From assembly GCA_963745835.1 (NCBI GenBank), contig CAVUZH010000003.1, positions 544,001 through 608,000 of the forward strand: DNA of 64,000 nt, given 5' to 3'. Below, in pieces: positions 1-64,000 of the stretch. This stretch comes from an uncultured delta proteobacterium. Its GTDB lineage: Bacteria > Desulfobacterota > Binatia > UBA9968. The notes below the pieces were generated by a model. The model did not search any database and was not told the DNA's origin. It saw nothing but the letters and a program-made list of their open reading frames with translations. The translations under genes and the position numbers were made by a program. The first letter of the stretch is position 1, and every line of letters starts with the position of its first letter.

Positions 1-1000
1 TTTGGTCCTGGATGGGCTCAACATAACCGATGGCAGTATGCAAAGTGGTGGTTTGTCCATAACTCTCGAGGCCATCCATACCGGAGAGCCCCGGGGAAGC
101 TGCGCTTCGAAGAACTATCCCCGATTGCGCAGCTTGGCGGCTGCTGGAACGGTTCTCGAGTAACCTGAGCCCATCAAACTGCATTTGTGCCGGATCATCC
201 GACATGTCGCTTTGCAAAGGTGAATCATCCATCTGCTCGCGGATAATCCCCCTAGCATGCTGCGAGGCCTCATTATTAGTAAGCCGCTCTTGGTAGCGAA
301 TGATTTCCTGTTGCAGTTGGCGATTATTGAGCAGCGCCTTGTCGTATTTTTGTTCGAGGTCGAGCAACTGACGGTTGATCGTATCGAATGTCCGCAGCTT
401 CTCCTGGCAATCGGCCAGCTCTCGCTCAAGTGCTTGGAGATTATTTTCGAACTCGCCGCGGGACTCGGCAAGGGACCGCTCGGCGGCGACAAGAGCTGAG
501 GGTGCGCTGGCGTTCTCCAGTTCCTCGATTCTCGTCTTGCTTTGTTCGAGCTTTGCCGTGGTCGACTTCAACTCGCTCGCTATCGTGTCAAGCTGCTTAT
601 CGAAGGCAGCTCTCTCTAAATGAGATTCCTCGTTCGCTTTCAATGTGGAATACAACTGCTCCCGGAGGGCTGCTGCTTCATAGTTGAGATTCTGGTTAGA
701 GACTTCTAACTGGCGCTTCTCGGAGTCCAGTTGAGTGAACTCGCGCTCAGTCGAATCCAGTCTGCTGGATAGAGCCGAGAGTTGTTCCTGTAATTCTTTA
801 TTGGCGTTTTCGAGTTTGTCTAATTTGTTTTGATAATCATCGGTAGCTGTGCCCATGTTCGGTCGGGAAAGTTTCGCGGCAAGAGTTGCCACTTCGCGGC
901 GCTTCTTTCGCAATTCCTTTTCAGAGGCAACCAGAAAGGCGCCCAGTAGAGCTACGGTAGCGCCCGCGAGAACGAGCATCCAGGTAATCGTGCCATCCAT
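1..1000 (-). CDS. Membrane-anchored coiled-coil protein, runs off the left edge (absent from ORF track)
   Basis: Manual translation from ATG at 1000 (RBS GGGAGA upstream): MDGTITWMLVLAGATVALLGAFLVASEKELRKKRREV..., then long E/Q/K/L-rich heptad region; no stop before position 1. Confidence 0.8.
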   Translation of the reverse strand, partial: MDGTITWMLVLAGATVALLGAFLVASEKELRKKRREVATLAAKLSRPNMGTATDDYQNKLDKLENANKELQEQLSALSSRLDSTEREFTQLDSEKRQLEVSNQNLNYEAAALREQLYSTLKANEESHLERAAFDKQLDTIASELKSTTAKLEQSKTRIEELENASAPSALVAAERSLAESRGEFENNLQALERELADCQEKLRTFDTINRQLLDLEQKYDKALLNNRQLQQEIIRYQERLTNNEASQHARGIIREQMDDSPLQSDMSDDPAQMQFDGLRLLENRSSSRQAAQSGIVLRSAASPGLSGMDGLESYGQTTTLHTAIGYVEPIQDQ

Positions 1001-1210
1001 TGTGGTCTCCCTATTTACATCTGATTTGAACCGGACGAGGCTAATGTTTAGCGCCGTGCAGATGCTTCGATCGTGCAAGCCATGCGCTGTTACCGTTCGA
1101 GGAGAGAAATTGGAGAATCATTCTATGTTTAGAGGTTCAGTTCAGTTTTGCTCGGAACGGCTGAACCAGGTTCGGCTGGCGCCAAAGTTCAGTCGCCCGG
1201 AGCCGATAAC

Positions 1211-1225
1211 GCCAAATATGTGCCA
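1211..1225 (-). promoter_or_regulatory. Possible sigma-54 promoter for the coiled-coil gene
   Basis: Minus strand TGGCACATATTTGGC: GG and GC correctly spaced (-24/-12), imperfect match to TGGCACG-N4-TTGC. Confidence 0.35.
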
Positions 1226-1606
1226 ATTCTCGTGATTGCTCCGCCAAGCTCCTAAAAGGGCTGATACTGCGCGTCTAATCGAGGGGGGAAGCCGGTCTTA
1301 TGCCGCTGCGATTGGCTGACCCATAAACAAAATCGTGAATCCTGGCGAAAATTGTAAACGGTGGACAGTCAAGCGCTGGTGGCGTTAAGGGATGCGAGAC
1401 ATATCGGCTCTCCGATAGAAAATATTGTCTGCGCGCGGAAAGCCGAGAGTGATTCTTTGCCACCCGCGCCTCTCGTGACTGGTGAGCGCGAAAATCGTCT
1501 CAGCCAATCAACAGCAAAGGGTGGTAATCGTGGCGGGAGTTTTCAGACTGAAAAGTAAAAGCTGTAAAAATTAGCGGGTATGAATCCTGCGGCGCCGTAG
1601 ACTGGT

Positions 1607-2008
1607 TCATTTGGCCGGCAGCGCCAGGCTGCGGATGTAAGCAACAAGATCTTCAATCTCTTTATCTTTAAAGATTCCTTGCCATGCCGGCATGAAAGAG
1701 GATAGACCCATCGCTTTACCGCCTTTGGCTATGACGTCGCGCAGAAAAGCATCCGTGCGTGAAGTCATTGCCGCGGGGTTGGTATGATCGGCCGGACGCA
1801 CCGGCAGCGATCGCGCGCCAACTCCATCGCCTTTGCCTGCCTCGCCGTGACAGGGAGCGCAGTTCTCACGATAGATCCGTTTACCCTGTTCCATATCAGC
1901 GTAGGCATTTGAGTAGCATAGAAGCAAAACGCCGGCGACGATCAGAATCCGCAGCGCGCCATTTTTTGCCTGGCTGAATCCAAAAAGCGTTGATTCGGTT
2001 GCAAACAT
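1607..2008 (-). CDS. Class I monoheme cytochrome c
   Basis: Signal peptide (AYA), CAPCH heme motif, distal Met in MPAW. Confidence 0.85.
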   Translation of the reverse strand: MFATESTLFGFSQAKNGALRILIVAGVLLLCYSNAYADMEQGKRIYRENCAPCHGEAGKGDGVGARSLPVRPADHTNPAAMTSRTDAFLRDVIAKGGKAMGLSSFMPAWQGIFKDKEIEDLVAYIRSLALPAK

Positions 2009-2060
2009 GTTTCACCCAATGCTACATCGCGATGATCAGATTTGTGGAAAGGCCCCGTCG

Positions 2061-2567
2061 ATGAATTGGATATCTACTCTTTTGATGATCCTTGCAACAT
2101 CTTTCCTTATATCGCCGACCTCGCCGGTCCGCGCTGAGACAGAACCGGAAAGGATCGCCCGCGGTCGCTACATCGCCACTGCGATCCAAGGCTGCGGCTG
2201 CCACACACGTGAAAGACCCGATGGCAGTAAGGATGAAAATTGGCACTACGCTGGTTCGCCGAATCCCGCGCCGCCTGCCGGTCCGCCGGCAAACGCCGGG
2301 TGGTCGTCGCCGCGCTGGAAGAAAATCTACGCGAGGAATATCACGCCCGACCGGGAAACCGGTATCGGCAACTGGACTGAAGCGGATTTCATACGATCGA
2401 TGAAGACCGGTCTCACCCCGGATGGCCGAGTGCTAGATGCTCAGATGCCTTGGGATGCCTTTCAAAAAATCACCGACCGCGATCTAAAATCGTTGTGGGC
2501 GTATCTCAGAACGATCAAGCCGATCAAGAATACGCCGCCCGAAAGAATCCCCGCCGAACAGAAATAA
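2061..2567 (+). CDS. Cytochrome c (gluconate/alcohol dehydrogenase cytochrome-subunit-like domain) with atypical CGCH motif
   Basis: Signal peptide, RGRY..GCGCHT, NITPDRETGIGNW, MPW; start 2061 preferred over 2007. Confidence 0.8.
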   Translation: MNWISTLLMILATSFLISPTSPVRAETEPERIARGRYIATAIQGCGCHTRERPDGSKDENWHYAGSPNPAPPAGPPANAGWSSPRWKKIYARNITPDRETGIGNWTEADFIRSMKTGLTPDGRVLDAQMPWDAFQKITDRDLKSLWAYLRTIKPIKNTPPERIPAEQK

Positions 2568-2579
2568 CCGGAGTAAACT

Positions 2580-3116
2580 ATGAAATCGCGGCGTCTAACC
2601 TTTCTCGCTTGCGGCGCATTGACCTTCATCGGCGCGGCGTGCGCGCTTAACTCGTCACGGGAAACGATACCTGCCGATTGGGAGCAAGCAAGTTACATCG
2701 ATCGAGGTAACTATCTGGTGAATCATCTCGGGCACTGTGTCGGCTGTCACACGCCGTTGGCGCCCAATGGCGAATCGGACATGAAATTTTATCTTTCCGG
2801 CGTGCCGGCAAAGTATGCCGGCACGACAGTAGGGCGCAGTCAGGTGGCCGGTTTTCCCGGACCGCGGGGCGCGCGTTTCTACGCCAAGAATCTGACTCCG
2901 GACCCCGAGACCGGACTCGGCCGCTGGAGCGAAGAGCAGTTCGTGCAAACATTCAAGAACGGCGTCAGTCCCGACGGCACCAAGTATGCGATCTCGCCGA
3001 TGGAGTGGAACATCTATGCCAATATGAAGGAAGAAGATGTTCGCGCCATCTACCGCTATCTTCGAACCATCAAAGCAATACCCAATAAAGTGCCGGCGAA
3101 CATCCCGCCGAAATAG
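2580..3116 (+). CDS. Cytochrome c, probable lipoprotein, paralog of the upstream gene
   Basis: RGNYLV..HCVGCHTP, NLTPDPETGLGRW; lipobox-like IGAAC. Confidence 0.85.
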   Translation: MKSRRLTFLACGALTFIGAACALNSSRETIPADWEQASYIDRGNYLVNHLGHCVGCHTPLAPNGESDMKFYLSGVPAKYAGTTVGRSQVAGFPGPRGARFYAKNLTPDPETGLGRWSEEQFVQTFKNGVSPDGTKYAISPMEWNIYANMKEEDVRAIYRYLRTIKAIPNKVPANIPPK

Positions 3117-3230
3117 CACGCAGCTGGACGAGCATTGATTTTGTCGTTTTGCCGATGAGTGACAGCTTGTTGCGGCGGGGATTGCAACTGCAAATAGTCG
3201 CGGTGATATTATCACGACGGAATCACCCCA

Positions 3231-4277
3231 TCACAATCGAATGCCATTCTTCATCTTTGCGAGAGGCAGACTCGGGATTCTAAACCTGCGTCTGTAAGCG
3301 CCGGCGGTAACGCCTGTGAGACGCTTGAATAGGCGGCGAAAAAACGTCGGGTCTTCGTAGCCGACTTGCCAGCCAATTTCATCGATGGGCGCGGTTGTTC
3401 TTTCCAACCGCCGTTTTGCTTCATCCACACGCAGGCGCTGCACATACTCAATGGGCGTGTGCCCCGTTGCGTTCTTGAAGCGCCGTTTGAAGGTGCGCTC
3501 CGCGATGCCGGACTGGCGCACCGCTTGCTCGATGGGGCTTGGCACCGAGAAATGCTTGTTGAGCCATTTCTGAGTCTCTTGAACTACCGCATCGCCATGA
3601 TCCATCGCCGGTTCAAACATGACATAGGGAGACAAGCCGTCGGCATGCCATTGAAATGCGAAAAACTTGGCGATGGCTTGCGCGGCTGTGGGACCTGCAT
3701 GCTGGGAGATCAAGTAGAGAATTAAATCGTGCCATGCCGTGGACGCGCCGGACATGATGAATTGATTATTTTCGCCGATCGCAATCAAGGCCTTCTCTAC
3801 GCGCAAACGAACACCGGGAAAGTTCTTCTGAAAAGTCGGCGCGTAAATCCAGTGAATGGTTGCTTCTTTGCCCTCCAATAAACCGGTTTCCGCCAACAGT
3901 AGTACGCCGGAACACGTCGAACACAACTGCGCGCCTTTGGCATGCATCCCGTTTAGCCAACGAACGATGCTCGGATATCTGCCTTTAAGCCACTCGCCCC
4001 GCGCAACGATGACCGACGGTACAATGATCACGTCGGTGAAATCGATGTCATCGATGGATCGGCCCGCCGGGATCGGCATACCGCCGGAAGTGTGCGTCAG
4101 GCCGGAACTGGGCGCGACGATTTCCACGGTGAATGGCGGGTCGCTCGGTAAAGCATCATTGTAAGTGGAAAGCAGAGCGAACGAATTCAACACGTCGTGG
4201 AGTCCGATTAGCGTCGAGGCCATGACCTCGGGAATAGCCAAGAGACTGACGTTAATCGATTTTTTTCCACCCTTCAT
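3231..4277 (-). CDS. GlxA-family AraC transcriptional regulator (DJ-1/PfpI + HTH)
   Basis: CSG..LLAETGLLEGKEATIHW; C-terminal RTFKRRFK...VGYED..FFRRLFKR. Confidence 0.92.
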   Translation of the reverse strand: MKGGKKSINVSLLAIPEVMASTLIGLHDVLNSFALLSTYNDALPSDPPFTVEIVAPSSGLTHTSGGMPIPAGRSIDDIDFTDVIIVPSVIVARGEWLKGRYPSIVRWLNGMHAKGAQLCSTCSGVLLLAETGLLEGKEATIHWIYAPTFQKNFPGVRLRVEKALIAIGENNQFIMSGASTAWHDLILYLISQHAGPTAAQAIAKFFAFQWHADGLSPYVMFEPAMDHGDAVVQETQKWLNKHFSVPSPIEQAVRQSGIAERTFKRRFKNATGHTPIEYVQRLRVDEAKRRLERTTAPIDEIGWQVGYEDPTFFRRLFKRLTGVTAGAYRRRFRIPSLPLAKMKNGIRL

Positions 4278-4394
4278 TTTTTATTCCCTCTGGCACGAAC
4301 GAACCTGTTTTGACCGTTTTCGCTCTTCTACAGACAGGCTCGAGAGATTATTTTGACTGGCGTGAAAGCAAATCTACCTTAGGAGGATAGAACG

Positions 4395-5450
4395 ATGAAG
4401 GTCAACGAGCAAAAGCTAAATGAGCTCGTGGAAAAAGCGATCAGTGATCTGGCGGCGGGTTATGGCGGAGTGATGGTGGCTTTGGGAGACAAACTCGGCT
4501 TGTACAGGGCAATGGCGGGACAGGGTCCCTTAAGCTCCACGGAGGTCGCCAAACTAGCTGGTTGCGCTGAGCGGTACGTGCGCGAATGGCTCAACAGCCA
4601 GGCAGCCGCGGGTTATGTCGTTTACCACTCGTCCAGCGAGAGTTACGAGCTCACAGCCGAGCAGGCGATGGTGCTCGCTAACGAGGACAGCCCGCTTTTC
4701 CTGCCGCCCGCCTGGGAAGTGCCGGCGTCCATGTGGTTCGATGAAGAGAAAACAATCGAGGCGTTCCGCACCGGGAGAGGCATCGGCTGGGACGAGCACA
4801 ACCCGCGACTGTACCGAGGTGTCGCCGCTTTTTACCGAAACGCATACCAAGGCCAATTAGTTTCAGATTGGCTACCCGCTCTGGAAAACGGCACGGAGAA
4901 ATTAAATGCCAGGGCTAAGATCGCCGACGTTGGCTGCGGCTACGGACACTCGACGATCATCATGGCCGAAGCGTTTCCCGGATCTCGATTTTGGGGCTTC
5001 GACATTCACCCGGATTCGATCGAGGCTGCCCGAAGGAATGCTAAAACGCGCGGTGTCGGCGATCGTGTTACCTTCGAGGTTGCGGATGCCAAGAACTATC
5101 CCGCGCAAGGGTTCGATTTGATCTGTTTCTTCGATTGTTTGCACGATATGGGAGATCCGGTGGGCGCGGCGCGCCACGCGCGCGAAGCGTTGTCGCCAAA
5201 CGGGTCGATCATGCTCGTCGAACCGTACGCCAACGACCGGGTCGAAGATAATCTAAATCCCATCGGACGCCTTTACTATTCCGCGTCCACGACGCTCTGC
5301 TGCGCGCATTCGTTATCCGAAGAAGGGATAGCGCTCGGAGCCCAAGCAGGCGAGAAGAAGTTAGCAAGGATTTTAAAAGAAGCCGGATTCCGGACTATCC
5401 GGGCGGCCAAGAAAACGCCGTTTAACCTGATTCTCGAAGCTCAACCTTAG
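4395..5450 (+). CDS. Class I SAM-dependent methyltransferase with N-terminal winged helix (Rv2258c-like)
   Basis: ERYVREWL, DVGCGYG, FDCLHDM, LGAQAG; RBS AGGAGG. Confidence 0.92.
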   Translation: MKVNEQKLNELVEKAISDLAAGYGGVMVALGDKLGLYRAMAGQGPLSSTEVAKLAGCAERYVREWLNSQAAAGYVVYHSSSESYELTAEQAMVLANEDSPLFLPPAWEVPASMWFDEEKTIEAFRTGRGIGWDEHNPRLYRGVAAFYRNAYQGQLVSDWLPALENGTEKLNARAKIADVGCGYGHSTIIMAEAFPGSRFWGFDIHPDSIEAARRNAKTRGVGDRVTFEVADAKNYPAQGFDLICFFDCLHDMGDPVGAARHAREALSPNGSIMLVEPYANDRVEDNLNPIGRLYYSASTTLCCAHSLSEEGIALGAQAGEKKLARILKEAGFRTIRAAKKTPFNLILEAQP

Positions 5451-5479
5451 AGTAGGCGATCCAGAGGATTAGCGATCCT

Positions 5480-5510
5480 GGAGGTAGCGCGGGCTTGCCG
5501 CGCTACCTCC
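5480..5510 (+). terminator. 13-bp perfect hairpin after the methyltransferase
   Basis: GGAGGTAGCGCGG-gcttg-CCGCGCTACCTCC; weak U tract. Confidence 0.55.
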
Positions 5511-5527
5511 TCTCGTTACATATAAAC

Positions 5528-5733
5528 CAGGTGCCCGGCTTCCCGGCCCGCGTGGCCCACGGTTCTAATCCCAATCTGACCCGGACGGGAAGACGGGACT
5601 TGGTCCTTGGACGGAAAAGCAATCTCTCAAGACTTTCATGCAGGGCGTCAGTCGGGACGATACCAACTACCCAACTTCCAGTGGAACATCTATGCGGAAT
5701 ATGAAGTAAGAGGTTCTTCGGGCCATGTATCGA
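5528..5733 (+). pseudogene. Decayed 3'-half duplicate of cytochrome c gene 2580-3116
   Basis: Aligns by eye to about 2841-3056 (caggtg.ccgg.ttcccgg, aatctgac, ggcgtcagtc, agtggaacatctatgc.aatatgaag) with multiple indels. Confidence 0.8.
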
Positions 5734-5969
5734 CAGGCATCAAAAATGTATCAGCTTAAGCCGTGGCTCATAGGACCGATTTTCGAACCTCTGAAAACAC
5801 TACTTCAAGCAGTTTTTTATTGACGGTCTGACAATCGCGTGGTCTAACGGTGCTGATGTGCGCCTGAAAACTATACGGCGCAGTTGTGGTCAACACAGAC
5901 TCCGGCCAGAAAACCAGGCGTGTTATCTAAGAAAGCCAAAACTGGCGAACTAACTCTAGCGACCGAAGG

Positions 5970-6981
5970 CATGAATATGGTTAAAGCCTGTACCATCGGA
6001 ATAGCTCTGGCTCTGCGGTTATTCCTCGTTGACGAGGCCCGGGGGCAAGCGATCGATATCGCCGCGGCAAAGAAGGAGGGCAGGGTGGTCGTCTACGGCA
6101 GTGTGGTGCCGCAGGCGATGGAAGAGCTGCACAAAAATTTTGAATTAAAGCACGGTATCCGAGTCGATTACTGGCGCGGGTCCTCGACCGCGGTAGCCGA
6201 GCGCGCCCAAAGCGAGTGGCGCGCCGGCCGCCCCGCATTTGACGTGGTGGAGTCGAGTTGGGATGTCATGGCTTTGATGAAAAAGGAAGGGATTTTTGCA
6301 CCTTATGTTCCGCCGTCTTCACAAAGCTTTGCCGACCAGTTCAAGGAAAAAGACGCGCTGATCACGCCGTGGCGTATCTTGCCGATCAGTATTCTTTACA
6401 ACACCGAATTGGTCAAAGCCGCGGAGGCTCCCAAGAGTTTAGAAGATCTCCTGAGCTCTAAATGGAAGGGAAAAATCAGCATGCCTGATCCCTCGCGGCA
6501 CACGACGACGGCAAAGTTTTTCTGGAATCTCGAAAAGCTGATGGGGGCAAAATGGCGCGAGTATGTGAAAGGGTTGGCGAAGCAACAGCCGCTTCTGCTG
6601 GAATCCCTGGCGCCGGTAACTCCGGCCATCATAAAAGGAGAAGCGCAGGTGGGAATCGCCTACATAAAATTCGTCAAGCAATACAAAGGTCCGGTTTCTT
6701 ATGTCTCGCTTGATAAATATCTCTCCGACCCCAATCACCTGGCGCTTGGAGCCAAAGCGGCGCGCTCAAACGCCGGCCGATTATACATCGAGTACGCAGT
6801 CTCCGCCGAAGGGCAGAGAATGATCGCACAAGACGGCGAATTCGTTCTAGCGCCCGGTGTCTACCCGCCCATCCAAGGCGCTGAGAAGGTAACTCCGAAC
6901 ATGATACCCATGGACAACCCGACGGAGCAGGAAGCAAAGAATTTAAGTAGCGAGTTTCGCCAGATCTTCTTTGCCCAATGA
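5970..6981 (+). CDS. Extracellular solute-binding protein (AfuA/Fe3+-thiamine ABC type)
   Basis: Signal peptide, AAKKEGRVVVYGS, YNTELV...PKSLEDLL..KWKGKI. Confidence 0.88.
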
Positions 6982-7062
6982 ATCACTGGCGGCGCATCGA
7001 AGTGAACAGCACAATCGTGATTCAGTTGCATCCTCTAGAAACAACGAAAGGAAGATAAAACG

Positions 7063-8022
7063 ATGGAAGAGACGATCGTTTACCTCAACGGGGCATTCGT
7101 ACCGGAAAGCCAGGCAAAAGTTTCCGTGCTGGACAGTGGGTTTAACGCCGGTGACGGAGTGTATGATGTAACACGCACATTCCGCCATAAACCGTTCCGG
7201 CTGCGGGAGCATACCGAGCGGCTGTTTCGCTCGCTTCAATATACCCGGATCGATTGCGGCATGTCGCTGGAAGATATGGAGAAGACGACGTTGGAGGTTT
7301 TGGAGCGCAACAAGAAGCTCTTACGCGATAACGAAGACTGCGCCCTCTGGCAAGTAGTGAGCCGCGGCGTTCGCTCCATGCGAGGCAATCGAGTGAGCGG
7401 CCGCGCCACCGTGACTGTCTATCCTGTGATTGTCAATTTTCCCGAGTTTGCGAGTTTTTATGTCGAAGGCGCGCCGCTGGTCATTCCTGCGACCAGACGC
7501 ATACCGCCACAGTGCCTCGAGTCCAAAGCGAAGATCACCAACAAGATGAATCACAACATGGCGGCGTTCGAGGCCAAGCAGGCCGATCCCAGGGCGATTC
7601 CGTTGATGCTCGACATTGATGGCAACCTTAGCGAGACCAGCGCGCACAATTGTTTCCTAGTCATCGACGGCAAGCTCTGCACGCCCTCGGACAGGAACGT
7701 TCTAGGCGGCATTACCAAAGCGGCGATCTTCGAGCTTGCCAAACAGTTGGGCGTGGAAGTCGTCGAGGGAAACTATACGCCATTCGATCTGTACACCGCC
7801 GAAGAGGCTTTTCTAGCTAGCACCAGCCCGACATTCGTTCCAATCAAGACGGTCAACGGTCTTCAAATCGGCAAGGGTGCACCGGGACCGATAACGCTGC
7901 GCTTAATCGGTGCCTGGAACCAAATGGTCGGAATAGACATCGTCGATCAGGCCTTGAGCCACCTCGACAATGCGGAGCGTGACCGTCTGATGACTCTCTG
8001 GCAAAGCAGGAAGGCCGCCTAG
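7063..8022 (+). CDS. Class IV PLP aminotransferase (branched-chain/D-amino-acid type)
   Basis: VYLNG.FVP, D.GF..GDGVYD, KAK (PLP Lys), E.S..N.F, LGGIT, AEEAFL.ST. Confidence 0.9.
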   Translation: MEETIVYLNGAFVPESQAKVSVLDSGFNAGDGVYDVTRTFRHKPFRLREHTERLFRSLQYTRIDCGMSLEDMEKTTLEVLERNKKLLRDNEDCALWQVVSRGVRSMRGNRVSGRATVTVYPVIVNFPEFASFYVEGAPLVIPATRRIPPQCLESKAKITNKMNHNMAAFEAKQADPRAIPLMLDIDGNLSETSAHNCFLVIDGKLCTPSDRNVLGGITKAAIFELAKQLGVEVVEGNYTPFDLYTAEEAFLASTSPTFVPIKTVNGLQIGKGAPGPITLRLIGAWNQMVGIDIVDQALSHLDNAERDRLMTLWQSRKAA

Positions 8023-8098
8023 CTTCGAAGGCCGCCCAGCATGATCATCAGGTAACCTGGTCATCTAAAATTCGTAAGAATTCGGTGAGCGTTTAGAA

Positions 8099-8183
8099 TC
8101 ATGCCGGGAAGCCGGTATCCAAAAGTTTTTAATTCCTGGATTCCGCGTAGCCGCCGCCCTGCACCGGGGTTGCCTGGAATGAC
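8099..8183. repeat. REP-like palindromic element
   Basis: tcatgccggg..ccggtatcca ... tggattcc ... ggaatgac arrangement typical of intergenic REP-like repeats. Confidence 0.45.
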
Positions 8184-8242
8184 GATCAAGCATAAATGAC
8201 CTTTCTTACAGAACAGTAGAATGTCACAAGGTTCCATTTCAG

Positions 8243-9280
8243 ATGAATTCTAAAGACAACAAAAAAATAAAAGTCATTTTTTACGGTGTAGGCGCGATCG
8301 GCAGTGAGGCGGCTAAATTTGGTTTGAGCCGCCCAGGGCTCAAGGTAGTCGGAGCTATCGATTCTGATCCAGGTAAAATTGGACTCGATCTCGGCACGGT
8401 TTTAGGGTTTGAAAAAAACCTCGGCATAAAAGTGAGCGGCGATCCCGCTGCGCTCTTCAGCGAGGTTGAAGCGGATGTCGTCGTGCTCACAACCGGTTCC
8501 TTCCTGCCGGCAATATACGAGCAGCTCGAGACCGCAGTCCGGGCCGGGCTCAATGTAGTCACCTCGGCAGAAGAGCTGGCTTTTCCAACATTGCAAAGCG
8601 CGCAGTTGGCGGAAAAACTCGATCAGCTCGCCAAAGAAAAGGGCGTTACGATCAAGGCCGCCGGTATCAATCCCGGGTTCGTGATGGACAGCCTTATCGT
8701 ATTCCTAGCGACAGCCTCGGCCGACATCGAGCACGTGTGGGCGAAACGGGTGGTCGATTGCTCGCTGCGCCGCAGACAGCTGCAAATGAAGATGGGAGCG
8801 GGTCTGCGTGTCGATCAGTTTAAGGCCAGTCTCGGCAATAAAATTTTCGGCCATCTGGGACTGATGGAGTCGGCGGCACTCGTGGCTGACGCACTCGGTA
8901 TGATTCCCGATCGAATTACCCAATCCGTCGAGCCGGTGATCGCGGAAGGTAACGTCGAGTCGGAACACGTAAGAGTAAAATCTGGTGAAGTTTCCGGCAT
9001 GCGCCAGGTCGCGCGCTGTCTAAGCAACGGCAAGGAATGCGTCAGCCTCGAAGTGCTTTTTTGCGTGGGAGCGACGGAGCCGCAGGATCAGATCGTGGTT
9101 AAGGGAATGACGAACATCGATGTTACGATCAAAGATGGCATTGCCGGCGACCAAGCCACCGTCGCGATTCTGATTAACGCTATTGCTCCGATTTTGGAAG
9201 CCAAACCCGGACTCCTGACGCCAACCGGAAAAAGCATCGCCGAAATCACGTGGCGCTGCCCTGTGGATCTAGGTTACTGA
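8243..9280 (+). CDS. DapB-N-like NAD(P)-dependent oxidoreductase (2,4-diaminopentanoate/amine dehydrogenase family)
   Basis: YGVGAIG Rossmann motif, NVVTSAEEL.FP, GINPGFVMD, GHLGL.ES, GD.AT. Confidence 0.85.
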   Translation: MNSKDNKKIKVIFYGVGAIGSEAAKFGLSRPGLKVVGAIDSDPGKIGLDLGTVLGFEKNLGIKVSGDPAALFSEVEADVVVLTTGSFLPAIYEQLETAVRAGLNVVTSAEELAFPTLQSAQLAEKLDQLAKEKGVTIKAAGINPGFVMDSLIVFLATASADIEHVWAKRVVDCSLRRRQLQMKMGAGLRVDQFKASLGNKIFGHLGLMESAALVADALGMIPDRITQSVEPVIAEGNVESEHVRVKSGEVSGMRQVARCLSNGKECVSLEVLFCVGATEPQDQIVVKGMTNIDVTIKDGIAGDQATVAILINAIAPILEAKPGLLTPTGKSIAEITWRCPVDLGY

Positions 9281-9340
9281 TTCGCGCATGCCTGACACAA
9301 ACATTTCTCAGATTGATATCACTCATCCCTGAAGCCATGG

Positions 9341-9360
9341 AGATTCAAGACGCGGACCCC
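9341..9360 (+). repeat. AAGATTCAAGACGCGACCCC-family repeat, copy 1
   Basis: agattcaagacgcggacccc (1-nt insertion relative to copies 2 and 4). Confidence 0.8.
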
Positions 9361-9529
9361 TAATCCTGAATCGCGCCTTCCGCGCATCGCTCAAGATCAC
9401 GAGGCGACGCCAATTATGCTGGCGTGAACCATCAAAACAATAGTGAACAACGCTCGCGATAGCAAAGCTGAGCCCCAGATCATTATTCACCCCGAACTAT
9501 TTTCCTCCATCGTACCGAAATCATTGCGG

Positions 9530-9546
9530 GCATGCCGCTGGCATGC
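9530..9546. promoter_or_regulatory. Palindromic operator upstream of the antitoxin
   Basis: GCATGCC-gct-GGCATGC overlapping an extended -10-like TGcTACCGT 5 nt before the ATG. Confidence 0.5.
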
Positions 9547-9557
9547 TACCGTTAAAT

Positions 9558-9791
9558 ATGGCCAATATTCAAGTTAAAAATATTCCCGAGAAACTGCACA
9601 ATCAGCTTCGTCGCTATGCCCGGGAGAAGGGCTGCACCCTGGGAGAGATCATTTTAAAAGCCATCGAGCGAGAGGTGTCGCGGCGAGAATGGCAGAAACG
9701 TTTTTTGGGCCGGCCTTCGACGCAGCTTCGTAGCTCGGCGGCTAAGCTGCTCGAGGAAGAACGCCGGCATCGCGACAGTGATCTTCTGTGA
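9558..9791 (+). CDS. FitA-like ribbon-helix-helix antitoxin
   Basis: MANIQVKNIPEKLH..LRRYA...G.TL; GTGA overlap with the PIN gene. Confidence 0.85.
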   Translation: MANIQVKNIPEKLHNQLRRYAREKGCTLGEIILKAIEREVSRREWQKRFLGRPSTQLRSSAAKLLEEERRHRDSDLL

Positions 9792-10183
9792 GTCGCTATG
9801 TTATCGACGCCTCCGCGGCCGTGGAGTACCTTCTTCGAACATCATTGGGGCTCAAAGTTGCTAACATCGTTGAAGATGGTCTCTTATTGGCCCCTGAGTT
9901 ATTGGATGTGGAAGTGCTCTCGGTTCTAAGACGCGCTGTATTGCGCCGGGAGGTTGACGAGCAGCGCGCATTGCGCGCCATCGAAGATCTTATGAGTTGG
10001 CCTATCGATCGTATTCCTCATACATCGCTCCTTTGGGCAGCATGGCAACACCGCACTAATGTGAGCGCTTATGATGCGTTTTATGTAGCGGCAGCAAGTC
10101 TATGTGACGCGCCGCTTATTACCGCGGATGGTCCACTTTCGCGTGCGCCTTCGCTTGGAATTGTGGTTGAGAACGTACGATAA
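9788..10183 (+). CDS. vapC: VapC-family PIN toxin
   Basis: VIDASA, APELLDVEV, SAYDAFYVAAA, LITAD. Confidence 0.9.
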   Translation: MSRYVIDASAAVEYLLRTSLGLKVANIVEDGLLLAPELLDVEVLSVLRRAVLRREVDEQRALRAIEDLMSWPIDRIPHTSLLWAAWQHRTNVSAYDAFYVAAASLCDAPLITADGPLSRAPSLGIVVENVR

Positions 10184-10348
10184 GCCGCGACTGGATCGGT
10201 GAGCCGCCAAATCGAGCCGAGAAAAGGCTTTTATGTCCTTCATCGTGGGGTCCAATTGCGCCCATATTCCGCCGGAAACGCTATCTGAGGCGGCGATAGT
10301 TAAGAAAGGCTCGAACTTGAATTCAGGCGTGCAGGTTAAGTGGACATC

Positions 10349-10368
10349 AAGATTCAAGACGCGACCCC
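10349..10368 (+). repeat. AAGATTCAAGACGCGACCCC repeat, copy 2
   Basis: Exact 20-mer shared with 13655-13674. Confidence 0.85.
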
Positions 10369-10379
10369 AACGCGCCTCA

Positions 10380-11324
10380 ATGATGTTGGCGGTGGGATTC
10401 TTATTATCTTTCGCCGTCGGCGGCTATTCTGCCGAGCTCAGAAAACTCAGCCTGGCGTATTCCACAGTAGGTCCGTCAGGAACCGGATTGTGGATGGCCA
10501 AGGAGATCGGTGCCTTTGAGAAATATGGCATCAACGCTGATCTGATTTTTATTTCTTCCGGCCCGGTGGTCGTTCAGGCGCTGATCGGCGGTGACCTTCA
10601 CGGCGGGTTGGCGGCGACCAATGCGGTGATATCGGCAGTGATGGCGGGTGCTCCACTGGTCTCGGTGATGAGTCTGGTTAACCGTCCCTACTTTCGACTG
10701 TGGGTACAGCCGGAGATTACCCGGATAGAGGATCTGCGCGGCAAGACTTTGGGCGTTTCCCGATTCGGATCCGTGACTGACAATCTGACGCGGATTTTGC
10801 TTCGCAAACAAGGGTTGGAGGGCGCGGTCAACGTGCGGCAAATGGGCGGCACGGCAGAAATGTCGGTCGCGTTTGGGCGCCGGCAAATTGCTGGCGCCGT
10901 CTTAGCGGTGCTGCGTGTGGATGCGCCGATGAGGATGCTCGTGGATCTGGATGAACTGGGGATCCAGTACTCCAACGTTGTGATTGCAGTACCTCAAGAC
11001 TTTTACCGCCGATCTTCACTGGCCGTGGAAGGAATGGTACGGGGGTATCTTGAAGGTGTCGCCGCGGTAAACCAACAGAAGGAAATGGCATTCAAGGTGA
11101 TCGCGAAATATACCCGCCTTAAGGAGCCGAAGTTAATCGAGGAACTTTATAACGACGCAGTTAAATTTTTGGATCGCGCACCACGGGTGGAACAAGAAGC
11201 GATTGCGCCGATTGTGGAATTCATGGGCAAGAAGCCCATTTCAGTCGACGCCATCGCCGATAATAGCATCATAGATAAGCTCGTGCGTGAAGGTTTTATC
11301 GATCGACTTTACAGGAAACGTTAA
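10380..11324 (+). CDS. NitT/TauT-family ABC substrate-binding protein (5' end possibly clipped)
   Basis: W.AKE.G.F.KYG, DLRGKTLGVSRFGS, DNSIID.L..EGFID.LY. Confidence 0.88.
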   Translation: MMLAVGFLLSFAVGGYSAELRKLSLAYSTVGPSGTGLWMAKEIGAFEKYGINADLIFISSGPVVVQALIGGDLHGGLAATNAVISAVMAGAPLVSVMSLVNRPYFRLWVQPEITRIEDLRGKTLGVSRFGSVTDNLTRILLRKQGLEGAVNVRQMGGTAEMSVAFGRRQIAGAVLAVLRVDAPMRMLVDLDELGIQYSNVVIAVPQDFYRRSSLAVEGMVRGYLEGVAAVNQQKEMAFKVIAKYTRLKEPKLIEELYNDAVKFLDRAPRVEQEAIAPIVEFMGKKPISVDAIADNSIIDKLVREGFIDRLYRKR

Positions 11325-11674
11325 GTGGACTTCTGCATCCACGCTCGTCGGGGTTCGAAAAACTCGACAGACAACCTCGCTTTGCCGACTGAACCCAAAC
11401 GATTTTCAATCGGTGAAGAGTTAGGTGAAAATCGTATAATCTGTCGTCTTGAAACATGTAGGGAAGACGTAGAACAATCAATGCTCGTACTATGCGTTGG
11501 TTGATCGCTAGGCTAAGTTCTAACTTGTTTGATCGTTTTGACCCTCACTTCCACGCTTCCGATCCTAGACTTGGTCAGTGTATAATCCGTCCCATGACTT
11601 GTTCAGGACGATATCTAAAGCGCTGTCACAGTCGACGTCCTTGAGTCTTGATAGATGAAAGGTTGCAGTTCCCT

Positions 11675-11914
11675 GTGAGTCCAACTGTCTTTCGTGTTAA
11701 AGGTTATCGATTCTTTTTTTTCTCTCGCGAGGAGTCCCGGATTCACGTGCACATATATTGCGGTGACGGCGAGGCAAAATTTTGGCTCGAACCTCAAGTT
11801 GAATTAGCGGTAAACTCGCGCCTGTCGCGTCGCCAGATCAAAGAAATCGAAGAAATCATCGAGGATCGTTACGATGAACTTAAGCATGCCTGGAACAAAC
11901 ATTTCTCCGGTTGA
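11675..11914 (+). CDS. DUF4160-family protein (TA-associated)
   Basis: PTVFRVKGYRFFFFSREESRIHVH...EAKFWL. Confidence 0.88.
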   Translation: MSPTVFRVKGYRFFFFSREESRIHVHIYCGDGEAKFWLEPQVELAVNSRLSRRQIKEIEEIIEDRYDELKHAWNKHFSG

Positions 11915-12134
11915 AATTACCCACATCTCAAGCCATGGAGTCTGGCTTTTGGCTAACGGTCACGAGTTGTTTATGTCGTATGATGACTTCCCATGGTTTA
12001 AGGATGTACCAGTAGGCAAGATTCTAAACGTCGAACAACCGACGCCGGGTCATTTTTATTGGCCCGATTTGGACGTGGATTTAAGCGAGGAGATCATTAG
12101 TCATCCCGAACGGTTTCCGCTGAAAGCAAAGTAG
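11886..12134 (+). CDS. DUF2442-family protein (partner of DUF4160)
   Basis: IS.HGVWLL...FPWFK...YWPDLDVDL...P.RFPL. Confidence 0.88.
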   Translation: MPGTNISPVEITHISSHGVWLLANGHELFMSYDDFPWFKDVPVGKILNVEQPTPGHFYWPDLDVDLSEEIISHPERFPLKAK

Positions 12135-12185
12135 GTATCGACCCGCATGATCACCGGTACTTCGTCGCCGTGCTAATGTTTATTC

Positions 12186-12419
12186 ATGGCCAATATTCAA
12201 GTTAAAGATATTCCCGAGAGACTGCACAATCAGCTTCGTCGCTATGCCCAGGAGAAAGGCTGCACACTTGGAGAGATCATTGTAGAAGCCATCAAGCGAG
12301 AGGTGTCGCGGCGGGAATGGCACAAGGGTTTGTTGAGCCGTCCGTCAACGCAGCTTCGAAGCTCGGCCGCTCAGTTGCTCGAGGAAGACCGCCGACAGCG
12401 CGACAGTGATGCTACATAA
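12186..12419 (+). CDS. Orphan second copy of the FitA-like RHH antitoxin
   Basis: Highly similar to 9558-9791 over its whole length; no PIN gene follows. Confidence 0.85.
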   Translation: MANIQVKDIPERLHNQLRRYAQEKGCTLGEIIVEAIKREVSRREWHKGLLSRPSTQLRSSAAQLLEEDRRQRDSDAT

Positions 12420-12511
12420 ACGCACCAGAGTGCTGGGGTGCTATACAATGCAGCGCAGTCGCGGTCAGAAGAAGCAATACTGGAAGGAGGTGGGGGCGTC
12501 AATAGAAGGTT

Positions 12512-12529
12512 AAGATTCAAGACGCGACC
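12512..12529 (+). repeat. AAGATTCAAGACGCGACC repeat, copy 3
   Basis: 18-nt match to copies 2 and 4. Confidence 0.8.
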
Positions 12530-12620
12530 GTCAAAGGACAATGAGCCGATGGCGCGGTTCGTGATGAATGATTCCATCTTTGCGAGACGCTCAGTGGCTA
12601 TTCATTAGTGCACATCAAAT

Positions 12621-13094
12621 ATGAACACGCTCACGCCATCAGTTGCTCAATTTGACGGCAGTTTGCTCCGCAGAGGATTTTGGGTTTACGTTGTCGAGAT
12701 AGCTAGCATGTCACGCAAGCACTATTATGTCGGCCGGACTGGCGACACTTCATCTCCATTTGCTTCGTCGCTCTTCGACCGACTTTCCGCACATCTTAAT
12801 CAAAAGCCATCTGCAAAAGGAAATTCGCTTTACAAGAGATTCCTAACGAGCTTGATTGCACCGAATGTATACCGTGTCATTTGTAACGGTCCGCAGTTCG
12901 AGCAGCAAGTAAATATGGCTTCGCACCGACCCTTGCGCGACCAAATGGCTGCTCTTGAGAGTCATGTCGCTGAACTTTTGCGGTCGCGACGCTACTCCGT
13001 CATTGGCGCGCATCCTCGCGCTAGACCAGCTGACGCAGCTCTTCTGGAAAGAGTGCTGCCAATTATCGATAAGCATTTTCCAGGTGCAGGCTAA
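12621..13094 (+). CDS. GIY-YIG-like nuclease-domain protein
   Basis: FWVYVV...YYVGRTGD, RL..HL, LE (candidate catalytic Glu). Confidence 0.6.
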   Translation: MNTLTPSVAQFDGSLLRRGFWVYVVEIASMSRKHYYVGRTGDTSSPFASSLFDRLSAHLNQKPSAKGNSLYKRFLTSLIAPNVYRVICNGPQFEQQVNMASHRPLRDQMAALESHVAELLRSRRYSVIGAHPRARPADAALLERVLPIIDKHFPGAG

Positions 13095-13119
13095 ACATGC
13101 CTGGCAGGGTCGTGAACCA

Positions 13120-13280
13120 AGGGTTGTGTTCTCTATTGTTGCGTCTTTTCGTTGGGCAATATGTACAATTTGCTGACCATCATAAATTCGTCTGTTCAAC
13201 CTCCTGCATAGCGGGTGACCAGCTTCCTCAAAAAGGCATGAATCTGATTTCTTGGGACAGATCTATCGGTGAAATCTAGG
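13120..13280 (+). repeat. Long degenerate direct repeat, copy A
   Basis: Shares ATCATAAATTCGTCTGTT, GCATAGCGG.TGACCA and TGATTT.CTTGGGAC blocks with 16605-16899. Confidence 0.75.
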
Positions 13281-13654
13281 CTAGATTTGAATGCTGACCA
13301 GCACGATAGAAGAAAGCGGACGGAAACGAAAACCTTAAGACATACAGACTGTCGCTCGACCATAAGAAATGGCTAACACGAAACCAGTTTCAGATCGTGA
13401 GGCACCAATAATGGGCCATAAAATTTAGTCCGCCGATCAGCCATATTAGATCATGAAAGAAGAGCATCGACAGCGGATGAAACAGATCGTGAGAGCTAGA
13501 TTGCCGATAGACGATCACGGCGCGGTTTTTCTAGGCAAGCCAAAAGCGATGAGAGGATCGATATAATTTGTACAAATCGGAAGATACGTTGTGGTTAGCG
13601 TGCAAGGAAAATCAGATTTTACGGGATTTTCGAAATCCGCTGATGGCCAACGTC

Positions 13655-13674
13655 AAGATTCAAGACGCGACCCC
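13655..13674 (+). repeat. AAGATTCAAGACGCGACCCC repeat, copy 4
   Basis: Exact 20-mer shared with 10349-10368. Confidence 0.85.
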
Positions 13675-13715
13675 AACCCGCAACTTTTGTCCTTCGAGCG
13701 GCGGCCCGCTGTTTT

Positions 13716-14475
13716 TTAGCCAATCTTCTTGACTCCTTCTCGCAACGTAATTTCAATTGTGCCGTCGGGTAGCTTCCTTTCGACATAGGGAGGCTCATAG
13801 GCGAAAAGTTTCCTGTAGAGGGCGGATGAGAATAAGACGCTGATGACTACAACGATAGCAACAACGACAAAGATTCCTGACTAAGAAGTCGGGCTCGGCA
13901 CAACGGATCAAAGTGTGCGCAACGGCTCATACCGGAGGCTCGCGATGGCACGTCCAACAAGGATGTAACGAGGAAAAACCCAACGATCAGCATGGACCAC
14001 CACTCTGCCTCGAATATTCTACCCACAGGGGAGCCTTTGGGGGGCTTCAGCCAAAGCAAGACCGGGGTGATGGCAAATATCCCCGCGGTGAACAGCAACC
14101 CGTAGGCGCACAGCATTGCGAGGACAATCACAGCTACGTATGCGACTGTCTCGACAGATCGATATATCCCCGCTGCCGCAAGCATCAGTATAGTAGCACG
14201 CACGAGAAACAGAGTGATTTTGAAGTCGACTTGAGCGAGGTGCCAGCGGCGCACGTCCCAGACTGCATGACGAAATCGATCGTGCATCGTGTCAGCGCGT
14301 AGATGATGCCGCAAGCTAGGATCAACGGTACTGAGGCATTAGATAGATCTACGGTGCCTGCCGGACCCGCGTCTAGCGATTTGACGTCTAACTGTGCTGC
14401 GGACCAAGCCAGGGCGATACCGCAAAGTACAGACGTGTTCCTCCTCGATCGACGGTAGGCGTCGGATATTTCCAC
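13716..14475 (-). pseudogene. Frameshifted multi-pass membrane protein
   Basis: RBS AGGAGG + GTG at 14475; hydrophobic segments pass through ORFs 14185-14475, 13847-14314 and a last frame GIFVVVAIVVVISVLF...GVKKIG* ending at 13716. Confidence 0.7.
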
Positions 14476-14782
14476 AATGGACCTCCTAAGGTCATGTAAT
14501 GTGTGTGTTAAGAATAGATACTAAACAAGCCGCACTTCTCAGCTGCCAAATTCGTCACCCAATGTGCATCGTCGCGGGTTAAAGCTCATCGTTTCGTCAT
14601 GAATTCGTCTTGACACTACCATAGCACAGCATACTTTACGCATCTGTTTTAACGCCGGGAAGATGTCGCCGCGACGGCCCGGTGAGTACTGTTCTGCCTT
14701 CGCGATATCGCATGCGACCGTCTGCCATTTCGCCACATCACGTGGCGTGCTGAAGCAACCAAGACTAAACTAGAGGCATCCT

Positions 14783-16569
14783 ATGGCCACACCGAGTCCA
14801 CTGTTAGCGCTGTTCAAAGAACAACTGGAAGCCGAGTGCGAATCGTTGGCAAAAAAGCATGGACTAAAGAACCGTGGCGATTTCTTGGTCTACTGGTATT
14901 TCATTCGTCTGTATGAGTTTACGGATGTAGAGGTTGAGGAAATAGCCTGCGACGGCGGAGGCGACTTGGGAATCGATGCGATATGGATCGATGATGAAGC
15001 ATTAGTTCATTTTTACAATTTCAAGAATCCCGAGGACCCAGCTAAGGGGTTCCCTGCTGGCGAAGTCGATAAGACGATTTCCGGCTTGCAAGTGATCCTT
15101 AGTAAAAAACATGACCAAATCGCCAACTCGGAGTTAAAGGCTCGGCTAGATGAAGTTTACCAGCAGTTGCCGAAGGGCTACCGAGTACACTTTATAACTA
15201 GCGGCGAAGGGATCTCACATGAATCCAAGGTAAAACTCGACGCCTTCGTCGATTCGCTCAAAGGGCCATCTAACAGCCTTGTTTCATGGGATGAACAGCC
15301 CCTAAGCCAGCTTCAAGAGCAGTTTTATCAACAGAGCCTTTGCGGTAAAGATCTTAAGGTTTCGGCTGCCAGCCGCGCCGTACATGTTGCGATCCGGCGT
15401 AGCGGATGCCAATCTTACATCCAGCGGCGAAATGCTTGCCGATCTTTATGGAAAGCATGGGGAAGGGTTGCTGCAACGCAATATCCGAGTTGATCAGCGC
15501 GAAACTGCTACGAACAGATCTATCGAAGCAACTTGTACGGGCGACGACTCGAAGAATTTTCTTCATTTCAACAATGGAGTGACCTTTCTAGGAAAGCGGC
15601 AGCCCAGTGATGACAAAGCCGCGTACTGAAAAAGCTCAGTGGTGAACTTCGGAGAAGGGGTTCACTATCTCGCAAAAAAGGGTCCCAAGAATGTCATCTT
15701 TTTTGGCAAGGGCTATCATTTTCAGCGGTGATAAGACTTTGAGAACAATGTCGCGGTGAATCAAAATAACCAGAATCCGGTAGGCACTGGCTTCTTGCGA
15801 TCGAATGACCAAAGAGTTGTTCAGCTCGACCATGCCCTCGCATCGCGTGGCTGGTATCTGGAGCGGAGAGAAGGGGAACTAAAGAGCGCCACACCTGAGG
15901 AACTTGAAACTATCCAGAGACGGATTGGTCATTCCTGTAAAAGAGAAAGATTCGGTTGAAAGACGGTGCTCAAGCTTATACCGCATCGTTCTATCAAAAG
16001 CGAAATCGAAAAAAAACCGAAGAAGATCTTCTTATCAGTCGAGGACGGGGGCAACTACGAAAGAATCTTTTCCGTTGATATGACAGCGGAGAAGATGATC
16101 ATAGCTCATGAGATTAAGACCGTCGTGGATGATTTTGTCCGAAAGTTCGCGGCCATCCGTCATAAACTCCAAACCTCGAAAAAATTCAAGCTGCAAACGA
16201 GGATGCTCTAGGAATGCAGTTTGGTACGCAGACCTCATCGAAGAGATCCATCAAGTCATGGCGCAGTGCTCGCTATTTCTTTGCGGAACAATCTTCAAGG
16301 ATCTGGTGGATTTACGGCGGAACGCTGCTTCTCTGATACCAGGTATTTTGAAGGATGAAGGAACCGCGCTGATTCAGGAGCATCTGCTCCATATTATCGA
16401 TTATGCCAAGAGCAACAAGGATAAAGCCGATAGAAGCTGGCCGGTCCTTCTTAAAAGCAATACTTTCTTTAATTATATCACAGCATACCTTGCAGGTGTC
16501 CGCGGATCGCCGACAGTATCCGGCTCGCGTCCCAATAAGGGAAAAAAAACGGACAGTAGAAAGAAATGA
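14783..16569 (+). pseudogene. AIPR-family (abortive infection phage resistance) protein, multiply frameshifted
   Basis: DGGGDLGIDAI, LLQRNIR, N.SI..T, F..FNNGVTF, NNQNPV...LRSND spread over five or more ORF pieces. Confidence 0.82.
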
Positions 16570-16604
16570 TAGATGTCATTTAGAACGGCAACGAGGCTGC
16601 CAAC

Positions 16605-16899
16605 GGGGTCAGGCTCGCTATTCTTGGTCTCCTCGAAAGCTGTCGGTATAATATTTTGATCCGCGGCGGAGGGCGCACGTGGCTTGCGCAATATACACAA
16701 TTTACAAACTGGAGATCATAAATTCGTCTGTTAACAAACCCCGCATAGCGGCTGACCACGTTCCACAAGAATGCACGGTTTCGATGCCGAAAGGCATTGG
16801 TGTAGGAGCAATCACTTGCGCCGTGAGTGAGCGAGATCGGATCTGTCCGCTTGTGATTTGCTTGGGACGGAATCTGTGTATGGATCGGTAAAACCTAGG
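16605..16899 (+). repeat. Long degenerate direct repeat, copy B; starts with an inverted GACCCC-type motif
   Basis: ggggtcaggctcgctattcttg (revcomp caagaatagcgagcctgacccc), then blocks shared with 13120-13280. Confidence 0.75.
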
Positions 16900-17056
16900 C
16901 GTGAGAAATTTCTGTTCTCTCGGCAATTTGTATGCTAACGAGCACGTTGGTAGAACCGGATCATGGAAACCAGATCGTGAGATGTAGTGTTATTGAGTCA
17001 GAGCATTCAGAAATCGGCTTAACGCTAAACGATGCGACTAACGATCGGAGGCAGAG

Positions 17057-18064
17057 ATGAATAGAGCGTTGCTCATTTCGGCAAGCTTCGTCCTAACGCT
17101 ATCCAGCACAGCCTTTGCTCAAGACGCAAAACTAATAGAGGCCGCCAAAAAAGAGGGAGGTAAAGTAGTGGTTTACGGCTCTCTCGATTCCGACACGGGA
17201 GACGCCATCGGCAATGCCTTTCTCAAGAAAACCGGAATCAAGATGGACTATTGGCGGGCGTCGTCGACCAAGGTCATGGATCGGGCTACGAGCGAATATC
17301 GCGCCGGCAAACCGCTTTTTGACGTGCTCATCAACAATGCCAGTCCAATGCAGATCCTTTTCAAGGAAGGAATTGTAGGCAAGTACGACTCTCCTTCGGC
17401 CAAAGGTTTTTCAAAAGATGTTATTGATCCTGAGTTGGGGCCTAGGTACCGCAATGTCGTCATTGGAATCATCTATAATAAAGACGCCATCAAACCAGCG
17501 GACGCTCCGAAATCTTTGGAAGATCTGGTGAAGCCTCAGTACAAAGGCAAAGTAGTTATGGCCGATCCGAGGCAACACACGACCACAACCCAGTGGCTTG
17601 CCAGCCTTCATAAAGTGATGGAACAAGAAAAGGCTGATAGGTTCATCCGCGATTTGGCAGCAACCAAGCCGGCGCTGGTGGAATCCTATATTCCGGCCGC
17701 GGAGCGGGTGATAACCTCAGAGACGCCTATAGCGATAGCTTTCGTCAGGTATGTTTTTCTTTACGGGCAAAAAGGAGCGCCGCTTGATTACGTGAGATTG
17801 GGGAAGATGTTAGGCGATGGACATCATATTGCGCCCAGCAGTAAGGCATCAAACCCGAACGCGGCAAAGGCCTTTATCGATTTCTTTCTGGGCGACGAGA
17901 GCATGGAGCTCATGACCAAAATCGGAGGCGAGTTCGTAAATCGCAAAGGCATCAAGCCGCCGTTACCCGATGCGGACAAGATCCAATTTGTAGAGATGCT
18001 CGATCTCGATAAAAACGCCTATCAAGAAAAAAGCAGGGAGTACGGAAAACTTTTTGGCAAGTAG
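17057..18064 (+). CDS. Extracellular solute-binding protein (AfuA type), paralog of 5970-6981
   Basis: EAAKKEGGKVVVYGS, YWRASS, PKSLEDL; RBS GGAGG. Confidence 0.9.
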   Translation: MNRALLISASFVLTLSSTAFAQDAKLIEAAKKEGGKVVVYGSLDSDTGDAIGNAFLKKTGIKMDYWRASSTKVMDRATSEYRAGKPLFDVLINNASPMQILFKEGIVGKYDSPSAKGFSKDVIDPELGPRYRNVVIGIIYNKDAIKPADAPKSLEDLVKPQYKGKVVMADPRQHTTTTQWLASLHKVMEQEKADRFIRDLAATKPALVESYIPAAERVITSETPIAIAFVRYVFLYGQKGAPLDYVRLGKMLGDGHHIAPSSKASNPNAAKAFIDFFLGDESMELMTKIGGEFVNRKGIKPPLPDADKIQFVEMLDLDKNAYQEKSREYGKLFGK

Positions 18065-18104
18065 TCGGCAGCTCGGCTCTGTGTTATTCCGCCGTGAGGA
18101 AACG

Positions 18105-18974
18105 ATGGATAAAGCCAAATATGTCACGCTAGACGGCATAAGAACCAGATATTTTGAGGCCGGAACCGGCGATAACCTCGTTCTTATTCACGGGGGAAAG
18201 TTCGGGACATTTTATAGCGCTTATCACTGGAGCTTGAACTTCCACGAGCTGAGCAAGCACTTTCATGTTTACGCATTCGATAAACTAGGAATGGGCGATA
18301 CCGATAATCCTCAAAGCGATGCGGATTATACAATGGCCGCAGTGATCGAGCACACCCGTGCCTTTGTACGAACTCTCGGGATTACAAACGTTACGTTGGC
18401 GGGCCATTCCAGGGGAGCTCTGCCGGCGGCGCGACTCGCGGTCGATCACCCCGAATTGGTTAAAGCCCTGATAATTTTTGACAGCAACACTCTCCCTGCG
18501 GAAGATGCGTCCCTGTCATATGATTTCTATACGAAATTGGAAGTTGGCGCGCCCACCGTTCCGGATCGAGAATTTATTCTCAGAGAGCCCATCGCCAACT
18601 CCTACTCGCATGACCACATCACTGAAGATTTCGTTCAAGAGATGCTGAGAATAGGCCGGCTCCCAAGGACGCGGGAGGCGCGAAAGAAGATGGAGCGTTT
18701 TCTGGATGAGGTGTTTCTTCCGAGTATGCGTGAAAAAAAGTATGAGACCCTGAAGCTGATTCAAGCCGGAGAATTAAAGGCTCCGACGTTGATCATCTGG
18801 GGCATCAACGATCAGTCCTCCCCCATGAAGCTGGGAATCGACTTACTTCACGTAATCAGTTCGGTGGTCGATAGGACCGAATTCCATGCATTTAATCATG
18901 CAGGTCATTATGTGTTCCGAGAACAGGCGAGACACGTCAATCGACTGATAATCGATTTTGTGAAGAGCTTATAA
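18105..18974 (+). CDS. Alpha/beta hydrolase (MhpC/BphD-like fold)
   Basis: LIHGG, GHSRG nucleophile elbow, WG.ND, AGHY..RE. Confidence 0.88.
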   Translation: MDKAKYVTLDGIRTRYFEAGTGDNLVLIHGGKFGTFYSAYHWSLNFHELSKHFHVYAFDKLGMGDTDNPQSDADYTMAAVIEHTRAFVRTLGITNVTLAGHSRGALPAARLAVDHPELVKALIIFDSNTLPAEDASLSYDFYTKLEVGAPTVPDREFILREPIANSYSHDHITEDFVQEMLRIGRLPRTREARKKMERFLDEVFLPSMREKKYETLKLIQAGELKAPTLIIWGINDQSSPMKLGIDLLHVISSVVDRTEFHAFNHAGHYVFREQARHVNRLIIDFVKSL

Positions 18975-19003
18975 ATCGATTTAACTCGTTTCCTGCAAAA
19001 CCA

Positions 19004-19990
19004 CTACTCGTACAAACTCTTGATAAACCCGCTGTCGTCGATGAATTTCAGGATACTAGAATCTACGAAGGAGCTTGGATCGGCGGCTTTTGCTTTGGGG
19101 TTATCTTTGGCCAGACTTTCCAACACGGTTTTGATTCCCGTCGGTGACGGGTAGGGGATCCGGTCGAAGTAGAGCTCGGCGTACTGATCGTAAGTCCGCT
19201 CGGCGTATTTTGCTTGATCCGCATCCATGCGCATCTTTTTAAGTATAATGCGCACGCTGTCCTTCTTATTCTTCTTGAAATAAGCGATCCCCTCGACGAA
19301 GGCCCTAAGGACCCGGGTCGCTTGATCGCGGTTAGAGCGCAGATAGCTTCGCGTCGACACCACCATGCTTTGGAGATAGTGGATATTCATCTTGGCGAGA
19401 TCGGCGATTACGCGAAAGCCATTATCCTCGGCGATGAAATAAGACGGATCGGTCAGCACCGCGCCATCCACTAATTTCTTTTGCAGGCTGATCAGCATGG
19501 TCGGCGAAGAGCCAACTTGGAGAATTTGCAGCTCGTCGGGACGAATCTTCCATACATCGAGCACCATCGTCAGCACGGCATGGGACGAAGAGCCGAACGT
19601 AGTAATCGCGATTTTCTTGCCTTTGATCGCTTCCGGGGTGTCGATCTCGGGCCGCACCAGAATTCGATGGACGCCTTTATTGTTCTGCGCCGCGACCATG
19701 ACGACGTCGGCGCCCTTGAGTGCCGACGTGATGACGGCGCCGCCCCCCGCGGTGGCGAACTGAATATCGCCGGCAAGCAATGCATTGACGCCGCGCGCTG
19801 CGCCGCCGCCGATGAAGATCGCTTCGGCTTCGATTCCATGCTTCTTGAAGAAGCCGCGCTCCTCGGCGACCCAGATCGCGCTGTTGGTCGGGCTAAATGC
19901 GCCCATGCCGATCCGAATTTTATCCAGACCCCAGACGTTTGCCGCAAAAGCGATCATGAGAACTGCTATGAACACACCCAGTTGAAACAT
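19004..19990 (-). CDS. NitT/TauT-family ABC substrate-binding protein
   Basis: Signal peptide, WVAEERGFFKKHG, KGKKIAITTFGS, D.SGFI..LY. Confidence 0.9.
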   Translation of the reverse strand: MFQLGVFIAVLMIAFAANVWGLDKIRIGMGAFSPTNSAIWVAEERGFFKKHGIEAEAIFIGGGAARGVNALLAGDIQFATAGGGAVITSALKGADVVMVAAQNNKGVHRILVRPEIDTPEAIKGKKIAITTFGSSSHAVLTMVLDVWKIRPDELQILQVGSSPTMLISLQKKLVDGAVLTDPSYFIAEDNGFRVIADLAKMNIHYLQSMVVSTRSYLRSNRDQATRVLRAFVEGIAYFKKNKKDSVRIILKKMRMDADQAKYAERTYDQYAELYFDRIPYPSPTGIKTVLESLAKDNPKAKAADPSSFVDSSILKFIDDSGFIKSLYE

Positions 19991-20206
19991 TGCTCTGATC
20001 CTTTCACCGGGAATATCCCTTCGGTGATCGACTGATTGGGACTTGCTTTTGAGCTGATGTGTGTCGGAGTATATTCGTCGAAAATGATCCAGGCAACGCA
20101 TACGGGATTGCGTCCTTCATGGCGCCCTGAGCCGTACCAGCCAGCGCGTCCTCTTGCACATAGGATCGTGCTCTAGTAGATCCGATGAAAGCTAAAGAAA
20201 ACGATC

Positions 20207-21598
20207 ATGGCTAATACAGGAGAAGCACCCAAAGAGTCCAAGTCATCCTCCCTCAAGCGGGTCATCGGAAGGAGGATGCTGCTGTTCTTTATCATCGGCG
20301 ATATCCTGGGAGCAGGCATCTACGTCCTGGTCGGCAGGGTGGCAGGCCATGTCGGGGGCATGCTGTGGTTGCCGTTTTTGCTTGCCTTCGTGCTCGCGGT
20401 ACTGACCGCAGCTGCGTACTCCGAGCTGGCGGGAAAATATTCCCAAGCTGCGGGCGCGGCGCTTTACGTCAATAAGGCATTTAAAATTCCTTTTGTGACG
20501 TTCATCGTGGCGTTCGCGGTTATGATGAGCGGTGTGACTTCAGCAGGCGTCTCGGCCCAGGCCTTCGGCGGCAGATATCTCGCGGAGTTCGTAACACTGC
20601 CGGTTATTGTCGGCGCGCTGATCTTTCTCGCACTTGTAACCCTGGTGAACTTTGTCGGAATTTCCGAGTCCGTCAAGGTGAATGTGACGCTCACTGTCAT
20701 CGAAGGTTCCGGCTTGCTCGTGATTGTCGCCATTGGAATTTATGCGTTACTCACCGGCGAAGGCGATCCGGGCCGGGCGTTAGAGTTCAACCCGCGCTCT
20801 GGCGCTTTTCTCAGTGTGCTGCAGGGGACCGCGTTGGCCTTCTTTGCGCTGCTCGGTTTTGAAGATTCGGTTAATCTTGCGGAAGAGACGAAGGATCCGG
20901 CGCGGGATTTTCCTTACGCGCTGTTTGGCGGCATCGTAGTAGCGGCAGTCATCTACATGGCGGTAGCCTTTACCGCCGCTATGCTGGTCGACACTCAGAC
21001 CTTGACGAATTCTTCCGGACCACTACTCGAGGTGGTCAAGGTTGCGGGCCTGCCGTTTCCGCCCAAGCTGTTCGCGTTGATCGCGCTATTTGCCGTCGCC
21101 AATACCGCTCTCATGAACATGATTATGGCTTCGCGTCTGGTCTACGGCATGGCTTGTCAGCGCGTCGTGCCATCTATGTTTGCCAATGTCCACCCCGCGC
21201 GCGGCACCCCTTGGGTCGCGATCCTGTTCACGACCGCAATCGCTGCAGTGCTGGTGGCTACCGGAGATATCGGCGGCCTGGCCGAGACCACTGTGATTTT
21301 GCTGCTGTGCGTATTTGCGCTGGTCAACGTATCCGTGCTGGTGTTGCGCCGAGACCGCGTCGATCACGAGCATTTTCGCGCACCGACGTGGATGCCGGTT
21401 CTCGGCGCGTTGGTCTGCGTGGTCCTGGCACTACCGATCACCGGGCGTGACCCCGCCGTTTATGTGCGAGTGGGCGTCCTGATTGCCATCGGCGTTGTCC
21501 TCTGGTTCATCAATCGCCTGTGCGTTGGCAAGGTGCAAGAGCTTGATGCGACGCCAGATCATGTCGGGCGAGTGACGGTCACGCATGCCGGTAAATGA
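20207..21598 (+). CDS. APC-family amino acid permease
   Basis: GDILGAGIY, FFALLGFED..NLAEE, ASRL.YGM, about 12 hydrophobic segments. Confidence 0.92.
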   Translation: MANTGEAPKESKSSSLKRVIGRRMLLFFIIGDILGAGIYVLVGRVAGHVGGMLWLPFLLAFVLAVLTAAAYSELAGKYSQAAGAALYVNKAFKIPFVTFIVAFAVMMSGVTSAGVSAQAFGGRYLAEFVTLPVIVGALIFLALVTLVNFVGISESVKVNVTLTVIEGSGLLVIVAIGIYALLTGEGDPGRALEFNPRSGAFLSVLQGTALAFFALLGFEDSVNLAEETKDPARDFPYALFGGIVVAAVIYMAVAFTAAMLVDTQTLTNSSGPLLEVVKVAGLPFPPKLFALIALFAVANTALMNMIMASRLVYGMACQRVVPSMFANVHPARGTPWVAILFTTAIAAVLVATGDIGGLAETTVILLLCVFALVNVSVLVLRRDRVDHEHFRAPTWMPVLGALVCVVLALPITGRDPAVYVRVGVLIAIGVVLWFINRLCVGKVQELDATPDHVGRVTVTHAGK

Positions 21599-21668
21599 CA
21601 TCGTTGTCTAAATTTCTTTCTCGTTGTTTGGCCTCGCATCATCAGTTCATTGACAGTTCAGCCGGAAA

Positions 21669-22070
21669 TTAATTCCAGACCGTAACGGTCAAGTTTCCTT
21701 CCGAAGTAAGCGCATCCGCTGTGATCAACGGGCAGCGAAGTTGTCGAGCTGTGGCAACGATTACTCTGTCAGCGGGATCGCGAATGGCGGCAAGTGAAAC
21801 GGATTCTAGCAAGATTTCAATCGTGTAGGATTGCACCTGAAAGTTAGCGGAACGATCTAGCGCCTCCGCTCAGCGGCGGAACGGTACCGATAGCTGAACG
21901 ACTTTCTTTTCAATCAAACGCGCCGTCTCTTCGAGCACGATGATGGGAACCGCAATCGAATGTTTTCCACTCTCTGCTTCTTGAAAAATTCGCCGTGCCC
22001 TCTTGCCGAGCCGATTCTTCCGATCGGAGGCCCAAAAGATCAGGGAGTGCGTGTCCGTAACGTAAATCAC
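21669..22070 (-). pseudogene. vapC: VapC/PIN toxin with a single in-frame TGA at 21870-21872
   Basis: YVTDTH..IFW; frame continues past TGA as AEALDRS...RDPADRVIVATA...PLITAD...VWN* to TAA at 21669 (134 codons in total). Confidence 0.85.
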
Positions 22071-22366
22071 TTAAACCCCGAGATGAGGCGGTCAAGGGAT
22101 TTCTCCCGTTCTTTCCTAATTTTCCTGAAGGCCTGATCGATGTCACCAGTGACCGCCATGCTGCCCGTCAGCTTGAGAGGAGACTGCTTCGCCGCGCGCT
22201 GGTAATACGCCAATTCCTCCTCCACCCTGCTGTGCCACTCAGCATTGACTAGCACCACCTTGATCTTCGATCGCTGGGCAATCGCGAGCGGGCCTTTTCC
22301 ACTGTCGACTTCGGCAACCAACTCGCTGAGTTTAGCTCGCGCCTGGGTCAATGATAACTGCTTCAT
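22067..22366 (-). CDS. Phd/YefM-family antitoxin
   Basis: MKQLSLTQARAKLSELV..V.....P..I......VVLV; overlaps the toxin start. Confidence 0.88.
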   Translation of the reverse strand: MKQLSLTQARAKLSELVAEVDSGKGPLAIAQRSKIKVVLVNAEWHSRVEEELAYYQRAAKQSPLKLTGSMAVTGDIDQAFRKIRKEREKSLDRLISGFK

Positions 22367-22382
22367 GGAGCAACTCCCTTTC

Positions 22383-22400
22383 TGTACATCCAACTGTACA
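22383..22400. promoter_or_regulatory. YefM-type operator: two TGTACA palindromes 12 bp apart
   Basis: TGTACA at 22383-22388 and 22395-22400, just upstream of the antitoxin RBS. Confidence 0.75.
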
Positions 22401-22622
22401 AAAAGAACAAGGTCCCATGAACGGATTACGGCACTACTCGACAGGTCCTTGCGTTCGTTTTAGGCATCACAGCTTTGTTCATTCTAGCCTTTCAGCCTTT
22501 ATAAATTCGATCAAATCACGTTAGCGGCTCATCCTGCCTGACAGAGGGAAAGCGACGATTGCTTTTTGACCTGTAACCGATCCCCTGATACAACCGCAAA
22601 GATCGCTCATAGAAGATCGTTC

Positions 22623-23627
22623 ATGAAGGAGAGTCTTTGCGTTATGAGAAAGCCAGCCTGTTTTGTTGTGCTGCTCGTGCTGTCGATTATCGTTCCTCCT
22701 CACCTTGGCAGAGCCGAGACGGTTCGCGCCGGGTATACGTCTCGAGATCTTAACTACCTGCCGTTTTTCATCGCGCGCAAGCACTTTCATCCTAAAGAAG
22801 GTTTACAAGTCGATCTTGTGAGCATCGGCCGGAGTGATGTTCAGCTTCAGGCGCTGGTTACCGGTGATCTTCATTTTGCTAATATCAACGCCGACGGCAT
22901 TATCATCTGGAACGAGCGCAGCGGCGGTGGCGGCGATCTGAAGGTTGCCGCGGGTTCGAGCAACGCCGCGCCTTATCTTCTCGTCGGAGCAAAACACATC
23001 AAGCGGATCGAGGATCTCAAGGGACAGAGACTCGGGGTTGCGAGCTTGCGCGGCGGCGCTACTTCTATTCTGCTCTCTTATCTCAAGAGTAAAGGGCTTG
23101 TTTATCCGCGGGATTTTTCGATGGTGGTGATCGCGGGCGGCACGCCGGCGCGTCTTAGCGCTCTTGAAAGCGGCGCCATTGCCGGCGCCGTCTTGGGGAT
23201 TCCGTACGGGGACATTGCTGTCGACAAAGGGTTCCCGAGCCTGGGCGACACGATGGAGGTGATCTCGACCTATCAATTCAATTCTATCAATATAAATCCG
23301 GCATGGGCTGAAAAAAATCGCCCCTCGGTGGTCAAATTCATCAAGGGCCACATTCAGGCTTTGCGCTGGATTTATGACCGGCCTGCCGAAGCCGCGGATT
23401 TTTTAACTAAGGAGCTTGGCCTGCAGGCGCCTTACGCGCGTCGTGGGATCGATTATTACATCAAGAAAAAAGTTTACGCCGTAAACGGCGAGGTAACGTT
23501 GCCGGGGCTCAAAGTGAACATCGAGGTGCAGGCGCAAGACGGGGTGCTGAAAGAGCCGTTGCCGGCACCGGAGAAATATATCGATGTGAGTTATCTGCGC
23601 CAGGCGCAGAAAGAGCTAGGATTGTAA
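22623..23627 (+). CDS. NitT/TauT-family ABC substrate-binding protein
   Basis: Signal peptide, EDLKGQRLGV.SL.GG, RLSALESG, D.SYL..AQKELG. Confidence 0.9.
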   Translation: MKESLCVMRKPACFVVLLVLSIIVPPHLGRAETVRAGYTSRDLNYLPFFIARKHFHPKEGLQVDLVSIGRSDVQLQALVTGDLHFANINADGIIIWNERSGGGGDLKVAAGSSNAAPYLLVGAKHIKRIEDLKGQRLGVASLRGGATSILLSYLKSKGLVYPRDFSMVVIAGGTPARLSALESGAIAGAVLGIPYGDIAVDKGFPSLGDTMEVISTYQFNSININPAWAEKNRPSVVKFIKGHIQALRWIYDRPAEAADFLTKELGLQAPYARRGIDYYIKKKVYAVNGEVTLPGLKVNIEVQAQDGVLKEPLPAPEKYIDVSYLRQAQKELGL

Positions 23628-23633
23628 GAGTTG

Positions 23634-23774
23634 TCGGAGAAGCGATTATGGAAAAGTTTAAAATCATCGATGCCGATTCCCATATCGAGGAGGTAATGAT
23701 TTTAGGAGATCATCGGAGAGCAAGTTATGGAGAAATTTAAAATCATCGATGCCGATTCCCATATCGAGGAGGTG
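23634..23774 (+). repeat. Tandem duplication (79-bp period) of the amidohydrolase RBS and first 16 codons
   Basis: MEKFKIIDADSHIEEV encoded at both 23648 and 23727. Confidence 0.92.
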
Positions 23775-24980
23775 ACTGAGATCTGGGATCATCTAGAGCC
23801 GGAGTTCCAATCACGGCGACCGTTTCCCGTCACTGTCGAAAAGAACATCGGCCACACGAATCTCAACGCGTTCTGGTACATAGACGGAGCTGCGGTGCCT
23901 AAACTGGAGGGACCCGGCACGATCCTGATCGCGACGCCGCTGACTTCAACCTACGCGCAAGGCAAGCCGTTCAGTGTCGGCAGCCAGGGCCTTACCGACG
24001 TTAAAGCGCGTTTGAAAGATCTCGACGATTTTGGTCTTGACGTTCAGGTTATTTATCCCACCTTGTTTCTCGCCACGTTAACCGATGACCTAGTTTTCGA
24101 AGCTGCACTGATGCGTGCGTACAATAGCTATCTTGCGCGTGCCTGCGCTCAAGCGCCGGACCGTTTAAAATGGGCCGGTGTCGTGCCGCTGCGCTCGCCG
24201 GCAGAGGCAGCCAAAGAGGTGCGGCGTTGCAAAGAGCTCGGCGCCTCGGCGATCACGACGATGGGAACAGCCGGTGAGAGACTCTTACACGATAAATCTT
24301 TATTCCCGGTTTATGCGGAAATGGAACGGCAGAACCTGCCGTTTTGTGTTCACGTCGGCTGGAGCCATCCCGGGCTCAACCAGAGCTGCGAGAACATTTA
24401 CATGTCGAGGATCTCATTCACCCTGCCGGTACTCGCGGCCTTTTGGTCGATTCTCGGCGGCGGCGTATTGGATGAATTCCCTCGCTTGCGCGTCGCCTTC
24501 CTTGAGGCCGGTTCGGAGTGGCTGCCGTACTGGATCGGCCGGATGGATCACTACTATCACGCGGATACCGGCAATGCGCGGGGCGGGTACATGCCGAAAA
24601 AGCGTCCGCCGCAATACTTAAAAGAAGGGCGGGTGTTCTTCACCTGCGAAGCCGAGGAGGCGTCGTTGCCGCAGGTCCTCGAGCTGCTCGGCGAGGACCA
24701 GATGATGGCTTCCGCGGATATTCCGCACGGCGAAGCGCGTGAGCGCTCCATGGATGTGGTGCGCGCCCGGAGCGATCTTTCCGAAACCGTAAAGAAAAAG
24801 ATCCTCGGCGAAAATGCCGCGAGATTTTACGAGTCTGTAGTTTCAGCCGTCCTTTTTAGGGAAGGGAGTTCGGTTTCCCAAGTATCAGTGCAAAAGGGCG
24901 GAGCTGCTATAGCCGCTGCCTTACAGCGCTGTAGTGTTTGGTGCGAACAACTGGTCAATGGCCAAAGGATGACTGACTAA
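23727..24980 (+). CDS. Amidohydrolase_2-family protein; C-terminus extended by a probable +1 frameshift at about 24833
   Basis: IIDADSH, AYN, HVG, FLEAG..W, SADIPH, KILGENAARFY. Confidence 0.9.
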   Translation: MEKFKIIDADSHIEEVTEIWDHLEPEFQSRRPFPVTVEKNIGHTNLNAFWYIDGAAVPKLEGPGTILIATPLTSTYAQGKPFSVGSQGLTDVKARLKDLDDFGLDVQVIYPTLFLATLTDDLVFEAALMRAYNSYLARACAQAPDRLKWAGVVPLRSPAEAAKEVRRCKELGASAITTMGTAGERLLHDKSLFPVYAEMERQNLPFCVHVGWSHPGLNQSCENIYMSRISFTLPVLAAFWSILGGGVLDEFPRLRVAFLEAGSEWLPYWIGRMDHYYHADTGNARGGYMPKKRPPQYLKEGRVFFTCEAEEASLPQVLELLGEDQMMASADIPHGEARERSMDVVRARSDLSETVKKKILGENAARFYESVVSAVLFREGSSVSQVSVQKGGAAIAAALQRCSVWCEQLVNGQRMTD

Positions 24981-25880
24981 ACCTTGCTCATGTAGGTAAA
25001 TAGCTAAGGTCTCCAGAACTTTTCGGTTCTTTTCCAGGCCGTACGCCCAGGGGTCATTGCCGACGATGGATATCTGCTCGTCGACCGCTTCTCTTGACCA
25101 GATGATGCTCAACTTGTACGCATTGAGATCAAACAGATTCTGATAGGCCAGCTCCTTAGCCCTTTGAAAAGCGTTGAAGAGGCTGACCGCGATCCACGGT
25201 TCTTTTTTCCAAACGTCTTCGCGTATTGCTACGGTATGCATCACTGGAAAAATCCGGGTTTTTTTGTAATAGGCCTGTTCAACTTCTTTATAGTTTTCGA
25301 ATAAGCGTTTCACTTCCGCGGTTCCGGCCAACAGAGAAGGAAACAGCTGCGCCAAAATGACCGCATCCAGTTCACCGGCTTTGAGCATCTGCTCGGGATC
25401 CTGATGATTCGGGATCGCCTGGATGTCGAATCGCTTGGGAGGCTCGATTTCCATGCGTGTCTTCGCCCACGTAAACCAGTGGATTTTCTCCAGTGGCACG
25501 CCGTATTCGTGTTGTAGAATACCCCTCATCCATACGGTTGCCGTCTGCTGAAAGTCAGCGACTCCGACGCGCTTGCCGACAAGATCGGCCGGTGTGTTGA
25601 TGCCACTTTTACGATTCACAAAGATATAAGAGTGCCGGAAAGTACGCGCCGGAAATACCGGTATTGCGATAAGAGGCTTGCCCATGCTCTTAGCGATCAA
25701 GTAGGAGGATAGCGAGAGCTCGGAGGCATCGAAGTCATAATCGTTCAACATCCGACGCCAGATCTCCGAATAGCGGAGGACCATCCAGTTCAGCTCCAGC
25801 CCATCGGGTTTTACCGTGCCGTCGAGTAAAGCCTGGGTGCGGTCATAGCAGCCACCCGCGAACGTAATTCGCTTGCTCAT
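24921..25880 (-). CDS. 4,5-dihydroxyphthalate decarboxylase-like protein (SBP fold)
   Basis: YDRT.AL.DG.V, DASELSLSSY, PVFP.R.FRHS, QQTA.VW.RG.L, FPVMH, DPW.YG. Confidence 0.85.
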   Translation of the reverse strand: MSKRITFAGGCYDRTQALLDGTVKPDGLELNWMVLRYSEIWRRMLNDYDFDASELSLSSYLIAKSMGKPLIAIPVFPARTFRHSYIFVNRKSGINTPADLVGKRVGVADFQQTATVWMRGILQHEYGVPLEKIHWFTWAKTRMEIEPPKRFDIQAIPNHQDPEQMLKAGELDAVILAQLFPSLLAGTAEVKRLFENYKEVEQAYYKKTRIFPVMHTVAIREDVWKKEPWIAVSLFNAFQRAKELAYQNLFDLNAYKLSIIWSREAVDEQISIVGNDPWAYGLEKNRKVLETLAIYLHEQGLVSHPLAIDQLFAPNTTAL

Positions 25881-26044
25881 GGGATCCTCGCCTTAAGTCG
25901 GAATAATTTGCGGCCGAAGATACTAAAGGAAAAATAAAGGGTCAATCCATGCTGTTTGGTGCATACGTGCGAGACACTGATGTGAGCTGGTCAGCATAGC
26001 GCCTAAGTGCGTTAGTATAAAAGTAGCTCCACGCTACTCGCCAG

Positions 26045-26956
26045 CTAAATCAAAGTTGTTGCAAGCTCCGGTGTCTTGTCGCGTAGGAACTGCAAAAAGG
26101 TTTTGGCGGCTCGAGAGATAACCCGGCCTTCCCGATAGATGATGCCGTGCTCGATGGAAAGCTTGAGGTCCGGGACATCGATGACAGAGATCATATTGAG
26201 CGCCAGCTCGTTGGCTAACCACCGCCGGGCAATGATGGCCAAGCCGAAGCCCTCGGCCACGGCTACCTTGATGGCCTCGTGGCTGGAAAGCTCCATCGCG
26301 ACATTGATGTTCAATCCTTTCCGGGCGAAGTAGGAACGCACCAGTTCTCTTCCCGCGGATTCCGGTTCACGCAGAATAAAAGGATGGAGAGCTAGCTCGC
26401 GAAGGCTAACGCGCCGTTTACGCGTCAGTGGATGTCCGGGCGGCGCGGCGGTGACCATGGCCGAGGTTGCGTAGGCCTCGTATTTCAGCCCGGCGACTCT
26501 AGGTTTTCTGCTAAACATCGCCAACTCCACCGCATCGTTCTGCAGCAGCTGTTCGACTTGAGAAGAGGCGCCATAGTTCATGTTGATTTCCAGATTGGGG
26601 TAGAGATTTTTGAACATACTCAGGGCTTTCGGAAAGAGATAGGTTCCCGGAAGTCCGGCAGCCGCCACCGCTAACTTTCCCCGACCCAAGCCTAACAGCT
26701 CCTGGACATCTTGCCGAGCCATATCCAAATCCGTCAGTACACGCTGCGCATGTTGTCTCAAGAGCTCACCGGCTTGGGTGAGCTCTACTCGTCGACCGCG
26801 CCTCAGAAAGAGATTTGTCCCGCACCAATCTTCGAGCTGTCGAATGTGCAGAGAAATAGACGGCTGGCTGATATGCAGAACCTCGGCGGCGCGTGAGAAG
26901 TTCTTTAGTCGCGCACATTCGAGGAACACTCTAAACCGGTCGGTATCCATACGCAT
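26045..26956 (-). CDS. LysR-family transcriptional regulator
   Basis: NFSRAAE.LHISQPSIS.HIRQLE...G..LF.R..R.VELT.AG. Confidence 0.93.
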   Translation of the reverse strand: MRMDTDRFRVFLECARLKNFSRAAEVLHISQPSISLHIRQLEDWCGTNLFLRRGRRVELTQAGELLRQHAQRVLTDLDMARQDVQELLGLGRGKLAVAAAGLPGTYLFPKALSMFKNLYPNLEINMNYGASSQVEQLLQNDAVELAMFSRKPRVAGLKYEAYATSAMVTAAPPGHPLTRKRRVSLRELALHPFILREPESAGRELVRSYFARKGLNINVAMELSSHEAIKVAVAEGFGLAIIARRWLANELALNMISVIDVPDLKLSIEHGIIYREGRVISRAAKTFLQFLRDKTPELATTLI

Positions 26957-26992
26957 GGGGTATTCTATTCTCGTGTGCTTTGGGCGGCAACT

Positions 26993-27048
26993 ATTAAAGA
27001 TCCTAATGAGCAAATCAGAAATTTATATTGGACATAGAGAAACTTCAT
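26993..27048. promoter_or_regulatory. LysR boxes (T-N11-A) in the divergent intergenic region
   Basis: ATTA-N7-TAAT at 26993-27007 and a second T-N11-A at 27034-27048. Confidence 0.55.
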
Positions 27049-27266
27049 TTATAGAAAGAGCTCTCTCACGCGAGCCTCATGCAAAGCCGCATAGCTGTGT
27101 CAGCGGATGGAGGATGATCCGGATCCCTATAACGAGACTGTGAAATCCGACATCACAGATCCCAATCAGCAGCAAATAAGAAAAGAATATTGAACAATGC
27201 ATTAGAGGGCGAGTAGCGGTAAGCCTCTGAAACACAGTGAGGCGCAAAAAAGGAGGTATCAGTTCA

Positions 27267-28364
27267 ATGATTATCGATTTGGATTCCCACTCTCGCCCCC
27301 GGCGAGAAGACTACGTGATTGATTCGGAGTACGAACACCTGCGACCGCGGGCTTACACGGACTCAAAAGGAAATATCCGCAGAGTCTTTAACAATAAAAT
27401 CGTTAGCGTGTCGACTGCGGGTGAGAGAAAAATCGCCGATAGCGAGGGCAAAGCTGCATGGCGTGCCGCCGAATACGACGGCACGGTAAGATACCAGCAG
27501 GTGAAGGAGGCTGGAATCGACTATCAGTTTGTCTCTGCCGGCACGGTCGGTATGTTCAATTACATCGACGCCAAACCAGGTGCCGCATTCATCCGGGCTT
27601 CCAACAATTTTATTCACAACACCTTTATGAAGCCGTACCCGAAGACTTTCACGGGAGCACCGCAGCTTCCACTGCAAGATATCCCTGAGGCGATGAAGGA
27701 ACTGGAGAGATGTGTAAAAGAGCTAGGCATGCTGACTTTTCTTATGCCGACGAATTGGAACGGCATCGACCTGGCAGATCCGCATTGGTGGAATTTTTAC
27801 GATAAAGTTCGTGATCTTGGAATCAGGGGCATTATTGTCCATATCGGCAGTTTCGCTGGTCCATGGGTCGGTCAGGAGCGCTTATCGGTGCTCGGGCCTG
27901 ACGGTACCGCGGGCAGGCGTATCGTCTCACAACCTTTTGAATATTGCACGAACATGATCAATCTCATGTTCGGCGGACTTATGGATTCCTTTCCGGAATT
28001 CAATTTTGCTTTCCTCGAAGCGGGCGCTGAGTTTGCCGTCAACTTTAAGCATCGAGTCAAGGAAAACGTCGAGCAGATCGCCTACTTGCAGGACAACCTG
28101 ACCTCGCCGATCGATAAATACTTCGATCGTTTTTATTTCGTCGTCGACGATCTGCTTCTGGAAGATGAGGGCAAGAGATTGACCGCCGCCGTCGATGAAC
28201 TCGGAGCAGATCACCTGTTCTACGGATCGGATTATCCCCACGACGACGGCCACTTGGACACAGCGTCCAAGATAAACCGGCTCGCCAGTATTTCGACCGA
28301 GGCGAAGGAGAAAATACTTGGCGGGAATGCGGGTGCATTTATGGGGGGAAAGTTAGGATTCTGA
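27267..28364 (+). CDS. Amidohydrolase_2-family protein
   Basis: IIDLDSH, LPLQD...A..EL.R, FLEAG, YGSDYPH.D, KILG.NA; RBS AGGAGG. Confidence 0.9.
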   Translation: MIIDLDSHSRPRREDYVIDSEYEHLRPRAYTDSKGNIRRVFNNKIVSVSTAGERKIADSEGKAAWRAAEYDGTVRYQQVKEAGIDYQFVSAGTVGMFNYIDAKPGAAFIRASNNFIHNTFMKPYPKTFTGAPQLPLQDIPEAMKELERCVKELGMLTFLMPTNWNGIDLADPHWWNFYDKVRDLGIRGIIVHIGSFAGPWVGQERLSVLGPDGTAGRRIVSQPFEYCTNMINLMFGGLMDSFPEFNFAFLEAGAEFAVNFKHRVKENVEQIAYLQDNLTSPIDKYFDRFYFVVDDLLLEDEGKRLTAAVDELGADHLFYGSDYPHDDGHLDTASKINRLASISTEAKEKILGGNAGAFMGGKLGF

Positions 28365-28494
28365 CAGCGAAAGTAAAGAGGGAGTCTGGTGGCAATGCGA
28401 TGGTTGTAGTAGAAGGACCGATAAAACAATTGAAGGTGAATCCATAGCTTGATGGCCTTCGGACAATGCTGCACGGCAATAAAGGGATTTGAAA

Positions 28495-29463
28495 ATGGTT
28501 CTCTTTAAGTTTCGTTTCTTAGCAGCGTTATTTTGTATCTTCGGCTCACCCGCCGTTGACCGAGTCACGGCAGCGGACAACGTTAAACTCTCGATCTCCA
28601 GTGTTGAGGGGTCGTTTCTCTTCGGTGCCGTCGCTGCGAAGAAGGGCTTCTTTGCACAAGAACAGTTAAACGCCGAAATCGTTCGAGTTGCAGGCAACGT
28701 GATGGTGCCGGCGCTTGCCAATGGCGATATCGATTATACGTTGATGTTCGGGTCGGTCATCCGTGCGGCCTTAAGCGGCTTTCCGTTCAAAATGATAGCC
28801 AGTTTTGTGGATAGCCCGACTGGAGCGTTAGTCGGCAAAGCGAATCTAAATTCGGCCGCGAGCCTCAAGGGAACCAGGATTGCGGTCAGCTCCTTCGGTG
28901 CCGGCGCCCACGTGACCGCCGTTTTGACGGTACAACATCTGGGGCTTAATCAGAATGATGTCAAATTTGTCGCTTCAGGCGGCGACGCCGGAAGGTTAGC
29001 GGCGCTCGAAAACAACCTTGTCGACGTAGCACTCTTAAATCCTGCCGCTGCAGTCAGGGCGGAAAAGCTCGGATTTCGTGTGATCGCCAGATCGTACGAT
29101 CTCTTTACCTTTCCCTATGCCGGGTTGGGTGTTGCCAATAAGAAACTTGCGGAGAAACCGGGCGAGGTAAGGAGGGTCCTCAAGGCGTTGATCAAGGGAA
29201 GTCGATTCATACGTGAAAATCGCGATGAAACGGTTCAAATCCTCAGTGATTGGGCGCGAATCGATCGGCAAAGCGCATCGGATTATTATGACGCCACTTG
29301 GAAAACTTCCAGCCAAGACGGAAGCATACCGGAAAAGGGTCTCCGCTTGGTGATAGAGGATGCGCGCAAGGCATTGAAGATCGAGCGCGAGGTCGCCAGT
29401 TCTGAAGTCGCTGATTTTACCCTGGTCAAAGAGGCGCAAAAGGAGCTTAGACTGAATCGTTGA
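28495..29463 (+). CDS. NitT/TauT-family ABC substrate-binding protein
   Basis: KGFF..E.L, LKG.RIAVSSFG, RLAAL, ADF.LVKEAQKEL. Confidence 0.9.
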   Translation: MVLFKFRFLAALFCIFGSPAVDRVTAADNVKLSISSVEGSFLFGAVAAKKGFFAQEQLNAEIVRVAGNVMVPALANGDIDYTLMFGSVIRAALSGFPFKMIASFVDSPTGALVGKANLNSAASLKGTRIAVSSFGAGAHVTAVLTVQHLGLNQNDVKFVASGGDAGRLAALENNLVDVALLNPAAAVRAEKLGFRVIARSYDLFTFPYAGLGVANKKLAEKPGEVRRVLKALIKGSRFIRENRDETVQILSDWARIDRQSASDYYDATWKTSSQDGSIPEKGLRLVIEDARKALKIEREVASSEVADFTLVKEAQKELRLNR

Positions 29464-29470
29464 TGGTCGA

Positions 29471-29577
29471 CTAGCAGGGTGCTGAAAAAAGCCTCTTGCA
29501 GGCTGCTCAAAAAGATCCAGAGGCGAGGCGATTGAGCGGCAACGAAGCATATGGGTATTTTTCAGCAGCCTGCCTAG
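29471..29577 (+). mobile_element. MITE family A, copy 1 (with a doubled left end)
   Basis: CTAG-CAGGGTGCTGAAAAA / GCAGGCTGCTCAAAAA ... TTTTTCAGCAGCCTGC-CTAG. Confidence 0.75.
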
Positions 29578-29595
29578 TAAAACAAAAGAAAGCGT

Positions 29596-30477
29596 GTGAT
29601 CTTGATCGATTCTTTCTTCCTACATCAGCCGAAAACGCTACACGAGACTTTGAACTTGCTTGCAGAGAATCGTGACCAAGTCAGAATTCTCGCAGGCGGT
29701 ACTGAGCTTATCCTTCTGTTGAAGATGAGCTTGGCTAGAAGTAAGCACATCGTCAACATTAAAAAGCTTCCGGGTCTAGCCCAGCTCGAGTATGACTTCG
29801 AGTCCAACGCCTTACGAATCGGCGCGCTGGTGACACACCGCCAGCTGGAAAAATCCGAGCTTGTTAAACAGCATCATCCGTTGATTGTGCAGATGGAGAA
29901 GAGCCTGGCCAATGTCCGAATTCGTAATATTGGAACGCTCGCGGGAAATCTGTCGTTTGCCGAACCGCATGCCGACCCTGGTACGCTCTTACTCGCTCAC
30001 GACGCAGTGCTGAAAATCAACCGCGCCGGCGGTGAACGGCGTATCGAAGTAGCCGACTTTTTCGTCGATTATTATGAGACAGTGTTGGAAGGCGACGAAC
30101 TGTTAACGGAAATAGAGATTCCCGCAGCGCCACAGAACAGCACGGCAACTTATGTGCGCTTCTGTCCCGGCGAGCGTCCCATGGCCGCAGTGGCAGTCAT
30201 CCTCGGATGGAAAAATGGCGTCTGTTATAGTGCCCGCCTGGCGCTCGGCTGTGTCGGGCCTACGCCAATTCGCGTCCGTGACTCAGAGGAGTGGATGATT
30301 GGCAAGACCCCCGATGACATCATCGCTGCGGCCAAACATCTTGGCGAAACAGCCGCAGGTTATAGTCAACCGTTGGAAGATGTTTGGGGCACCGTGGAAT
30401 ATAAAAATCAGATCGTCAAGACTTTGGTCGCCCGCGCCATATCCGATGTAGCTCAAAGGACCCCGAGTCATGAATGA
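29596..30477 (+). CDS. Xanthine dehydrogenase family FAD-binding subunit (CoxM-like)
   Basis: LAGGTEL, IGALVTH, IRNIGTLAGN, AEPHAD. Confidence 0.92.
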   Translation: MILIDSFFLHQPKTLHETLNLLAENRDQVRILAGGTELILLLKMSLARSKHIVNIKKLPGLAQLEYDFESNALRIGALVTHRQLEKSELVKQHHPLIVQMEKSLANVRIRNIGTLAGNLSFAEPHADPGTLLLAHDAVLKINRAGGERRIEVADFFVDYYETVLEGDELLTEIEIPAAPQNSTATYVRFCPGERPMAAVAVILGWKNGVCYSARLALGCVGPTPIRVRDSEEWMIGKTPDDIIAAAKHLGETAAGYSQPLEDVWGTVEYKNQIVKTLVARAISDVAQRTPSHE

Positions 30478-30973
30478 AGTTTCAATTCCTGTTCAATTCC
30501 GTCTCAATGGACAGCATTGCAAGGGTAATGTGAGCTCAAGCGAATTGTTGATTGATTTTATCCGCGATCGCCTCGGCCTTTCGGGAACAAAACGTTCTTG
30601 CGATATCGAAATCTGCGGCGCTTGCACGGTGCTGCTCGAAGGCAAAGCCGTTAGCTCGTGTTCCGTCTTTGCTTTTGAGGTCGACGGCAAAGAGCTGATG
30701 ACCATCGAGGGGTTGGCGGGCCCGCAGGGATTACATCCTCTGCAGCAGGCATTTATCGACTGCGGTGGCTTTCAATGCGGCTTTTGCACGCCTGGGATGA
30801 TCATGCTGGCGAAATCCCTGCTGGATGAAAATCCTGATCCTACTGTAGACGAGATTCGCGATTACATGGACGCGAATATATGCCGCTGCACCGGTTACCA
30901 GATGATTATTGAATCGATCCGACACGCGGCCAAACAAATCAGCCTTAGGAGAACGGAACAGTGCCAGAAGTAG
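30470..30973 (+). CDS. (2Fe-2S)-binding subunit (CoxS-like)
   Basis: C....CGACTV, QCGFCTPG, N.CRCTGY. Confidence 0.94.
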   Translation: MNEVSIPVQFRLNGQHCKGNVSSSELLIDFIRDRLGLSGTKRSCDIEICGACTVLLEGKAVSSCSVFAFEVDGKELMTIEGLAGPQGLHPLQQAFIDCGGFQCGFCTPGMIMLAKSLLDENPDPTVDEIRDYMDANICRCTGYQMIIESIRHAAKQISLRRTEQCQK

Positions 30974-33273
30974 TCGGACAGAGTATTCCACGGATCGATG
31001 GCGCGGAAAAGGTTTCAGGGCGGGCGGTATACACGAGCGATCTAAAGCTTGCCGGGATGCTCCATGGTAAAATTCTCCGCAGTCCGGTTTGTCATGCCCG
31101 AATCCGCCGCATCGACTCGAGTAAAGCTGCTTCCATGGAGGGTGTCGTTGCGGTTCTTACCAGGGATAATCTGCAGGTCAGTTCGCCGCATTACGGCGCT
31201 TACATTAAAGATCAACCGATCGTAGCCCTGGAAAAGGTGCGCTACAGAGGTGATATCGTCGCAGCGGTGGCTGCCATTGACGAGAAAATTGCCGAGAAAG
31301 CATTGCGCGAGATCGAAGTAGACTACGAAGAACTGCCGGCTGTCTTCGCAGTCGATGACGCGCTGTCGACTAATGCGCCATTGATTCACGATGAGAATCC
31401 GGCACGCAAGGATCCAAGTTACGGTCATGGGGCGAGCCTCATTAGACATGACAACAGCAATATCTTTTATCATTTTCATTACGAGCGCGGCGATGTGGAG
31501 GAAGGTTTTAGACAGGCGGATCACGTCTTCACCGAGACTTATTTTTTGTCTGGAGCTCAGCATTACCCGCTCGAGTCGCATGTCTGCATCACGGATTATC
31601 AGGAGCACCAACTAACCATTTGGAGCGGTAGTCAGACGCCGTTCCCGTTGCGTCAGGAAATGGCCCGGATGTTCGGTCTTCCCTTGAGCCGTGTGCGGGT
31701 CCTCATTCCGTATGTCGGCGGCGGTTACGGTGCGAAGAGCGGCGTCAAAACTGAAGCACTGGCCGTTGCTCTGTCGCGTCTCGCCAAGAAACCGGTTCGG
31801 CTGAGCCTGAGCGCGGACGAAACGTTCCAGACGCTGTGCGACCCCAGTGCTAAGGTTGTCATGAAAACCGGCGTCACCGATGATGGCAGATTTATTGCGC
31901 GTCAATGCGAGGTCTATTTCAACGGCGGCGCCTACGCCAATTCCGGCCCTACGGTGACGGAAAGAGCCGGATACCGTGGGCATGGGCCATACCGAATTCC
32001 GCATGTCAAAACCGATTCGTACTGCATTTACACAAATACAGTCCCGGGCGGCGCCTTTCGCGGCTTCGGCGGTCCGCAAGTGTCCTTCGCCTATGAATCG
32101 CAGGCCGATACCATCGCTCGACATTTAGACATGGATCCTGTCGAGCTTCGCTTGCTGAATCTTCTCGACAAAGGCGAGTCCTACACCGCCGGCAACATCC
32201 CCATCGACTGTGATCTGAAGAGCGAGATAAAGCTCGTCGCCGAAGCCATAGGATGGGGCAGTAAAATGCCTGCGACTCAGAGGCCGGGAGTAAAGCGAGG
32301 GAAGGGCATTGCCTGTGCCGTCAAAGACGGCGGCGGCGTCAACAAGGAGGCAAATGCAACCGTCCAGATTCTAATGGACGGCAGCGTCCTACTCTTTACG
32401 GGCTCGGTGGAAATCGGCCAAGGGATACGGACGGCGCTGATGCAGATCGTAGCTCAAGAGCTACAAGCACCTCCTGGGCGAATCCAGGTAGCCCCGCTTG
32501 ATTCACAGTACACGCCATTCGACAGAGGCACTCACGCCAGCAGCGCCATTACGGTCATGGGTAAGGCGGTTCAAGCCGCGGCGCAAGATGCTCGCGATCA
32601 GCTTATTTCGATGGCGGCGGCATCATTCGGAGTGGCGCCATCGACCGTTGAGTACAATGGAGAAAAACTTTCGTCCGGCGCACAGCATGCGACTATTTCG
32701 CAGGTCATGCGCCAGCACTTCAACGATCTCGAGGGCGAGATCCTGGGTCGGGGTCGTTTCAAGGTTGAGCGTAGGGATGACGCGCCGCTCGGATATCCCG
32801 CGACCTTTTGGGAAAACGGCCTGGCCGCGACTGAGGTCGAAGTAGATGAGATGACCGGCCAGGTGAGGATCTTAAATTACATCTCTCTCACCGACGCCGG
32901 GAAAATGATCAATCCACTCCACTGTAAGGGGCAAGAGGAAGGCTCGGTATTGTTCGGCATCGGTCACGCGCTCTATGAGGAGCTGGTTCATAAGGACGGG
33001 CAGCTCATCAATCCTAACCTGGTGGATTATCGCCTGCCCAGATTTCGTGATGTGCCGCGGATGTCGAAATCCATCATCCTCGAGGAGGCAAGCGGTAGCG
33101 GGCCGTTCGGCGCTAAAGGTATCGGCGAGGGAGGAACTCTGGCCGCTGCGGCAGCTATCTGTAACGCGGTCTTCGATGCCATAGGGGTCCGTATCCGCCG
33201 AGTTCCTCTGACCGGACAAACAGTCTGGGCGGCGTGTTCCGAGGATCGTGACGCGGCAAAACAAGGAGGATAA
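30961..33273 (+). CDS. Xanthine dehydrogenase family molybdopterin-binding subunit
   Basis: GGGYGAK, AFRGFG.PQ, EIGQG, GAKGIGEG. Confidence 0.94.
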   Translation: MPEVVGQSIPRIDGAEKVSGRAVYTSDLKLAGMLHGKILRSPVCHARIRRIDSSKAASMEGVVAVLTRDNLQVSSPHYGAYIKDQPIVALEKVRYRGDIVAAVAAIDEKIAEKALREIEVDYEELPAVFAVDDALSTNAPLIHDENPARKDPSYGHGASLIRHDNSNIFYHFHYERGDVEEGFRQADHVFTETYFLSGAQHYPLESHVCITDYQEHQLTIWSGSQTPFPLRQEMARMFGLPLSRVRVLIPYVGGGYGAKSGVKTEALAVALSRLAKKPVRLSLSADETFQTLCDPSAKVVMKTGVTDDGRFIARQCEVYFNGGAYANSGPTVTERAGYRGHGPYRIPHVKTDSYCIYTNTVPGGAFRGFGGPQVSFAYESQADTIARHLDMDPVELRLLNLLDKGESYTAGNIPIDCDLKSEIKLVAEAIGWGSKMPATQRPGVKRGKGIACAVKDGGGVNKEANATVQILMDGSVLLFTGSVEIGQGIRTALMQIVAQELQAPPGRIQVAPLDSQYTPFDRGTHASSAITVMGKAVQAAAQDARDQLISMAAASFGVAPSTVEYNGEKLSSGAQHATISQVMRQHFNDLEGEILGRGRFKVERRDDAPLGYPATFWENGLAATEVEVDEMTGQVRILNYISLTDAGKMINPLHCKGQEEGSVLFGIGHALYEELVHKDGQLINPNLVDYRLPRFRDVPRMSKSIILEEASGSGPFGAKGIGEGGTLAAAAAICNAVFDAIGVRIRRVPLTGQTVWAACSEDRDAAKQGG

Positions 33274-33277
33274 AGCT

Positions 33278-33697
33278 ATGTCTATGACGCTCGATCTTGC
33301 CGAAGAATGCATTCGCAGGGTCAAAGAGAAGTCCGCCGAGATGAAGGTAACCATGTTTATTGCCGTGGTCGACGAGATGGGCAAGCTCGTTGCATTCGCT
33401 CGCATGGGCGGACCTACCGGCGGATTCGGAGAAAAAATCGCCATTGCTAAAGCTAAGACAGCCGTCGCTTATAAGAGAGACACAAAAGAGACGATGGAGC
33501 GATACGCCAATTATCCGGGTAATTATTTCATTACCGGAATGTCCGGATTGTATCCCGATGAATTTTGGGGCGGGCCCGGCGGTATCCCAATTACTCTGGA
33601 TGGCAAGATTGTCGGCGGACTCGGCGTATCCGGTTCGACTCCTGAGAATGATCACAAATGTGTCACTGAAGTGATTGCAGACATGCAGCGGAAATGA
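33278..33697 (+). CDS. GlcG/HbpS-family heme-binding protein
   Basis: IAVVD..G.LVAF.RM, IA.AKA.TA, GGIPI...G.IVGGLGVSG. Confidence 0.9.
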   Translation: MSMTLDLAEECIRRVKEKSAEMKVTMFIAVVDEMGKLVAFARMGGPTGGFGEKIAIAKAKTAVAYKRDTKETMERYANYPGNYFITGMSGLYPDEFWGGPGGIPITLDGKIVGGLGVSGSTPENDHKCVTEVIADMQRK

Positions 33698-33911
33698 CCT
33701 GGCGATGTAGGGGGAAATAGCGTGGCACTGACTCTACGCGGAATGAAATTGAACCGTCCTCGATATGGAAGAGTTTATTGCCTAATCGAGCAATCGTTTT
33801 CGAACCTTGAAACAGCAAGGCGGACATGCCGCTAGGGGACAATACGGTGGCGCAGCCGCCCGGTCTAATCAATGTGATGCCCGCTTATGTGGCGATGCCG
33901 AGGGGAAATCG

Positions 33912-34910
33912 ATGCAGATCATCAAGACGTCTCTAAAGCTGTGGCTATTCCTCATGACGATGATCGTGACGTCGTTTCCTGCCGATGCCCAGCAGCTCAG
34001 AAAGGTACCTGTCGGCATCCCGGCTATCGGCATCTCTTCGGGAAGCTTCATCGTCGCCAAGGAGGCAGGTTTTTACCGGGAAGAAGGTTTAGATGTCGAG
34101 TTGGTGGTGATGCGAGGGGCGCCCGCGATACAGGGATTGATCGGCGGTACCGTTCCGTTTGCCAGCTCCGGCGGCGCCGGCATGCTACCGATAGTTAGAG
34201 GCGCGCCGCTGCGGATTATGTACACGACATTTTACCGGCCCATGTTTTGGCTCTACTCGAAAGCTGAGATCCGAACCATCGACGATCTTCGCGGTAAAAA
34301 AATAGGTGTGTCCAGCATCGGCAGCGGTCCGGATTCGTTGTTGCGGGGACTGTTGAAACAGCACAATATGGACGGCGGTCGCGACGTTATCATTGTTTCA
34401 ACCGGCGCTGGAACAGCCCGTTTCATTTCACTGAAGACTGGTATAACCGATGCGGCGGTGCTCAATGAACAGGCTGCGCTGATGGCGCAAGAGTCCGGCA
34501 TGCGTCAGCTGTTTGCTTTCACATCCGGCGATGAATTTGTCGAAGTTCAGGGTAGCGTCGTGCTGCGCGACTCCCTCGTACAAACAGATCCGCAACTGGT
34601 CGAGAAATTTATTCGTGGCACATTAAAGGGGGGCCTCTATCTCAAGGATAACCGGCCGGGGTCGATTAAAATCCATTCTCGGGTTTTGAAGGTCAATGAA
34701 AATATGGCTGGCAGAATCTATGATCTGGCCAGACCTGGAGTGACCACGGATGGAACGGTGAGTGAGGAGCTGCAGAAGAAGGCCATCGACCAGATTCTCG
34801 AGCGGACCGATGTCAAAGAAATCCCGGCGCCGAGCAAGGTTTTTGATTTTGGCATAACCAGGAAAGTTTATGCGGAACTCCAGGCCAAAGGGTGGAAGGC
34901 TGCACCCTGA
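33912..34910 (+). CDS. NitT/TauT-family ABC substrate-binding protein
   Basis: AKEAGFYREEGLDVELV, DLRGKKIGVSSIGS. Confidence 0.9.
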   Translation: MQIIKTSLKLWLFLMTMIVTSFPADAQQLRKVPVGIPAIGISSGSFIVAKEAGFYREEGLDVELVVMRGAPAIQGLIGGTVPFASSGGAGMLPIVRGAPLRIMYTTFYRPMFWLYSKAEIRTIDDLRGKKIGVSSIGSGPDSLLRGLLKQHNMDGGRDVIIVSTGAGTARFISLKTGITDAAVLNEQAALMAQESGMRQLFAFTSGDEFVEVQGSVVLRDSLVQTDPQLVEKFIRGTLKGGLYLKDNRPGSIKIHSRVLKVNENMAGRIYDLARPGVTTDGTVSEELQKKAIDQILERTDVKEIPAPSKVFDFGITRKVYAELQAKGWKAAP

Positions 34911-34932
34911 TAGAGTTGTCGTGCTCGGACTG

Positions 34933-35049
34933 CGCACGGCCAAGCGCGCCAGCGCTCCATGGACGTGGTGCATGCCCGGAGCGATCTTTCCGAAAGCGCA
35001 AAGAAAAAGATCCTCGGCGAAAATGCCGCGAGATTTTACGATCTGTAGT
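34933..35049 (+). pseudogene. 3'-end remnant duplicating amidohydrolase region 24724-24841
   Basis: Near-identical sequence including aaagaaaaagatcctcggcgaaaatgccgcgagattttacga; retains the FYDL* stop. Confidence 0.92.
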
Positions 35050-35093
35050 GCCGCTCCGGTCCGCTTATTATCTGTCGCCCGGCGCTTAGCTCG

Positions 35094-35261
35094 TTAGCAC
35101 GCTGCTCAAAAAGATCCAAGGCGAGGCGCGTGAAAATCGATCCTTCGGCTTTCGCTCGGGACAGGCTCCCTGCTCTTTGCACCTCGCGGTTTACAGGTAG
35201 TACGTCGACGCGAGAAGTTTAAGTGCAACGAAATATATGGGTCTTTTTCAGCGGCGTGTAA
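35094..35261 (+). mobile_element. MITE family A, copy 2
   Basis: GCACGCTGCTCAAAAAGATCCA..GGCGAGGCG ... GCAACGAA.TATATGGG.CTTTTTCAGCGGCGTG. Confidence 0.7.
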
Positions 35262-36240
35262 ACGCCGGCAAGACTTCTTGTCCCAAAAGGTCCACTTGTT
35301 CGTGCCAATCGGCGTAACGGAAACGCAGATCATAAACGATGTGATCGGCGCCGGCCTCTTCATAGGCGCGCGTCTCACGGATCACATCTGCCGGCGTTCC
35401 CGCCAGGATCAAACCCCGGATATCATCCAATCTTGAAAACACGCCGCTCGGCGGTTTAACCCAGGTTGGAAACTTGTTGGCCTCCTGCAGCAATGACTCG
35501 ATGCTTATCTTGCTCAGCGCCGTGTTGCGCTCCCTATCGACGCTGGTAAACGGCATCACCGCCGCGCTGATCATCGGTTTGTTCGTGTTTCGACAGAGCT
35601 CTCCCAGGTAACCGATGAGTTTTTCGAAAGTCGCCAGCGTGGTTCGCGCCGGCATCCAGCCGTCGCAGTACTCCACCGCGCGCCGGCAGGCGGCCGGAGT
35701 GCCACCACCGTACCAGATTGGAATCGGGCGAACCGGACAGGGCTTCAGCGCAATGTCGGCAAACTGAAAATACTCATCTTTAAAAGAGACCCTTTCACCA
35801 GTCCACAACCGTCGGCAAATTTGCACGTTGCTTCTAACCAACTCGGCGCGTTGCTCGATAGCAGTCGGGTAACCTGCCGCGGCAAACTCGTGCGGGAATC
35901 CGCCCAAACCAATGCCCATGATGACTCGGCCGCGCGAAATCACGCTCAAGCCGGCAAAGAGTTGCGCTAGGTAGATCGGGTGGCGATGGCAAATCGCCAT
36001 CGAAGTCCCGAGCGATATGGTGTTTGTCACAGCGGCAATCGCCGAAAGCAGCAACAAGCCTTCAACGTGAGTATTGTCGCTGCCCTCGATACCATGCGGT
36101 TCGAACACCAGGTGATCCCGCACCCACACAGAGTCGAAGCCATAGGTCTCCGCGCGTTGCGCGCCTTCAAGGCAATTTGCCACCGATGCATGCTCGCAGA
36201 AATGCGGTAGCAGCAGCCCGAATTTCAGATTTGTCCCCAT
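35248..36240 (-). CDS. LLM-class flavin-dependent oxidoreductase
   Basis: AE.YGFDSVWV.DH, S.GR...G.GLG....EF, P.P...IPIW.GG. Confidence 0.92.
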   Translation of the reverse strand: MGTNLKFGLLLPHFCEHASVANCLEGAQRAETYGFDSVWVRDHLVFEPHGIEGSDNTHVEGLLLLSAIAAVTNTISLGTSMAICHRHPIYLAQLFAGLSVISRGRVIMGIGLGGFPHEFAAAGYPTAIEQRAELVRSNVQICRRLWTGERVSFKDEYFQFADIALKPCPVRPIPIWYGGGTPAACRRAVEYCDGWMPARTTLATFEKLIGYLGELCRNTNKPMISAAVMPFTSVDRERNTALSKISIESLLQEANKFPTWVKPPSGVFSRLDDIRGLILAGTPADVIRETRAYEEAGADHIVYDLRFRYADWHEQVDLLGQEVLPAFTRR

Positions 36241-36330
36241 AGCGTAATCGCAGCCGGTTTGATTCTTTCTTGCACAATCCAATTTGACAGGCTAGCTTGA
36301 AAAACCACTTTCAAGGGAAATGATAAGACA

Positions 36331-38013
36331 ATGAGCACGGAACCCAATAAGGTCATCTATTCGATGGTCGGCGTCAGTAAGTTTTACGACAAGAAAGCCG
36401 TCCTGAAAGATATTTATCTCTCCTATTTCTACGGCGCCAAGATCGGCGTCCTCGGTCTCAACGGATCTGGCAAATCCTCGCTGCTGCGCATACTCGCTGG
36501 AGTTGACAAGGATTTCAACGGCGAGGCGATCCTCTCGCCGGGCTACACGATTGGCTATCTTGAGCAGGAACCATTGATCGCCGAGGCGCGGACCGTGCGC
36601 GAAGTTGTCGAAGAAGCCGTCCAGGAGACGGTTGATTTGTTGAAAGAGTTTGAAGAGATCAGCGCCAAGTTCGCGGAAGACATGTCCGACGATGAAATGA
36701 ACGCGCTGCTCGAGCGCCAGGGTGCGGTGCAGGAGAAGCTCGATCATCAGGACGCATGGGACCTTGATGCGCGGTTGGAGATGGCCATGGATGCGCTGCG
36801 CTGCCCGCCTCCGGAGACGCCGGTCAAGGTGTTGTCCGGCGGCGAGCGTCGACGGGTCGGGTTGTGCCGCTTGCTTTTGCAGAAGCCCGACATTCTTTTA
36901 CTCGATGAGCCCACCAATCACCTGGATGCCGAGTCCGTGGCGTGGCTTGAGCATCACCTGCAGAGTTATCCCGGAACCGTCATCGCGGTGACTCACGACC
37001 GTTATTTTCTCGACAATGTCGCGGGTTGGATTCTTGAGCTCGACCGCGGCCAGGGCATTCCATGGCAAGGGAATTACACATCGTGGTTGGAACAGAAGCA
37101 GGAACGTCTGCGCCGCCAGGAAAAATCCGAAAGCGAAAGGCAAAAGACGCTACAGCGCGAGCTCGAGTGGATTCGTATGTCGCCGAAGGCGCGGCGGGCC
37201 AAGGGCAAGGCGCGCATCAATGCCTATGATGCGCTGCTTGAGCAAGAGTCACAGAAGCGCCGCGAAGATCTAGATCTTCACATTCCGCCCGGGCCGCGCC
37301 TGGGCAACACCGTGATCGAAGCGGAAGGAGTTTCCAAGGCCTATGGCGATCACCTGCTGGTCGACGATATGAGCTTTTCGCTCCCTCCTGGCGGCATCAT
37401 CGGCGTCATCGGTCCGAACGGCGCCGGCAAGACGACTTTGTTTCGGATGATTACAGGGCAGGAGCAACCCGACAGCGGAACGATTCGCATCGGTGAAACG
37501 GTGGGCCTTGGATACGTCGATCAGAGCCGAATCCTCGATCCGGAAAAATCGATTTGGGAGGAAATCACTGGCGGCGCGGATTCACTGAAGCTCGGCGCGC
37601 GCGAGATGAACTCGCGCGCCTATGTGGCGCGGTTTAATTTCTCCGGAACCGATCAACAAAAGAAAGTCGGGATGTTGTCGGGTGGCGAACGCAATCGGGT
37701 TCATCTCGCAAAAATGTTGAAAGGGGGCGCCAACGTTTTGTTGCTCGACGAGCCGACCAACGATCTGGATGTTAATACGTTGCGCGCTCTGGAGGAGGCA
37801 CTGGAGAATTTCGCCGGCTGCGCTGTGGTAATTTCCCACGATCGCTGGTTTCTCGATCGGATCGCGACCCATATTCTGGCATTCGAAGGCGACAGCAAAG
37901 TCGTTTGGTTTGATGGCAATTATTCGGAGTATGAGGCGGATCGGAAACAGCGGCTGGGCGCGGCAGCGGAACAACCGCATCGAATCAAGTACCGCCGGTT
38001 AACGCGAGCCTGA
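36331..38013 (+). CDS. ettA: Energy-dependent translational throttle protein EttA (ABC-F)
   Basis: [15 protein letters not shown], two ABC domains, ELEWIR linker, HRIKYR tail. Confidence 0.96.
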
Positions 38014-38014
38014 A

Positions 38015-38140
38015 GCAGGCTGTCCAAAAAGGCCCACCTGCTTCGTTGCGCTCGTCCGTCTCGCTTCAACGTGCTGAAGCGTACGCCTCAGCTCATCGAA
38101 CTTCGCGCGTCTCGCATCTGGATCTTTTTGAACAGCCTGC
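38015..38140 (-). mobile_element. MITE family A, copy 3 (inverted)
   Basis: GCAGGCTGTCCAAAAA ... TTTTTGAACAGCCTGC; revcomp matches the internal blocks of copies 1 and 2. Confidence 0.78.
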
Positions 38141-38237
38141 AAACTTTTAGGGTGGCAACGTTTTAGGTTCGACGAGATCTGTTAACTCGAATCTTTAGCG
38201 TTTGGGCAACCCTGTTCAACGATTCTTTTCGCGCAAT

Positions 38238-39692
38238 CTAGTACGGGCCGCCGGCGCGTTTGCGCGCTGCATTGAATGACTCGGCAGCCTTGTGAATCAC
38301 CTCTTGAGCATCCAACGCAAGCAACTCTCCCTTGTGCTTGAGAATGCGCCCATCGATCACCACCGTATCGACGTTAAATGGTTGCGCTTGTTGCACCAGC
38401 AGCAGGGCGGGATTGAAAAACGGCGCGACATTGAGGTCGTCCGTTCGTACCAGGATCAGATCGGCGCGTTTGCCGGGACTCAGCGATCCGATCCTATCGG
38501 CGATGCCGAGATCTTTGGCGCCGTCGAGCGTGGCCAGCTCTAATATCCGCCGCGGTTGCACTTCCATGACATTCATCGAGCGCAGATGATTGAGCTGGAG
38601 CATCAGCCGCATGATGCCGAACATATCCGCATTGCCGCCAACCGTGGTGGTATCCACCGAGAGACTGCATTGAACCCCTTTACTCAGGAGATCGCCGAGG
38701 TAGGGTAGCCCGGAAGCGAGCCGCGACGCGGTGAACGGCGCGATACTCACGTGTGTTTTGGTTTCGGCAATCATGGCGCGTTCTTCGGGCGAGGCGCTGT
38801 AAGTGTGAATGAGCTGCACATCGGGACCCAATAGCTTGTCGTTGTACAGCATTTCGATGCGGCGAAATCTTTTGATCTCCGCCAGCGAGCGTCCGGCGTG
38901 CTGTGTAATCGGCAGTCCCTGGCTGCGAGCGAACTCCCACTCGGCCCGGTATACCTTGGGCGGCGTATCGCCCGCGCCGCGCGACGCAAATCCCATGGTC
39001 GTCAAACCGTCGTTCGATGAGCCAAACCATTCGCCCTTGACCCGGGCGATATCGGCGAAGTCGGCGGTCTGCTCCGGCTTGGTCTGCAAGTTCCTACTGT
39101 AGCCGTAAGAAAAGCGTGCGCGGATCCCGGTGTCGCGAATTGCGCGCAGATCGGCGTCGGCATAAGCGCCGGAAATAATATTGTGCGACCAGTCGTGAAT
39201 CGTGGTAAGCCCGGAGTTGATGGCTTCGGCGATGCCGAGCCGGGCGCTGTTATATGCATCGTCGGGAGTCATCGCTGGTCCGAGCCGGCTCATCACGGGA
39301 AAATAATCGAATTCGCCATCGGCGACGATGCCGCGTGCGAAACTGCCCCACAGATGAAAATGAGTATCGACGAAGCCCGGTAAAGCAATGCGGTTGGTGC
39401 CGTCGATCTGTTCGACGCCGTGCGCGGTAAGATTCGGGCCTACTGCGATCAGCTCGCCGTTGCGCACGTGGACATCGCCGCGCGGGATATCGCCGAGTTT
39501 AGCGTCCATGGTTACCACGTAGGCATTGCGCACCACGAATTCACGGCGCGGGGGGAGCGGCCCCGTTCGGCCGAGCGCCGCCGATCTTGACGCCTGCCGT
39601 TCATTGCTCGCGCAGCTCGCGAGACCGAGCGAGCCCAATGCGGCCACGGCCTCCAAGAAACCCCGGCGACTGATTGTATTGTGTTGGTTCAT
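38238..39692 (-). CDS. TRZ/ATZ-like metal-dependent amidohydrolase/deaminase with Tat lipoprotein signal
   Basis: SRRGFL...LASC; PGFVDTHFH, G.TTIHD, QH, LSVD, GSL.PGKRADL. Confidence 0.9.
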   Translation of the reverse strand: MNQHNTISRRGFLEAVAALGSLGLASCASNERQASRSAALGRTGPLPPRREFVVRNAYVVTMDAKLGDIPRGDVHVRNGELIAVGPNLTAHGVEQIDGTNRIALPGFVDTHFHLWGSFARGIVADGEFDYFPVMSRLGPAMTPDDAYNSARLGIAEAINSGLTTIHDWSHNIISGAYADADLRAIRDTGIRARFSYGYSRNLQTKPEQTADFADIARVKGEWFGSSNDGLTTMGFASRGAGDTPPKVYRAEWEFARSQGLPITQHAGRSLAEIKRFRRIEMLYNDKLLGPDVQLIHTYSASPEERAMIAETKTHVSIAPFTASRLASGLPYLGDLLSKGVQCSLSVDTTTVGGNADMFGIMRLMLQLNHLRSMNVMEVQPRRILELATLDGAKDLGIADRIGSLSPGKRADLILVRTDDLNVAPFFNPALLLVQQAQPFNVDTVVIDGRILKHKGELLALDAQEVIHKAAESFNAARKRAGGPY

Positions 39693-39894
39693 ACTCGGCT
39701 CCTATTGTTTCGGTCTTGCGTGACAGTAAATCTCACTCGATGTGGACACTAGTCGTGAGCGAATGCCGAGTCAAGAAATAGAGCTATCTTCGTAGCGCGA
39801 TGCTAGAAGCAGGACTTTCGAGATTTGAATTTTTCAAGTAAGGATCAGACGAGGAGTGACAAGTCGATTCCTAGGGTGCGCGGCGCGTGGCATT

Positions 39895-40373
39895 TTCATC
39901 GAGCAGATTTAAGCTAGGCTCTATTCACCGTCAGCAGTCCCAATCATCAGCCGCCAAATTCCCTTGGGAACGGCAAAAGAGTGGAGTATAAGTTCTTGCC
40001 GGATCACGGGTCCGGGTCGGGGTAGCAGCTTGATGGCGGAATTCGATAGAAACGGGCTAGAAGTTCGTCTCGGCGATGGGCTGGCGATCATGCCGAGCGC
40101 TGCCAACCAAAAGGCGGTGAAGCACGTTCTGGCAAAACGCCTCAAGCTCACGGCTCCTGAAAGTGTTCAGGTCATCTACGATGCGACGGTGCAAATGCAC
40201 GCGAAGACTAAAGTTCCCAATGCGCCGGTGGGAGGAATTCAAAATATGATCGATGCTTTGCACCGGGTAAATCCGCGTCTTGCGAAGTCAAGGCAGTGGA
40301 TCTGGTCGATAATTCTTTCGTGGGGCGATTTGAAAAGTCCGGTTACGTCCCTGAATCGATGAAGAAAAATTGA
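39895..40373 (+). pseudogene. Internally deleted, frameshifted NitT/TauT SBP remnant
   Basis: N-terminal-like IPL..AKE; C-terminal KHVLAKRLKL...GIQNMID...NPR; shifted-frame DLVDNSFV...EKSGY. Confidence 0.65.
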
Positions 40374-40470
40374 CGAGCCGCACAAACAGCGCGAAGTATC
40401 GATATTGAATGAACGAGATCGTCTCTGGCGGCCGCCCTTCGGTTACCGCCTCGTGAAATAAAACCCGCTC

Positions 40471-41859
40471 ATGGAGCTGAAACAATCTTTTGATGTCCTG
40501 GTGGTTGGTGGCGGCAACGCGGGATTGTGCGCGGCAATTAGCGCGCGCCGCGCGGGCACACGGGTTCTGCTGCTCGAAGCCGCCACGAAGGACTTTCGCG
40601 GCGGCAACAGTCGCCATACGCGTGACATCCGCTATATGCATCCAGCAGCAACGGATTACGTGACCGGCGCTTATCGCGACGCGGAGTTCTGGAATGATCT
40701 GCAGCAGGTCACCGGCGGCGAGACAAACGAGCGTCTTGCTCGTCGGACTATTCTGGGATCAGAGGACCTTGGCGAGTGGATGGCCTCAAATGGTGTGCGC
40801 TGGCAAAAGCCGCTGCGCGGGACTCTGCATCTGGCTAAAAGCAATCTCTTCATGCTCGGCGGCGGTAAGGCAATGATGAACGCCTATTACCAAACGGCCG
40901 CCAAGCTCGGCATCGAGATCGCGTACGAATCGCAAGTCGATGAGCTGAACATACGCGGCGATGAGTTTCTGTCCGCGCGATTAAACAATGCCTCTCAAGA
41001 AATCGTCGCGAAGGCGCTGGTGGTTGCGTCGGGCGGTTTTGAAGCGAACATCCCGTGGTTGAGGGAGTACTGGGGCGAAGCCGCGGACAACTTCATCATC
41101 CGTGGCACCCGGCACAACCAGGGACGAATGTTAAAAGAGCTCCTCGAGAACGGCGGCAAGCCGGTGGGCAATCCGCGCGGCTGCCATGCGGTCGCGCTCG
41201 ATGCGCGGGCGCCCAAGTTCGACGGCGGGATCGTTACCCGTTTAGACAGCGTGCCCTTCGGCATTGTCGTCAATAAAGAGATCAAGCGTTTCTACGATGA
41301 GGGTGAAGACTTTTGGCCCAAGCGCTACGCGATCTGGGGTGGTCTCATTGCCCGGCAACCCGATCAAATTGCTTATTCAATCGTCGATGCCAAAGCGTTG
41401 CCGCATTTCATGCCCTCGGTCTTTCCACCGGTGGAGGCGAGATCCATCGGCGAGCTAGCCGGCGCCCTGGGTCTTGATTCAAGCGCATTGAACACGGCGG
41501 TCCGCGACTTCAACCAAGCTGTGCGGCCGGGTGCATTCGATCCCGGCAGCTTGGACAGTTGTCGTACCGAAGGACTCGATCCGCCGAAGAGCCATTGGGC
41601 GAGAGCCATCGACACTCCGCCGTTCTACGGCTATCCGCTGCGGCCGGGCATCACCTTTACCTACCTGGGCATCACGGTAAACGAGCAGGCGCGCGTCATC
41701 ATGCAGGATGACACGCCGTCGAAGAACATTTTTGCAGCGGGAGAAGTGATGGCGGGTAATATCCTGGGCAAAGGCTATCTCGCGGGATTTGGCTTAACCA
41801 TCGGTTCGGTCTTTGGCAGAATTGCCGGAGCGGAGGCGGCGCGTCATGTCGGTACCTGA
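40471..41859 (+). CDS. tcuA: FAD-dependent tricarballylate dehydrogenase TcuA
   Basis: GGGNAGLCAA, RGGNSRHTR, DARAPKFDGGIVTRLD, EDFWPKRYAIWG. Confidence 0.93.
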   Translation: MELKQSFDVLVVGGGNAGLCAAISARRAGTRVLLLEAATKDFRGGNSRHTRDIRYMHPAATDYVTGAYRDAEFWNDLQQVTGGETNERLARRTILGSEDLGEWMASNGVRWQKPLRGTLHLAKSNLFMLGGGKAMMNAYYQTAAKLGIEIAYESQVDELNIRGDEFLSARLNNASQEIVAKALVVASGGFEANIPWLREYWGEAADNFIIRGTRHNQGRMLKELLENGGKPVGNPRGCHAVALDARAPKFDGGIVTRLDSVPFGIVVNKEIKRFYDEGEDFWPKRYAIWGGLIARQPDQIAYSIVDAKALPHFMPSVFPPVEARSIGELAGALGLDSSALNTAVRDFNQAVRPGAFDPGSLDSCRTEGLDPPKSHWARAIDTPPFYGYPLRPGITFTYLGITVNEQARVIMQDDTPSKNIFAAGEVMAGNILGKGYLAGFGLTIGSVFGRIAGAEAARHVGT

Positions 41860-42943
41860 CCTGATCAAAGACGGCGAGCGGCAGATGATGATCTGCAATG
41901 CCTGCCGCTACTGCGAGGGCTACTGCGCGGTTTTTCCGGCAATGGAGCAGCGCCGCATGTTCACAAAAGCCGATCTTGTGTACCTCGCGAACCTCTGCTT
42001 CGATTGTCGCGACTGCTATTACGCTTGCCAATACGCGCCGCCGCACGAATTCGGCGTCAATATCCCAAAGCTCATGGCTGAGCTGCGCACCGACACCTAC
42101 CGCGAGTATAGTTGGCCGGCGATTCTATCGGTTTTATTAAAGCGCAACGGATTAGCTGTGAGCCTGATCACCGGCGGCGCGACCCTTCTTATCTTCATCC
42201 TGGTTCTGCTGTTCATAGGACCTGATGTTTTGACGGCCACTCACCTGGGCGAGGGCAGCTTCTACCGGGTGGTGCCGTACGTTGCGATGACCATGCCCGC
42301 GGTTCTGATTGCGCTCTACGGTCTGGTAGTTTTTACCATGGGCGCGATTCGCTTTTGGCGCGAGACCGGCGCCGGCGTTTCCGACGTGATCAATTTTGCC
42401 GCCTTGTGGCGCGCTACCCGCGACGCATTCGGTCTCGCATACATGAAGGGCGGTGGTGCGGGATGTAATTATCCGAACGAGAACTTTTCGCATTCGCGGC
42501 GGCTGTTCCATCACATGGTGTTCTTCGGCTTCCTGTTGGATCTAGCCGCGACCAGCGTAGCGGCCTTTTATGATCATTTCTTGGGGTGGCAAGCACCGTA
42601 TCCTGTGCTGAGCTGGCCGGTCGTTCTGGGAACGTTAGGTGGCATCGGCTTGCTGATTGGCCCCGTCGGAATGCTGTATCTAAAATGGAAGAGCGATCGC
42701 GATCCATCGGACCGAAACATGGTGACCATGGACGTAGCTTTTCTGGTGTTGCTGTTTTTAACCAGTTTGACTGGAATGCTACTGCTGATTTTTCGCGATA
42801 CCTCGGCTATGGGAATGCTGCTGGTCGTTCATCTGGGAATGGTCGCCGGTTTTTTCCTCACCGCGCCTTACGGCAAGTTTGCCCACGTCGTCTACCGCTA
42901 CGCGGCGCTGGTTCGCTACTCCATCGAGCAGCAGCGAAACTAG
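41846..42943 (+). CDS. tcuB: Tricarballylate utilization 4Fe-4S membrane protein TcuB
   Basis: ICNACRYCEGYCAVFPA, LANLC..C..CYYACQYAPPHEF, PYGKFAH. Confidence 0.93.
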   Translation: MSVPDLIKDGERQMMICNACRYCEGYCAVFPAMEQRRMFTKADLVYLANLCFDCRDCYYACQYAPPHEFGVNIPKLMAELRTDTYREYSWPAILSVLLKRNGLAVSLITGGATLLIFILVLLFIGPDVLTATHLGEGSFYRVVPYVAMTMPAVLIALYGLVVFTMGAIRFWRETGAGVSDVINFAALWRATRDAFGLAYMKGGGAGCNYPNENFSHSRRLFHHMVFFGFLLDLAATSVAAFYDHFLGWQAPYPVLSWPVVLGTLGGIGLLIGPVGMLYLKWKSDRDPSDRNMVTMDVAFLVLLFLTSLTGMLLLIFRDTSAMGMLLVVHLGMVAGFFLTAPYGKFAHVVYRYAALVRYSIEQQRN

Positions 42944-43240
42944 GGGTGATTTAACCACTTTGCTTTTTACCAGCTCCTCCCTTCTGCCTCTCACGAAAGC
43001 GTGTGCAACCACAGTTCTGGCGCATGGTTGTTTGACGCTTTTGCCTGGAGCGATAATGAACCAGGTCGGTTGTTGGGAGTGAAGATTTTTCCATTCCGCA
43101 CCTGTCGAAATCGAAGGGCGCGCCGAACTGATACGGGTTTGCTAGAATTTGCTCGACAGCTAAGCGGCAATTTAGATATGTAGTATTAACTGAATTCACT
43201 ACATCCGCATCAAAATGGCAGCGGCTTTTGGGAGGTGACT

Positions 43241-44293
43241 ATGCATCGCGCGGATAGAAGGAAGATTCGGTACACGCTGACCGCCCTCGCATTTAGCAAC
43301 GTGTTTCTCGCGGCGCCCGTGCTTTCACAGACGCCGTACTATGCCGGCAAGACGATTGCGATTATCCGCGGCGGAGGCCCAGGTGGTTCGGGTGAGTTTC
43401 AGTCGCGGGCTCTGATGCCGTATCTGCAGAAATATATTCCAGGAAATCCGACGATCGTGATGGAGTACATGCCGGGCGCGGGTGGAAGGAAGGCGGCGAA
43501 TTATTTCTATACCGCCAAACCCGATGGTCTAAAGATCGCGTCCGCCGGCGCGATGATTCCCGGGCCTATTTTAGGCCTGCCGGGCAGCAATTATGATATC
43601 GACAAATTTCCATACATAGGCTCTACTGAAACCGGCAACCCGTACATTCTATTTACCCGCAAAGCGGCGGGACTGGACACTCTCGAAAAAATGCGGCGCG
43701 CTCCGGCACTGCGCATGGGAGCTCACTCGGTGGGACACTCGGTATATGTGACCGCGCGTATGTTTGCTTATATGCTGGATTTAAAAGAGCCGAAGTTCGT
43801 CGTTGGTTTTACCGATCCTGAGATGGACGTCGCCATGCAGAACAACGAGCTCGACGCTCGAACCACGAGCAATACCGATAGCCTGCTGCGAAAAGACATA
43901 ATGGATAATATTCACGTCCACGCCACCATCAGCAATCCCAAAGGGAGAACCGATCCCCGCCTGCCTGGCCTGCCTGACGTCGACACATTCGCCAAGAACG
44001 ATAAAGAACGAAACGTCATAGAATTGTTCCGCGCCTTCCAAGTGCCGCGCTGGCCGCACCATCTATCGCCCGGAACTCCTCCGGAACTGGTCAAGATACT
44101 GCGGCAAGCGATGATCAAAACCTTCAACGATTCGGCATTCCAGCAGGAATTCAAGAAACTGATGGGACGAGAACCGACGCCGCTCACCGGAGAGGATGTT
44201 CAGAAGCTGGTAAAAGAGTTACCGCGCGACCCGGAAGTCATTGGGCTTTATAAAAAGTTAGCCGAGCATGAGCCGCTGCCGCCGCGCGGATAG
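43241..44293 (+). CDS. Bug/TctC tripartite tricarboxylate transporter substrate-binding protein
   Basis: YYAGKTI, IPGNP.I...MPGAGG, KPDGL, PGTP. Confidence 0.88.
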   Translation: MHRADRRKIRYTLTALAFSNVFLAAPVLSQTPYYAGKTIAIIRGGGPGGSGEFQSRALMPYLQKYIPGNPTIVMEYMPGAGGRKAANYFYTAKPDGLKIASAGAMIPGPILGLPGSNYDIDKFPYIGSTETGNPYILFTRKAAGLDTLEKMRRAPALRMGAHSVGHSVYVTARMFAYMLDLKEPKFVVGFTDPEMDVAMQNNELDARTTSNTDSLLRKDIMDNIHVHATISNPKGRTDPRLPGLPDVDTFAKNDKERNVIELFRAFQVPRWPHHLSPGTPPELVKILRQAMIKTFNDSAFQQEFKKLMGREPTPLTGEDVQKLVKELPRDPEVIGLYKKLAEHEPLPPRG

Positions 44294-44373
44294 ATTTAAA
44301 ACATTTCATAATTCTCATCGAGGCCTGCTATGCGGCGCTCAGGCCAACTTTGAAACTGCGTACGGAGGGTCAT

Positions 44374-45402
44374 GTGAAGAAATTATTTGTATCGCTTTTG
44401 ATTGTGTTCGCTCCTCTTACCGAACTGCATGCCCAAGCGCCTTTCTATCAAGGCAAAACGATTACATTTATCGTTGGCTCCGGCTCAGGCACGGCATATG
44501 ACATCTATTCGCGGCTTCTCGCGGCTTATATCGGAAAGCATCTGCCCGGCAATCCGACTGTCATTGTCCAGAATATGCCTGCGGCAGGCGGATTGGTGGC
44601 CGCCAACTACGTTTACGGTGTAGCGAAGCCTGACGGCCTGACGTTGGTTTCCATCAACCCGGCGCACTACTTCAATCAACTTCAAGGCAACAAGGAAGTC
44701 AAATTCGACTGGCCAAAATTCGCCTGGATCGGCAGCATGGACAAATCGGAGCACATGCTCTACATGCGCAGCGATACGCCTTACAAAACCATGCAAGATG
44801 TCCGCAAGGCAGCGGAACCGCCGAAATGCGGCGCCACGGGAACAGGGACCAGTGGTCACTACATTCCACGGATGCTCGAAGAAACCCTAGGCACTAAGTT
44901 CACGATCGTCACTGGATATGCCGGCGGCAACGAGATTGATCTTGCGACCGAGCGCAATGAAGTCGTCTGCCGCTCATTTACTACTCAGGCCTATTTCCAG
45001 CGCGAGCCTTATCATACCTGGCGCAAGAAAAACTTTGTCCGGATACTTATGCAAACCGGCCGCACGCGCGATCCGCGATTGCCGGATACACCGCTGTTGA
45101 GCGAGTTGATGGACGAAGTCAAAACGCCGGAGCTGGGACGACGAGTCGCGACGGTCATGCTCGGTTCCGGGGAACTCGGCCGGCCGATGGTGACGTCGCC
45201 GGGCACGCCTCCGGATCGTAGTCAATTATTGCGCGATGCTTTTATGAAAAGCATGAGCGATTCGGCATTGCTCGAAGAAGCCAAGCAGAAAAAAATGGAT
45301 ATCACTCCCGTATCCGGAGACGAACTAGCAAAGATCGCTCACGAAGTCATTGATCAGCCGCAGGACGTCGTGGAGCGGATCCGTAAAATACTGGCGCAGT
45401 AG
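44374..45402 (+). CDS. Bug/TctC tripartite tricarboxylate transporter substrate-binding protein
   Basis: FYQGKTI, PGNP.V.VQNMP.AGG, KPDGLT, GY.GG.EI.LA.ER.EV. Confidence 0.9.
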   Translation: MKKLFVSLLIVFAPLTELHAQAPFYQGKTITFIVGSGSGTAYDIYSRLLAAYIGKHLPGNPTVIVQNMPAAGGLVAANYVYGVAKPDGLTLVSINPAHYFNQLQGNKEVKFDWPKFAWIGSMDKSEHMLYMRSDTPYKTMQDVRKAAEPPKCGATGTGTSGHYIPRMLEETLGTKFTIVTGYAGGNEIDLATERNEVVCRSFTTQAYFQREPYHTWRKKNFVRILMQTGRTRDPRLPDTPLLSELMDEVKTPELGRRVATVMLGSGELGRPMVTSPGTPPDRSQLLRDAFMKSMSDSALLEEAKQKKMDITPVSGDELAKIAHEVIDQPQDVVERIRKILAQ

Positions 45403-45520
45403 CGACATGGCGGCGGCGAAGTTAGGTCACTCTAACTGGAATCGCCAGGATCATCTTAGCGAGACGTCAATCCGTTGCTATCTACGAACAGTCGGCCAAA
45501 ATTTTTAAAGGAGAACCGCG

Positions 45521-46648
45521 TTGAAAATAGCTGATATCGAAATTCTCGAGCTGCAAAATATTGCGGTGACTCCGCCGTTGTTCAAGCAGCCGGTGCGCAC
45601 GGCCGTGCGGTTGCTGAAAGTCAAAACCGACGACGGCCGGATCGGTCTCTCCCAACTCGGTGGGTTCATGCACTCGGCCACGGCGGCGTTTATCCGGCAG
45701 GATCTCTTGCCGTTTTTAAAGGGCAAGGATCCGCTGGAGAACGAGCGCTTGATGCATCAGATGCTCTGGAAATTCAACACGCGCGCCCATGCCGGGGTGT
45801 GGAATTTTGCCGCCAGCGCGATTGATGTCGCGCTCTGGGATATAAAAGGGAAGTTTTACAACGCTCCCGTCTGGCGTCTGTTGGGCGGCGCGCAAAAAGC
45901 CATTCCGTCCTATATCACCTTCGGATTGCGCGCTTATAGTCGCGACGAGCTCGCCGAGGCGGCCAAGCACTGGGTTGCCAACGGACAGAGCCGACTCAAG
46001 ATTCAAGTCGGCCGCTCGAATATTCGTGGCGAGATGGATCCATCCGGCGCCAGCGGCGAGCATCGCGAAGACAATCCGGCCGAAGATGAGTCTCGCATCA
46101 GAGCGGTGCGCGAAGCGGTAGGCGATGATGTTGAATTGATGGCCGATGCCAACTGTTTGATGAAATACGATGCCGCGGTGCGATGGTGCAAACGTTTCGA
46201 GCCTTATAATCTCATGTGGTTCGAAGAACCGATCATCCACAACGACCCACACTTATTAGCCGAGCTGCGCAAACAAACGTCAATTCCTATCGCAGCCGGT
46301 CAGTGGGACAATTTTTTCAAGCTTGCCGATCTGGTAAAGCAGAATTCTGTCGACTTCTTAAACATCCACGTGCTTTCCGTAGGTGGCTTTACCATGGGCA
46401 TGAAAGCGGCGGGACTGGCGCACGCGTTCAATTTGCCGGTTGGAAATGGCGATCATTTCGATATTCACCTGCACGCTGCTGTTCCCAACGGCTGGCGCGC
46501 CGAGATTCACGTAAATAATTGGCTGACGGCAAATGTCGTCTATAAGGACCTGCCGGCGCCAGTCAAAGGATGGATAACTCTGACGGAAAAGCCGGGGCTC
46601 GGACTGGAGCTTAATGATGACGCGATCAAAGAGTTCCAGGTTCGGTAA
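45521..46648 (+). CDS. Mandelate racemase/muconate lactonizing (enolase superfamily) enzyme
   Basis: SAIDVALWDIKGK, MADAN, WFEEP, IPIAAG, PGLG.E. Confidence 0.92.
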   Translation: MKIADIEILELQNIAVTPPLFKQPVRTAVRLLKVKTDDGRIGLSQLGGFMHSATAAFIRQDLLPFLKGKDPLENERLMHQMLWKFNTRAHAGVWNFAASAIDVALWDIKGKFYNAPVWRLLGGAQKAIPSYITFGLRAYSRDELAEAAKHWVANGQSRLKIQVGRSNIRGEMDPSGASGEHREDNPAEDESRIRAVREAVGDDVELMADANCLMKYDAAVRWCKRFEPYNLMWFEEPIIHNDPHLLAELRKQTSIPIAAGQWDNFFKLADLVKQNSVDFLNIHVLSVGGFTMGMKAAGLAHAFNLPVGNGDHFDIHLHAAVPNGWRAEIHVNNWLTANVVYKDLPAPVKGWITLTEKPGLGLELNDDAIKEFQVR

Positions 46649-46920
46649 AGCGGGAGTTCGCGTGAAGTACGAGTTTTGGAGGGGTCATAAAGCAGCGGAT
46701 GATTATCGGTTTGCTTGTTTTGCTCACCTGTCCCTATTACCTCGGTTCTGTCGCCCTCCTGGGGAAGAATTAGAAGAGCTGATCAAGAAAGTGATGGAAG
46801 CCCAAAGAAGTCCTCGATTAGAGTTAAAAAGATGCTCAGTAACTGACTTGCGCCCTGAGCGCGCGGGAAGACTGCAAAGCTGTTGTTCACGAAACGTGCG
46901 TGAACACTGTCCATGAAACC

Positions 46921-48570
46921 TTAACTCCTGGCTTCTTTGTTCGCACGGTCCGTGGCCGGTTGTCGTGAAGAAACTCCGGCTGAAATGATTTCTTTTGCCT
47001 CTTGACGAGCCTGCTTCAGGGCGAGCCGTAGATTTTTCTGTTGTTCGAACCAAAACTTTGAAAAGGCTGCGCTCATCCGCTTATCAGTTATCTTCATCAG
47101 CAGGTAAGCCACGAGAAGACCGTCGGTTATCCAGGCTACCCGGATGATGTTACCTGAAAAGTTTTGTCCGACCGCATAGAGCGTGGCGAACGGTGAAGCT
47201 ACCAGATTGACTAGGAAGAGAGCTAGCCCCTTGGTGATTGACCATATGCCGATCCCCGAAGGGTCATCAAGCGCCCCGGAGGCGGCGATCAACGCGGCCA
47301 CGCAGGACAACAAGTAAATATAATAAGAGAGCCGGCCGACGCTGATGGTGCCGCGGACACAATTCAACAAGGAGCTTTGGGTGTTTGCGTGGGCAGATTT
47401 CAATACCATTTCTGCTGCGAGTGCCCGGGTCATCGCGGTCGCGTCTTCTTCCTGGTCACCGGTTGGCGTGATAACAATCCTCGCATCGGGTGGCAGATTT
47501 CCCGGACTGTAGTCCTCCGTTCCGTGCGCAATCCGTTCCATCACGCTAAGATGGATTGCCGGGGTCATTCCATTATCATGACAGAGCTGCCCGATATCGC
47601 GCGGTTTCCAGCGGTAGAAAACGCCTAAGCCGGCGCGGGGATCATAAAGCTTGTCGTCAACGTTGGCGTGATCTCGATAGTATTCGTACTCGTCAGGGAT
47701 AAATCGCAGCCCGGCATTTTGAGCCTTGGTCATCAACCAGTGCATTGCCGTCAGCGACAAGCCCTGCTTCGGATAACCTCCGCCAACATTGGAATGGGCG
47801 CCGGCAAACCACACCTGCTCGATCTTTTGCGATTTGCCCGGGCTGGATGCCCGTTGATCCCAGAGCAGCGGATGGAACGAATGCCGGTCATCGTCAACAG
47901 CCAACGCATGGTAGGCGTGGTCGACCTGCTCGCTTAACCTTTGATTGGGAAACTTGAATCGATAGATCACCGCATTGATGAAATCGCTAATGTGGAAAGG
48001 CATTCCGACCGCATCGACGGTGTCCCATACGCCGATGAAGTGAATCTTGGTTTGCTGCGGGTGGCAGTATTTGATTCTAAATTCGTCGGTCGCGGCAGCG
48101 CTAGCGTCGCCGCGCAGCAGTCGCATCAAAGCTGTTCGGTAACAACTGCGGTAAGCCTTGTAGGCTCTATTCACGCAACCGTCGAAAGCTTCCGCGGTAG
48201 GTTGCTTCTGTGCATCGATAATACCGCATCGGACGATGAGCCCCACGAGGCTACGGACCGTGAAAGCGCCGCGGCTAAAGCCGAACAAGAATATTTTATC
48301 GCCAGGATCATAGATACGGCATAGCTCCTTATACAGTTGTTTGACATTTCGGCTTAAACCCCACCCGGTTATTCCGGCAAAAATTTTGAGCGGTCTGAAA
48401 TCTTCCGTGCCGACGCCATCGTCGTAGATCGGCACCTGCGGATCCAGCTTCGGGTTAAGTCGGTGGCCATTGAGATCAATAGACTCAAAGATCTTGAATA
48501 CATTCGTGCCACGGTCCTTAACGGCAGAGTTTCCAGTTCCGTCCGAGCAGATCACAATGTTCTTCGCCAT
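46921..48570 (-). CDS. DUF2235 (Tle1-like alpha/beta hydrolase) with C-terminal membrane segments
   Basis: ICSDGTGN, YDDGVGT, GFSRGA, GVWDTV, WFAGAHSNVGGG. Confidence 0.92.
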   Translation of the reverse strand: MAKNIVICSDGTGNSAVKDRGTNVFKIFESIDLNGHRLNPKLDPQVPIYDDGVGTEDFRPLKIFAGITGWGLSRNVKQLYKELCRIYDPGDKIFLFGFSRGAFTVRSLVGLIVRCGIIDAQKQPTAEAFDGCVNRAYKAYRSCYRTALMRLLRGDASAAATDEFRIKYCHPQQTKIHFIGVWDTVDAVGMPFHISDFINAVIYRFKFPNQRLSEQVDHAYHALAVDDDRHSFHPLLWDQRASSPGKSQKIEQVWFAGAHSNVGGGYPKQGLSLTAMHWLMTKAQNAGLRFIPDEYEYYRDHANVDDKLYDPRAGLGVFYRWKPRDIGQLCHDNGMTPAIHLSVMERIAHGTEDYSPGNLPPDARIVITPTGDQEEDATAMTRALAAEMVLKSAHANTQSSLLNCVRGTISVGRLSYYIYLLSCVAALIAASGALDDPSGIGIWSITKGLALFLVNLVASPFATLYAVGQNFSGNIIRVAWITDGLLVAYLLMKITDKRMSAAFSKFWFEQQKNLRLALKQARQEAKEIISAGVSSRQPATDRANKEARS

Positions 48571-48674
48571 CGGTTCTCCGTGGATAAAACCCGTGGTAGG
48601 CAAAATCTCGTGCGATGTACCAGCAGCTTCGGCCTCAAGAGTAATCGACTAGAGATAAGCGGGTCAAGAATATT

Positions 48675-48892
48675 TAGCCCTAATCCGACAATAGTTGAGC
48701 GCTTTCAGCAGTGAGCGAGGACGGCAAGACTGCAAGCCGTGGGCAGTCGAGCACGCAGTTGACTCTGAGGTCCCGACGTACCAAATATCACATTCAGGGG
48801 AATGCGGGGTGGCCTTTAAGGCACTGTCCCATTGCCCACGGCTGTAGGGCTCGCCGGCCTTGCGGAATTCAAATAATGTCGGATTAGGGTTA
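48675..48892. mobile_element. MITE family B, about 218 bp with 24-bp terminal inverted repeats
   Basis: tagccctaatccgacaatagttga vs revcomp of right end taaccctaatccgacattatttga (21/24); internal IR agccgtgggca/tgcccacggct. Confidence 0.75.
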
Positions 48893-49129
48893 GTTGCCGG
48901 GGTGAGCGCAGTGTTGTGCGTCCGGCCTGAGAGGAGTCGTGTTAGGCGGAGCCGGAATGGTTTTATGCTGGAGTGAGAGGAGGGGAGACGGTACCCCCGA
49001 TGTAAGCTAAGAGGAGGTCTCTCTTTGATGCGGACACGTTTGTGTACTCAATTCAAAAGAATTTCTGGCACGATGTGTTGCTTCGCACCATGTCATATAT
49101 CCATGACCCATGACAGGCTGGATTTAACG

Positions 49130-49411
49130 TTAAAAAACCGAGTCTTTCTTGAGATGCTTTCGACTTACGTCACCACCCCTTTCGATTAATGTCGATGGAT
49201 GATCAGATCCGCGCTCGTCGATCCATTTTTTGGCGACTTGGAGCGCATAATCTTCAGCCTCTTTTCTTGTCGGAAACGTCTGGTTTATTTTTAAACTTTG
49301 GGAGAGACTAAGGGCTTTCGTACTGATTCGATATTCCGGTCTAAATCCGTCCGGGTTAAGATTGGCCCAGCTCGTGATTACAATATTATAAGATTTATAT
49401 TTTTGTTGCAT
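49130..49411 (-). CDS. Small hypothetical protein
   Basis: 93-aa ORF, AAGGAA upstream, TFPTRKEAEDYALQVAKKWID helix. Confidence 0.65.
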   Translation of the reverse strand: MQQKYKSYNIVITSWANLNPDGFRPEYRISTKALSLSQSLKINQTFPTRKEAEDYALQVAKKWIDERGSDHPSTLIERGGDVSRKHLKKDSVF

Positions 49412-49602
49412 TTTCGTGTTCCTTCCCGATGAAGATCGTTTATGCCTTCAAGCTGCGGGAGGTATATACGTGGTTTGTTGAGGCGGGGCAAGGACTGTAA
49501 AAAGAGAGGCTGTCACAAACATCTTGTTATACCCAAGCAAAGAGTTTCGAATCGAAGGGGTTGGTGAGGTTATTTGAGCTTAAAAGCGTGGACAGCGTCG
49601 TC

Positions 49603-49639
49603 AAAACAAAAGCCGATTACCTGGAGAGGTAATCGGCTT
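49603..49639 (-). terminator. Intrinsic terminator of the ABC permease gene
   Basis: 13-bp stem AAGCCGATTACCT/AGGTAATCGGCTT followed by T-rich tract on minus strand. Confidence 0.85.
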
Positions 49640-49695
49640 GTTGTTGTGCGGTAATCTCTGAAGAACTTCTTCTTAAATGAGGAGCTAAATACTGA

Positions 49696-50547
49696 CTATG
49701 CTGCCGCCCCGACTTTCGGGCGCCACTTTTCGAAGCGAGCCTCCAACTTGGTTAGCAGTTCCATGGAGATCATGCCGGTGATGGCGAAGATCAGCACGCC
49801 GACAAAGACTTTGTCGGTCTGGAAAGTAGCTCCGGCCACGGTGATCATAAAGCCGATGCCGGCGGTAGCGGCATAAAGCTCTCCGACCATGACACCGATC
49901 AAGGCCCTGCCGACTCCGAGCCTCAAGCCGGTAAGAATAAATGGCAAGGTTGACGGTAACACGACACTTCTGAATATCTGCCATTCCGAAGCGCCGAAGC
50001 TCTTTGCGGCGGTAAGCAGGTTATATGGAGTGGTCTTTACCCCGTCACGCGCATTGATCAGGATCGGAAAAACCGCGCCGAGGAAAATGATCCCAACTTT
50101 TGAAAGTATGCCAATTCCAAGCCAGATAATGACTAACGGCAACAGGGCTACCCGCGGCGTGGCGTTCATGGCATTAATAAAAGGATCGAATATGTACGCC
50201 ATCTTTTTGTACCAACCGCAGGCAATCCCGAAGGGAACGCCTACCAACACGGAGAGCACGTATCCCCAGGCGAACTCGATGCCGCTTACTCGGAGATCGT
50301 TCCAGATCTCTCCCGACGCGAACAGTTGCACGGCGGCTTTCCAGATGAGCGAGGGCGCGCTCATGAACATGGGATTGATTAGCTGCAACGTGTTACCAAT
50401 CAATTCCCAGACAGTCAGGAATGTTACTACGGCGGCAGTCCCGAGAATTTTCTTCTCGTTGTTGAGGTAGAACTTATAAGCTCCGGAAGCCTCTGCGACG
50501 CGGACATCTAATAAAACCTCTTCTGCCGCGGGATTATGATCAGCCAT
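49696..50547 (-). CDS. NitT/TauT (SsuC/TauC-like) ABC permease
   Basis: PRVALLPL..IWLGIG, AAKSFGAS, LPS.LPFILTGLRL, GE......GIG; RBS AGGAGG. Confidence 0.93.
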   Translation of the reverse strand: MADHNPAAEEVLLDVRVAEASGAYKFYLNNEKKILGTAAVVTFLTVWELIGNTLQLINPMFMSAPSLIWKAAVQLFASGEIWNDLRVSGIEFAWGYVLSVLVGVPFGIACGWYKKMAYIFDPFINAMNATPRVALLPLVIIWLGIGILSKVGIIFLGAVFPILINARDGVKTTPYNLLTAAKSFGASEWQIFRSVVLPSTLPFILTGLRLGVGRALIGVMVGELYAATAGIGFMITVAGATFQTDKVFVGVLIFAITGMISMELLTKLEARFEKWRPKVGAAA

Positions 50548-50571
50548 TGTTTTTTCCTCCTATCACGAAAT

Positions 50572-50609
50572 AAAAAAGCCAGCCTCTCCCCATCGGGTTA
50601 GAACTGGCC
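50572..50609 (-). terminator. Leader terminator 2 (proximal to the permease)
   Basis: GCCAGTTCT..CCCGATGGG.AGAGGCTGGC-TTTTTTATTT. Confidence 0.85.
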
Positions 50610-50650
50610 TGCCTTAACCGAGACACCCCATGAGGGCTCCCTTCAACTAG
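50597..50650 (-). ncRNA. Candidate DUF1646 / Na+-I riboswitch aptamer
   Basis: GTTGAAGG...GGGTG..CGGTTAA...AGGCC..TTCTAAC; 3' part overlaps the 5' arm of terminator 2; family match from recalled consensus, not a search. Confidence 0.6.
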
Positions 50651-50666
50651 CCTGTTTAAATCCAAT

Positions 50667-50706
50667 AAAAAAGCCGACGGGGGATGTGACCATCCCAAGT
50701 CGGCTT
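50667..50706 (-). terminator. Leader terminator 1
   Basis: AAGCCGAC.GGGATG-gtca-CATCCC..GTCGGCTT-TTTTATT. Confidence 0.88.
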
Positions 50707-50758
50707 ACGGCCCGACTGACTGCAATCCGTGTGCTGGAGCAGCCCCTCAGGTCATCAG
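50707..50758 (-). ncRNA. Structured cis-regulatory element upstream of terminator 1 (nhaA-I-like tail or novel)
   Basis: Extended hairpin CCTGA/TCGGG, GGCTGC/GCAGTC, TCC/GGA; AGTCGG can alternatively pair with CCGACT in the terminator arm. Confidence 0.55.
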
Positions 50759-50771
50759 CAAAACTAGACAC

Positions 50772-50800
50772 ACGCTAATAACGAACCAGGTAAATGTCAA
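50772..50800 (-). promoter_or_regulatory. Sigma-70 promoter for the permease leader
   Basis: TTGACA-17 nt-TAGCGT; the -35 overlaps the DUF2294 stop codon. Confidence 0.7.
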
Positions 50801-51174
50801 GCGGTTATTTTGCGCGGTAGATCCCTGCCCAGATTGGCGTCCAATATAAAGATGAACACACGCTCCCCCGACGTCGTATTGATGTCCGTAAGGATGTCGA
50901 GAACTTTGCCGCCGCTAACATCACTGATCATGGTTGAAAGTTGGGCCCGCGCGCTTTCAATCAAGGTGGAACGCATTTTTTTAATCAGTTCCACACCGTC
51001 GGCGCGTTTGGCTAGCTGTTGCTCTGCCGGTGTCAGCACGCCTTTGAGCCGGACCAGTATCAAATCTTCAATGATATGACTGCGAGCCTCTTTCGGACCA
51101 CGGCCCATGCAGTCGATTTCGAAACCGACCATGGCTTCACTGATCGCTGCCTCTATTTCGCCCTTCGTCTTCAT
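50797..51174 (-). CDS. DUF2294 / MpsC-family protein
   Basis: KTKGEIEAAIS...MGRGP...DLILVRLKGVLTPAEQQL...D.NT.SGERVFIF.L. Confidence 0.9.
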   Translation of the reverse strand: MKTKGEIEAAISEAMVGFEIDCMGRGPKEARSHIIEDLILVRLKGVLTPAEQQLAKRADGVELIKKMRSTLIESARAQLSTMISDVSGGKVLDILTDINTTSGERVFIFILDANLGRDLPRKITA

Positions 51175-51310
51175 CGGAGATGCGACCTCGTTCAAAAGCA
51201 TTGGCCTATAGCGCGCAACAATGTTGCGATGCGGAGCTAAACTTAGCCGTATACAGGTTGGCGAGTCAATCGGTCCGTGGACCTAGTGCCTAATTGGACA
51301 CACCCCCCTC

Positions 51311-51378
51311 TTAAAGGCGGTGAGCGCCTGAAACGCAAAACCTTAGGACTGCAAATGCGGCGATGAAAGCCGGGTTCC
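51311..51378 (+). ncRNA. c-di-GMP-I (GEMM)-like RNA, orphan and possibly degenerate
   Basis: AAA-GGCG-GTGA-gCGCCT-GAAACGCAAAACC..GG.CT...ATGAAAGCCGGGTT. Confidence 0.5.
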
Positions 51379-51412
51379 TATGGTTCCGACATTAGGCATG
51401 AACGGACGACGC

Positions 51413-52588
51413 TTACAGTTTTCCTAGCCTCGCAAATCGTTCCGCTGCGGCAGCAAGGGTTTCATCTTTCTTGCAGATGGCAAAACGCGCCAGGTATCTA
51501 CCCAGTTCTTTATCGGACTCTTGGTAGAACGCGCTGGGTGGTATACAGGCAACGCCGATCTCGGTTGTTAGCCAGCGTGCAAACTGAACGTCATCCGTCA
51601 CGTGTCGCGGCGCGACGGGGCGCCAATCGGCCATAATGAAATAGCTGCCCTGCGGCTTGAGAACTCTGAAACCGGCTTGTTGGAACACCTCGATCATTCG
51701 ATTACGCTTGGACTGATAGCTCACCTGCAGCTCTTCGAAATACTTCACTGGCAAACTGAGCGCCAGTGTGGCCGCGGCTTGTAAGGGCGAGGCAACAGCA
51801 AAGGTGATGAACTGGTGCGCGCGATTAACAGCATTCACCAGATCTGCCGGACCGATCGCCCAACCGATCTTCCAGCCGGTAACGCTAAAGGTTTTGCCAA
51901 CACTGCTGATGGTCACTGTGCGTTCTGCCATGCCCGGCAAGGTCGCCAGTCGTATATGCGCCATTCCGTCGTAGAGGATATGCTCATAGACCTCGTCGGT
52001 AATGGCGACGACCTGATGCTTGCGGCATAGATCCGCAATTAGGCTAAGTTCCTGGCGGGTATAAACCTTGCCGGTCGGATTGTGCGGCGTATTGACGATA
52101 ATCGCGCGGGTGCGCGCATTGAAAGCTCGTGTAAGCTCGTCCGGATCGAAGCTCCACTGATCACCGCGCAGAGGCACATAGCGCGGCCTAACTCCCGCCA
52201 TCGCCATGTTGGGCACATAGCTGTCATAGACGGGCTCAAAGACAATCACTTCGTCGCCCGGATCGGTCAAGCCGAGGATCGCAGCGAAAACAGCTTCGGT
52301 GGCGCCGGAGGTGATTAGAACCTCGGTCTCCCAATCGATCTCTTGGTTGTAGAAACGTTCGGCATGCTGCGCCACCGCTTCGCGCAATACCTGCATACCG
52401 ATACCGGGGGCATACTGATTCAATTCGCTGTTAATCGCTTCCACCGCCGCGGCAAGAACTTCCGGCGGACCATCGAAGTCCGGCGCGCCCTGGCCGAGAT
52501 TGACTGCCTTGCATTGTCGCGCTAAATCATTGATCTCGACGAATACCGTGGTGCCAAATCCGGCGACACGCCGGGCCATAGCTGACAT
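51413..52588 (-). CDS. Class I/II PLP aminotransferase (YbdL/methionine-kynurenine type)
   Basis: NLGQG.PDF, NQYAPG.G, NTPHNPTGKV, DEVYEH, SSVGKTFSVTGWKIGW. Confidence 0.93.
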   Translation of the reverse strand: MSAMARRVAGFGTTVFVEINDLARQCKAVNLGQGAPDFDGPPEVLAAAVEAINSELNQYAPGIGMQVLREAVAQHAERFYNQEIDWETEVLITSGATEAVFAAILGLTDPGDEVIVFEPVYDSYVPNMAMAGVRPRYVPLRGDQWSFDPDELTRAFNARTRAIIVNTPHNPTGKVYTRQELSLIADLCRKHQVVAITDEVYEHILYDGMAHIRLATLPGMAERTVTISSVGKTFSVTGWKIGWAIGPADLVNAVNRAHQFITFAVASPLQAAATLALSLPVKYFEELQVSYQSKRNRMIEVFQQAGFRVLKPQGSYFIMADWRPVAPRHVTDDVQFARWLTTEIGVACIPPSAFYQESDKELGRYLARFAICKKDETLAAAAERFARLGKL

Positions 52589-52923
52589 CGTAGATGAACC
52601 CCCCTTGTTAGAATCTTCGGAATAATCTCTAACCAGATAGATTTCAATGGCGTGGAGATCGAGTTTCGTTGCCGTGCAACCTAAGTGCATGCGGATACAA
52701 CGTAGATTGCACACAGGTCTAATCCTGTTAAAACGAAACACACTTCATACGCGAATGTCTTTCCCGCTGGAAACTCTGGAAGAGACGAAGAGGCTGGGAA
52801 GAGACAAGAGGCTGGCAGCAACTGTTTAAATCAAACTCCGGCGATTAAAACTACTGGACATTTTAACCGCGTTTAAATATCAGAAGTTAAGAGAACGAAT
52901 GGCAAACAAAAGGAGTTCATACC

Positions 52924-54423
52924 ATGGCTCAGTCCGATGCTGCTTTTAATATAATTGAAACGACTATTGACGATGTTCACGCGGCTTACGAGTCAGGTCG
53001 GCTGACTTGCCGGAAGTTAGTACAAATGTATCTCGATCGCATCGAGGCTTTCGATAAAAAAGGCCCGCAGCTCAATGCCATCATCACGATCAATCCCGAG
53101 GCGCTGGGGGAAGCCGATCGTCTCGACGCTGCTTATAAAGCTTCGGGTCTCGTGGGACCGCTGCACGGCATTCCGGTCATCTTCAAGGATCAGGGCGATG
53201 TCAAAGGCATGCCGACCACGTTGGGATCGGTGTTGTTCAAGGATTATTATCCGGACCGGGACTCGTTTGTTGCCGACAAGCTAAGAAAGGCCGGCGCGGT
53301 GATCCTGGCCAAAGCAACGTTGGGCGAATTGGGCGGCGGCGACACGCACGGATCGCTATTTGGGTCGACCCGCAATCCGTATGATACCGAACGCACGGTC
53401 GGCGGTTCCTCCGGTGGTTCAGCGGCGGCGGTCTCGGCAAATTATTCGACCCTCGGCGTTGGACAGGAAGGGCTGGCATCGATCCGCAGGCCATCGACGT
53501 GGAACTGCATTAGTGGCATGCGTCCGACGGCAGGCTTGGTTAGTCGTGGCGGCGTTTATGGTTGTTGGCCGGAAATCAATGGATCGCTGGGTCCCATGGC
53601 CCGCACAGTGGGCGATTTGGCCGCTCTGTTGGACATCATGGTCGGGTATGATCCGGAGGACCCGATCACCGCGCGCGGGATCGGTCATATTCCCGAAACC
53701 TATAAAAGTTTTCTCGACAAGAATGGTCTTAAAGGAGCGCGGATCGGAATCTTGCGCCAATCGATCGGCCTCGGCAGCGAACCGGATTCAGAAGACTTCA
53801 ATAAGATCGGCGAAGTGTTCGACAAAGCAGTGGCCGATCTCAAGGCCAGCGGCGCCGAAATTGTAGATCCGATCACGATTCCCAAGCTCAATGAATTGAT
53901 GGCCAAGCGATCTTCAGGTCCCGGTGACTCGGACAAATCTTTTCAGAACTATTATGGACGAAGCGCCAGACCGCCGTTTAAATCCCGTGAAGAGGTCATC
54001 GCGGCGCCGGAATTCGCCAAGATCGTGCGCCGTTCGCAAGATCGTTTCAAGAAGAATCCCGATCCACTGAGCCATTACGAGCATCTCAAGGCGCAAGATG
54101 AGTTGATGACGAATTACCTGAAGGTTATGGCCGATCATCGCCTGGATGCGATCGTTCATAAGGCGATAGAGCATCAGCCTACTCTTATCAAAGACGGCGT
54201 GAACCCGCCGTTCGTCGATCAGAAAGGCGCGCCGCATCTGAATACATTCCTGGTTTTCGTTCCGACGATCGTTGTTCCGGCGGGATTCACAAGGGACAAT
54301 CTTCCCGCCGGCGTTTGCTTTACCGGACGACCTTATGATGACGGAAACCTGATCAAATTTGCTTACGCATACGAACAGGCAACGCATCATCGCCGCCCGC
54401 CGGCAAGCACGACGGGGTTGTGA
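52924..54423 (+). CDS. Amidase-signature family protein
   Basis: GPLHGIPVIFKD, GGSSGGSAAAV, SIRRPS; RBS AGGAG. Confidence 0.92.
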   Translation: MAQSDAAFNIIETTIDDVHAAYESGRLTCRKLVQMYLDRIEAFDKKGPQLNAIITINPEALGEADRLDAAYKASGLVGPLHGIPVIFKDQGDVKGMPTTLGSVLFKDYYPDRDSFVADKLRKAGAVILAKATLGELGGGDTHGSLFGSTRNPYDTERTVGGSSGGSAAAVSANYSTLGVGQEGLASIRRPSTWNCISGMRPTAGLVSRGGVYGCWPEINGSLGPMARTVGDLAALLDIMVGYDPEDPITARGIGHIPETYKSFLDKNGLKGARIGILRQSIGLGSEPDSEDFNKIGEVFDKAVADLKASGAEIVDPITIPKLNELMAKRSSGPGDSDKSFQNYYGRSARPPFKSREEVIAAPEFAKIVRRSQDRFKKNPDPLSHYEHLKAQDELMTNYLKVMADHRLDAIVHKAIEHQPTLIKDGVNPPFVDQKGAPHLNTFLVFVPTIVVPAGFTRDNLPAGVCFTGRPYDDGNLIKFAYAYEQATHHRRPPASTTGL

Positions 54424-54430
54424 CATAAAG

Positions 54431-54475
54431 GTTCCAAACGTTCCAGCAGTTACAATCGTTGCAGCGGTTCAAAAT
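54431..54475. repeat. Five degenerate 9-nt tandem repeats
   Basis: gttccaaac gttccagca gttacaatc gttgcagcg gttcaaaat. Confidence 0.7.
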
Positions 54476-54591
54476 GCCGATGCCGCGGAAATTCGAGCAG
54501 CGGTGGTATACAGCGGGGGTACGTTGATGCGAGGGGGTCGAGCCGGAACGAAACCTTTGGGCTCTGTTTCAGCACCGTGTCGAGATGGAGA

Positions 54592-55023
54592 TTACGAATC
54601 GCCCAGTTTGAACTTCGGCAGCCAGATATCCGGCGATTGTTGTTCGAACACGACCGATACTTTTATGCCGAGTTTGACAGCCTCGACGGGACAGCCGATC
54701 ACGTTTGTGATCATCCGTGGGCCTTCATCCAAGTCGATCCAGGCGATGACGTAAGGAATATCTTTTTCAAAGGCCTGCGATGCCGCGCGACCAACGACCT
54801 GCCGAATCACGGTGAAGGAATAAACTTCTCCCAAACCGCTGAGCTCTTGCCATTGAATGTTTTCGCTGCCGCATTCGAAACAGCTCGGACGCGGTGTCCA
54901 GATATAAGCGCTGCAATCGATGCAGCGCTGCATTAGAAGCTTCTGCTTCGCTGCTGCGTCCCAAAAAGGTCTCGCTTCGCTGGTGATCGTAGGTAATGGT
55001 TTTTGCAGATTGGTCTCAGCCAT
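54592..55023 (-). CDS. DUF35-family Zn-ribbon/OB-fold protein
   Basis: PFW, QRC..C, P...C..CGS, G.VYSFTV, PY....IDL.EGPRM. Confidence 0.92.
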   Translation of the reverse strand: MAETNLQKPLPTITSEARPFWDAAAKQKLLMQRCIDCSAYIWTPRPSCFECGSENIQWQELSGLGEVYSFTVIRQVVGRAASQAFEKDIPYVIAWIDLDEGPRMITNVIGCPVEAVKLGIKVSVVFEQQSPDIWLPKFKLGDS

Positions 55024-55129
55024 GGCTGTTGAGGGCTCCTTGGGATTGGTTCAACGGTCAACCGTCAAAGGTTCAGCATCAGAAAAGTTACATCGATTCC
55101 CATCGGCGTTTGTCATTTTGGATATCCGC

Positions 55130-56323
55130 TCATGCATCAATACCCAAAACCGCCACCGCGCAGCAGCCGAGATTCTTGCCGTAGGGCAGAACTCCCAGGC
55201 CGGTAACCAGACCTATTTTGGCGCCGGCGACTTGGCGTTGGTCGCCTTCGCCGCGCAATTGCCGGACCGCCTCGATCATGTGAATGGTTCCACCCGCGGT
55301 AGAAGGCTGTCCGCAATTGATCATGCCTCCGCCGGTTTGAATCGGTAGCTGGCCGTTGATCGTAAAATCGGTGCGTTCAAAGAAGCCGAGATCGCCCTTG
55401 GCGCAAAACCCTAAATCCTCGATCTGCAAGTAGACCACGATAATGTAATCATCGTATAGCTCGAGGAAGCTGATATCGCCGTGCTTCACGCCGGCCATTT
55501 CCATCGCGACTCTGCCGGCATCGGCGACACCCATGATCAAGGCATCCGAAGCGGCTCTTGGGCCGTAAGAAGGGTTGCTTCTTTCGCCAAAGCCGAGCAC
55601 GAAGATCGGCGCCTTGCGCAGGTTTTTCGCTCGTTCCGGAGATGCCATGACGTAAGCTTTGCCGCCGTTAGCCGGCAGCACGCAGTCGAGAAGCCGAACC
55701 GGATCGGCAACCAATCGCGAGTCTTTATAATCTTGAATCGTAATTGGTTTTTTCAAGTAGGCGCTGGGATTCAAACTCGCATGGTAACGGCCGGCAACGG
55801 CGATCTTGCCGAGATGATCCAACGTCGTGCCGTATTGGTGCATGTGGCGGCGCATCACCATAGCTATCTTGCTATTGGGGCCCATGGTGCCGAAGGGAAT
55901 TTCGAAATCGCGCATGTCGCCAGGTTGAATGCCGCCGCCGAAATGTTCAGAGAAAGGGGCTGCCGCGCCGATGCACAGAGCGATATCAATTAAACCTGAG
56001 TTGATCGCTGCCGCCATGCCGCCCACAAGGGAAACCGCGCCGGCGCCGCCGGTGCTGCCGGCGAGCAGAAGTCCCGGCGTGATGCCGAGAATTTCCGCGA
56101 CCTCTTCGGGCCAAAACGGCTGTGGATAGGCGGTGGGAATCGTTACCCCCAAACCTTGCCCGTTGAGATCTTTGAGACTGAGTCCCGCGTCTTCCAACGC
56201 CAAACGCATCGCCCAGGCCAGATATTGCGCGCTCGATTTACGTGGTTCGCCTGGTTTTGAACCGAGACGATCCGTCGGCGTCTCGCCGATTCCGACAATG
56301 GCTGCTTTGCCGCGAATACTCAT
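55130..56323 (-). CDS. Thiolase-family protein (SCP-x/Ltp2-like, no canonical N-terminal Cys)
   Basis: AAIVGIGET, A..NP.A, P.RLLDC, ELYD, P.QTGGG, EAVRQLRG...RQV. Confidence 0.9.
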   Translation of the reverse strand: MSIRGKAAIVGIGETPTDRLGSKPGEPRKSSAQYLAWAMRLALEDAGLSLKDLNGQGLGVTIPTAYPQPFWPEEVAEILGITPGLLLAGSTGGAGAVSLVGGMAAAINSGLIDIALCIGAAAPFSEHFGGGIQPGDMRDFEIPFGTMGPNSKIAMVMRRHMHQYGTTLDHLGKIAVAGRYHASLNPSAYLKKPITIQDYKDSRLVADPVRLLDCVLPANGGKAYVMASPERAKNLRKAPIFVLGFGERSNPSYGPRAASDALIMGVADAGRVAMEMAGVKHGDISFLELYDDYIIVVYLQIEDLGFCAKGDLGFFERTDFTINGQLPIQTGGGMINCGQPSTAGGTIHMIEAVRQLRGEGDQRQVAGAKIGLVTGLGVLPYGKNLGCCAVAVLGIDA

Positions 56324-56477
56324 AGTTTAATCGTTATAGTGCGGCTCAAGAGAGAAATGCAACTTCAAGTGTGTACTCAGACAGATTTCATCGCTTGACA
56401 CAACGCAACGCTGTTCTGTACAGCATGGGAATCGATGCTGGATTCCAAGCTGCGTGAGCCAATGCAAGGGGGTCTAT

Positions 56478-57467
56478 ATGTTAAAGCTTTTGGCAACGAT
56501 GCTCGGCGTCGTTTTCTCGGTGATCTTTTTCTGCAGCCCCGCTGATGCGAAATTCGTCGTTGCGTGGTCTGCCGTCAGCGCCTTGAACTCGCCGTTCTGG
56601 GTAATGCAGGATGCCGGCTTTTTTAAAAAAGAAGGATTGGACGTGGAGCTGGTTTACATCGCCAGCTCGCCGACAGTGGCGCGGGCGACTCTTGCGGGCG
56701 ACATTGTCATATCAGGCGCCAATAGCCAGGTGATCGTCGATGTCGGGCTTAACGGCGGAGATCTTGTCGCCATGGGCGCGATCACCAACGTCGTTGCTTT
56801 TTACGTGATGGCCGCGCCCGAGATCAAAAACGTAACCGACCTCAAGGGCAAGGTTGTCGGCGTGACCCGCTTCGGCGCTTCGACTGATTTCGGCATGCGA
56901 ATGCTCCTGTCCAAGTATGGTCTCGAAGCGGCCAAAGACGTTCCTTTCATTCAAATTGGCGGCATGCCCGAGCTTACCGCGGCGCTTTCGAACCGTACGG
57001 TTTTCGCAGCGCCCATGTCGCAGCCGATGGTTTATCTAGCTCAAAAAGCGGGAATGCGCATGATCGCCAATCTGGCCAAGGAAGACATTCCCTTTATGCA
57101 CATCGGTCTGACCACGTCGAAAAAATGGATCAGGGAAAATCGGGCGGAAGCCAAGGCGTTCATCCGCGCGTACGGGCGGTCCATTCATTTCATGCACAAC
57201 CACAAGGAAGAGACTCGCAGTATCTTTGCGCGCTATACCAAGATCAACGATCCGGGAATGCTCGATGGCAGCATTCAGTACGGTTACGATTTCATGGAAA
57301 AAGTTCCCCTAGTCAAGTCTCAGGCGTTCCAGGTGACTCTGGATCAAATTGCCAGGAATAATCCTAAAGCAAAGCACGTCAAGCCGGATCAGTTCTTCGA
57401 CAACAGCTTGGTTCAGGAGCTGGTGGAGGAGGGGTTCTTCGCCAAGTTGTGGGGAAAAGGCCTGTAA
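56478..57467 (+). CDS. NitT/TauT-family ABC substrate-binding protein
   Basis: AGFFKKEGLDVELVYI, DLKGKVVGVTRFG, DNSLVQEL..EGFF. Confidence 0.92.
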   Translation: MLKLLATMLGVVFSVIFFCSPADAKFVVAWSAVSALNSPFWVMQDAGFFKKEGLDVELVYIASSPTVARATLAGDIVISGANSQVIVDVGLNGGDLVAMGAITNVVAFYVMAAPEIKNVTDLKGKVVGVTRFGASTDFGMRMLLSKYGLEAAKDVPFIQIGGMPELTAALSNRTVFAAPMSQPMVYLAQKAGMRMIANLAKEDIPFMHIGLTTSKKWIRENRAEAKAFIRAYGRSIHFMHNHKEETRSIFARYTKINDPGMLDGSIQYGYDFMEKVPLVKSQAFQVTLDQIARNNPKAKHVKPDQFFDNSLVQELVEEGFFAKLWGKGL

Positions 57468-57515
57468 GCGCAACGGCCCAGCAGGATAGCTTAAAGCTGC
57501 AACTCAAGCGAATGA

Positions 57516-57581
57516 TCTCGCGCAGACACAAAGGCGCAAAGGTAAAGAACAATGATCCATCTTGGCGACTTGGCGCGAAGA
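57516..57581. repeat. REP-like imperfect palindrome
   Basis: tctcgcgcag.cacaaaggcgcaaag ... cttggcgacttggcgcgaaga. Confidence 0.4.
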
Positions 57582-57668
57582 ATTTTCCTGTCTTCGACAT
57601 CGGAAGGGCGTCTAAGCCTTCGCGCAAGCCGCGAAATCTTTGAGCCGTAGTCATACAAAGGAAGACCT

Positions 57669-58772
57669 ATGACCCTTATCCTCAATAACGACGATGTGAA
57701 ACAAGTGCTGACCATGGAAGTCACCATGAAAGCGCTGGAGCAGGCCTACACCGAACTCACCCGCCAGGAGGCGGTCTGCCGCCCTCGCATCGATATTCAG
57801 ATCCCGACAAAGGACCCCAACAAGATTTATCAATGGGGCACCATGGAAGGCGGATCGATGTCCGGCTACTTCGCGATTCGCATGAAGTCGGACGTTATCT
57901 ACGAGCAGGAATATCAGGGCGCGATTACACAAGAGAAATACTGCTTAACGCCGGGAAGATTCTGCGGCTTGATCTTGCTTAACAATATTCAAAACGGCGA
58001 ACCTCTGGCGCTGATCAATGACGGTTACTTGCAACACATGCGGGTGGGTGCCGACTCGGGTATCGGCGTTAAGTACATGGCGCGTGAAGACGCCGAAATC
58101 CTCGGCATGATCGGCTCGGGAGGGATGGCGCGCTCGCATGTCGAATCGTTTCTCTTGGCAAGAGAAATCAAACGAATACAGGTCTACAGCCCTACCAAAG
58201 CGCATCGCGAGGAGTACGCCAAAGAGGTCAGCGAAAAATACGGAATAGATGTTGTACCCGTAAGCCAGCCAAAGGAGGCCTATAAAGGCGCGCATATCGT
58301 TGCAGGCTGCACAGACTCTTCAGTGCCGATCATCGTCGGTAAATGGTTGGAAGAGGGGACGCATGTTACCTGCGTCGGCGGCAAGCCGGATGAAGATACC
58401 TTGAAACGCATCGATGTCTCATTGCGGCTCGGCAATGCGCCCCATCCGTGGGGGCTGCCGGAGTTCGGTCTTGCCGACGAATACATCACCTACGCGGCGA
58501 AACCCGATCACAATGCGGATTTTCAGATGAAGCGAGCCGGTAAACGGGCGCACGGCGTAATTGCGGAGGACCGCGCTGTTCTCCTCGAGGAGCTTTTAAC
58601 CGGTAAAAAAAAGGGACGCACCTCGAATAAGCAGATTACCTACTCAGAAAGGGGCAATATACAGGGAGCGCAGTTTTTTGCAGTGGCCGGCAAAGTTTAC
58701 GAGCTTGCGAAGGCGCGGGGTTTAGGCCGAGAAATTCCGACGGACTGGCTGCTGCAGGACATCAGAGACTAG
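57669..58772 (+). CDS. Ornithine cyclodeaminase/mu-crystallin family protein
   Basis: GEPLA.INDG.LQ.MRVG, IGSGGMA, VYSPT, G.QF.AVAG.VY. Confidence 0.9.
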   Translation: MTLILNNDDVKQVLTMEVTMKALEQAYTELTRQEAVCRPRIDIQIPTKDPNKIYQWGTMEGGSMSGYFAIRMKSDVIYEQEYQGAITQEKYCLTPGRFCGLILLNNIQNGEPLALINDGYLQHMRVGADSGIGVKYMAREDAEILGMIGSGGMARSHVESFLLAREIKRIQVYSPTKAHREEYAKEVSEKYGIDVVPVSQPKEAYKGAHIVAGCTDSSVPIIVGKWLEEGTHVTCVGGKPDEDTLKRIDVSLRLGNAPHPWGLPEFGLADEYITYAAKPDHNADFQMKRAGKRAHGVIAEDRAVLLEELLTGKKKGRTSNKQITYSERGNIQGAQFFAVAGKVYELAKARGLGREIPTDWLLQDIRD

Positions 58773-58841
58773 CAGAGATGCTTGTCTTCGTCACGATGAG
58801 ACGGTTCGGATCAATTATCTCAGCCTGAGTATGAGGAAGTT

Positions 58842-59933
58842 ATGCCGCTATTTCTGAATAATGAAGAAATTGAGCAGCTCCTGACGATGAAAACCTGCAT
58901 GGATGCGCTGGAGATCCTTTACCGGGAGCTCGGCGAAGGCATAGCCGTGGCGGCCTCACGCACCGATATCCATTCACCGACTTCGGCAGCACAAAACGTC
59001 GAAGTGCCCATGGCGCACTATCTTAAAAGCATGAGCGGCGCATCGCCACATTTCGGCACCGCGGCCTTGAGATTTTCTTCTGACATCGTGGCCTGGCGTC
59101 CAGCAGGCGAGGGCATGCGCCGGGAAAAAATACCGGCTCTGCCGGACCATCGTTGGCTGGGTATCGTCTTGCTTTTTAGTTCGGCAAACGGCGAACTTTT
59201 GGCGATCATGAACGATGGTGTCATTCAACGCATGCGGGTGGGCGGCACTAATGGCGTGGCTACTAGATACCTGGCGCGTGCAGATGCGCAAACCGTCGGC
59301 CTGATCGGCTCCGGCTGGCAGGCGGGAACGCAAGTGATGGCCGTTTGCGAAGCGCGCGCGATCAAGAAGATCAAAGTATATAGCCCGACGCGAGTCAATC
59401 GAGAGAGGTTCGCCGCTGAAACGGCGCCGCTGGTGGGCGTGGAAATCGTGCCGGTGAGTTCGCATGAAGAGGCGGTTCGCGATGTCGATATCATCATCAC
59501 CTCGACCAACGCTCGTAAACCATTTCTCGGACCGGAGGCGCTCGCCGAAGGCGTGCATCTCAGCTGCATGCAACGGGATGAAGCCAACGATGAGGCTCTG
59601 GCCCGCTGTCGGCCGCTGGTGGTTCATACCAACCTGGTGGAAAACAACAGCACTTCGTCGCAACTGAGCGAGATGGCAAAGCCAGGCTTTGAGTTTCGCG
59701 ATCATCCGATGCAAAGAGGCATCGATTGGAAAATCCTGCCGACGTTACCCGATCTGATTACAGGGCGTATCAAGGGGCGGGAGACGGCAGAGCAGATTAC
59801 CGGATTCGTCAACAACATCGGCCTGGGTGTGCAGTTTGCCGCCGTCGGCGCCAAGGTGTTCGAAGCCGCCAAGGAAAAGGGCTTGGGGCGCGAAGTGCCG
59901 CTCGACTGGTTTACCCAAGATGTGCATCCATAG
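58842..59933 (+). CDS. Ornithine cyclodeaminase/mu-crystallin family protein (paralog)
   Basis: GELLAIMNDG.IQRMRVG, IGSGWQA, G.G.QFAAVG. Confidence 0.9.
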   Translation: MPLFLNNEEIEQLLTMKTCMDALEILYRELGEGIAVAASRTDIHSPTSAAQNVEVPMAHYLKSMSGASPHFGTAALRFSSDIVAWRPAGEGMRREKIPALPDHRWLGIVLLFSSANGELLAIMNDGVIQRMRVGGTNGVATRYLARADAQTVGLIGSGWQAGTQVMAVCEARAIKKIKVYSPTRVNRERFAAETAPLVGVEIVPVSSHEEAVRDVDIIITSTNARKPFLGPEALAEGVHLSCMQRDEANDEALARCRPLVVHTNLVENNSTSSQLSEMAKPGFEFRDHPMQRGIDWKILPTLPDLITGRIKGRETAEQITGFVNNIGLGVQFAAVGAKVFEAAKEKGLGREVPLDWFTQDVHP

Positions 59934-59993
59934 ACCAGCGGTGAAACACGTGAACCGACTTTGAATCAACGACTCGATGGCGAAGGAGTAGTG

Positions 59994-60983
59994 ATGAAAC
60001 ATCTTCGACTTGTATTTTTCATCGCATTGCTGCTCGCCGCCCGAGAAGCGCAGGCCCAACAGAAATTCCTCATGGGCTATTCTTCGTTTAGCGCAAACCA
60101 GACTCCTATTTGGGTTGCGAAGGAGGAAGGTTTCTTCAAGCGCTTTGGCACCGAAGCGGACTTAATCCTCATCGAAGGCGGCACTCGTGGCGCTCAGGCA
60201 TTAATTTCCGGGGACATTCCGATTATGGGAATGGCGGGGCAACCGGTAATCAGCGCGCGAGCCCGGGGCGCCGATCTGACGATGATTGCGGGCACGGTCA
60301 ACAAAATGAATTACGTTCTGATCGGGGCGCCAAGCATGAAGAAGCCCGAGGATCTCAAAGGCAAACGCATCGGCGCGGCGCAGGCCGGCACCGCGTCCTA
60401 TCATGCGGTTTTGCTTGGACTGAAACACTGGGGACTGGACCCGCGCCGGGATCAAATTACCATCCTGCAAATCGGCAACCAAGGCGCCCGCGTGGCATCC
60501 CTGCAGTCGGGAGGCAGTGATGCGATCATCGTTAATCCCGGCCTGGGACCATCGCTGAAAGAACGGGGCAATAATATTATCGCCGATTTCACAGAGCTGC
60601 CGATTGCTTATCCGCAACAAACCGTTAGCGTGCGGGAGCGCACGTTGAAGAGCGACAGTGAGTTCGTCGAGAAGGTACTAAAAGGCGTTGTTGCGGGAAA
60701 CAGCTTTAGCTTGGATCCTAAAAATAAAGAGCGGGTTAACCAGGTGATCGCCAAGTACCTACGTCTGGAGCGAGTGGCGCAAGCTGAAGAACATTACCAG
60801 GCAGCGCTTAAGGTCATGGCGCCAAAGCCGTACGTCGACGTCCCCAGTATCGCTTCAATGATCGAATTCATCGCCGAATCCGATCCGTTGGTTGCCAAAG
60901 TGAAACCGGAGATGGTGATCAATCACGCGATTCTGAAGAAGCTCGACGACAGCGGGTTTTTCGAGCAGGTGTCGAGGCGGTGA
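59994..60983 (+). CDS. NitT/TauT-family ABC substrate-binding protein
   Basis: WVAKEEGFF, EDLKGKRIG, LDDSGFF. Confidence 0.92.
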   Translation: MKHLRLVFFIALLLAAREAQAQQKFLMGYSSFSANQTPIWVAKEEGFFKRFGTEADLILIEGGTRGAQALISGDIPIMGMAGQPVISARARGADLTMIAGTVNKMNYVLIGAPSMKKPEDLKGKRIGAAQAGTASYHAVLLGLKHWGLDPRRDQITILQIGNQGARVASLQSGGSDAIIVNPGLGPSLKERGNNIIADFTELPIAYPQQTVSVRERTLKSDSEFVEKVLKGVVAGNSFSLDPKNKERVNQVIAKYLRLERVAQAEEHYQAALKVMAPKPYVDVPSIASMIEFIAESDPLVAKVKPEMVINHAILKKLDDSGFFEQVSRR

Positions 60984-61340
60984 ACGCGACTGACTTCGCG
61001 TGTCGTTCCTCTCGGGCCGATGAATTACACGCATGAGAGGCGTTAACAGCCGGCTGATTGTTATGAAACCCGGAGCGCCAGCCGAAATAACCCGCCACCG
61101 TTAATGAGATAACCTGCCGCGCCGGTTGGCTTCTTCCGTAAGGCTTACATTGACAAGATAATCTGTCTGATCGATATTGCGAACGATTTGTATTCATTCT
61201 CAGAGCCGTCGCCGGAGATAAGCGGATCGGCATTTGTCGACGCCTTCGGCGGCTCGCTTAACAGTAGACATCCAGAGAGAGAGAAAGCCGCCTGTTCTGA
61301 CTTTCAGTGTGGGTAGTATAAAGGAGAGGCTTGAACGGCA

Positions 61341-62345
61341 ATGCAGATCCGTGAACCGGTATTACTCACAGGCGCTGGTTTCACGCGGAATTTTGGAGGA
61401 TTCCTTACCAACCAAATGTGGGATAAGGTCTTCAACCACGAGCAGGTGCAGCACTATCCGTCCTTGGTCAATCTCCTGAAAGACAACTTTGATTTCGAAT
61501 CCGTCTATAACGAGGTGATGGATGGAAACGGCTACCCTCCGGAAGCCCAGATGGCGCTGCAGCAAGCCGTTAAGAACGCATACGATCAGCTCGATGACGC
61601 TACCCGAAACTACTGGGGTTCTTCTGCTTATATTTCTTCGGCCTCACAACCCCTCGTGAACTGGCAAAGCTTTAGCAAACTCCTGGAGCACTTCGCGAGT
61701 GAGGGAAAGGCCAGAGGTTATATTTTCACATTGAATCAGGATCTCTTTGTAGAGCGCTGGCATTCTGGAGACAAGAAACTGCTCAGGATTCTTAGCATGA
61801 CGCCTGGGGTAGACTTTAAAGGCAAAACGCCGTGTCTTGGTTGCGCGGGGGCGAGTTAACCCCAGAGTATTACTTTCAAGCCCCGAGCAATCCTACAGAA
61901 GTCCCAGAGGGTATTTCCAATCTTCTCTATTACGTCAAATTGCATGGGTCAATGAATTGGAGTCAAGTGACGGCGAGATCCAGGTGAACGGCGGGAACAA
62001 ACCTGCCCAGATGCATCGTGAGAAACTTCTGCAGTGGTATTTTAACCTTTTTCAGGAGGTACTCTCTTGTCCAAACCGGCGCCTACTGGTGATTGGTAAC
62101 GGCTTTCAGATCTCCATATTAATGCAGTCATTGCCCGATCTATCCGACAGTATGGCCTCAAAATGTATCTCATTGCCCCCAAAAGCCCAAGATTTTAAGG
62201 ACGGACTCTCCAGGGACGGTGACGAGGACAAAAAGACATTATGGCAAGGTCTTACGCGCTATTGGAACCGGGAGCTGAAGGATGTATGTCCAGCGAATCA
62301 GTCATACTTCGCAGAAGACTCAGAAGAACAATATTTCTGCAATGA
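61341..62345 (+). pseudogene. SIR2-like (SIR2_2) protein with several frameshifts
   Basis: LLTGAGF, FTLNQD, YVKLHGSMNW (61931, different frame), LLVIG.GF then DLHIN in a shifted frame. Confidence 0.82.
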
Positions 62346-62404
62346 CTACGCGACATCTCCACGCTTGGACCCGTATGCATACTGGTGCTTTCTGACGCCC
62401 AGGC

Positions 62405-63069
62405 GTTAGACCGCACAACCTCATCACGAATGATTCGGAAATACATCAGGCCCGGGACACAGCTTCCGCTGAGGCTGTCGACGAGCGAACGGGACCTCGT
62501 GGTGGAGAAGGCGTTCTTGGATCCGCGGGTTGAGCTGACCCTCCAACGGGCTATCGCGGTCGGCTCCAAGCTCGTGGTCAACTTGAATCTGGTTGACATC
62601 GACGATCTTCTTGGTTGTGTGGCGGCCGAGGCGAATCATTGCGACGACGGCAAAGTCAGGCGCGTGCTCGATGCGATCTGCGATCGCTCAGTGCGTTACT
62701 GGACGAATTCACCGATGAGGCGCCGGCTCCTAAGACGGCCGGTCCCGCGCCGAGTTGAAGCCGCGGTTCACGCCCAAGCAAGGTCAGTATCTGGCTTTCA
62801 TTCACTCGTACAGGGAGCTGCATCGGACACCACCGGCCGAGGCGGATCTTCAGCGGTATTCAAGGTGACGCCTCCTGCTGTGCATACAATGGTCTTGACA
62901 CTGAGCGGCAGGGGCTCGTCGATCGGACACCCGGCCAAGCTCGGTCAATTCGGCTTCGAGTTCCGGCGGCGGAGCTACCGGACATGGGTGAGGCTGATCG
63001 CGCGGTCTAACAAGGGAAGGAGCCGACGCGGCTGGTGAGTCAAAAGGCCGCGCGGCTCATTCGCGATCG
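62405..63069 (+). mobile_element. Integron-type gene cassette
   Basis: Begins GTTAGACCGC (62405-62414); ends in an attC whose R'' region GCGGTCTAAC (63002-63011) is its exact reverse complement. Confidence 0.82.
62430..63010 (+). pseudogene. Cassette ORF: N-terminal unknown domain + LexA/MarR-like winged HTH, frameshifted
   Basis: Reconstructed FTPKQGQYLAFIH.Y..LH..PPAEADLQRY(F)KVTPPAVHTMVLTL(E)RQGLV.R.PGQARSI...; TAA at 63008-63010 lies inside R''. Confidence 0.78.
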
Positions 63070-63075
63070 TTATTC
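63005..63075 (+). other. attC recombination site
   Basis: GTCTAAC (R'') - GAGCCGAC (L'') - GCGGC..GCCGC inner stem - GCGGCTC (L') - GTTATTC (R'). Confidence 0.82.
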
Positions 63076-64000
63076 CCAATTCTGTTCCGCCGCCGCGTTC
63101 TGACCGGCGATTTTTCCTGCGACAAAACATTCCGTGATGTTTCCCGCTTCCAAGTAAAGATGTCCGTAGATCGAGCTGATCTCGCCGGCGACATAGAGCC
63201 GCGGGATCGGATTCTTCATCGGATCGAGGACGCGCTGCTCGACGTCGTGTTCGGGCCCGCCTTGAGTGTTATTCACAATCGGCCAAGCTTCGACGACATA
63301 GAAGGGCGGATTCTTGATGGCCATCATGGTTTTCGGCGGACGTTTATGGTCGTTGTCTTGGCCGTCTTCGCAGAGTGAATTCCAGCGCTCTACCGTTGCT
63401 CTTAGCACTTTTGGATTCACATCGATTTGCCCGGCGATGTCTTCCAGTGAATTTCCTTTTTTGATCCAGCCCTTATTTATCTCGGCGAGATTATCCTCGC
63501 TCCAGGTCGCGTCGTAGCGCTGGTCGTTGACGATGGGGATTCCGATCGGTCCGAGTTTTCTGCCTTCCTCGTCGAAGATGAGATAGCAGGGAATGCGGGG
63601 ATAATCCTGAATATCGGCATCATAAAACTCCAAAGCCCGGGTGCCGGTGTCCTGCGGCGCCGGTGGATACTCGTCCATGAAGCGCTTGCCGAATTTATCG
63701 ACCGCTATCCAGATCATTTTACGGTTCTCGTTGCGCGGACCAGCCCAGACATGGCGAATCGCGAACGGCAGCTCGGGAAACTTAAAACCGTAGCCGCCAT
63801 GGAAGTGCCACATATGCCAGAGTCCGGCCCCTGCTTTCTGCGCCATCTTGATGCCGTCACCGGTGTTGCCGAGGTAGACTGGGTAGACGGGTTGCGCTTC
63901 GAAGTATTGCAGCTTCATAGCATCGTCGTTCTCATAACCGCCACAGGCTAGTACGACACCTTTCCTGGCTCTGATGCGCAGCGGCTTACCATCATGTTCG
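63070..64000 (-). CDS. FAD-binding oxidoreductase (FrdA/3-ketosteroid dehydrogenase-like), 5' part beyond the window
   Basis: Frame open to the right edge (VVLACGGYE), GNTGDGI.MA, NTQGG, IPRLY.AGE. Confidence 0.88.
   Translation of the reverse strand, partial: EHDGKPLRIRARKGVVLACGGYENDDAMKLQYFEAQPVYPVYLGNTGDGIKMAQKAGAGLWHMWHFHGGYGFKFPELPFAIRHVWAGPRNENRKMIWIAVDKFGKRFMDEYPPAPQDTGTRALEFYDADIQDYPRIPCYLIFDEEGRKLGPIGIPIVNDQRYDATWSEDNLAEINKGWIKKGNSLEDIAGQIDVNPKVLRATVERWNSLCEDGQDNDHKRPPKTMMAIKNPPFYVVEAWPIVNNTQGGPEHDVEQRVLDPMKNPIPRLYVAGEISSIYGHLYLEAGNITECFVAGKIAGQNAAAEQNWE

What the first reader, a model, noticed from the sequence alone, without database searches (positions are those of the whole stretch)
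50548..51174. Two-stage RNA attenuator (candidate tandem riboswitch gate) between DUF2294/MpsC and the only ABC permease
Seen: a TTGACA-17-TAGCGT promoter opens a ~220-nt leader with two intrinsic terminators in series. Element 1 is a long hairpin whose AGTCGG (50712-50717) can instead pair with CCGACT (50698-50703) in terminator 1, giving an anti-antiterminator/antiterminator/terminator layout that predicts OFF when folded. Element 2 overlaps the 5' arm of terminator 2, predicting ON when folded. Both are preceded by CTAGTT and end near GGCC. Knowledge: element 2 resembles my recollection of the DUF1646/Na+-I riboswitch; the GTCGGGCCG tail of element 1 recalls nhaA-I (Li+/Na+-II); MpsC is named from the Na+-linked MpsAB bicarbonate system. 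Inference: a two-input gate controls a NitT/TauT permease, and DUF2294 may be an RNA-binding regulator of element 1. This is my best candidate for an undescribed system.
Basis: partly seen in the sequence, partly recalled or inferred. Interest (0 to 1): 0.85.

Follow-up and report, generated by a model that had tools for sequence, protein, structure and literature searches.

The report
Conserved RNA leader partnered with MpsC
The stretch between the small MpsC/DUF2294 gene and a lone transporter gene holds two related, structured RNA switches that each end in a transcription stop signal, and the same kind of RNA sits beside MpsC genes in four bacterial phyla, which points to an undescribed gene-control system.

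Summary
On the minus strand at 50548-50800 there is a promoter-like pair of hexamers, then two structured modules: E1 (50663-50770) and E2 (50570-50659). Each ends in an intrinsic terminator, just before the permease ribosome-binding site.

Neither module matches any of the 4227 Rfam families, so kinship to DUF1646 or nhaA-I is not supported.

Both modules are conserved. Covariance models find E1 in 39 of 90 genomes of the window's family and E2 in 33 of 90. E1-like elements also occur in Nitrospirota, Planctomycetota and Chloroflexota.

The hairpin helices covary. E1 and E2 look like paralogues with one design: a long irregular hairpin whose basal helix uses the 5' arm of the terminator. Both therefore probably stop transcription by default and are switched on by one signal. 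This is not a two-input gate of opposite polarity.

The element tracks the MpsC gene:
- An MpsC gene ends within 150 nt upstream of 37 of 50 E1 copies.
- Genome-level co-occurrence is near perfect in three orders.
- Planctomycete genomes hold up to 13 copies next to 2-9 mpsC genes.

Best reading (about 0.5): MpsC is an RNA-binding antitermination factor for this leader family. Main rival (about 0.28): a ligand-sensing riboswitch functionally linked to MpsC. No binding was tested.

The parts
50797..51174 (-). mpsC (DUF2294) gene, 125 aa, read from the ATG at 51174 (MKTKGE...). This is the candidate trans-acting regulator.
   Evidence: Pfam PF10057 at 119.6 bits against a cut-off of 23. The start is set by alignment with 40 homologues; the longest ORF would begin at 51201.
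50772..50800 (-). Promoter-like TTGACA-17-TAGCGT. The -35 hexamer overlaps the mpsC stop codon.
   Evidence: Sequence. CTTGAC followed about 17 nt later by TAnnnT recurs at the same place in 13 of the 15 related loci shown, and promoter-like hexamers precede the elements in other phyla. It is not listed by the scanner because the -10 matches only 3 of 6.
50663..50770 (-). Element E1: 5' tail (about 50765-50757), P1 (50756-50747 with 50715-50707), P2 hairpin (50744-50718), then terminator 1.
   Evidence: Model R1 scores 94.3 bits, E = 1.2e-17. Helix covariation.
50667..50706 (-). Intrinsic terminator 1: AAGCCGAC...GTCGGCTT plus T6.
   Evidence: Folds. The GCCGAC/GTCGGC stem is near-invariant across 50 copies.
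50570..50659 (-). Element E2, a divergent paralogue of E1, including terminator 2.
   Evidence: Model R2 scores 81.9 bits, E = 1.2e-16. The nascent fold pairs its 5' tail with the terminator 5' arm.
50572..50610 (-). Intrinsic terminator 2: AGGCCAGT...GGCTGGCT plus T6.
   Evidence: Folds. GGCCAGC/GCTGGC is conserved across 37 E2 copies.
49696..50561 (-). AGGAGG ribosome-binding site (50561-50556) and the regulated orphan ABC permease of NitT/TauT type, 283 aa.
   Evidence: Pfam BPD_transp_1 at 102.5 bits. The best NCBIfam hits are TauC, SaoP, SsuC and NtrB, all below their curated cut-offs. The same permease follows E1-E2 in 19 of the 48 related loci held, and in the window.

Best explanation
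**What it is.** The leader is a member of an undescribed family of transcription-attenuation leaders that goes with the MpsC/DUF2294 protein.

**Shown.**
- A promoter at the 3' end of mpsC starts a transcript.
- Its first ~100 nt (E1) and next ~90 nt (E2) each form a long, irregular hairpin (helices P1a, P1b and P2, with purine-rich internal loops).
- Each hairpin is followed by a strong intrinsic terminator.
- E1 and E2 are paralogous variants of one design.

**Inferred mechanism.**
- In each module the conserved 5' tail can pair with the 5' arm of the terminator. This helix, P0, is the base of the hairpin.
- P0 forms first on the nascent RNA but is weaker than the terminator, so the default is termination at both sites.
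- A factor that locks the full hairpin, P0 included, lets polymerase read through into the permease gene.

**Inferred factor.** The factor is MpsC itself, possibly loaded with a still unknown signal. It would act like LicT/BglG on RAT or HutP on the hut leader.

Two like modules in series would sharpen one response rather than compute two inputs.
For: **1. Structure.**
- On 50 E1 copies, 89% of cells pair against 18-43% when the partner is slid. 11 of 19 pairs change on both sides. 0 of 500 shuffles reach the observed score.
- On 58 cross-phylum copies, 80.5% pair against 18-44% slid, and 12 of 18 pairs change on both sides. For example, pair 17-126 is CG 31 / UA 17 / UG 8, and pair 29-114 is CG 35 / UA 20.

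**2. P0.**
- Folds of the RNA up to, but not including, the terminator 3' arm give the hairpin with P0 as minimum-energy structure in the window and in 4 of 4 other representatives from four phyla.
- In 15 of 15 E2 copies tried (of 37 held), the outer helix joins the 5' tail to the terminator 5' arm.
- Full-length folds give the terminators.

**3. One family.**
- R2 scores E1 sites at 22-32 bits.
- The cross-phylum E1 model R3 scores an E2 at 28 bits.

**4. Link to MpsC.**
- 37 of 50 Binatia E1 copies have an mpsC stop within 150 nt upstream on the same strand.
- Window's order, 123 genomes: 36 have both E1 and MpsC, 3 only E1, 6 only MpsC, 78 neither.
- Planctomycete order, 99 genomes: all 21 genomes with the element have MpsC, and 0 of 61 genomes without MpsC have the element.
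- In 12 of 16 further mpsC loci of that order, a divergent element lies 80-115 nt downstream of mpsC.
- Nitrospirota order, 37 genomes: 15 of 16 genomes with the element have MpsC.
- Two mpsC-then-element pairs occur in one Caldilineaceae genome.
- In planctomycetes mpsC is often divergently transcribed from the element. Adjacency is therefore not explained by co-transcription.

**5. Regulon-like copy number.** There are 6 elements with 2 mpsC genes in G124, and 13 elements with 4 mpsC genes in G127.

**6. Repeated attenuators.** Attenuators recur between successive genes of one cluster (L054, L058, L059). My recollection is that the PyrR-controlled pyr operon is built the same way.
Against: - PDB sequence and profile searches gave nothing. 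The fold of MpsC is therefore unknown, and nothing shows it to be an RNA-binding protein.
- P0 has no compensatory changes, because both strands are nearly invariant. In Binatia it carries a U-C mismatch (pair 11-132: GC 39, other 19).
Both are weaker than the terminator fold (-46.4).
- MpsC-family paralogues are also targets downstream of elements. That equally fits MpsC being an effector under riboswitch control.
- 11 of 38 elements outside Binatia lie more than 1.5 kb from an mpsC gene within the held locus, and 7 have none in the held locus.
- Related genomes are not independent samples.
Confidence: 0.5

Rival explanations
1. The elements are true riboswitches that bind a small ligand or ion directly; candidates from the gene sets are Na+, bicarbonate/CO2 or a pH-linked signal. 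MpsC is then a co-regulated or functionally linked protein, not the sensor.
For: - The RNA is conserved, covaries, and its basal helix overlaps the terminator, the usual riboswitch layout.
- Genes downstream in other phyla include NuoL/MrpA-like antiporter-type subunits, an Mrp-like operon, SbtA-type Na+/bicarbonate transporters and HtpX.
- MpsC paralogues themselves lie downstream of elements.
Against: - The hairpin is a simple rod without a multi-helix junction or a detected pseudoknot (one search found no further covarying helix).
- Downstream genes are very mixed: KaiC-like ATPase, DUF3309, an ice-binding-like PEP-CTERM protein, small membrane peptides, TctC-like binding proteins and an orphan permease.
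- A riboswitch needs no dedicated protein. Yet the element was found in only 4 genomes without an MpsC match, out of 259 searched in three orders.
- The canonical mpsC usually sits upstream of the element's own promoter, outside its control.
Confidence: 0.28
2. One reading: a two-input gate. E1 is an OFF switch related to nhaA-I, using the AGTCGG/CCGACT antiterminator. E2 is an ON switch related to the DUF1646 Na+ riboswitch.
For: - AGTCGG and CCGACT are complementary at the stated coordinates.
- That helix is pairable in 88% of cells across 50 copies, with 5 G-C changes at pair 70-89.
- Constrained to it, the window RNA folds to -42.2 kcal/mol against -46.4 for the minimum.
Against: - No Rfam match at any threshold tried.
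- E1 and E2 share one architecture and cross-match each other's models.
- The antiterminator needs P1 to open, and P1 is far more stable and is the best-covarying helix.
- The model gives no role to the 5' tail, which is conserved in four phyla.
Confidence: 0.04
3. There is no switch. Terminator 1 simply ends the mpsC transcript, terminator 2 is a leaky insulator, or E1 and E2 are stand-alone small RNAs made from the promoter at the end of mpsC. A variant of this rival: MpsC is a DNA-binding factor acting at that promoter.
For: - A promoter followed about 100 nt later by a strong terminator is also the anatomy of a small-RNA gene.
- The terminators are the thermodynamic ground state.
Against: - The elements sit 15-25 nt before a ribosome-binding site in most loci.
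- They recur between consecutive genes of one cluster.
- Plain terminators do not keep their stem sequence and an upstream hairpin across four phyla.
- RNA-library contigs from three studies run from E2 across terminator 2 into the permease gene. This is weak evidence: they are contigs only, and DNA carry-over is possible.
- Compensatory base changes point to RNA structure, not to a DNA operator.
Confidence: 0.1

Closest known systems
Protein-dependent antitermination leaders: LicT/BglG with RAT, HutP with the hut leader. Mechanisms are recalled from textbook knowledge, not from a call.
   Same: - The regulator gene lies next to the leader.
- An imperfect hairpin overlaps the 5' arm of an intrinsic terminator and is weaker than it, so the default is termination and a bound factor gives read-through.
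   Different: - The RNA sequence and structure are unrelated to RAT or to UAG-repeat sites.
- MpsC/DUF2294 has no recognised CAT, PRD, HutP or ANTAR domain; PF10057 is its only Pfam hit.
- RNA binding by MpsC is not shown.
PyrR-controlled pyr operon attenuators (recalled).
   Same: - The regulator gene comes first.
- Similar attenuators are repeated before successive genes.
- A conserved hairpin lies upstream of each terminator.
   Different: - PyrR binding favours termination by stabilising an anti-antiterminator. Here the fold analysis favours default termination and factor-dependent read-through.
- There is no sequence likeness.
Na+ (DUF1646 motif) and Li+ (nhaA-I motif) riboswitches.
   Same: - Terminator-coupled leaders placed before cation-transport genes.
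- Some targets here are antiporter-like (Mrp/NuoL-type) and Na+/bicarbonate transporters.
   Different: - No covariance-model match even at E <= 10.
- A strict partnership with a protein gene.
- A far more mixed gene set.
Tandem riboswitches of one class, such as tandem glycine or TPP arrangements (recalled).
   Same: Two like sensor-plus-terminator units in series in one leader.
   Different: E1 and E2 are distinct, separately conserved subtypes kept in a fixed order. Each also occurs alone.

Membership tests
Rfam DUF1646 (Na+) riboswitch | Match to the family covariance model | tested here: not met
   cmscan of the whole window at gathering score gave 0 matches. Positions 50450-50900 at E <= 10 gave only mir-8303 and PK-BYV chance hits.
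Rfam nhaA-I (Li+) riboswitch | Match to the family covariance model | tested here: not met
   Same searches. In addition, 16 loci from other phyla gave 0 matches at gathering score, and L112 gave only chance hits at E <= 10.
Intrinsic (Rho-independent) terminator | G+C-rich stem-loop directly followed by a U-tract | tested here: met
   Both terminators are in the minimum-energy fold and are followed by T6. They are not listed by the simple scanner because their stems carry internal loops.
Riboswitch (generic) | Conserved, covarying aptamer whose helix competes with an expression platform | tested here: met
   Covariation. P0 overlaps the terminator 5' arm in nascent-RNA folds.
Riboswitch (generic) | Direct binding of a small ligand without a protein | not testable with these tools
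The tight co-occurrence with mpsC argues against independence from a protein but does not exclude it.
Protein-dependent attenuation system | Dedicated regulator gene linked to the leader across lineages | tested here: met
   Adjacency and co-occurrence in four phyla.
Protein-dependent attenuation system | The protein binds the leader RNA | not testable with these tools
   Structure prediction is off. Complex prediction takes no RNA. There is no solved relative.
Pfam PF10057 MpsC/DUF2294 | Score above the curated cut-off over the whole domain | tested here: met
   119.6 bits against 23, profile positions 1-110 of 111.
NitT/TauT-type ABC permease | BPD_transp_1 domain with best likeness to TauC, SsuC or NtrB | tested here: inconclusive
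   BPD_transp_1 scores 102.5 bits. TauC scores 153.9, SaoP 144.7, SsuC 121.4 and NtrB 84.4 bits; all are below their equivalog cut-offs. No ATPase or matching binding-protein gene lies beside it.

The most novel reading that the evidence does not exclude
DUF2294/MpsC is a new family of RNA-binding antitermination proteins. Together with a dedicated leader RNA (subtypes E1, E2 and a third planctomycete form), it forms an ancient regulatory module found in at least four phyla. The module switches on membrane, cation and inorganic-carbon transport genes and stress genes. That would give a function to a domain of unknown function that has been carried along under the name of the staphylococcal Mps system.
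Probability: 0.45. Interest if true: 0.85.

Novelty: new member of a known kind. Interest (0 to 1): 0.78.

Why it matters
If this holds, it adds a new, widespread class of terminator-coupled leader RNA and gives a first functional handle on DUF2294/MpsC.

The only experimental statement I found on MpsC is that its deletion has no phenotype in S. aureus (PMC6689103, passages read).

The finding would define regulons in largely uncultured groups (Binatia, Nitrospirota, Planctomycetota, Caldilineaceae). These regulons include NuoL/Mrp-like and SbtA-like transporters, which are relevant to cation, pH and inorganic-carbon homeostasis.

It is directly testable with one protein and a ~100-nt RNA.

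Tried and rejected

- Rfam at gathering score and at E <= 10 on the window and on 16 other loci gave nothing relevant.
- The own genome holds no second copy of E1 or E2.
- A PDB search with MpsC as a sequence and as a 41-sequence profile gave no meaningful hit: best E = 0.42, STIM1.
- ESM Atlas returned only other DUF2294 clusters and holds no model.
- Structure prediction of MpsC was not possible, so no fold search was made.

**Literature searches**
- 'DUF2294' and 'PF10057' each found 1 unrelated fungal paper (listings only).
- 'MpsC'+'MpsB' led to the S. aureus papers. I read passages of PMC6689103.
- 'riboswitch' / 'bicarbonate transporter' / 'SbtA' / 'terminator' gave a listing only, with nothing on this motif.
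- 'DUF3309'+'riboswitch' and 'Binatia'+'riboswitch' gave 0 papers each.
- On these searches I found no description of this RNA in print. Subscription journals and supplementary files were not seen.

**Structure ideas dropped**
- An all-against-all column scan for extra helices or pseudoknots gave only clade-linked correlations.
- A P2-like helix in the middle of E2 could not be fixed consistently across genera.
- I dropped a claim of clean cross-subtype covariation for P0, because each subtype keeps one mismatch.
- I looked for a leader peptide. Only ATG-ACC-TGA occurs in the window, and it is not conserved.

**RNA libraries**
- The runs are kept as contigs only.
- Parts of the leader without cover (for example 50726-50779 in three of four runs) say nothing.
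- Contig ends near 50688-50713 are not interpretable.

**Pattern scan**
- Two pattern-scan loci, L102 and L105, lie in coding-like sequence and got no model support. I treat them as chance.

**Not used or closed**
- Complex prediction was not used, because it takes no RNA.

**Unpublished genome G012**
- One of its sequences (L009) was among the 14 used to build model R1.
- G012 is counted once in the tallies.
- L128 was scored.
It is absent from alignments A6, A7, A9 and A10.
Full report
**1. What is at the coordinates**

Everything here is read on the minus strand.
- The mpsC/DUF2294 gene (Pfam PF10057, 119.6 bits) ends at 50797.
- Its TGA stop lies inside TTGACA (50800-50795). TAGCGT follows 17 nt later (50777-50772).
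- The next ~220 nt hold two stem-loops, each followed by T6: terminator 1 at 50706-50667 and terminator 2 at 50610-50572.
- After them come AGGAGG (50561-50556) and the ATG (50547) of a 283-aa BPD_transp_1 permease. Its best NCBIfam likeness is to TauC, SaoP, SsuC and NtrB, all below their cut-offs.
- RNAfold places both terminators in the minimum-energy fold.
- The simple scanner lists neither the promoter nor these terminators. The whole-leader z-score is only -1.82. So the sequence alone would not prove much.

**2. It is not a known RNA family**

- cmscan against all 4227 Rfam families gives no match at gathering score in the window. Around the leader at E <= 10 it gives only two chance hits.
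- The same holds for related elements from other phyla.
- The recalled likeness to DUF1646 and nhaA-I is therefore not supported.

**3. It is conserved and modular**

- blastn of the leader finds it in 13 of 41 related genomes, the window's own among them, all in the window's family.
- The alignments split it into two modules: E1 (50663-50770) and E2 (50570-50659).
- Covariance models R1 and R2 find E1 in 39 of 90 genomes of the family (52 copies) and E2 in 33 of 90 (37 copies).
- None is found in the 33 genomes of the two sister families.
- The own genome has only one copy of each.
- E2 normally starts 2-16 nt after E1, but each module also occurs alone.
- A pattern scan of one genome per GTDB species returned 50 loci.
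  - Those with the best R1 scores bear titles such as 'Candidatus Binatia bacterium'.
  - Sixteen further loci come from Nitrospirota, Planctomycetota and a Caldilineaceae (Chloroflexota) genome and are supported by the models.
  - Two loci look like chance.

**4. Structure**

- On 50 Binatia copies the hairpin (P1a, P1b, a 2x2 purine loop, P2) pairs in 89% of cells, against 18-43% when the partner is slid. 11 of 19 pairs change on both sides, and no shuffle out of 500 reaches the score.
- On 58 copies from four phyla (model R3) the figures are 80.5% against 18-44%, with 12 of 18 pairs changed on both sides.
- The 5' tail is conserved in all four phyla: GUCGGANGAY in Nitrospirota and Planctomycetota, GUYUGNNGAU in Binatia.
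- The tail is complementary to the terminator 5' arm CCGAC. I call this helix P0.
- P0 shows no compensatory change, because both strands are almost invariant. In Binatia it carries a U-C mismatch.
- When the RNA is folded only up to the terminator 3' arm, the hairpin with P0 is the minimum-energy fold in the window and in 4 of 4 other representatives.
- In 15 of 15 E2 copies tried, the outermost helix likewise joins the 5' tail to the terminator 5' arm.
- With the 3' arm present, the terminator wins.

**5. E1 and E2 are relatives**

- R2 scores E1 sites at 22-32 bits.
- The cross-phylum E1 model scores an E2 at 28 bits.
- A third subtype turns up in planctomycetes.
- All share the order: tail, hairpin with purine loops, AU(A/G)G linker, terminator.
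- I therefore read the window leader as two like units in series with the same polarity (default stop, factor-dependent read-through). It is not an OFF unit followed by an ON unit.

**6. The partner gene**

This is the main new result.
- In Binatia, 37 of 50 E1 copies have an mpsC stop within 150 nt upstream on the same strand.
- Most of the rest are internal copies further down the same cluster or lie at contig ends.
- Genome-level co-occurrence of the element and MpsC in three orders:

| Order | Genomes | Both | Element only | MpsC only | Neither |
|---|---|---|---|---|---|
| Window's order | 123 | 36 | 3 | 6 | 78 |
| Planctomycete order | 99 | 21 | 0 | 17 | 61 |
| Nitrospirota order | 37 | 15 | 1 | 4 | 17 |

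- Window's order: of the 3 element-only genomes, one hit is at a contig end and one is weak. Of the 6 MpsC-only genomes, two have E2.
- Planctomycete order: when 16 of the 17 MpsC-only loci were searched without filters, 12 showed a divergent element 80-115 nt downstream of mpsC.
- One Caldilineaceae genome has two mpsC-then-element pairs. One precedes an Mrp-like operon and the other precedes htpX.
- In planctomycetes the canonical mpsC is often divergent from the element, and a second, more distant MpsC paralogue lies downstream of it.
- Copy numbers reach 6 elements with 2 mpsC genes (G124) and 13 with 4 (G127).
- Kin are not independent samples. But the same pairing in four phyla and in two gene orientations is hard to explain without a functional tie.

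**7. What is controlled**

In Binatia:
- the orphan permease (19 of the 48 related loci held, plus the window)
- a 34-36-aa membrane peptide
- a 52-54-aa membrane peptide
- a ~190-aa membrane protein without a Pfam family
- TctC-like binding proteins
- MpsC paralogues
- further downstream: TMEM14, TerC, Usp and HtpX genes

Elsewhere:
- NuoL/MrpA-like proteins of 805-900 aa
- SbtA-type transporters
- an Mrp-like operon
- HtpX
- KaiC-like ATPases
- DUF3309
- an ice-binding-like PEP-CTERM protein

The set leans towards membrane, cation and inorganic-carbon functions and general stress, but it is mixed.

**8. Mechanism and odds**

- Shown: the promoter-like site, two conserved covarying hairpins, two terminators, and the MpsC linkage.
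- Inferred: P0 competes with the terminator; a factor locks the hairpin; the factor is MpsC.
The remainder stays open.
- Against my reading: nothing is known of the MpsC fold. MpsC paralogues are also targets, which fits an effector role as well.
- The name 'MpsC' carries no weight for Na+. In S. aureus, mpsC deletion had no phenotype and the gene is not syntenic with mpsAB outside staphylococci (PMC6689103, passages).

**9. Expression**

- Six RNA libraries from soil hold parts of the stretch.
- In three of them, from three studies, a contig runs from E2 across terminator 2 into the permease gene: X15 at 50528-50691, X17 at 50373-50713 and X18 at 49967-50688.
- These are contigs, partly from relatives at 90-99% identity, and DNA carry-over cannot be excluded. 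They are no more than a weak hint that read-through RNA exists.

**10. Verdict**

- The finding is real and more interesting than a single odd leader, but for a different reason than proposed.
- It is a new family of terminator-coupled leader RNA tied to DUF2294/MpsC, not a relative of the Na+ or Li+ riboswitches and probably not a two-input gate.
- Claims that include the unpublished genome G012 are the tallies (one genome each) and model R1 (one of 14 training sequences). None depends on it.

Noticed in passing
window 46921-48603 (-): A 560-aa ORF with a T6SS Tle1-like phospholipase catalytic domain (PF09994, 249 bits) and a hydrophobic C-terminal half. The same gene follows the permease locus in other genomes of the genus (cluster 17).
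   Followed up: no
window 49610-49639: A perfect 13-bp palindromic hairpin just downstream of the permease gene. It scores as a terminator on both strands.
   Followed up: no
L064:5149-5300 and L066:1860-2000: In two genomes of one genus, E1-E2 is followed by only the first six codons of the permease gene and then a stop, with a Crp-like regulator gene next. It looks like a leader left behind after the permease gene was deleted.
   Followed up: no
L049:5143-5253, L054:6267-6377, L082:5277-5381 and others: A conserved 34-36-aa single-helix peptide, M(E/G)KWEPIFWI.GSG...KKKK, is the commonest gene directly after E2 apart from the permease. It has no family assignment.
   Followed up: partly
L146 (G124:C91:108391-114065): Six E1-like elements lie within 6 kb, each before a short gene. 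Several have a TTGCAT-17-TATAAT-type promoter.
   Followed up: partly
L068-L073, L079-L088 (upstream of mpsC): In many Binatia genomes mpsC is the last gene of a conserved run: short-chain dehydrogenase, aldehyde dehydrogenase, UbiD-like decarboxylase, ArsC/Spx-like protein. The link to MpsC is unexplained.
   Followed up: no
window 52924-54423 (+) and 51413-52741 (-): An amidase gene and a class I/II aminotransferase gene flank mpsC in the window's genus only.
   Followed up: no
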